Below, one piece after another: positions 1-64,000 of a DNA stretch of 64,000 nt (position 1 is its first letter; every line of letters starts with the position of its first letter). The stretch covers positions 32,550,001 to 32,614,000 of the forward strand of contig OZ024754.1 of assembly GCA_964016885.1 (NCBI GenBank), read 5' to 3'. Under the pieces are notes generated by a model that was given only the letters and a program-made list of their open reading frames with translations, searched no databases and was not told where the DNA came from. Source of the DNA: Eledone cirrhosa (Eukaryota). The position numbers and the translations under genes were made by a program.

Positions 1-14920: not shown

Positions 14921-15712
14921 AACAATAACAGTACTATAGCGAGATCACCACCACCACCACCACCACCACCACCACCTCCACCAACAGTAACAGTACTATA
15001 GCGAGATCACCACCACCACCACCACCACCACCACCACCGACCACCACCACCACCACCACCACCACCACCAACAATAACAGTACTATAGCGAGATCACCAC
15101 CACACACCACCACCACCACCACCACCACCTCCACCAACAGTAACAGTACTATAGCGAGATCACCACCACCACCACCACCACCACCACCACCAACCACCAC
15201 CACCACCACCACCACCACCCCACCACCACCACCACCAACAATAACAGTACTATAGCGAGATCACCACCACCACCACCACCACCACCACCACCACCACCAC
15301 CACCACCACCACCACCACCACCAACAATAACAGTACTATAGCGAGATCACCACCACCACCACCACCACCACCACCACCACCACCACCACCACCACCAGCT
15401 CCACCAACAGTAACAGTACTATAGCGAGATCACCACCACCACCACCACCACCACCACCACCACCACCACCACCACCTCCACCACCAACCACCTCCACCAA
15501 CAGTAACAGTACTATAGCGAGATCACCACCACCACCACCACCACCACCACCACCACCACCACCACCACCACCATCACCAACCACCTCCACCAACAATAAC
15601 AGTACTATAGCGAGATCACCACCACCACCACCACCACCACCACCACCACCACCACCACCACCATCATCACCACCACCACTCCACCAACAGTAACAGTACT
15701 ATAGCGAGATTA
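14921..15712. repeat. Tandem array of 10 AACARTAACAGTACTATAGCGAGAT units separated by variable (CCA)n
   Basis: Ten copies counted. Confidence 0.92.
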
Positions 15713-15920
15713 CCACCACCACCACCTCCACACCATCATCACCACCACCGCCAACAACAACAACACCACCACCGCCAACAACAACAACACCACATTCACC
15801 AACAATAACAACAAGCAACAACAGGGTGTGTAAAACCAATATAATAATCTAAAATGTTTGTGTTTTTATATTTTTGTTTGTTTTAATAGAACTAGTCTTA
15901 TTTGTATCTGTGTTTGGATT

Positions 15921-16166
15921 TGTATGTATGTATATATGTGTGTATATATGTATGTATATATGTATGTATATATGTGTGTATATATGTATGTATATATGTG
16001 TGTATATATGTATGTATATATGTATGTATATATGTGTGTATATATGTATGTATATATGTATGTATATATGTGTGTATATATGTATGTATAGATGTATGTA
16101 TAGATGTATGTATATATGTGTGTATATATGTATATATGTATGTATATATGTGTGTATATATGTATG

Positions 16167-16199
<33 letters not shown>

Positions 16200-16826
16200 G
16201 TAATGTATATATGATTGTATATATGTGTGTATATATTTATGTATAGATGTATGTATATATGTGTGTATATATGTATGTATATATGTATGTATATATGTGT
16301 GGTATATATGTGTGTATATATGTATGTATAGATGTATGTATATATGTGTGTATATATGTATATATGTGTGTATATACGTATGTATATATGTATGTATATA
16401 TGTGTGTATATATGTATGTATATATGTGTGTATATATGTATGTATATATGTATGTATATATGTATGTATATATGTGGGTATAATATGTATGTATATATGT
16501 GTGTATATATGTATGTGTATATATGTATATATGTATGTATATATGTATGTATATATGTGTGTATATATGTATGTATATATGTATGTATATATGTGGGTAT
16601 ATATGTATGTATATATGTATGTATATATGTGTGTATATATGTATGTATATATGTATATATGTGTGTATATATGTATGTATATATGTATGTATATATGTGT
16701 GTATATATGTATGTATATATGTGTGTATATATGTATGTATTTATGTATGTATATATGTATGTATATATGTGGGTATATATGTATGTATATATGTGTGTAT
16801 ATATATGTATGTATATATGTATGTAT
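15921..16826. repeat. 12-bp TATATGTRTGTA-type satellite
   Basis: Direct reading. Confidence 0.92.
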
Positions 16827-16985
16827 TCGATCGTAGCACTGTTAGTTGCTATCGCGTGCGCGTGTGTGTGTGTAGATATGTTTATGTGTGTGCGTATATA
16901 TATATGTATGTATATTATTATTGTTGTTGTTGTTGTTATTATTATTGTTGTTATTATTATTATTATTATTATTATTGTTATTAAT

Positions 16986-17050
16986 GGTCGATAGAATAAA
17001 GTAATTTGCTGGCCTTGTGCCAAAAATAGAAACAATTATTATTATTATTG
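16986..17050 (+). mobile_element. SINE main family, 3' end with (TTA)n tail
   Basis: ggtcgatagaataaagtaatttgctggccttgtgccaaaaatagaaacaattatt. Confidence 0.75.
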
Positions 17051-17195
17051 TTATTAATATATGTGTGTGTATATATATATATATATATATTTTGTTTCTC
17101 GTACAATGGCCATACTCGATAACGAGGGGGGCAGCCATCATATATGTATATATATATATATTGTACGTACGTATGTATGTAAGTACGTACGTACG

Positions 17196-17229
<34 letters not shown>

Positions 17230-17827
17230 TGTATGTATGTATGTATGTATGTATGTATGTATGTATATAAGTACGTATGTATGTATGTATGTATGTATGT
17301 ATGTATGTATGTATGTATGTATGTATGTATGTATGTTTGTGTGAATGTATGGCATATTTGTGCGTATATACGTATAATGTATGTGCGTATGTACGTATGT
17401 TTCTCTGTATGTACGTACGTATGAATGTATGTATGCAAGTACGTACGCACGTACGTATGTATATATATGTATGTGCGTATGTATACAAGTACGTACGTAT
17501 GTATGTGTGTATGTAAGGGTTAAAGTGTAAGACTTATCTCCCTTGTCACAATTTGCCACTGTATTTCGAAGCTTCACTAATGTTTTTCTGTAATGTTTTA
17601 CATTATGCAAAACTGTTTGCAATGTTTGTTATATACGTTGTATTACTTGTTATTGTTTGTGGGGTTAGTTTTATATTTGCCAAGATCGTCATCCAATATT
17701 CTCGACCACTTCATGTGACCTGAAATAAATAAATATACAAATTATCTGATCTAATAAGGAAACAAGAAAGAAAGAAAGAAGGATAAAAAAACAAAACAAA
17801 CAAACAAACCCCCTCGCATCTATCTTT

Positions 17828-17874
<47 letters not shown>

Positions 17875-17878
17875 CTTT

Positions 17879-17925
<47 letters not shown>

Positions 17926-18163
17926 CTCTTCCTTACTCTCTCATACACGCACAAATCCTTTCTCTTTCACACACACAAACTCTTTCTCTCTCTCTTTCCC
18001 CGCAAACACACACTCAAACTCTTTCTTTCTTTCACTCTCTCTCTCTCACACACACACAAAGTCTCTCCTCTCCCATACACACATATTCTTTTTCTCTCTC
18101 ACACACACAAACTCTTTCTTTCGTTCACTCTCTCAAACACAAAATCTTTTTCTTACACACACA

Positions 18164-18232
<69 letters not shown>

Positions 18233-18508
18233 CATTCTTTCTCTCACACAAAACTTTCTCTCTCTCTCTCTTTTTCTCTCTCTCACAATCTCTTTCTTTC
18301 TCTCTCGCTTTCACTCACACACAAAGCCCCTTTCACCTCACACACATTCTCTCTCTCGCACACAAACTCTTTCTTTCTCTCACTCTCACACACACAAACT
18401 CTTACTTTCTGTCTCTCACACATGCTCAGCGTCTTTCTCTCTGTTGTTCTTTCTCTCTCAAATGCACTCTCTTTCTCACTCTCAGACGCACACACACACA
18501 CACACTCG

Positions 18509-18590
<82 letters not shown>

Positions 18591-18591
18591 A

Positions 18592-18662
<71 letters not shown>

Positions 18663-18991
18663 TAGCGGTTTCTCTCTTAAATGGGCTGTCTCTCTCAAAC
18701 TCTTAGACGCGCACACACACACACGCGTACACACACACACGCGTACACACACACACGCGTACACACACACACACACTCTCTCTTTGTAGCTATTTCTCTC
18801 TCAAATGCGCTCTCTCTCACATTCACAGACGCACGGATACATACTCTCTCTGACGCACGCACATTCTCTCTTACTCTGTCTCTGTCTCTCTCGTCCACTC
18901 TCTCTCGCTCTCACTCTCTCTTACTCTCTCTTTCTCTCTGTCTCTAGCTCTCTCTTACTCTGTCTCTCTCTCCAGCTCTCTCTAGCTCTGT

Positions 18992-19191
18992 NNNNNNNNN
19001 NNNNNNNNNNNNNNNNNNNNNNNNNNNNNNNNNNNNNNNNNNNNNNNNNNNNNNNNNNNNNNNNNNNNNNNNNNNNNNNNNNNNNNNNNNNNNNNNNNNN
19101 NNNNNNNNNNNNNNNNNNNNNNNNNNNNNNNNNNNNNNNNNNNNNNNNNNNNNNNNNNNNNNNNNNNNNNNNNNNNNNNNNNNNNNNNNNN
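18992..19191. other. Assembly gap (200 N)
   Basis: Run of N. Confidence 1.
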
Positions 19192-20281
19192 GTTGAGGAA
19201 AGACAAGAATAAGAAAGAAACGTGAGGGAAGGAGAATGGAAAAGAAAAAAATTGGGAATGAAAATAAGTATATACATGCATATATACATATATATTATAT
19301 ATATATATATACATACATAGATTCATACATTCATACATACATATATAACATTCTTACACCCATACATAAATACATACATACACACATACATACATGCATA
19401 CTTACGTAGATCGTTAGATAGATACATACATAAATACATACATACACACATACACACATGCATACTTACGTAGATTACATACACACAATCATACATTCAT
19501 ACATACATACATACACACATACATACATGCATACTTACGTAGATAGATAGATTAGGATGCATACATAAATACATACATACACACGTAATGGTGGGACGTG
19601 GATATATAGATATTTGAAGAACTAAAGAATAGATTTGAATGTTTGGTAAGGGGCTTGTGAGGGGCTGTAAGGGGCTGTGAGGTTTGGGTTGGGAATATTT
19701 AGGATGTTTAGGATTCATCAATTGTCTCGTGGAAAGGGGATCTTGTCTATTGAGAGAATTAACCAGTTTTCATCGTAATGAATGCACGTATGTATAAGTG
19801 TATATATATATTATATGGATGAATGTATGTATGTATGTGTGTAGGTATGCATGCATATATATATAATATATATTATATATATATATAGAGAGAAGAGAGA
19901 GAGAGATATTTATTATATATATCATATACATATATACATATACATATATATATTATATATATATATTATATATGTACATACTCACACCATATTATATATA
20001 TATATATATATTATATTTATATAATATATTATATAATATATATTATATAATATATATATGTATAGTAACATATACATATATGTATACATATATATATATA
20101 TGTATTTACATTACATAATACATATATACATTTATACATATATACATATATAATATATATATGTGCATACACACACCATATATATATATATGTATATACA
20201 TATATATTATATTATATATAATGTACTATACATATTACATATACATACAATATACACACACAACACACACGACATATATTA

Positions 20282-20313
<32 letters not shown>

Positions 20314-20624
20314 GTATGTATGTATATATATTAATATATATGCAAAGTACTAAAATATATGAATATATAGCTCTATATCTATACAAAAACAAGTACGCAC
20401 ACACCCATCTCCACACGGGCACGTCCACATATATGTATGCATAATGATTTTATATACAACTATGAATAAATATATGATACAGTATATCAGTATATATATA
20501 TATGTATATCAATATATAAATATTATACATACAATACACAAACACACATATAATATATGAATATAAACAAATATATATATATATATATATATGCATGTAT
20601 AATATAAATATATATATATATATA

Positions 20625-20678
<54 letters not shown>

Positions 20679-21002
20679 CATACATAGAAGCAAACGAAAA
20701 GAAATTATTTCACAAAAAAAATTAAAATATGATCAATATAAAAACAATACAAAAATACACATAGCCCCCACAACTGATAGCAGAAATATAAATATATAAA
20801 TAGAAACAACAACAAGATTGACAATAACAACATAGAAATATCTTATAACCTAAAATGGCGTCAGATCTTAAGAATAGTTTATATCAATTTGTATCAGCAG
20901 ACGATCTCTCTCGATCGTAGCCTTCGTCTTTTTGTTCAGTTGCATGTAGAAAGATATACGCTTTGATGCACGTGGACACGTAAGCTCACAGGCATACACA
21001 CA

Positions 21003-21105
<103 letters not shown>

Positions 21106-21260
21106 CACGTGAACTACAGAAACACATAAGGCAGGCGCACATAAATGAATATTTAAGTTTGCAAGAATTGTCAACATGAATGGACCTATTATTTTTATCT
21201 AAAGACATTTATTCCAATTCCATCCCGCCCGTCCCCTTAAATCTAATTTATTTCTCATTA

Positions 21261-21300
21261 TTTCATCTGATGAAGGACTAGCGTCCGAAACGTTAAGACC
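21261..21300 (+). ncRNA. Minimal hammerhead motif
   Basis: CTGATGA 21267-21273, GGAC-TAGC-GTCC stem II, GAAA, palindromic AACGTT; stem I poorly paired. Confidence 0.6.
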
Positions 21301-21450
21301 CTCTTCCTGGTATATCAAGCGTTAACCTAATATATACCTTTCCATATACTGTACCGATTGTGTTGTTATTTCTGGTTTACCGTTTACATATATATATATA
21401 TATATTTTGTTTCGTACTGGCTCTCTGTTTTGTTCCCGTTCCATTTTTCC

Positions 21451-21492
<42 letters not shown>

Positions 21493-21634
21493 ATATATAA
21501 TATATATATATATATGCGATGAAATATCAATGATGGTTGGAAAATCACTGACGAAGGACTAATTTTATCATATGTAACCCATGTGCAACCACGCAGTATT
21601 CTTCTTTCTTCTCATGTTTTATATATATATAATA

Positions 21635-21676
<42 letters not shown>

Positions 21677-21780
21677 AAAGGTAAACAGAAATAACAACAC
21701 AATCGGTACAGTATATGGAAGGTATATATATATATATATATATATGTAAAAGATAAACAGAGATATATATATCAAGTTTA

Positions 21781-22138
21781 ATATAGAAATGGCTTCTAAA
21801 CATTCCTGGTGATTTCTTTGAATGAAACAGTTCTGGTCATCTTGAAACTATTTCTATATTAAACACTCTACTAATTTATTGAGTACCTTACTAATTGTAG
21901 GTACCTCCGATTTATCCCGGGACTCATATATATATATATGTATAGTTTTTTGGAATATAGAAATGGCTTCTACAGGACTAGAACTGTTTCATTCTAAGGA
22001 AATCATCAGGAAAGCCATGATGATTTCCTTCGAATGAAACAGTTCTAGTCATGTAGAAGCCATTTCTATATTAGAAATTTATACTCTGTTATGTTTTGAG
22101 TACCTTACTTACTGTGGTTACCCCCGATTGAACCCGGG

Positions 22139-22140
<2 letters not shown>
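21781..22140. mobile_element. Two tandem copies of hairpin element family G (palindrome 21954-22072; first copy centrally deleted)
   Basis: aatatagaaatggcttc...gaagccatttctatatt; minus strand 21965-22016 carries CTGATGA..GAAA..GTC; shared tail gagtaccttact..ccggga. Confidence 0.8.
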
Positions 22141-22194
<54 letters not shown>

Positions 22195-22359
22195 GACTGT
22201 GGTTATAAATTGAGTCATATAAACATTCTTATAGCCTTGCTATAAGAAGTGGTGAATGTCATCACTGGTCTTTAGCAACAAAAGCAACCACTCTAACGGC
22301 TGTTATTGGTTCGTTAACCGTGTCCCTCACACACACACACACATATCACACACACACAT

Positions 22360-22391
<32 letters not shown>

Positions 22392-22543
22392 GATATTAAC
22401 AATATTAATAAAGGTAAAGTATTCTCCATTTATTAATATTGTTAATATTAATAATACTCCAGAAAAATCCTGTAGAGTGCTTCAAATCTGTTATAAAATT
22501 AACTCTGTTGAATAATAATCAACAAACCATATAACTCATTCTT

Positions 22544-22636
<93 letters not shown>

Positions 22637-22640
<4 letters not shown>

Positions 22641-22827
22641 GTTTCTACATTAGGCACAATGCCAGCAAATACTCAGTGTATTACTGGTACTTTATTTTAT
22701 CGACTCCGTAAGGATGAAAGGCAAAGTTAACCTCGGCGGGATTTGAACTCAGAAGGGCAAGGGCCGTAAATCTATGCGTCAAAGCATGGCGTCCGACCCT
22801 CTACCGATACTGCCAATCCACCGCCCT
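22637..22827 (-). mobile_element. SINE main family, full length
   Basis: Head ggcggtggattggcagtatcggtagagggtcggacgcc, B box, core, tail. Confidence 0.92.
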
Positions 22828-22859
22828 TATATATATATAATGAAATGCAAAGTTGGTAT

Positions 22860-23420
22860 TGGTTAATAATATTTAACAAGTATTTGTTAATACTTAGGGA
22901 AATTATGCGTAGAAAAGAATTATGCAATTAGTAAATTTGTTTACTCTTACAATTCAATAGTTGATATTTTGGGTAAATCCTGCTTCTATAATTTTCTGTA
23001 GACTAGTTGCTATTTCGTAGTTTTCAGCGGTAAATGATTAACGATTATTTTTTACATGAAGAATAATACCATTCTTAGATTTTACGAATTGGTTGTTATC
23101 ATTTAGTATGGTGTTAATTTTTCAGACAAGCAATAAATTGCTCTTATATCACCTCCATATTACGACTTAGTCGTTGTTTTCTAAATCGTGTAGAGTTTGT
23201 TTGGGTTAAGTACCATTTTATGGCTGTATGCCTATCTATGTTTATGACTTTCGTCTCGTAGAGTGTGTTTAAGTTTATCGCCTCTATTATATGAGTTTTC
23301 TTTCTTCTTTAACGCCAAGGTGGTCTTCTTTATTATCCACCATAGCTTAGGTAACTGAACAACTCTATTTCTAGTTGTAAATTTAAGAATAAGAAATAAC
23401 GTATACGTCTATTAGAAGAT
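22860..23420 (-). pseudogene. Degenerate Penelope-like RT N-terminal region, inverted relative to 23430-23615
   Basis: Minus-strand peptides DKLKHTLRDESHKHR and NTILNDNNQFVK resemble the PLE pre-RT region; many stops. Confidence 0.45.
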
Positions 23421-23429
23421 TCTAGAGTA

Positions 23430-23615
23430 AAACAGCTGTGAATGCCTACATATGTATGGAGATAGTGAATGTCCACAAAGATGTAAAACGAGAGTTATAA
23501 AATCTTTACATAAAGAAGCACAATAGACATAAATCAAGAGAATAAAACAAGAGTTGGTCAATAACGGAAATTGAAATACTTTAGTACACGAACTATAGAA
23601 GAAATTCATCTCAAT
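23430..23615 (+). pseudogene. Degenerate Penelope-like RT thumb region
   Basis: One frame reads ECL..GDSECPQRCKTRVIKSLHKEA..IKRIKQELVNNG.NTLVHEL.KKFI, matching the PLE SECP..K..VI..L..RA / RIKQ.LVNNGY pattern. Confidence 0.75.
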
Positions 23616-24424
23616 AAATACAACACACAAAGTCCAGTAAAAAAACAACAACAACAAAAACAAGCAATATAAAACGTATATTATATAAAATAAACATTAT
23701 AGTTGCAGATTAACTGAAAATGTTAGAAAAAAAAAAAGCGTTTCAAATAGAGAACATTCGTTATAGCCGATCATAAACGGGTATTAATAATATATTAGGA
23801 AAATACACGAATTAAAAATCTCTCTCGTTACTAACAAACCATAAACCACAAAATGAATTCCTAAAGTTTAATGAAAGCATGAAAGTTGTAATTTTCAGAA
23901 CTCAAAATCTTATATTCGATACATAAGTACAGCAATTATGGTCTGTGTATAATAATATGACATGCCATACCATGGGGCCTTGACAACCGGTAGAATCATA
24001 GTGTGCAGCAGAACTGATATACTTTGGCATTTAAACTTGGCAGATTCAATCCTTCTCCACGTCTACACAGAGAAGGCTGTATATAATATAAAAAGTGATG
24101 TGCTCATGTTGGGAGATGCTATAAAAATTGTTTATAAGATCGAGAGAAGACCCTTTAGGACGGACGAAAGAAGTTGCCACCGGTTGCTATATGCATATAT
24201 ACCTTTTCGGTTATATACATATATACCTTTTCAATGCTCAGAGAGTAGGATTGGTCGAGTGCAAGGCCTTTCACAACTTAAAAATCCTTCAAAGCACAGG
24301 CATTGCTTGTTCAGGATCGTGCGGCTGGCTGTAGCCTAAAGGTACACCATTTTCTGAAATCTGAAAAGCGATTGCAATACTCTTAGCAGAGTTTGCAGCT
24401 AACATATATGTATATATAATATGG

Positions 24425-24520
24425 AACTAGCTGTTGAAACGACAAGAGCTCAGTCGTCGGGGTCCCGACTCTTTCATATTACCACCTTCTACTACCCCAA
24501 GTATCGAGTAGTCTGGTCAG
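24425..24520 (+). mobile_element. Diverged family C arm
   Basis: tagctgttgaaacgacaagagctcagtcgtcggggtcc..ctactaccccaagtat. Confidence 0.75.
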
Positions 24521-24624
24521 TAATGACCTAACAGGTTTTAACACCATCCATTTTGGCAGCGAGATGAAGAGACCTGGCTTAAACTTCGAAGTCACTGCCA
24601 ATAGTGTATGTGATTCATTGAATT

Positions 24625-24733
<109 letters not shown>

Positions 24734-24757
24734 CAATTATATATATATTAATACAAT

Positions 24758-24791
<34 letters not shown>

Positions 24792-25054
24792 TAAAAGATA
24801 ATATTAAATATTATCCAGTTAGCAGTATGAGAGTAGCACAATGTAAAATAACAAATATAATAGACAACCGGAATACTTTCCTCTCTTACATCAAGTTAAT
24901 ATCTATTATTTCTGCTTTCTTCCCAAATGCGGTGTCCCCAGAATGTTCTTTGACAAGGTTATGTGTGATCTAACTTTTGATTTATACTCCGATGTAACTG
25001 GCTTTGGGCTTGGATGAAACGATCGTTTGTAATTAAATATTATTAAACACTAAA

Positions 25055-25195
<141 letters not shown>

Positions 25196-25631
25196 AGGCG
25201 GAGAATAGAATGACACAGAGAAGTGAGAGAGAGAGAACGTATAGAGGAAGAGAAAGGAAACGAATGGAGGGAAGAGTTAAATTAGATACACAGTAAATAT
25301 ATGTATAAAAAAAGGGGAGAATCTAAGAGTGAAATAGTAAGATATAAAGATGGAGTAGGTGAAATAAATAAAGTGTAAAGAGAGGTAAATTACAGGGGGA
25401 GATAACACGTTCAGTTGCAATGAGGAAAATGTACATTTAAAGACTCAAACACACACATATGTACAAATACACACAGACAGGCAACGATACAGAGAGAGAG
25501 AGAGGGGGGAGGGGGAGGGAGAGAGAGAGAGAGAGCGGGGGCTATAGGGGGTAATGGGAAAGACAGAGGGGTGAGGAAGAAAACGAAAGAAAAATGACAG
25601 TGCAAACAGAAAGTAAAACTATTTGAATATA

Positions 25632-25775
<144 letters not shown>

Positions 25776-25826
25776 TACACGCACACTTATGCATAAGTAT
25801 ATAAATATAATATATGTTTATGTGCA

Positions 25827-25867
<41 letters not shown>

Positions 25868-26027
25868 ATACTATATATGTGTATGAGTATGTATATATAT
25901 GCATATATATATATATATACATATAAATACTATATATGTGTATGAGTATGCATATATATGCATATATATATATATATATATACATATATATATAAATATA
26001 TATATATATATAAATATATATATATAC

Positions 26028-26058
<31 letters not shown>

Positions 26059-26554
26059 CATACACACCCACATACACACACAAACACACACATATATATA
26101 TATATATATATATGACGTTTATATTCGTACATTATTAGCTCTAATATGAAATAATGAATTATAAAATAAAGAAATATCATCACTCTTTTCCCTCCTCTCC
26201 TTCCTCCACCATTCTCCTTCCTCCACCCTTCTCCATCCTACCACCTCCTCCTTCCTCCTCCAACACCGGTGCCTTTAACCATCGTTTCTTTCTTTCGCCA
26301 TCAGCTATATATCAGAATATCAGGTATGTCGCCAAGTGTCCACTTGATTGAGTATGGCCCGCAGCTATATTCCAGTGATGGATGCATGCTTTAAAAAACA
26401 ATGGAAGTCCGATGATTGTGGAAGCATTTCTCTCTGTTCTATGCTTCATACAGGATATGGAATTCTATTGAAAGTTATCGTATATGCCTCGCCACACACA
26501 GCAGATTATATATATATATATATATATATATATGGATATATGTATGTATGTATA

Positions 26555-26587
<33 letters not shown>

Positions 26588-26604
26588 ATATATATATATG
26601 TATG

Positions 26605-26637
<33 letters not shown>

Positions 26638-26782
26638 ATATGTATGTATATATGCATATACATATGTATATGTCTGTATATATATATAATGCATATATAT
26701 ATATATATGTATGTATATATATATATATATGCATATATATATCTATATATATATATGCATATATATATATAATATATATGCA

Positions 26783-26816
<34 letters not shown>

Positions 26817-26822
26817 TATATA

Positions 26823-26879
<57 letters not shown>

Positions 26880-26910
26880 ATATATATATATGTATGTATA
26901 TATATATATA

Positions 26911-26946
<36 letters not shown>

Positions 26947-27030
26947 TATATATATGTATATATGTATGTATGTATATATATATATATATGCATATATATA
27001 TATATATATGCATATATATATGTATATATG

Positions 27031-27062
<32 letters not shown>

Positions 27063-27127
27063 TATATATATATATATATATACGTATGTATATATATATA
27101 TATATATATATACATACGTATATATAC

Positions 27128-27188
<61 letters not shown>

Positions 27189-27274
27189 TGCATAAATATT
27201 ATATATATATGTATATATATGTATATATATATGTATATAAATGTATATATAAGTATATATATATGTATGTATAA

Positions 27275-27307
<33 letters not shown>

Positions 27308-27550
27308 GATAGCGTATATGTATGTTATATGCATATATATATATATACACAATATACATATATATTTACATATAATACACATAAAGGCACACACTCGCAC
27401 ACACATACGCATACAATCACCACACACAGAAACGTAACCCGAAACTGTAGGCTTACATGAATGAACAACCACCAAGTTATACATACGTGCTGGCACACAC
27501 GTGCACATACAGACATAAACACATACTCTTCCATACATATATATATATTT

Positions 27551-27734
27551 GGGAAAGATTCAGGACCCCGACGGCTGAGCTCCGGCCTTTTCGAGAGCTA
27601 AATACGGATCTAGCTGTCGAAACGGCCGGAGTTTACAATCGGGGTCCTGACTCTTTTCCTATTACCCACTCTACTACCTTAAGTATTGAGCACTCTGGTG
27701 CGTTATGGTCCACCTGGTATCTTACCACACCCTG

Positions 27735-27737
<3 letters not shown>
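27551..27737. mobile_element. Family C hairpin element (diverged palindrome plus tail)
   Basis: caggaccccga...tcggggtcctg then attacccactctactacc tail. Confidence 0.8.
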
Positions 27738-27776
<39 letters not shown>

Positions 27777-27819
27777 TATATATATATATATATTGTGTGT
27801 GGGCGCGTATGTCTATGTA

Positions 27820-27910
27820 GTTGCGACCGACAGATAGTATTAGCAATTGGAAAGACCAACGGAAACATCGTTTCCTCGGTCCGATTTGACGAAAGTCGAT
27901 CGACTGACGA
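27820..27910 (-). mobile_element. Family F repeat
   Basis: Reverse complement of 11072-11165. Confidence 0.78.
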
Positions 27911-27955
27911 TATATATAATATATATATATACTATATATATATATATATATATAT

Positions 27956-28047
27956 GTAGGAGGTGAGTTTTATTGTAGTACAATAAAGCAATGCAGATAT
28001 CGGATAAGAAGCACTCTACAGTTTGTAGAACTGGAGTATACATAATA

Positions 28048-28050
<3 letters not shown>
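27956..28050 (-). mobile_element. Family B tail only
   Basis: gtaggaggtgagttttattgtagtacaataaagc..., as at 4111. Confidence 0.88.
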
Positions 28051-28095
<45 letters not shown>

Positions 28096-28120
28096 ATATA
28101 TATATATATTATATATATAT

Positions 28121-28311
28121 GAAAAAGTTTAACCCCGGCGGGCAGAACTCAAGCCGTTTCGACGGCTATTTCTGGACTGAAATAGCCGTGGAAACGTCTT
28201 TAGCTCTGCCGTCGGGGTTAAACTTTTTCCTATTACCCACTCTACTACCCAAAGTATTGAGTACTCTGGTGCGTAATGGTCCATGTGGTTCCTTGCCACA
28301 CCTCCTTCGTT
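28121..28311. mobile_element. Family C hairpin element (palindrome 28121-28230 plus tail)
   Basis: gaaaaagtttaacccc...ggggttaaactttttc, apex tatttc-tggact-gaaata. Confidence 0.85.
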
Positions 28312-28330
28312 ATATATATATATATAGGGT

Positions 28331-28580
28331 AAAAAGATGAAATCGAAAATGCAACAGAAGTCTTTTTTAAAAAAATATATATTCATTTGGTTCCTTTACC
28401 GGTTTCGCAGTTCTGCTTTTCAAAAGTAGAATTGAGATGGAAGGTTTGTGGTTTTTCTCACAAACCATCCACCTCAATTCTACATTTGACAAACAAGAAC
28501 TGGGAAACCGGTAAAGGAACCAAATAAATATATATTTAAAAAAATAGAGACTAATGTTGCATCTTCGATTTCATCTTTTT
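28331..28580. mobile_element. Diverged 250-bp palindrome with decayed hammerheads on both arms
   Basis: Minus 28393-28426 reads CTT-TTGAAAA-GCAGAACTGC-GAAA-CCGGTA-AAGG; the right arm keeps GAAACCGGTAAAGG. Confidence 0.7.
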
Positions 28581-28629
28581 TCTTTATACTTTAACTCGTG
28601 CAGGACACCTCCTTTTTCTTTTCATTTTG

Positions 28630-28641
28630 TAAAAAAACCTC

Positions 28642-28686
<45 letters not shown>

Positions 28687-28716
28687 GTATATATATATAT
28701 AGGTATATATATATAT

Positions 28717-28763
<47 letters not shown>

Positions 28764-28800
28764 TATATATATATATATATATATTTATAAAAAACCTCAC

Positions 28801-28881
<81 letters not shown>

Positions 28882-28918
28882 TATATATATATATATATAT
28901 ATTTATAAAAAACCTCAC

Positions 28919-28969
<51 letters not shown>

Positions 28970-29008
28970 TATATATATATATATATATATATTTATAAAA
29001 AACCTCAC

Positions 29009-29015
<7 letters not shown>
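28630..29015. repeat. Four tandem units of taaaaaacctcactt plus (TA)n
   Basis: Direct reading. Confidence 0.85.
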
Positions 29016-29087
<72 letters not shown>

Positions 29088-29113
29088 ATTTACATATATA
29101 TATACATATATAT

Positions 29114-29306
29114 ATAGGAACGAGTAGGACCCCGACAGCTGAGCTCAAGCCGTTTCGACGGCTAATTCTGGACCCAGAATTAGCCGTCGAAACGGCTTGA
29201 GCTCAGCCGTCGGGGTCCTACTCGTTCCTATTACCCACTCTACTACCCCAAGTATTGAGTACTTTGGTGCGTTATGGTCCATCTGGTTCCTTACCACATT
29301 TCCTTC

Positions 29307-29309
<3 letters not shown>
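29114..29309. mobile_element. Family C hairpin element, near-perfect 118-bp palindrome plus tail
   Basis: One mismatch between arms; each arm has GAAA-CGGCT-TGAGCTC-AGCYG-TC-GGGGTCC. Confidence 0.9.
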
Positions 29310-29347
<38 letters not shown>

Positions 29348-29352
<5 letters not shown>

Positions 29353-29538
29353 ATTAAATAAATGGAAACTATATTTATAAAACCATATTGAAATATATAT
29401 AATGAAATAAATATGGTTTTATAAATATAGTTTCCATTTATTTAATATTGTAAATATACTCCAAATATTTGTCGAGTGCTTTTATATCAGTTATAAATAT
29501 TTACTAGTTGTAACCCAACAATTTAAATATAACTTTCC

Positions 29539-29540
<2 letters not shown>
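29348..29540 (+). mobile_element. Family A element, collapsed hairpin retaining the hammerhead 3' half
   Basis: tacaatattaaataaatggaaac...gaaatatatataatgaaata...tttaatattgta plus tail shared with 1812-1890 and 55735-55815. Confidence 0.8.
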
Positions 29541-29573
<33 letters not shown>

Positions 29574-29708
29574 GGTATATATATATTAGTTTTGCGAGGT
29601 TTTTTATATGAAATCGTGTGTCGAAACAAATATTGTTATACTTGGGGAGGGTCATATTTGTGTAATATTGCCAGAATTAATAACAGAACACACTCGCTGT
29701 TTGGTTGG

Positions 29709-29745
<37 letters not shown>

Positions 29746-42420: not shown

Positions 42421-42840
42421 ATATCTATCTATCTATCTATCTATCTAAGGCGGGTAAAATTCCAGAAGTCCATTGACGAGTTCTCTCCAGCGGTCTCTGT
42501 CCCTCATTATCGCTGCCATGTCCTGTGTCTCCAACAGACCAGTGTCTGTCCTTAGGGCATCAACATACGTTAACCTTGGTCTTCCTCTTCTAGTGTGTCC
42601 ATGTAGTGGAGTCTGTGCTGCTGTATGGGTCTGAGACTTGGACACTGACCAAGAAACTCACTCAGATGGTGGATGGATGCTACACGAGAATGCTGAGGAT
42701 GGCTCTGAACATTAATCAGTATACACTGAGGATGAAAAACTCAGAGCTGTATGGGAGCATCCCAAGAGTCAGCTCAAAAGTGACACAGAGGAGACTGAGG
42801 TTAGCTGGACATGCTCACCGACATCCAGAGTTGACATTAT
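42421..42840 (-). mobile_element. RTE-clade LINE 3' end with inverted 5' segment
   Basis: Minus 42445-42605 gives LHGHTRRGRPRLTYVD...RDRDRWRELV plus a (GATA)n tail; plus 42603-42838 gives VESVLLYGSETWTLT...RRLRLAGHAHRHPEL. Confidence 0.9.
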
Positions 42841-43335
42841 ATATATATATATATATATATAGAAAGATTTGAATGGATACAGTTTAGTTGAAAGGAATTT
42901 ATTGACACGTGTTTCTATAACAGTTACATATATATATATATATATATCCCATTCTCACCGAGAACAGACGTGTTTCTCTTGGCTCCCTCGCTGTTAATAG
43001 GTCTCTGGGATTAAATCTAGCTGCCTTTTTAAACTTCGTCCTCTCTCCATTTGGTTACTCTACATACACGTGCCACTGTTTTGTGTCTCCCCCTCTCTAT
43101 CGGTATGTTTTTTTCTCTTCTTTCTTTCTCTTCCGTTTTTCTTTCTCTCTTCGCTATCGTCTCTCTTTTGTTTTTTCGTTCCCTAATAACTTTCTAAATT
43201 ATTATCGCACTGCGGATAGATGTATTGTCTTTAATGGGCCGAAACATCTGAAACCCGCAGCAGAAAACTGATGCGTTTGTGTTTCCTTTACTTTCTAAAC
43301 ACTCGTTATTAGTAACCACACAGTCTTGTCCCTTT

Positions 43336-43441
<106 letters not shown>

Positions 43442-43559
43442 TGTATATATATATAATATATATAGTTGGTGTGGGATGCTTAAAGCGCCCGTATGCGATA
43501 GGCCGTTTGAGCACTCGATGCTCTTACAGAGCAGAGTATAATATCCGTTTCTTATGTGA

Positions 43560-43674
<115 letters not shown>

Positions 43675-43749
43675 CTCAATATTACAAAGTGAAGAACTGG
43701 GATTGAAAGCGCATTCATTTTATAGCAGATATTTTATTCTGTGAGTTAA

Positions 43750-44480
43750 ACTCAGGTTTCAAGGTGACCGGTACTCCGCGGTAGTATTCTTTCCTGATTT
43801 TCTCTTTCATTCTGGCGTGATGAATAACTTGGCGTTCATTGATCTCGAAATACTTGTAGGGTTGTTCTTCTTACAAACATTAATTTTTGTTTCCATGTTT
43901 ATTTTCTTGGAATTGCTCCTTGTCATTGTGTCTTTCTTGAATGTTGCTTTCCTGCCTTTCTCCAGGCCATATTGCATCTCTGTATCATCGCCGAGCACCT
44001 TAATTATATTCTGCAATCCTTTCAATGAGCTGTCATCCATATAAACAGATGGTTTATGAATTTACCATCTATTTTTAACCATATTGCATTTTGTTGAGCT
44101 CTAGTGTCAATAGTATGAATGCAATGCAAACTATCAGAGGAGTAAACAGAAAATACCACAGTTAATATTTATGTTCCTGGACATTTTAGTCCCATCTGTG
44201 GCCGACAGTAATGGATTTACATTTCATACAGACATGCTTCATACAGAAAGTTTGATATGACTTTGGAAATTTTCAGAACATCCAAAGACTTCAAATTCCT
44301 TGAGTGGAGAATCAATCAAAACAGTACTTAAACATTTGTGCTTGTTATGACAGTTTTCCACAATCACACGCTTAATTAACAGTTGGTCTTTATAACCGTA
44401 AGAGACACGGCGACAATCTTTCTGCTCAATGGGGGAAAAGATTATTTTCGTCGATAAATGTGTAGCTTCTCTCATTCAAA
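43750..44480 (-). mobile_element. Old degenerate R4/Dong-like LINE RT fragment
   Basis: EQKDCRRVSYGYKDQLLI..NCH..HKCLSTVLID and NHLFMDD..DDTEMQYGLEK. Confidence 0.82.
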
Positions 44481-44710
44481 TTTGAGGTGAGACATTTGTA
44501 TGACGTGAAAAAGCATAAAAAAATTCCCGCTTCATTCACCGCCATCTTAATTCAGCAAATGTTCTATCTCTTACACTTTCTCTTCTCTGTTTATTTTAAC
44601 TTATTTTGTTTGTTTGGGAAGATGTGTGGCTTAGTGATTAAAGCGTTGGGCTCATGCAACTCTACACGTACTTTTTACATGTATTTTCTTTCTATTCTTT
44701 TCTCTTAGAC

Positions 44711-45047
44711 CAGAGGTTCTCAAACCTTTTGAGCCCCCCCCCCCCACAGCCACGTAATATCCTCAGCGCTCCCACCCCTATTTCCAGACAGACCTGCCTA
44801 CACGCAAATTGTAAATAATATGTAATAAATAAAATCGTTAATCTGTATATAATTAATAATATAATATATACTATGTATACATTATATACTTTTTATTTTA
44901 CTATATTTATATATAATGTATATCATTTAATATTCAATACATTGTTATAACATCTATACCTCCTCCGCCCCTTAGGACCTAGCCCCCCCCCCCTGGACCT
45001 TCTCAATGCCCCTCCCTGGGCGTTAGCATCCACATTGATAACCTCTG
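44711..45047. mobile_element. hAT (Charlie-like) MITE
   Basis: TIR CAGAGGTTCTCAA / TTGATAACCTCTG; flanks TCTTAGAC and TCATACAC (6/8 match, decayed 8-bp TSD). Confidence 0.75.
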
Positions 45048-45204
45048 TCATACACTATCTTTCCAAAGAAGGACTGAAGCCCGAAACGTCAAAGAACATT
45101 TTATTTCCATTTCCGGAGTGTCAACATAATAAATTGCAATAGTATACCTTGACTTTTGTGTTATCAGGGGCCCACGGTAGTACCTTTGAGGCTAATGCAA
45201 GTAT

Positions 45205-45522
45205 TTGGTGGTGGTGGTGTTGGTGGTAGTGCTAGTGGTGGTGGTGGCGGTGTTAGCGTTGGTGTTAGTGGTTGTTGTCGGTGGTGCTGGTGCTGGCGGT
45301 GGTGCTAGTAGTGGTGGTGGTGGTGTTAGTGGTGGTAATGGTAGTGGTGGCAGTGGTAGTGGTAGCAGTGATGATATTGGTGGTGGTGGTGGTGTAATTA
45401 GTGGTGTGGTGCTGGTGCTGTTAGTAGTAGTGGTAGTAGTGATGATGGTGGTAGTGGTGGTGTTGGTAGTGGTGTGGATGCTGGTGGTAGTAGTTGTGGT
45501 GTTGGTGCTAAAATTGGTATTG

Positions 45523-45585
<63 letters not shown>

Positions 45586-47050
45586 ATGGTAGTGGTAGTG
45601 GTGGTACTAGAATTGGTATTGGTAGTAGTAGTGGTAGTGGTAGTGGTAGTGGTAGTGGCGGTGGTGGTACTGCTCCTAGTAGTGGTAGTGATAGTAGTGA
45701 TGGTGGTGGTAGTGGTAGCGTTGATAGTGTTGATAGTGCTGGTAGTAGTAGTAGTAGTGATGCTTGTATTGGCATTGGTAGTAGTATTGGTCGTTGTGGT
45801 AATGGTGGTGGTGCTGGTGGTAGTAGTGGTGGTGGTAGTAGTGGTGGTGGTAGTTGTGGTGTTGTTATTGGTAGTAGTAGCGGTGGTCTCCGTGGTATTG
45901 GTGGTGCTGGTGGTATTTTGTAGTAGTTGGGTGGTGGTAATAGTGGTGGTGGTAGTAGTGGTGTTGTTATTGGTAGTAGTAGTGGTGGTCTCCGTGGTAT
46001 TGGTAGTAGTAGTGGTGGTCTCCGTGGTATTGGTGGTGCTGGTGGTATTTTGTAGTAGTTGGGTGGTGGTAGTAGTGGTGGTGGTAGTAGTGGTATTGTT
46101 ATTGGTAGTAGTAGTGGTGGTCTCCGTGGTATTTTGTAGTAGTTGGGGTGGTGGTAGTGGTGGTGGTTCTGCTTCTGGTAATTGTAATGATAGTAGTGAT
46201 GGTGGTGATGGTGATGTTGATATTGATGGGAATTATGGCGGCAATAGCGGCAATGGTGGTGGCGGCGGCGGTGATGGTGGTGGTGGTGGTGGTGATGCTA
46301 GATGAGGTGGTGGCGGGGTTTGGTGTCGGTGGTGAGGTTTTGTGTGAGGAGGAGTAGGAGGAGCAGGAAGAGGAGGCGGAGAGGAAGGGAGGGGGTGGTG
46401 GTGTGGTGTGGTGTGGTGTGGTGTGGTGCGGTGAGGCGGGGCTGGGTTGAATGAAATGTTAACTTACCCCACTGTGGCAGCCACTGGTGGCAGAAATTAA
46501 TAAGGAGTTCAGCTGAACGTCACAGGGGGGAAATAGACTGAACCGGAAGTGATGTCTCACCTCTCATACCAACGGCATTATGGACGTCACCATTGCTGCC
46601 AGCGACAAGACAACCGCCGCCACCACCATCACCACTACCACCATCACCATCACAACCAACACCACCGCCACTAGCACCACCATCAACATCGCCACCATCA
46701 CCACCACCAACACCACAATCCACCACCACCACCACCACTACCACCACCTACACCACAATCCACCACCACCACCACCACCACCACCAACACCACAATCCAC
46801 CACCATCACCACCACCAACACCACAATCCACCACCACCACCACCACCACCACCTACACCACAATCCACCACCACCACCACTACCACCACCAACACCACAA
46901 TCCACCACCATCACCACCACCACCACCACCATCACCATCACCACCACCACCACCACTACCACCACCGCCATCACCATCGCAGCCACCGCTACCGACACCG
47001 CCACCGACACCAACACCGCCACCACCGTTACAACGACGACCACCACTCCT
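45205..47050. repeat. (GTG/GTA)n tract with internal duplications, then (CAC)n tract, around a ~170-bp unique island
   Basis: Direct reading. Confidence 0.9.
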
Positions 47051-47571
47051 ACACATACGCACACACACACACACACAATCACACCGATGTATACACACAC
47101 ACACACATATACACATACACACATATCCACTCGCGCACGCACGTACACACAAACACACACACACGCACACACACACGTACGACACACATAATCGCATTCA
47201 TATGCACACACACATGCACATACATATACACACACGCACATACACACAGACACAAAAGCACACACACATACACACAAATACACATACACGTATACACATA
47301 CACATATATGTAGTTGTTAAGCCCTCCACAACTATGCAGGTTTAGGAGAGCTTCTACGTGGTTACGTTTTCAGATTTTTCGTGTGGTCCTCATTACAGGT
47401 CACACCTACGTGGGTTTAGCTGCTCTCCCTTGAGATCCTATATCAGAGGAGGTTTCTTGGTTGTTTTAGTGATAGTTAACTCAGTTCTATCACGAAAGCA
47501 ATATGAAACGAAGTGAAGAGCACAACTCGTCACACGGTCAAGTAATGGGACATACGACCTAATGACCGTGG

Positions 47572-47840
47572 TGGAGGCTCGCGGCTTACTGGTAAGGGTG
47601 TTAGACCTACGATCATAATGTCGTGGGTTCGATTTCTTGACTAATTTGTGTGTTTTGTTCTTGAGCAAAACACTTTATTTCATGCTGCACCAGTATACTC
47701 AGCTGTAAATGAGTACAAGTAATATCTGCGAGTCTAACCCAGCGATGGAGTGTACTCTAAGACTGTACAAGACAGTCTTGTACTTTCAGTCGCTTAACGC
47801 CACGGAAACCTTGATAAGCACTGGTCTGAGACAGGCTTTA
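47572..47840 (+). mobile_element. Second tRNA-derived SINE family
   Basis: A-box-like ggcttactggt, B-box ggttcgattt, core gttcttgagcaaaacactttatttca..actcagctg. Confidence 0.8.
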
Positions 47841-48591
47841 GACTTTAGACTTATGATCGTCAGTATAACACTGACCGCTAGACTACACTCTTCCATAGAA
47901 TTGTTATCTGTTAGAATTCCTCAGAATTGTGACTCAGTATATTGCTCATAATCCCCACAACTCAGCAACTGTTTATCAACCATCAATATCTATAAGGGGT
48001 CATAGTGGGGTTCATCGCTAGGAGTTAAGTGTCTTAATCCTCTTCATTACCAGCGTTCTAATGCCTATTATTTTTCAAATGATTTTAAAAGTAATCAATA
48101 ATTTAGAGGGATTTATTGGGCAACTAACTTTCTCATTTTTAAATATTGATATTTGGTGTAACTTAACAGACTCTCGGATGTTTTGATTTGAATAGGGTTA
48201 ACTGAGAATATGCAACGAACTAGCAGTATGAAGGTACTAACAGCAGTACTGACCTTTAATTATTTATTCTTTAAATAATAATTATTTATTCTTTAAATAA
48301 TTACGTATTATTATACCAACCAATGCACAATCATCTATGATAGTTATGACTTGCCGATAAGACGGAAACATGTCCCAGTTGTCTCCCGTACTTGAAGGGG
48401 AAACGGAAATATTACTAGTCATTGCTTTGTACTCAACATATAAGTATCTGTACTTAGATTAAGGCCACCCACAATCTATTTTCTTACTATTGAACATTGT
48501 CATTTATATCTTAATCAATTATTTCTATCTTATACATATATATATATATATATATATGCAGATATATACATACACACGCATATAGATATAT

Positions 48592-48632
<41 letters not shown>

Positions 48633-48977
48633 CCTCTCCCCCCCCTCTCTCCCTCTCTCTCTCTCTCTTTATATATATATATATGTATTGTTTACTTCAT
48701 ATTTTTCTTTCCCCACCCCTCTCCCTATATAGTATTTCCTTTCCTTTTCATTTTTCGAACTTGCCCAAAACATTTCATCCACCCCGCCATGATTCATGTC
48801 ACCTGACCGTCTCTCGGGGAGAGAAATAAGAAAATAAAAACAACAAAAAAGCATCATTCGTTACTACCATTGCCTGCTATTTCTTGCATTGTTACCAATT
48901 CCATAGAATTCACCATTTTCTCAGCTGCCAACATCTACTACTGCTGCCTTCGGCTTCATTAATGTCAACAGTCAACA

Positions 48978-49034
<57 letters not shown>

Positions 49035-49052
49035 TATATATACATATATATA

Positions 49053-49274
<222 letters not shown>

Positions 49275-49292
49275 TATATATACATATATATA

Positions 49293-49477
<185 letters not shown>

Positions 49478-49859
49478 ATATATATATAAATATTTATACA
49501 CATATTTACGCGCTTATTAAAATACACAGACAGTCATAGATAGGTCCCCCCCCCCCCCGAAAAAAAAGCACACACACATACATACACACTCACAATCACA
49601 CTTATACACACACATCACACGCATACACACACATCCTACACACAGTTCCCACATAGCACACACTCACACACCACATCATACACACATCACACTTACACAT
49701 ATACACTATAGAGAGACACAGGTATTCATATAGAAACATCCTCACGTGTGTTCACGTGTAACCCATTTCCTTTATTATCTATCGACACCACAACAGGCAG
49801 AAATCTAAATTCTTCCACCTATACATACATATATACTTACCTATATACATACATACATG

Positions 49860-50258
49860 GTGGCTGCCAACTCGTTTTCGAGTACGGCCACTACTTTATA
49901 TCCATGTAGGAGAACTCCTACCGATGCGCTGAACGAGTGTGACTTTTTAGTCCAGCCAGCGACTTGAAAACTCTGGTGCAAACACTACACTTGTGACAAT
50001 TATTGACACACAGTGCTGGGCCCATGGTACCATGTGACGACAAGTGCAGAGAGATCTCCAGATATAAAGCAATGCCTGTGTCGTGAAGCTTTTATAGTGA
50101 GGAAAGGCACTGCACAAAGCCAGTCCCACTCTCTTAACCAAGATGATATTTACCAAAAAGAAGAACAAGTCAATATCATTGGATATCATCAGGGTTGCAG
50201 GTGTTATATCAGAGTTTTCCTTCTAGAATTCTGCCTTGACAAAGGCTAAGGGGTCATA
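49860..50258 (-). repeat. ~400-bp dispersed repeat, inverted partner of 56893-57294
   Basis: High identity and same boundaries. Confidence 0.9.
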
Positions 50259-50329
50259 CATACATACATCCGTACACACATACATATGTGTTATATAGAC
50301 ACACACACACATATATGTTATATAGACTG

Positions 50330-50465
50330 AAGGTGCGTGGCTTAGTGGTTAGAGTGTTAGATTCACAATGGCAACGTTGAGTTCGATTCCTGGACGGAGC
50401 GTCGGGTTATGTTCTTGAGCAAGACACTTTATTTCACGTTGTTCCTGTTCACTCAGCTGCAGAAA
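50330..50465 (+). mobile_element. Second SINE family copy
   Basis: gtggcttagtggttagagtg..gagttcgattcc..gttcttgagcaagacactttatttcac. Confidence 0.82.
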
Positions 50466-50572
50466 TGGTCTGGGATGTCGTGCCAAGCTATATCTCTTTC
50501 TGCCTCTGCTTCTGCTTTTCCCTTGGATAATGCCGTTAGCACGGAGAAGGGAGACTGGTGTGCATGGGTAAC

Positions 50573-51091
50573 TTGGTTTTCTACAACAGTAAAGTGTTGG
50601 TCTTCTAAAACAAGAGAATGTTGGTTTTCTACAACAATAGACTGTTGGTTTTATACAACAAGACAATGTTGGTCTTATACAACAATAGACTGTTGGTCTT
50701 ATACAACATTAGACTGTTATTCTTCTACAACAATAGACTGTTGGTTTTCTACAACAATAGACTGTTGGTTTTCTACAACAATAGACTGTTGGTCGTATAC
50801 AACAAGAGAATGTTGGTCTTCTACAAGAAAAGACTGTTGGTCTTCTACAACAATAGACTGTTGGTCTTCTACAACAATAGACTGTTGGTCTTCTTCAACA
50901 ATAGACCGTTGGTCTTCTACAACAATAGACTGTTGGTCTTCTACAACAATAGACTGTTGGTCTTCTTCAACAATAGACCGTTGGTCTTCTACAACAATAG
51001 ACTGTTGGTCTTCTACAACAATAGACTGTTGGTCTTCTTCAACAATAGACCGTTGGTCTTCTACAACAATAGACTGTTGGTCTTCTACAAC
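50573..51091. repeat. 24-bp minisatellite TTGGTCTTCTACAACAATAGACTG, ~21.5 copies
   Basis: Direct reading; source of the CWSSTTID ORF. Confidence 0.95.
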
Positions 51092-51597
51092 TTGTGCCTA
51101 AATCAGAAACCATTATTACTTATTTCAATGGCAGTATCCTAGAGGTTGGAAGGTGTCAATAGAAGACCACCCGGCGTTTATGATCTGAATGAGACCCGGA
51201 ATCCTTAATGTGTAAGGAGTTAAGGGCAAAACCATTTGCATAAGGGGCGGGGGTTTCTTCTTTGAAGACATTCTTTGTTCAACTCTCTACTGTTTCTTAA
51301 TACCAACATAACTAAGTTAGTAACTTAACATATTGGTCTTATATAAATTATGTAGGAAACTTTTCAGTTTAATACGAAGCCTTTAAAATAGGTAGTTGGG
51401 TTTCATAGAAGAAGAGACCAGGTTGGTATGAAATGGGTGAATCTCATCCACAAATATAGCTAGGACCAGCTTTTCCCGCTTTACAGATATGTTACAAGAT
51501 CTTCAAGCATAGGGTGTGCTTCTACCTCACATTCTGTGCAACTCTCTGTCAGTCTGTATATACAACAAAAACGACATCATCAACAACATCATTAAAA

Positions 51598-51927
51598 AAT
51601 AATTGTTTCTACTTTTGGCACAAGGCCAGCAATTACCCAGTGCATTACTGGTACTTTATTTTATCGACCCCGTAAGGACGAAAGGCAAAGTCAACCTCGG
51701 CAGGATTTGAACTCAGATCAGAAAGGGGCGTAACTCTGTGCTACAAAGCATGTTGTCCGACCCTCTACCAATACTGCCAAACCACCGCCCTAAAAAATAA
51801 TAATAGCAATCAGTTGTAGTACTAATAATAATAATAATAATAACAACAATGATAATAATTGTTTCTACTTTTGGCACAAGGCCAGCAATTACCCCAGTGT
51901 ATTACCTCGGTGGGATCTGAACTCAGA
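51598..51927 (-). mobile_element. SINE main family: full copy 51598-51791 and internally deleted copy 51855-51927
   Basis: Shared tail, core and B box. Confidence 0.88.
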
Positions 51928-51937
51928 TAGTAGTAAC

Positions 51938-51989
<52 letters not shown>

Positions 51990-52106
51990 ATATAGTTGTA
52001 GTAGTAGTGTAGCAGCAGCAGCAGCAGCAACAGTAGTAGTAATAGTAGTAGTAGTAGTAGTAGTAGTATAAGTAGTAGTATTTCAGAGGAGAGATAGATA
52101 GATAGT

Positions 52107-52141
<35 letters not shown>

Positions 52142-52598
52142 TGTGTGTGTGTGTGTGTCTGTGTGTGTGAGAGAGATATGGAGTGCAAATGAAAGAAAAT
52201 AGAAAAAACAAAACAAAAAACAAAACACAAATAAGATAGAAAGAAACATATAGGAGAAGAAAAATCGAAGATATGAGAATACTTTACAAAAGAGCAGACC
52301 AGGAAGCAACTGGCGCCCTCATCCGTAGATATCTGCAAACCTCACGGTAGTTTGTCGGTCTTTGTAAACCCTGCTCCCACCTCATTCAATACAAACCATT
52401 CAAAATAGTCTGCATTTACTTGTGCAATGCCACCAGCAACTTGGTTCTCTCCAAGTTTCCGTTCCTGCCTAACTCGGCTTCCGTCCAAAAATGAGGAATA
52501 AAAACCATTTAAAACTAATATATATTTATATGTATATATGTGTACGTACTTACGTATGTATGTATGTATGTTTGTATGTTTGTATGTATGTATGCATG

Positions 52599-52630
<32 letters not shown>

Positions 52631-52701
52631 TATATACATATTAATATATATTCATACACAGACACACACATATATATATACACACATATATACATACAAA
52701 C

Positions 52702-52780
<79 letters not shown>

Positions 52781-52810
52781 TACATACATATATATATGCA
52801 TATATATATA

Positions 52811-52882
<72 letters not shown>

Positions 52883-52912
52883 TACATACATATATATATG
52901 CATATATATATA

Positions 52913-52984
<72 letters not shown>

Positions 52985-53156
52985 GAATGAATAATAAGAT
53001 CCTGTTGTTGTTTTGAGGGCAGACATATTTGGTATTTCTAGAGAAAGACAGAATGCAGAGGTGGTGTTCAATATTTTCGTGAAAAGCACCAACACAGGTG
53101 GGACTTAGAATTGGGAGAACAGAGAGTCAACAATGACACAGCCACAATGGTATCAG

Positions 53157-53660
53157 GAAGAAGAAGAAGAAGAAGAAGAAGAAGAAGAAGAAGAAGAAGA
53201 AGAAGAAGAAGAAGAAGAAGAAGAAGATGTAGAAGAAGAAGAAGACGACGAAGAATATGAAGATGAAGAAGAATAAGAAGAAGGAAAAGAAGAAGGGGAG
53301 AAGAAGAAGAAGAAGAAGAAGAAGAAGAAGAAGAAGAAGAAGAAGAAGAAGAAGAAACAGAAGAAGAAGAAGAAGAAGAAGAAGAAGAAGAAGAAGAAGA
53401 AGAAGAAGAAGAAGACGACGAAGAATATGAAGATGAAGAAGAATAAGAAGAAGGAAAAGAAGAAGGGGAGAAGAAGAAGAAGAAGAAGAAGAAGAAGAAG
53501 AAGGAGAAGAAGAAGAAGAAGAAGAAGAAGAAGAAGAAGAAGAAGAAGAAGAAGAAGAAGAAGAAGAAGAAGAAGAAGACGACGACGAAGAATATGAAGA
53601 TGAAGAAGAATAAGAAGAAGGAAAAGAAGAAGGGGAGAAGAAGAAAAAGAAAAAGGAGTG
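53157..53660. repeat. (GAA)n with three copies of a ~55-bp variant block (~168-bp period)
   Basis: gacgacgaagaatatgaagatg...aggggag at ~53244, 53414 and 53581. Confidence 0.9.
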
Positions 53661-53756
53661 ACGAAAAAGAAGAAAAAATTGACAATAATATTTATTGTAT
53701 TGTAGCATAACATCAATAAAATAATTGTATATATGTAATGGATATATACGTACACA

Positions 53757-53847
<91 letters not shown>

Positions 53848-53935
53848 GTGTGTGTGTCTGCATTGAGAGAAAAAGAAAGAGAGAAAAGAGGAGAGACAGA
53901 TCTCTCAATATTATAAACAAACAGAAACTCTATAA

Positions 53936-53984
<49 letters not shown>

Positions 53985-54306
53985 ATATATGTGTGTGTAT
54001 TTGTGTGTATGTGTGTGTATGTATGCTTATATATATATATACATATATACAAGTATATATATATATGCTTGTCTATATGTATATATGTATATATGTATAT
54101 AAGCATACACACACATATATATAAATATATATACAGAATACATATATATATTTCTTTCAGCTCTCTGCGCCCCGAGTTCAGATCCTGCCACGGTCAACAT
54201 TTTATCCGTTCTCTTGTGACATATTATATGTGTAACCACCTTCAACTATCCTCTCGGCTAACCTAACGATATATTTAGTGGTAAAAATAAGCAACATAGC
54301 TGTCCA

Positions 54307-54358
<52 letters not shown>

Positions 54359-54522
54359 GGGGTAACAAATAATAGTTACATCTAGTCCCCTTAGGTGTAG
54401 TCCAGTTATGGTATTCCGGGTAGTGGATGATATCTCTAGACCTACCAGTTCAGAGAAACAATTGTCAGCAATGAGATTAAAATCCTTTTTTGTATTGCAA
54501 ACCATGTCAATCTTCTTTCCTG

Positions 54523-54565
<43 letters not shown>

Positions 54566-54569
<4 letters not shown>

Positions 54570-54799
54570 GTATAAAAATCAATACAATATAATTACCTCA
54601 TTACCAGAGGTTTCTCGAATGACGCGAATACGAAATAAACGAATGAAGTCGTTTATTTCGTATTCGCCTCATTCGGGAAACCTCTGGTAATGAGGTAATT
54701 ATATTGTATTGATTTTTATACATTAAATTTTGCTCTGATACTTACATAGAGCACTCTTCATTTCTATGACCTTTTCTGTTTCCAACGGAAATTTCAATA

Positions 54800-54800
<1 letters not shown>
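54566..54800. mobile_element. Hairpin element (palindrome 54566-54725) with hammerhead 3' halves; tail related to family D
   Basis: GAAA-CC-TCT-GG-TA-ATGAGG on each arm; tail gctctgatacttacatagagcactc. Confidence 0.8.
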
Positions 54801-54855
<55 letters not shown>

Positions 54856-54880
54856 TGTAATAAACAACATAAGGCAATTA

Positions 54881-54940
54881 TTCCATTTACCAGTGGTTTC
54901 TTAAAAGCAAAAGATTTTGCTTTCAATCCTCAGAATGAAA
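54881..54940 (-). ncRNA. Canonical type I hammerhead ribozyme, family D
   Basis: Stem I TTTCATT/AATGGAA, CTGAGGA, stem [30 protein letters not shown], stem III ACC-ACT-GGT, GUA site. Confidence 0.9.
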
Positions 54941-55315
54941 AAATCCTGGTCTGTTTATTGAATTTGGATTTTTTTAAATTTTTTTATTTTTTTTATTAAG
55001 CTCTGTTACCTACATAGAGCACTCTTTTTCCTGGACTTTTCCGACGGAATTACTTCATTTATATATATATATATATATACGTTTATATAATTATTTATTT
55101 ATTTGTATACACGCATACACACACATATTTATATGTGCGTGGTTTTGTATATCTATGGTAAGGTTTTGCGTATGCTTGTGTATGTACGTATTTGTTTGCG
55201 TGTATGTATTTATTTATTTCTATTACTTCTGTATTGTATTTATTTACTTTGTTATTAACTCTGAAGCGGAGATTCATTTGGTTTCCTAGTTAGAATTTTA
55301 GTCTACAACTTCTGC

Positions 55316-55566
55316 TATACCATTTACGTGGTTTTGTCTTTGCGTGCTATTGTTCCCCACGCTCCACATATGACGTATTATCTTCGTGTTTTCGTTCATT
55401 GCCAGAGAACGTCTCTATGCACGACCTAAGAGAACATTAGTCTACGACCTCTTTTATACCATAAACGTGGTTCTGTCTTTGCGCGTAATTGTTTTTCACC
55501 GCTCCTATTAATGACGTATTATATTCGTTTTTTCCCGTTCTTTGCCAGCGAACGTTTCCACGAACC
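55316..55566. repeat. Diverged tandem duplication, ~140-bp period
   Basis: tatacca..acgtggtt.tgtctttgcg..atgacgtattat..ttgccag.gaacgt occurs twice. Confidence 0.8.
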
Positions 55567-55646
55567 AAAGTATCGTCTTCCTGTCTTCCTCCGGTTGCAA
55601 CGTTTTTTGAAATATCCACTTCTGCGTTTACAGATTGACTTTGTTA

Positions 55647-55695
55647 GTTTCAGAAGATCCCGTTAAGGGTGAAAGCAGCGATTCTTTGCTTAAAC
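55647..55695 (+). ncRNA. Hammerhead-like motif, family H, core CAGAAGA
   Basis: GTTT-CAGAAGA-TCCC-GTTAA-GGGT-GAAA-GCA..TGC-TT-AAAC; all three stems can be drawn. Confidence 0.6.
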
Positions 55696-55863
55696 ATTAA
55701 TCTGTTATTTTAATAAATATATATATATATATGCAAAAGTTTTATTTAAAATTGTTGGGTTACAACAAGTAAATATTTTATAACTGGTATAAAGCACTCG
55801 ACAAGTTTTTGGAGTAGATATACGATATTAAACAAATGGAAACTATATTTATAAAACCATATT

Positions 55864-55929
55864 TATTTCATTATACATATTTCGGGGATACCATATTAAA
55901 AATATGGCATGCCTTCGTCAGATAAAATA
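55864..55929 (-). ncRNA. Type I hammerhead ribozyme, family A
   Basis: Reverse complement of 56043-56108. Confidence 0.83.
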
Positions 55930-56042
55930 CAATATATAAACAGTTTTATAAATAATTTTGACGTACCATAACCATCTTCGTACATAATGGTCGCTCATAT
56001 TTATGGTACGTCAAAATTATTTATAAAACTGTTAATATATTG

Positions 56043-56108
56043 TATTTTATCTGACGAAGGCATGCCATATTTTTAATATGGTATCCCCGAAATATGTATA
56101 ATGAAATA
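56043..56108 (+). ncRNA. Type I hammerhead ribozyme, family A
   Basis: TATTTTAT/ATGAAATA stem I, CTGACGA 56051-56057, ATGCCATATT/AATATGGTAT stem II, GAAA 56089-56092, AUA site at 56100. Confidence 0.85.
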
Positions 56109-56169
56109 AATATGGTTTTATAAATATAGTTTCCATTTGTTTAATATCGTATATCTATATATCTATATA

Positions 56170-56225
<56 letters not shown>

Positions 56226-56399
56226 CTACTAAAAGACACATAGTGACACCTGGCCCCTGCCGTTACATTCAGGTTGGAGTGTTTGTGGGATGTTTACAGA
56301 GCCTTGGTTGTCGTTAGCGATATTGAATCCAATGTTGGAAATTATGTTTCTTGCTTCCGACGATCACTAATCCAGGTATTTAATCGACGGAACGTCCGT

Positions 56400-56650
56400 C
56401 TCGTGTAATTAACATATAAAGGAACTGAGTATGCCACAGACACGCGTATCCTTAATATAATTCTTAGGGAATATAATTCCAGCGTGATAGGATTACATGT
56501 ATAGTCAATCCGACAGGCTTCCAATTTTACTCAAGTGTCGTGTGCTTACACTAGACTGTGGTAAAAGACATTTGCCAAAGATACCACGCAATGGACTCAA
56601 GATCTGGTCCTAAAGATTGCGAAGCGAATTTTGTAACCACTCGGCCATAC
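56400..56650 (-). mobile_element. Degenerate tRNA-derived SINE, third family
   Basis: Minus strand begins gtatggccgagtggttacaaaattcgcttcgcaatc.. then ttggcaaatgtcttttacc. Confidence 0.6.
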
Positions 56651-56892
56651 AACGTCTACAATCTATTTACGAAACACACACACTCATACACACATTCACA
56701 CATACTTAGTTAGTACTTAGACATGATTATTTTAATTTTAAAGATGAATGCCGTAGACTAGATTGTATAGAAAATCTCCCTATAAGGAGAATTAACTTTC
56801 TTAACTATTTAAATAAACAGGACACCAGCTTGTGCTAAGATCATATTCTGATCTCACACGTGTATGTATGTAGGTAGGTATGTATATATATA

Positions 56893-57294
56893 TATGACCC
56901 CTTAGCCTTTGTCAAGGCAGAATTCTAGGAGAAGGAAAACTCTGATATAACACCTGCAACCCTGATGGTATCCAATGATGTTGACTTGTTCTTCTTTTTG
57001 GTAAATATCATCTTGGTTAAGAGAGTGGCACTGGCTTTGTGCAGTGCCTTTGCTCACTATAAAAGCTTCACGGCACCGGCATTGCTTTGTATCTGGAGAT
57101 CTCTCTGCACTTGTCATCACATGGTACCATGGGCCCAGCACTATGTGTCAATAATTGTCACAAGTGTAGTGTTTATACCAGAGTTTTCAAGTCGCTGGCT
57201 GGACTAAAATGTCACACTCGTTCAGCGCATCGGTAGGGGTTCTCCTACATGGATATAAAGTAGTGGCCGTACTCGAAAACGAGTTGGCAGCCAC
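56893..57294 (+). repeat. ~400-bp dispersed repeat, inverted partner of 49860-50258
   Basis: High identity and same boundaries. Confidence 0.9.
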
Positions 57295-57452
57295 TATATA
57301 TATATATATAGATATAAATAGGCAAGCTTTGTTTACAAACGGCTAGCGAATTTGAAATTTAAGTAGTAACATGTGCTTATGCCGTATTTGACTAAATAGA
57401 ATTGTTAGTTGTGATTTTAAAAAAACTCAGAATGAAGAAAAGGGATGAGTAT

Positions 57453-57522
57453 TGAGGTACTTGGAACACGAACCCACATCTTTGGATTTCCAAACCAATG
57501 TGTTACCATTACATCAACTCAC

Positions 57523-57523
<1 letters not shown>
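57453..57523 (-). pseudogene. tRNA-like relic (SINE head or tRNA pseudogene)
   Basis: TGATGTAATGGTAA A-box-like, TTGGT/TCCAA anticodon-arm-like, GGTTCG; acceptor stem does not pair. Confidence 0.45.
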
Positions 57524-57567
<44 letters not shown>

Positions 57568-57569
57568 TA

Positions 57570-57728
57570 TATATAAGAACAAAAGATGGTTAAAAGTGTT
57601 CCATGTATTTTATTATGCGCATTTCTTTTGTTCTTATATATTATATATACTCCAGTCCTACAAACTGTAGAGTGCTTCTTATCCGATATCTGCATTGCTT
57701 TATTGTACTACAATAAAACTCACCTCCT

Positions 57729-57730
<2 letters not shown>
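57570..57730. mobile_element. Family B hairpin with the central part deleted
   Basis: Short arm up to gcgcatttc joined directly to ttttgttcttata...cacctcctac of the opposite arm. Confidence 0.82.
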
Positions 57731-57821
<91 letters not shown>

Positions 57822-58064
57822 TATGCACACGTACACGCATATATACATACATACACACACACATATATATATACAATTAGAAGGCAGCATGTTTGAATTT
57901 AACCATTTTCAATTTATAAAAATCAGTTATAGATATTTTGATGACATGTGTTATGTAATGGCCACTCGCGATCAGATTGAGCATTACATAACCGATATCA
58001 TGGAAATACGTATAACTAATTACGTTATGAATAGAATATGATGACATTCAAACATTATGTCTTG

Positions 58065-58248
58065 TGGATGGACAGTATCGGTAGAGGGTCGGACGCCATG
58101 CTTTCCAGCATAGTTACGTCCCTTTACGATCTGAGTTCAAATCCCGCCGAGGTTAACTTTGCCTTTCATCCTTACGGGGTCGATAAAATAAAGTACCAGT
58201 AATGCACTGGTTAATTGCTGGCCTTGTGCCTAACGTAGAAACAATTAT
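58065..58248 (+). mobile_element. SINE main family, full length
   Basis: Head, B box, core, tail. Confidence 0.92.
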
Positions 58249-58416
58249 GTCTTCTAGTTCATTAATATAATAACTCGCTCTGCCGTAAAGAGACCAATGT
58301 GAGAGTATGATGATGGAGCTACACATGGGGAGTGCTCAATCCTGCATACACACGTATTTAAGTATTTATTAATCTATACTTAAAAGTTAATAACGGATAT
58401 ATTAACAAGGGATAGC

Positions 58417-58535
<119 letters not shown>

Positions 58536-58548
58536 GATAATGCCAGAT

Positions 58549-58580
<32 letters not shown>

Positions 58581-58583
58581 GTT

Positions 58584-58616
<33 letters not shown>

Positions 58617-58644
58617 ATATATACATATATGTATATCTATATAT

Positions 58645-58679
<35 letters not shown>

Positions 58680-58847
58680 CACAGGCATATATATATATGT
58701 TTATATATATATATATATATATGTGCGTGTGTGTGTGTATATATACATATATGTATATATAGACACACACATATATATGCATATATATATATACGCATAT
58801 ATATATATATAAACATACACACACACATATATATATATATATATGTT

Positions 58848-58883
<36 letters not shown>

Positions 58884-58921
58884 CCTGTGTGTATTTATCT
58901 GTCATTAACCCGCCATGTATG

Positions 58922-59125
<204 letters not shown>

Positions 59126-59178
59126 CATACCTACATACATATATACATATATATATATATTTGTGTGTGTGTGTGCAA

Positions 59179-59243
<65 letters not shown>

Positions 59244-59569
59244 TATATGTGTATATATATAAATATATGTCTGTAAGTATGTACGTCTGTATATATATAA
59301 ATCTGTGTGCACATCACATCTGTGTGTATAGTTGTAGGTAAAAGAGAGCGAAGTGTTCCGCTGAGAGGTATATAATGGAGAAGAAGGTGAGACAGTCTGT
59401 GTAATTACAGCTAATAGTGGGAGGTGGAACAAGAACTGACACCATTCATTGGTTCCTTCGTCGCTGGTCGGAGCCCCTAGCAAAGTATTTGTAGTTCTGC
59501 CAACCTGAACATAAACTCACCAAACATCAACAAATACACTCCACCCAAACATATATACACACATATAGA

Positions 59570-60900
59570 GAAGCCTATATACAGACACATATATAGAGAC
59601 ACATATATACAGAAACATATAGAGAAGCATATATACAGAAACATATATATGCACAAATATATATATATATACAAACACATACACATATAGTAGAAACATA
59701 TATACAGAAACATATATACAGAAACATATAGAGAAGCATATATACAGAAACATATATATGCACAAATATATATATATATACAAACACATACACATATAGA
59801 GAAGCATATCTACAGAAACATATATACAAAAGCATATATACAGAAACATATATATGCACAAATATATATATACAAACACATACACATATAGAGAAGCATA
59901 TATGCAGAAACATATATACAAAAGCATATATACAGAAACATATATATGCACAAATATATATATATATACAAACACATACACATATAGAGAAGCATATATA
60001 CAGAAACATATATACAAAAGCATATATACAGAAACATATATATGCACAAATATATATATATATACAAACACATACACATATAGAGAAGCATATATACAGA
60101 AACATATATACAAAAGCATATATACAGAAACATATATATGCACAAATATATATATATATACAAACACATACACATATAGAGAAACATATATACAGAAACA
60201 TATATACAAAAGCATATATACAGAAACATATATATGCACAAATATATATATATATACAAACACATACACATATAGAGAAGCATATATACAGAAACATATA
60301 TACAAAAGCATATATACAGAAACATATATATGCACAAATATATATATATATACAAACACATACACATATAGAGAAGCATATATACAGAAACATATATACA
60401 AAAGCATATATACAGAAACATATATATGCACAAATATATATATATATACAAACACATACACATATAGAGAAACATATATACAGAAACATATATACAAAAG
60501 CATATATACAGAAACATATATATGCACAAATATATATATATATACAAACACATACACATATAGAGAAGCATATATACAGAAACATATATACAAAAGCATA
60601 TATACAGAAACATATATATGCACAAATATATATATATACAAACACATACACATATAGAGAAGCATATATACAGAAACATATATACAAAAGCATATATACA
60701 GAAACATATATATGCACAAATATATATATATATACAAACACATACACATATAGAGAAGCATATATACAGAAACATATATACAAAAGCATATATACAGAAA
60801 CATATATATGCACAAATATATATATACAAACACATACACATATAGAGAAACATATATACAGAAACATATATACAGAAATATAAATACACAAATATATATA
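59570..60900. repeat. 96-bp minisatellite built from 14-bp CATATATACAGAAA subunits
   Basis: gagaa(g/a)c recurs at 59891, 59987, 60083, 60179 and onward. Confidence 0.92.
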
Positions 60901-61355
60901 TATATACAAACACATATACATATATATATAGAAACATATATACAGAACATATATACACACACATATATATATACAGCATATACACACACATATAGAGAAA
61001 CATATATACAGAAACATATACACACAAATATATATACAAACACACACATATACAGAAACATATACACGCACACATACAAACATATATACAAATACACACA
61101 CAGATACAAACACACATACACAAATATATATACAAACACACACACAGATACAAGCATATATACAAGCACACACACACGCATACAAACACACACATTCACA
61201 AATATATATACAAACACACACACAGATACAAACACACACATACACAAATATATATACAAATACACACACATACAAACACACAGAGATGGACACACATATA
61301 CACACGCATACATTAATTCACTACCATCTCCACACTCAATCTTAACATCTCTGTA

Positions 61356-62008
61356 CCACCACCACCACCACACCACCACCAACACCACCACCAACACCAC
61401 CACCAAAAACCACCACCACCACCACCACCAAAAACCACCACCACCACCACCACCACCATCACCACCACCACCTCCACCACAACCACCACCAACACCACCA
61501 CCAACAACACCACCACCAACACCACCACCAACACCACCACCACCACCACCACCACCACCAACAACAACAACAATACCAACAACACCAACAACACCACCAC
61601 CACCACCACCACCACCACCACACCACCACCAACACCACCACCAAAAACCACCACCACCACCACCACCACCACCACCACCACCACCACCACCACCACCACC
61701 ACCACCACCACCATCACACCACCACCACCACCACCACCACCACCACCACCAACACCACCACCACCAACACCACCACCACCAACACCACCACCAACACCAC
61801 CACCACCACCACCACCACCAACACCAACACCACCACCACCACCACCACCACCACCACCATCACCACCACCACCACCACCACCACCATCATCACACCACCA
61901 CCACCACCACCACCACCACCACCACCACCACCACCACCACCACCACCACCACCACCACCACCACCACCACCACCACCACCACCAACACCACCACCACCAC
62001 CATCATCA
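61356..62008. repeat. (CAC/CAA)n microsatellite
   Basis: Direct reading. Confidence 0.95.
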
Positions 62009-62063
62009 CTAGACTATTCTTGCTGGCATCTTCATAAAAAATCACGTCATATATATATATATA

Positions 62064-62100
<37 letters not shown>

Positions 62101-62309
62101 CGTGATTTTTTAATGTATAATATATATATATATATGTATATGTGTGTGTGTGTGTGTGAGCGTGTGTAATTGTGTGTGCAGTTGCATGGGGACACGTGTG
62201 TATGCAAAAACACGATCAGAAGTCAATCTTGGTGTTGACTACGATGTGTGTGTGTGGGGAGGGGGTTGTGTGAAGGGGACTGTTAATAATACACAAACAT
62301 ATATATATA

Positions 62310-62674
62310 TGTGTGTGTATCTACTTATATATACACACATTTATATGTGTGTATATATATATCTTATATACTCACACACCTTATATATATCTATATACTC
62401 ACACACACACATATATATTTTATATGTACATACACACAGACACATACACACACACATATATATATATATATACACACACATATACACACACACACATACA
62501 CACACATATATATATACATACACACAGACACATGCACACACACACACACATATATATATATACACAAACATACACAAACACATACATATATATATATATA
62601 TATAAATATATATATGTGTATCTACATATATATATATGTACACATTTATATGTGTACATATATATCTATATACT

Positions 62675-62708
<34 letters not shown>

Positions 62709-62994
62709 CATACACACACATATACACACACACACATACACACACATATATATATATACATACACACACACACATATATATATATACACAAACACACACA
62801 TACACATACATATATATATATATATATATAAATATATATATGTGTATCTACATATATATATACACACATTTATATGTGTACATATATATCTATATACTCA
62901 CACACACACACATATATATATATATATACATACACACACATACACACACACACACATACACACACATATATATATACATACACACAGACACATG

Positions 62995-63034
<40 letters not shown>

Positions 63035-63236
63035 AATATATATATGTGTATCTACATATATATATATACACACATTTATATGTGTACATATATATCTATA
63101 TACTCACACACACACACACACATATATATATATACACACATTTATATGTGTACATATATATCTATATACTCACACACACACACACACATATATATATATA
63201 CACACATTTATATGTGTACATATATATCTATATACT

Positions 63237-63270
<34 letters not shown>

Positions 63271-63300
63271 CATACACACACATACACACACACACACACA
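62310..63300. repeat. Complex tandem repeat with unit cacatttatatgtgtacatatatatctatatactcacac
   Basis: Unit recurs at least six times. Confidence 0.85.
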
Positions 63301-63432
63301 TATGTGTGTGTGTGTGAGTCTAGTTGTGTGAGGGTGTGACGTGTGCAAGATTCTGTAAGAATTAATAAAAAACAAAACTTCCAGAACATAATAGTTATAA
63401 ACATATTAACAAGGATAATATTTAAAGGTGGC

Positions 63433-63465
<33 letters not shown>

Positions 63466-63585
63466 AGTTGTAGTAGAGGTAGTAGTATTAGTCGTAGTAG
63501 TACTAGTAGTAGTAGTAGTAGTAGTAGTGTGTATGTATATATATATAGACATACACACATTTATATATATATATCCCTCTCTGTC

Positions 63586-63619
<34 letters not shown>

Positions 63620-63669
63620 AATTTTAGTACAGCATTGACGAAGCTTTAGAATACGGATATATATATATA

Positions 63670-63713
<44 letters not shown>

Positions 63714-64000
63714 GTGAGAGAGAGAGAGGGGGGGAGGGAGAGAGAGAGACAGAGAGATGCATACTCAAGTATATACATAAAGAAGGTAACACGACAATTG
63801 ACACCAAAAAGATGTCAAAAAGATGTTTAAAAGATGTTAAAAGGCACTTTGCACGGCCAACTATGGGTATCCTGTTATTAAATGGATAAAGAGGAAAGTA
63901 GCGTAAAAACATACATAAATAAAACAATAACCAAAGAAGAAAAAACAACAACAAAACATCGAAAAAAAAAACAATTGTAAAAAAGAAGTGAAAGATTTTT

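Follow-up and report, generated by a model that had tools for sequence, protein, structure and literature searches.

Within the window analysed here, a stretch of 64,000 nt from Eledone cirrhosa to which all positions refer, the element at 29114-29309 carries the 3' half of a hammerhead ribozyme twice, once in each arm of a palindrome, and the question arises how this arrangement came about and whether the half-ribozymes serve any purpose. From our point of view, the element consists of two 5'-truncated copies of one hammerhead repeat placed head to head. This repeat is most likely the pseudo-LTR end of a Penelope-like element (PLE), and what remains in the half-hammerheads is likely a passive vestige of a complete U3-A8 hammerhead, which the family has retained. 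We assign this reading a probability of about three in four.

The palindrome itself (29114-29231) is near-perfect, with arms of 58 bp, a spacer of 2 nt and (TA)n on each side, and its fold has a z-score of -20.8, a value that none of 200 shuffled sequences equalled. The right arm (29174-29228, + strand) comprises the 3' strand of stem II (29181-29188), GAAA (29189-29192), a stem III of 6 bp (29192-29210), the GUC triplet with the would-be cut after C29211, and a G-rich 3' strand of stem I with GGGGTCC (29212-29228); the catalytic 5' half is absent. The inverted arm (29117-29173, - strand) has no tail and contains the 3' end of loop II, the stem II 3' strand, GAAA (from 29156 downward), stem III, GUC and the stem I 3' strand. 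It mirrors the right arm with one mismatch and covers 2 nt more of loop II than its tail-bearing partner. The earlier note had likewise read GAAA, stem III, GUC and the 3' strand of stem I in both arms. Attached to the right arm only is a tail of 81 nt (29229-29309, + strand) that opens with TAT, in agreement with a TA target. The tail of this family also contains a short open frame of 12 codons. When tested as a type I hammerhead, the palindrome was found to lack core positions 3-9 and the 5' strands of stems I and II in cis.

A BLAST search with the 29114 element against the window only gathered nine copies or fragments, namely four palindromes, three single arms, one tail alone and one longer, complete copy. 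The other palindromes, all with a tail, lie at 28117-28311 (+ strand, with a spacer of 6 nt), at 27549-27737 (+ strand, an old copy that differs in subfamily and junction) and at 31741-31879 (- strand, collapsed at stem III and without GAAA). Single arms are found at 10506-10563 (+ strand, starting at GTCC, without a tail and with TA runs on both sides), at 24424-24525 (+ strand, diverged, with a partial tail and, in stem III, one compensatory exchange of G-C for A-U) and at 30720-30858 (- strand, starting at AGTCC, with a tail), whereas the tail-only copy (33399-33479, - strand) sits inside (TA)n and the complete member (9445-9631, - strand), a type I hammerhead with a U3-A8 core, is without a tail. 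Palindromes, each of them an inverted pair of 5'-truncated copies, hence account for four of the nine copies; one of the four is centred on stem III, and the tail is one-sided in all four. TA runs stand on both sides of eight copies and on one side of the remaining one. The hammerhead 3' region is present in eight window copies, seven of which are without the 5' half. None of the nine starts at the hammerhead cut site, and none forms head-to-tail tandem units. The motif CTGANGA, which the earlier note had reported missing from every copy, indeed occurs in none of them, all 27 CTGANGA sites of the window lying outside the copies. Among ten arms, a set that left out both short arms of the collapsed copy 31741-31879, 83% of 59 stem III cells are paired; the set contains one compensatory pair, a level of covariation that is not significant (129 of 500 shuffles scored as high). 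The window as a whole has the look of animal genomic DNA, rich in microsatellites and with LINE remnants, and may resemble octopus DNA.

The view that the 5' half is missing from the whole family is refuted by the copy at 9445-9631 (- strand), about 20 kb away from 29114. This copy is non-palindromic and has, upstream of GAAA, a stem II 5' strand (9529-9537), the core TTGATAA (9538-9544) and a stem I 5' strand (9545-9556), in which ACCCC and GGAA pair with the stem I 3' strand; GAAA lies at 9480-9483, C17 at 9461, and loop II is about 30 nt long. In the numbering of PMC7151607, TTGATAA reads U3 U4 G5 A6 U7 A8 A9, the C3-G8 tertiary pair being replaced by U3-A8, a natural covariation of hammerheads that is active in vitro (PMC3088659) and that is described for PLEs of Schistosoma with about 1,300 matches (PMC4209133). 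The earlier note was right that the half-hammerheads are the 3' halves of a type I hammerhead with a parent. The pattern GGACCCC-CTGANGA, by which this parent was to be sought, cannot recover it, since the parental core is TTGANAA. Fifteen metagenome loci obtained with a 20-letter core pattern were rejected as chance matches, all 15 being pattern-only and without a hammerhead 3' half.

The motif at 9445-9556 (- strand) has the paired 3-8 core, GAAA, A15.1-U16.1, H17 and the type I stem order, with 6 bp in stem II, 6 bp in stem III and 3-4 bp in stem I (3 bp ungapped) plus a distal helix of 5 bp. It is one of seven window matches to a descriptor that admits all four paired 3-8 cores. When the upstream part was shuffled 50,000 times, core and 3 bp of stem I were obtained in 2,215 cases, with 4 bp of stem II in addition in 151, and an equally good match (core, 3 bp of stem I and 6 bp of stem II) in 16. 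Over about 60 aligned bases the copy differs from the arms of 29114, 10506-10563 and 30720-30858 at two to three positions, and it is flanked by a direct repeat of 11 bp (9434-9444 and 9632-9642), likely a target-site duplication. The copy itself may be weak or dead as a ribozyme, since Rfam gave no match at gathering score anywhere in the window (around 9445-9631 there were two chance miRNA matches only), the unconstrained fold is not a hammerhead (z = -0.9; the constrained hammerhead fold lies 1.9 kcal/mol above the minimum) and one G of stem I is missing, which is present in 1,219 of 1,711 raw reads.

Whether the family at large retains the 5' half can be judged from four of nine available read sets, aligned on 9436-9640 at 80% likeness, namely X1 contigs and X7 raw reads from organism A, X5 from organism B and X6 from organism C. 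The 5' half is covered in all three organisms (in X6 by one contig) and is multi-copy. A change to G8 (T>C at 9539) reached 5% in none of the four runs, and no change was listed in them for the stem II and stem I 5' strands (9527-9535 and 9545-9549). N7 differs from the 9445-9631 copy in 209 of 267 raw reads and is usually G, and position 10.2 is usually A, which pairs with U11.2, the commonest change there restoring the A-U pair. A C3 form occurs in 14 of 265 X7 raw reads, in 38 X1 contigs amounting to 23% of the summed depth and in one X5 contig, with A8 kept, so that the core is unpaired in some 5' halves. Disruptive changes at 5% or above were found in none of stem III, GAAA and GUC in the aligned reads, the loop-closing pair excepted. 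In organisms B and C the element extends beyond 9630, and 9445-9631 is accordingly a 5'-truncated piece of a longer element. The TTCC end continues, among the loose ends listed, into the tail in 545 reads and into bare TA repeats in 847.

The summed contig depth of the 3' half relative to the 5' half is about 20:1 in X1 and about 7:1 in X5; these ratios are not copy numbers and are inflated by clipping, X1 depth being equally low at 9443-9456, a part common to all copies. The drop from the 3' to the 5' half is sharp and not gradual. In X7, read ends pile up at 9494, 9509, 9550 and 9553, where AATT sites lie; these pile-ups were discarded as a restriction artefact of the RAD library, for which reason the depth ratios of X7 were not taken for ratios of copies. 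Among the loose ends listed, one at 9491 is common to 801 raw reads and begins like the junction of 27549-27737, with a consensus agreement of only 0.64; X1 has a fold-back loose end listed at 9505 (46 contigs with an agreement of 0.5) and X6 another at 9499 (one contig). Strand-changing joints were not listed for the aligned reads, the joints table being empty. It may be added that all six G/C transitions at or above 5% on 9436-9640 run from C to U in the hammerhead sense, with no G-to-A among them, and that those located in stems leave G-U pairs, albeit in small numbers.

With the parent at hand, the apex of the palindrome can be interpreted. The earlier note had equated it with stem II, which is not borne out: its sequence matches the 3' end of the parental loop II exactly as a reverse complement, and neither the native loop nor the 5' strand of stem II is kept. 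The hairpin that precedes GAAA is consequently a duplication and not stem II, and at the apex two 5'-truncated copies meet head to head at a point within loop II. The palindrome at 28117-28311 has the same properties, its spacer being antisense to the last bases of loop II, and in both elements the tail-less arm reaches deeper into loop II than the tail-bearing one; the junction of 28117-28311 shows a microhomology of 3 nt, that of 29114 none. The spacer of 27549-27737 can be read either way, as native loop or as antisense. The three palindromes centred on the stem II region have three different junctions, and each has its own subfamily variants in both arms, from which it follows that palindromes arose at least three times. 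The notion that the palindromes themselves kept amplifying finds no support in these junctions and variants. A further type of junction, at the same spot in loop II, is found in organism C (X6).

These features would be explained if two cDNAs were made per insertion. A PLE protein would nick both strands of a (TA)n target; reverse transcription would be primed from one target end at the tail's outer end and from the other at an inner site, TTCC|TAT; both cDNAs would come to a stop close to one position of loop II, after which a blunt joint or a microhomology of 3-4 nt would connect their 3' ends. Capture of a single cDNA would leave a single arm with or without a tail, and reverse transcription that ran further would copy the complete hammerhead, as at 9445-9631. 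Self-cleavage would be unnecessary for such an insertion. We regard this mechanism as a whole, with nicks on both strands, two priming sites and joining of 3' ends, as moderately likely, and two cDNAs from two target ends with joined 3' ends predict the spacer orientation that is observed, whereas a single fold-back predicts the opposite. PLE insertions are known to be 5'-truncated, often with an inverted truncated copy, a one-sided tail and a bias for TA or microsatellite targets (PMC8557442, PMC2377424). The Poseidon protein of the anole cuts and extends both strands and uses two internal start sites of reverse transcription that define the tail, and hammerhead-dead Poseidon mutants insert normally in vitro (PMC11167929). 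This biochemistry accounts for the tail, the palindrome and the dispensable cleavage. The earlier note had taken the palindromes for products of reverse transcription, which we judge to be right if they are seen as by-products; likewise, its suggestion of an amplification without need of self-cleavage is probably correct for copying, given the normal insertion of PLE hammerhead mutants, and finds no support for an amplification of the palindromes themselves.

That the family belongs to the PLEs is something we infer, since no RT/GIY-YIG ORF linked to it was present among the 11 window ORFs scanned (of about 90), which held two LINE-type RT remnants only; the same grade applies to reading the region at 9445-9631 as a pseudo-LTR (pLTR). 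Points that speak against PLE remnants are the 81-nt tail, the excess of 3' halves, the loose end at 9491, which would also fit a palindromic master, the C3 form and the missing Rfam match, together with the non-hammerhead free fold and the lost stem I residue of 9445-9631, the non-significant stem III covariation and the empty joints table.

How the palindromes formed could be imagined differently. The earlier note held that a single tail-primed cDNA folded back on the native stem II and overwrote the 5' half, and the self-complementarity of stem II (6-9 bp) as well as the ambiguous spacer of 27549-27737 are consistent with this. Such a fold-back predicts the native loop II in sense orientation as the spacer, however, whereas the spacers of 29114 and 28117-28311 are antisense and belong to the tail-less arm; a second hammerhead family of the window (family B, see below) shows the same arm asymmetry, and the short-loop native form is absent among the read joints, of which none were listed. 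We consider it very unlikely. Even less probable, and in our opinion barely conceivable, is an origin at the DNA level in which reverse transcription was uninvolved, either MITE-like or through hairpins formed when breaks in TA arrays are repaired. Such arrays are fragile when long, and the collapsed copy at 31741-31879 does resemble a later hairpin deletion, but the ends are asymmetric with a one-sided tail, both end types lie at fixed positions, and the layout is common to at least five unrelated hammerhead-bearing families of the window. A MITE in the strict sense was rejected in view of the inverted repeat that ends 81 nt before one outer end and the existence of single-arm and tail-only copies.

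Two further alternatives concern what the half-hammerheads do. They could be one part of a split ribozyme, cut in trans as part of the family cycle by an RNA that supplies the 5' strand of stem I, the core and the 5' strand of stem II. A suitable strand is present in the complete copies, the hammerhead-shaped complex with a single-arm RNA was computed to lie 5-9 kcal/mol below the separate strands, and stem III, GAAA and GUC are kept intact in the reads to the extent described above. For palindromic RNA, in contrast, the complex is about 86 kcal/mol uphill by calculation, so that the cleavage in trans put forward in the earlier note is strongly disfavoured there; even for single arms the dimer of lowest energy is a different, non-hammerhead fold, no window copy starts at the cut site, and inheritance from complete copies suffices to explain why the 3' half is conserved. 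We regard a role of this kind as highly improbable. Less remote, and still unlikely, is that truncated or palindromic copies are themselves the source elements, forming a short, non-autonomous, hammerhead-less family whose RNA would arise by read-through and whose copying by the PLE protein would proceed via the tail. The large excess of 3' halves with its sharp boundary in read depth, the lack of the 5' half in seven of the eight relevant window copies, the recurrence of an end like that of 27549-27737 in 801 reads among the loose ends listed and the dispensability of cleavage in vitro (PMC11167929) all speak in its favour. Yet the complete copy has two to three differences from some truncated copies, which have 10-17 from other truncated copies, and being nearer to these than they are to one another it does not fit a single truncated ancestor. 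Furthermore, the junctions differ among the palindromes, with a further type in organism C, and an RNA duplex of 58 bp with about -110 kcal/mol would be a poor template. Descent of the half-hammerheads from complete U3-A8 copies hence remains our preferred explanation.

Under this explanation, the position at which the copies begin deserves attention. The start lies at (A)GTCC or no more than 3 nt from it in five arms or copies, namely 10506, 30858, the inverted arms of 29114 and 28117-28311, and probably 27549-27737. The subfamilies that share this start differ by 10-23 of about 60 bases, and the junction in organism C lies at the same spot. In both common variants it coincides with the A of TYAGTY, an initiator-like motif, which was noticed after the fact; in the unmasked sequence of the window there is one motif of this type in every 1,000 bases. 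As to why the cDNAs end within loop II, we give a fixed 5' end of the RNA, for instance a start of transcription, slightly less than an even chance. Stalling or a hot spot of microhomology is possible, and truncated master copies, which the 801-read loose end at 9491 keeps in play, appear doubtful. A splice acceptor was discarded as the cause, the arm of 28117-28311 extending through the CAG. An internal promoter in the pLTR has been described for Penelope of D. virilis (PMC2377424), and a downstream promoter element like the one reported there was not seen by eye at +28. One could speculate, as a rather doubtful proposal when taken in full, that the PLE family starts transcription in its own loop II. 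The upstream repeat would then place a half-hammerhead at the RNA 5' end that is unable to decap the message, the downstream repeat would provide the complete U3-A8 ribozyme, and reverse transcription from the 5'-most tail would run off at the cap and spread half-hammerhead copies of 150 bp as well as palindromes. If the start in loop II were indeed one of transcription, short PLE copies would map it to the base, and there would be a simple reason why PLE hammerheads spare their own message, which bears on the role of the ribozyme.

Palindromes are also seen in other hammerhead families of the window, where the apex lies upstream of the core (55815-56157, 4221-4497 and 21954-22072), in stem II (54566-54725) or at GAAA (29341-29458). 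Since the apex position varies among families, a half-hammerhead is one outcome of where the truncation falls. Family A (55815-56157, 1826-2120, 3217-3447, 29341-29523 and 39780-39936) has a type I hammerhead with a canonical core and a short palindromic stem III; one of its palindromes has the apex about 50 nt upstream of the core, and the one at 29341-29458 starts exactly at GAAA and is a second half-hammerhead palindrome. Family B (4123-4497, 30402-30634, 27968-28032 and 57587-57718) has complete hammerheads in both arms, and its palindrome at 4221-4497 shows a TGCA microhomology at the junction, with a single-arm copy and the longer palindrome arm starting at the same place. A further half-hammerhead palindrome (54566-54776) has its apex in a long stem II and no core, and a related element at 30864-31055 carries a complete hammerhead at 30912 and shares its tail. 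A palindromic family at 28323-28588, with arms that by eye read TTGA(A/C)AA before GAAA-CCGG-TA, is possibly a second U3-A8 family; the fold gave no support, and in constrained folding of the arms of family G a hammerhead was not obtained, with a left-arm slice that missed the stem I 5' strand. The motif GAG(C/T)(A/G)C(T/C) recurs in the tails of at least five otherwise unrelated families (1867, 4165, 21881, 22098, 27688, 29257, 31030, 40122, 54749, 55017 and 55793) and is, judged from this recurrence, a candidate recognition signal for the PLE protein. The motif at 57900-58030 resembles a hammerhead; its native stem II is long, its core reads TTGATGA (U3 with G8, unpaired), and it is probably decayed. 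The window additionally contains an abundant SINE-like family (9650-9995, 10285-10399, 10823-10936, 22650-22841, 37286-37483, 39024-39551, 40890-41036, 51595-51804 and 58064-58252) with a head-to-head pair at 9710-9929, LINE-type remnants at 37563-38939 (- strand) and 5316-5633 (+ strand) with matches to zf-RVT (E = 8e-4) and RVT_1 (E = 7e-7), and large inverted duplications with 96-98% identity and long spacers (1826-2401 / 2932-3447 and 49866-50253 / 56898-57288).

Overall, the family of 29114 offers a clear example of the known anatomy of PLE insertions, and its palindromes, with their longer tail-less arms and microhomology, support a two-cDNA integration step that one in vitro study of a PLE had left open. 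It also calls for caution with CTGANGA searches, which miss U3-A8 families. In the open-licence literature, neither palindromes of half-hammerheads nor a fixed start of PLE copies within loop II were found described. A study of Octopus repeats (O. vulgaris) reports 31 recently active Penelope-like families, and the terms 'ribozyme' and 'palindrom' do not occur in it (PMC13282606); the supplements of PMC4209133 and PMC8557442 list PLE hammerheads and may include the present family.

In the two-strand (I/II format) hammerheads of the laboratory, the substrate strand consists of GAAA, stem III and GUC and the enzyme strand provides the core; in the palindromic RNA, by contrast, the substrate strand is locked in a 58-bp duplex. 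Among natural systems, the insertions of Penelope/Poseidon, Neptune and Naiad share with the present family the inverted truncated copy near the 5' end, the one-sided extension, the (TA)n targets, the type I hammerhead near the 3' end and two end positions separated by the tail (PMC8557442, PMC2377424, PMC11167929). The family differs from them in its tail of 81 nt, which is atypical against the 30-40 nt in print, in that no ORF was seen, in a unit of only 150-200 bp and in truncations that cluster inside the hammerhead loop II. The hammerheads of the Schistosoma PLE Cercyon resemble it in the U3-A8 covariation, in G10.1-C11.1 and in being mostly dispersed single motifs, and minimal hammerheads of the Schistosoma genome form opposite-strand pairs 100-700 bp apart (PMC4209133). 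Unlike Cercyon, the present family has a full stem III of 5-6 bp with a 7-nt loop and a loop II of about 30 nt, and its monomer-type stem III is more reminiscent of fungal and protist PLE hammerheads. The core covariation is identical to that of other natural U3-A8 hammerheads (PMC3088659). Non-LTR retrozymes (bioRxiv 10.64898/2026.07.22.740005) are likewise short, non-coding, PLE-related and equipped with a type I hammerhead, but they form head-to-tail tandems with a whole hammerhead per unit, whereas the copies described here are head-to-head or single, carry mostly half hammerheads and, with no head-to-tail tandem among the nine, are not retrozymes. All component parts are thus already known, and the family is a new member within PLE-type anatomy that offers one testable lead, namely the common start in loop II.
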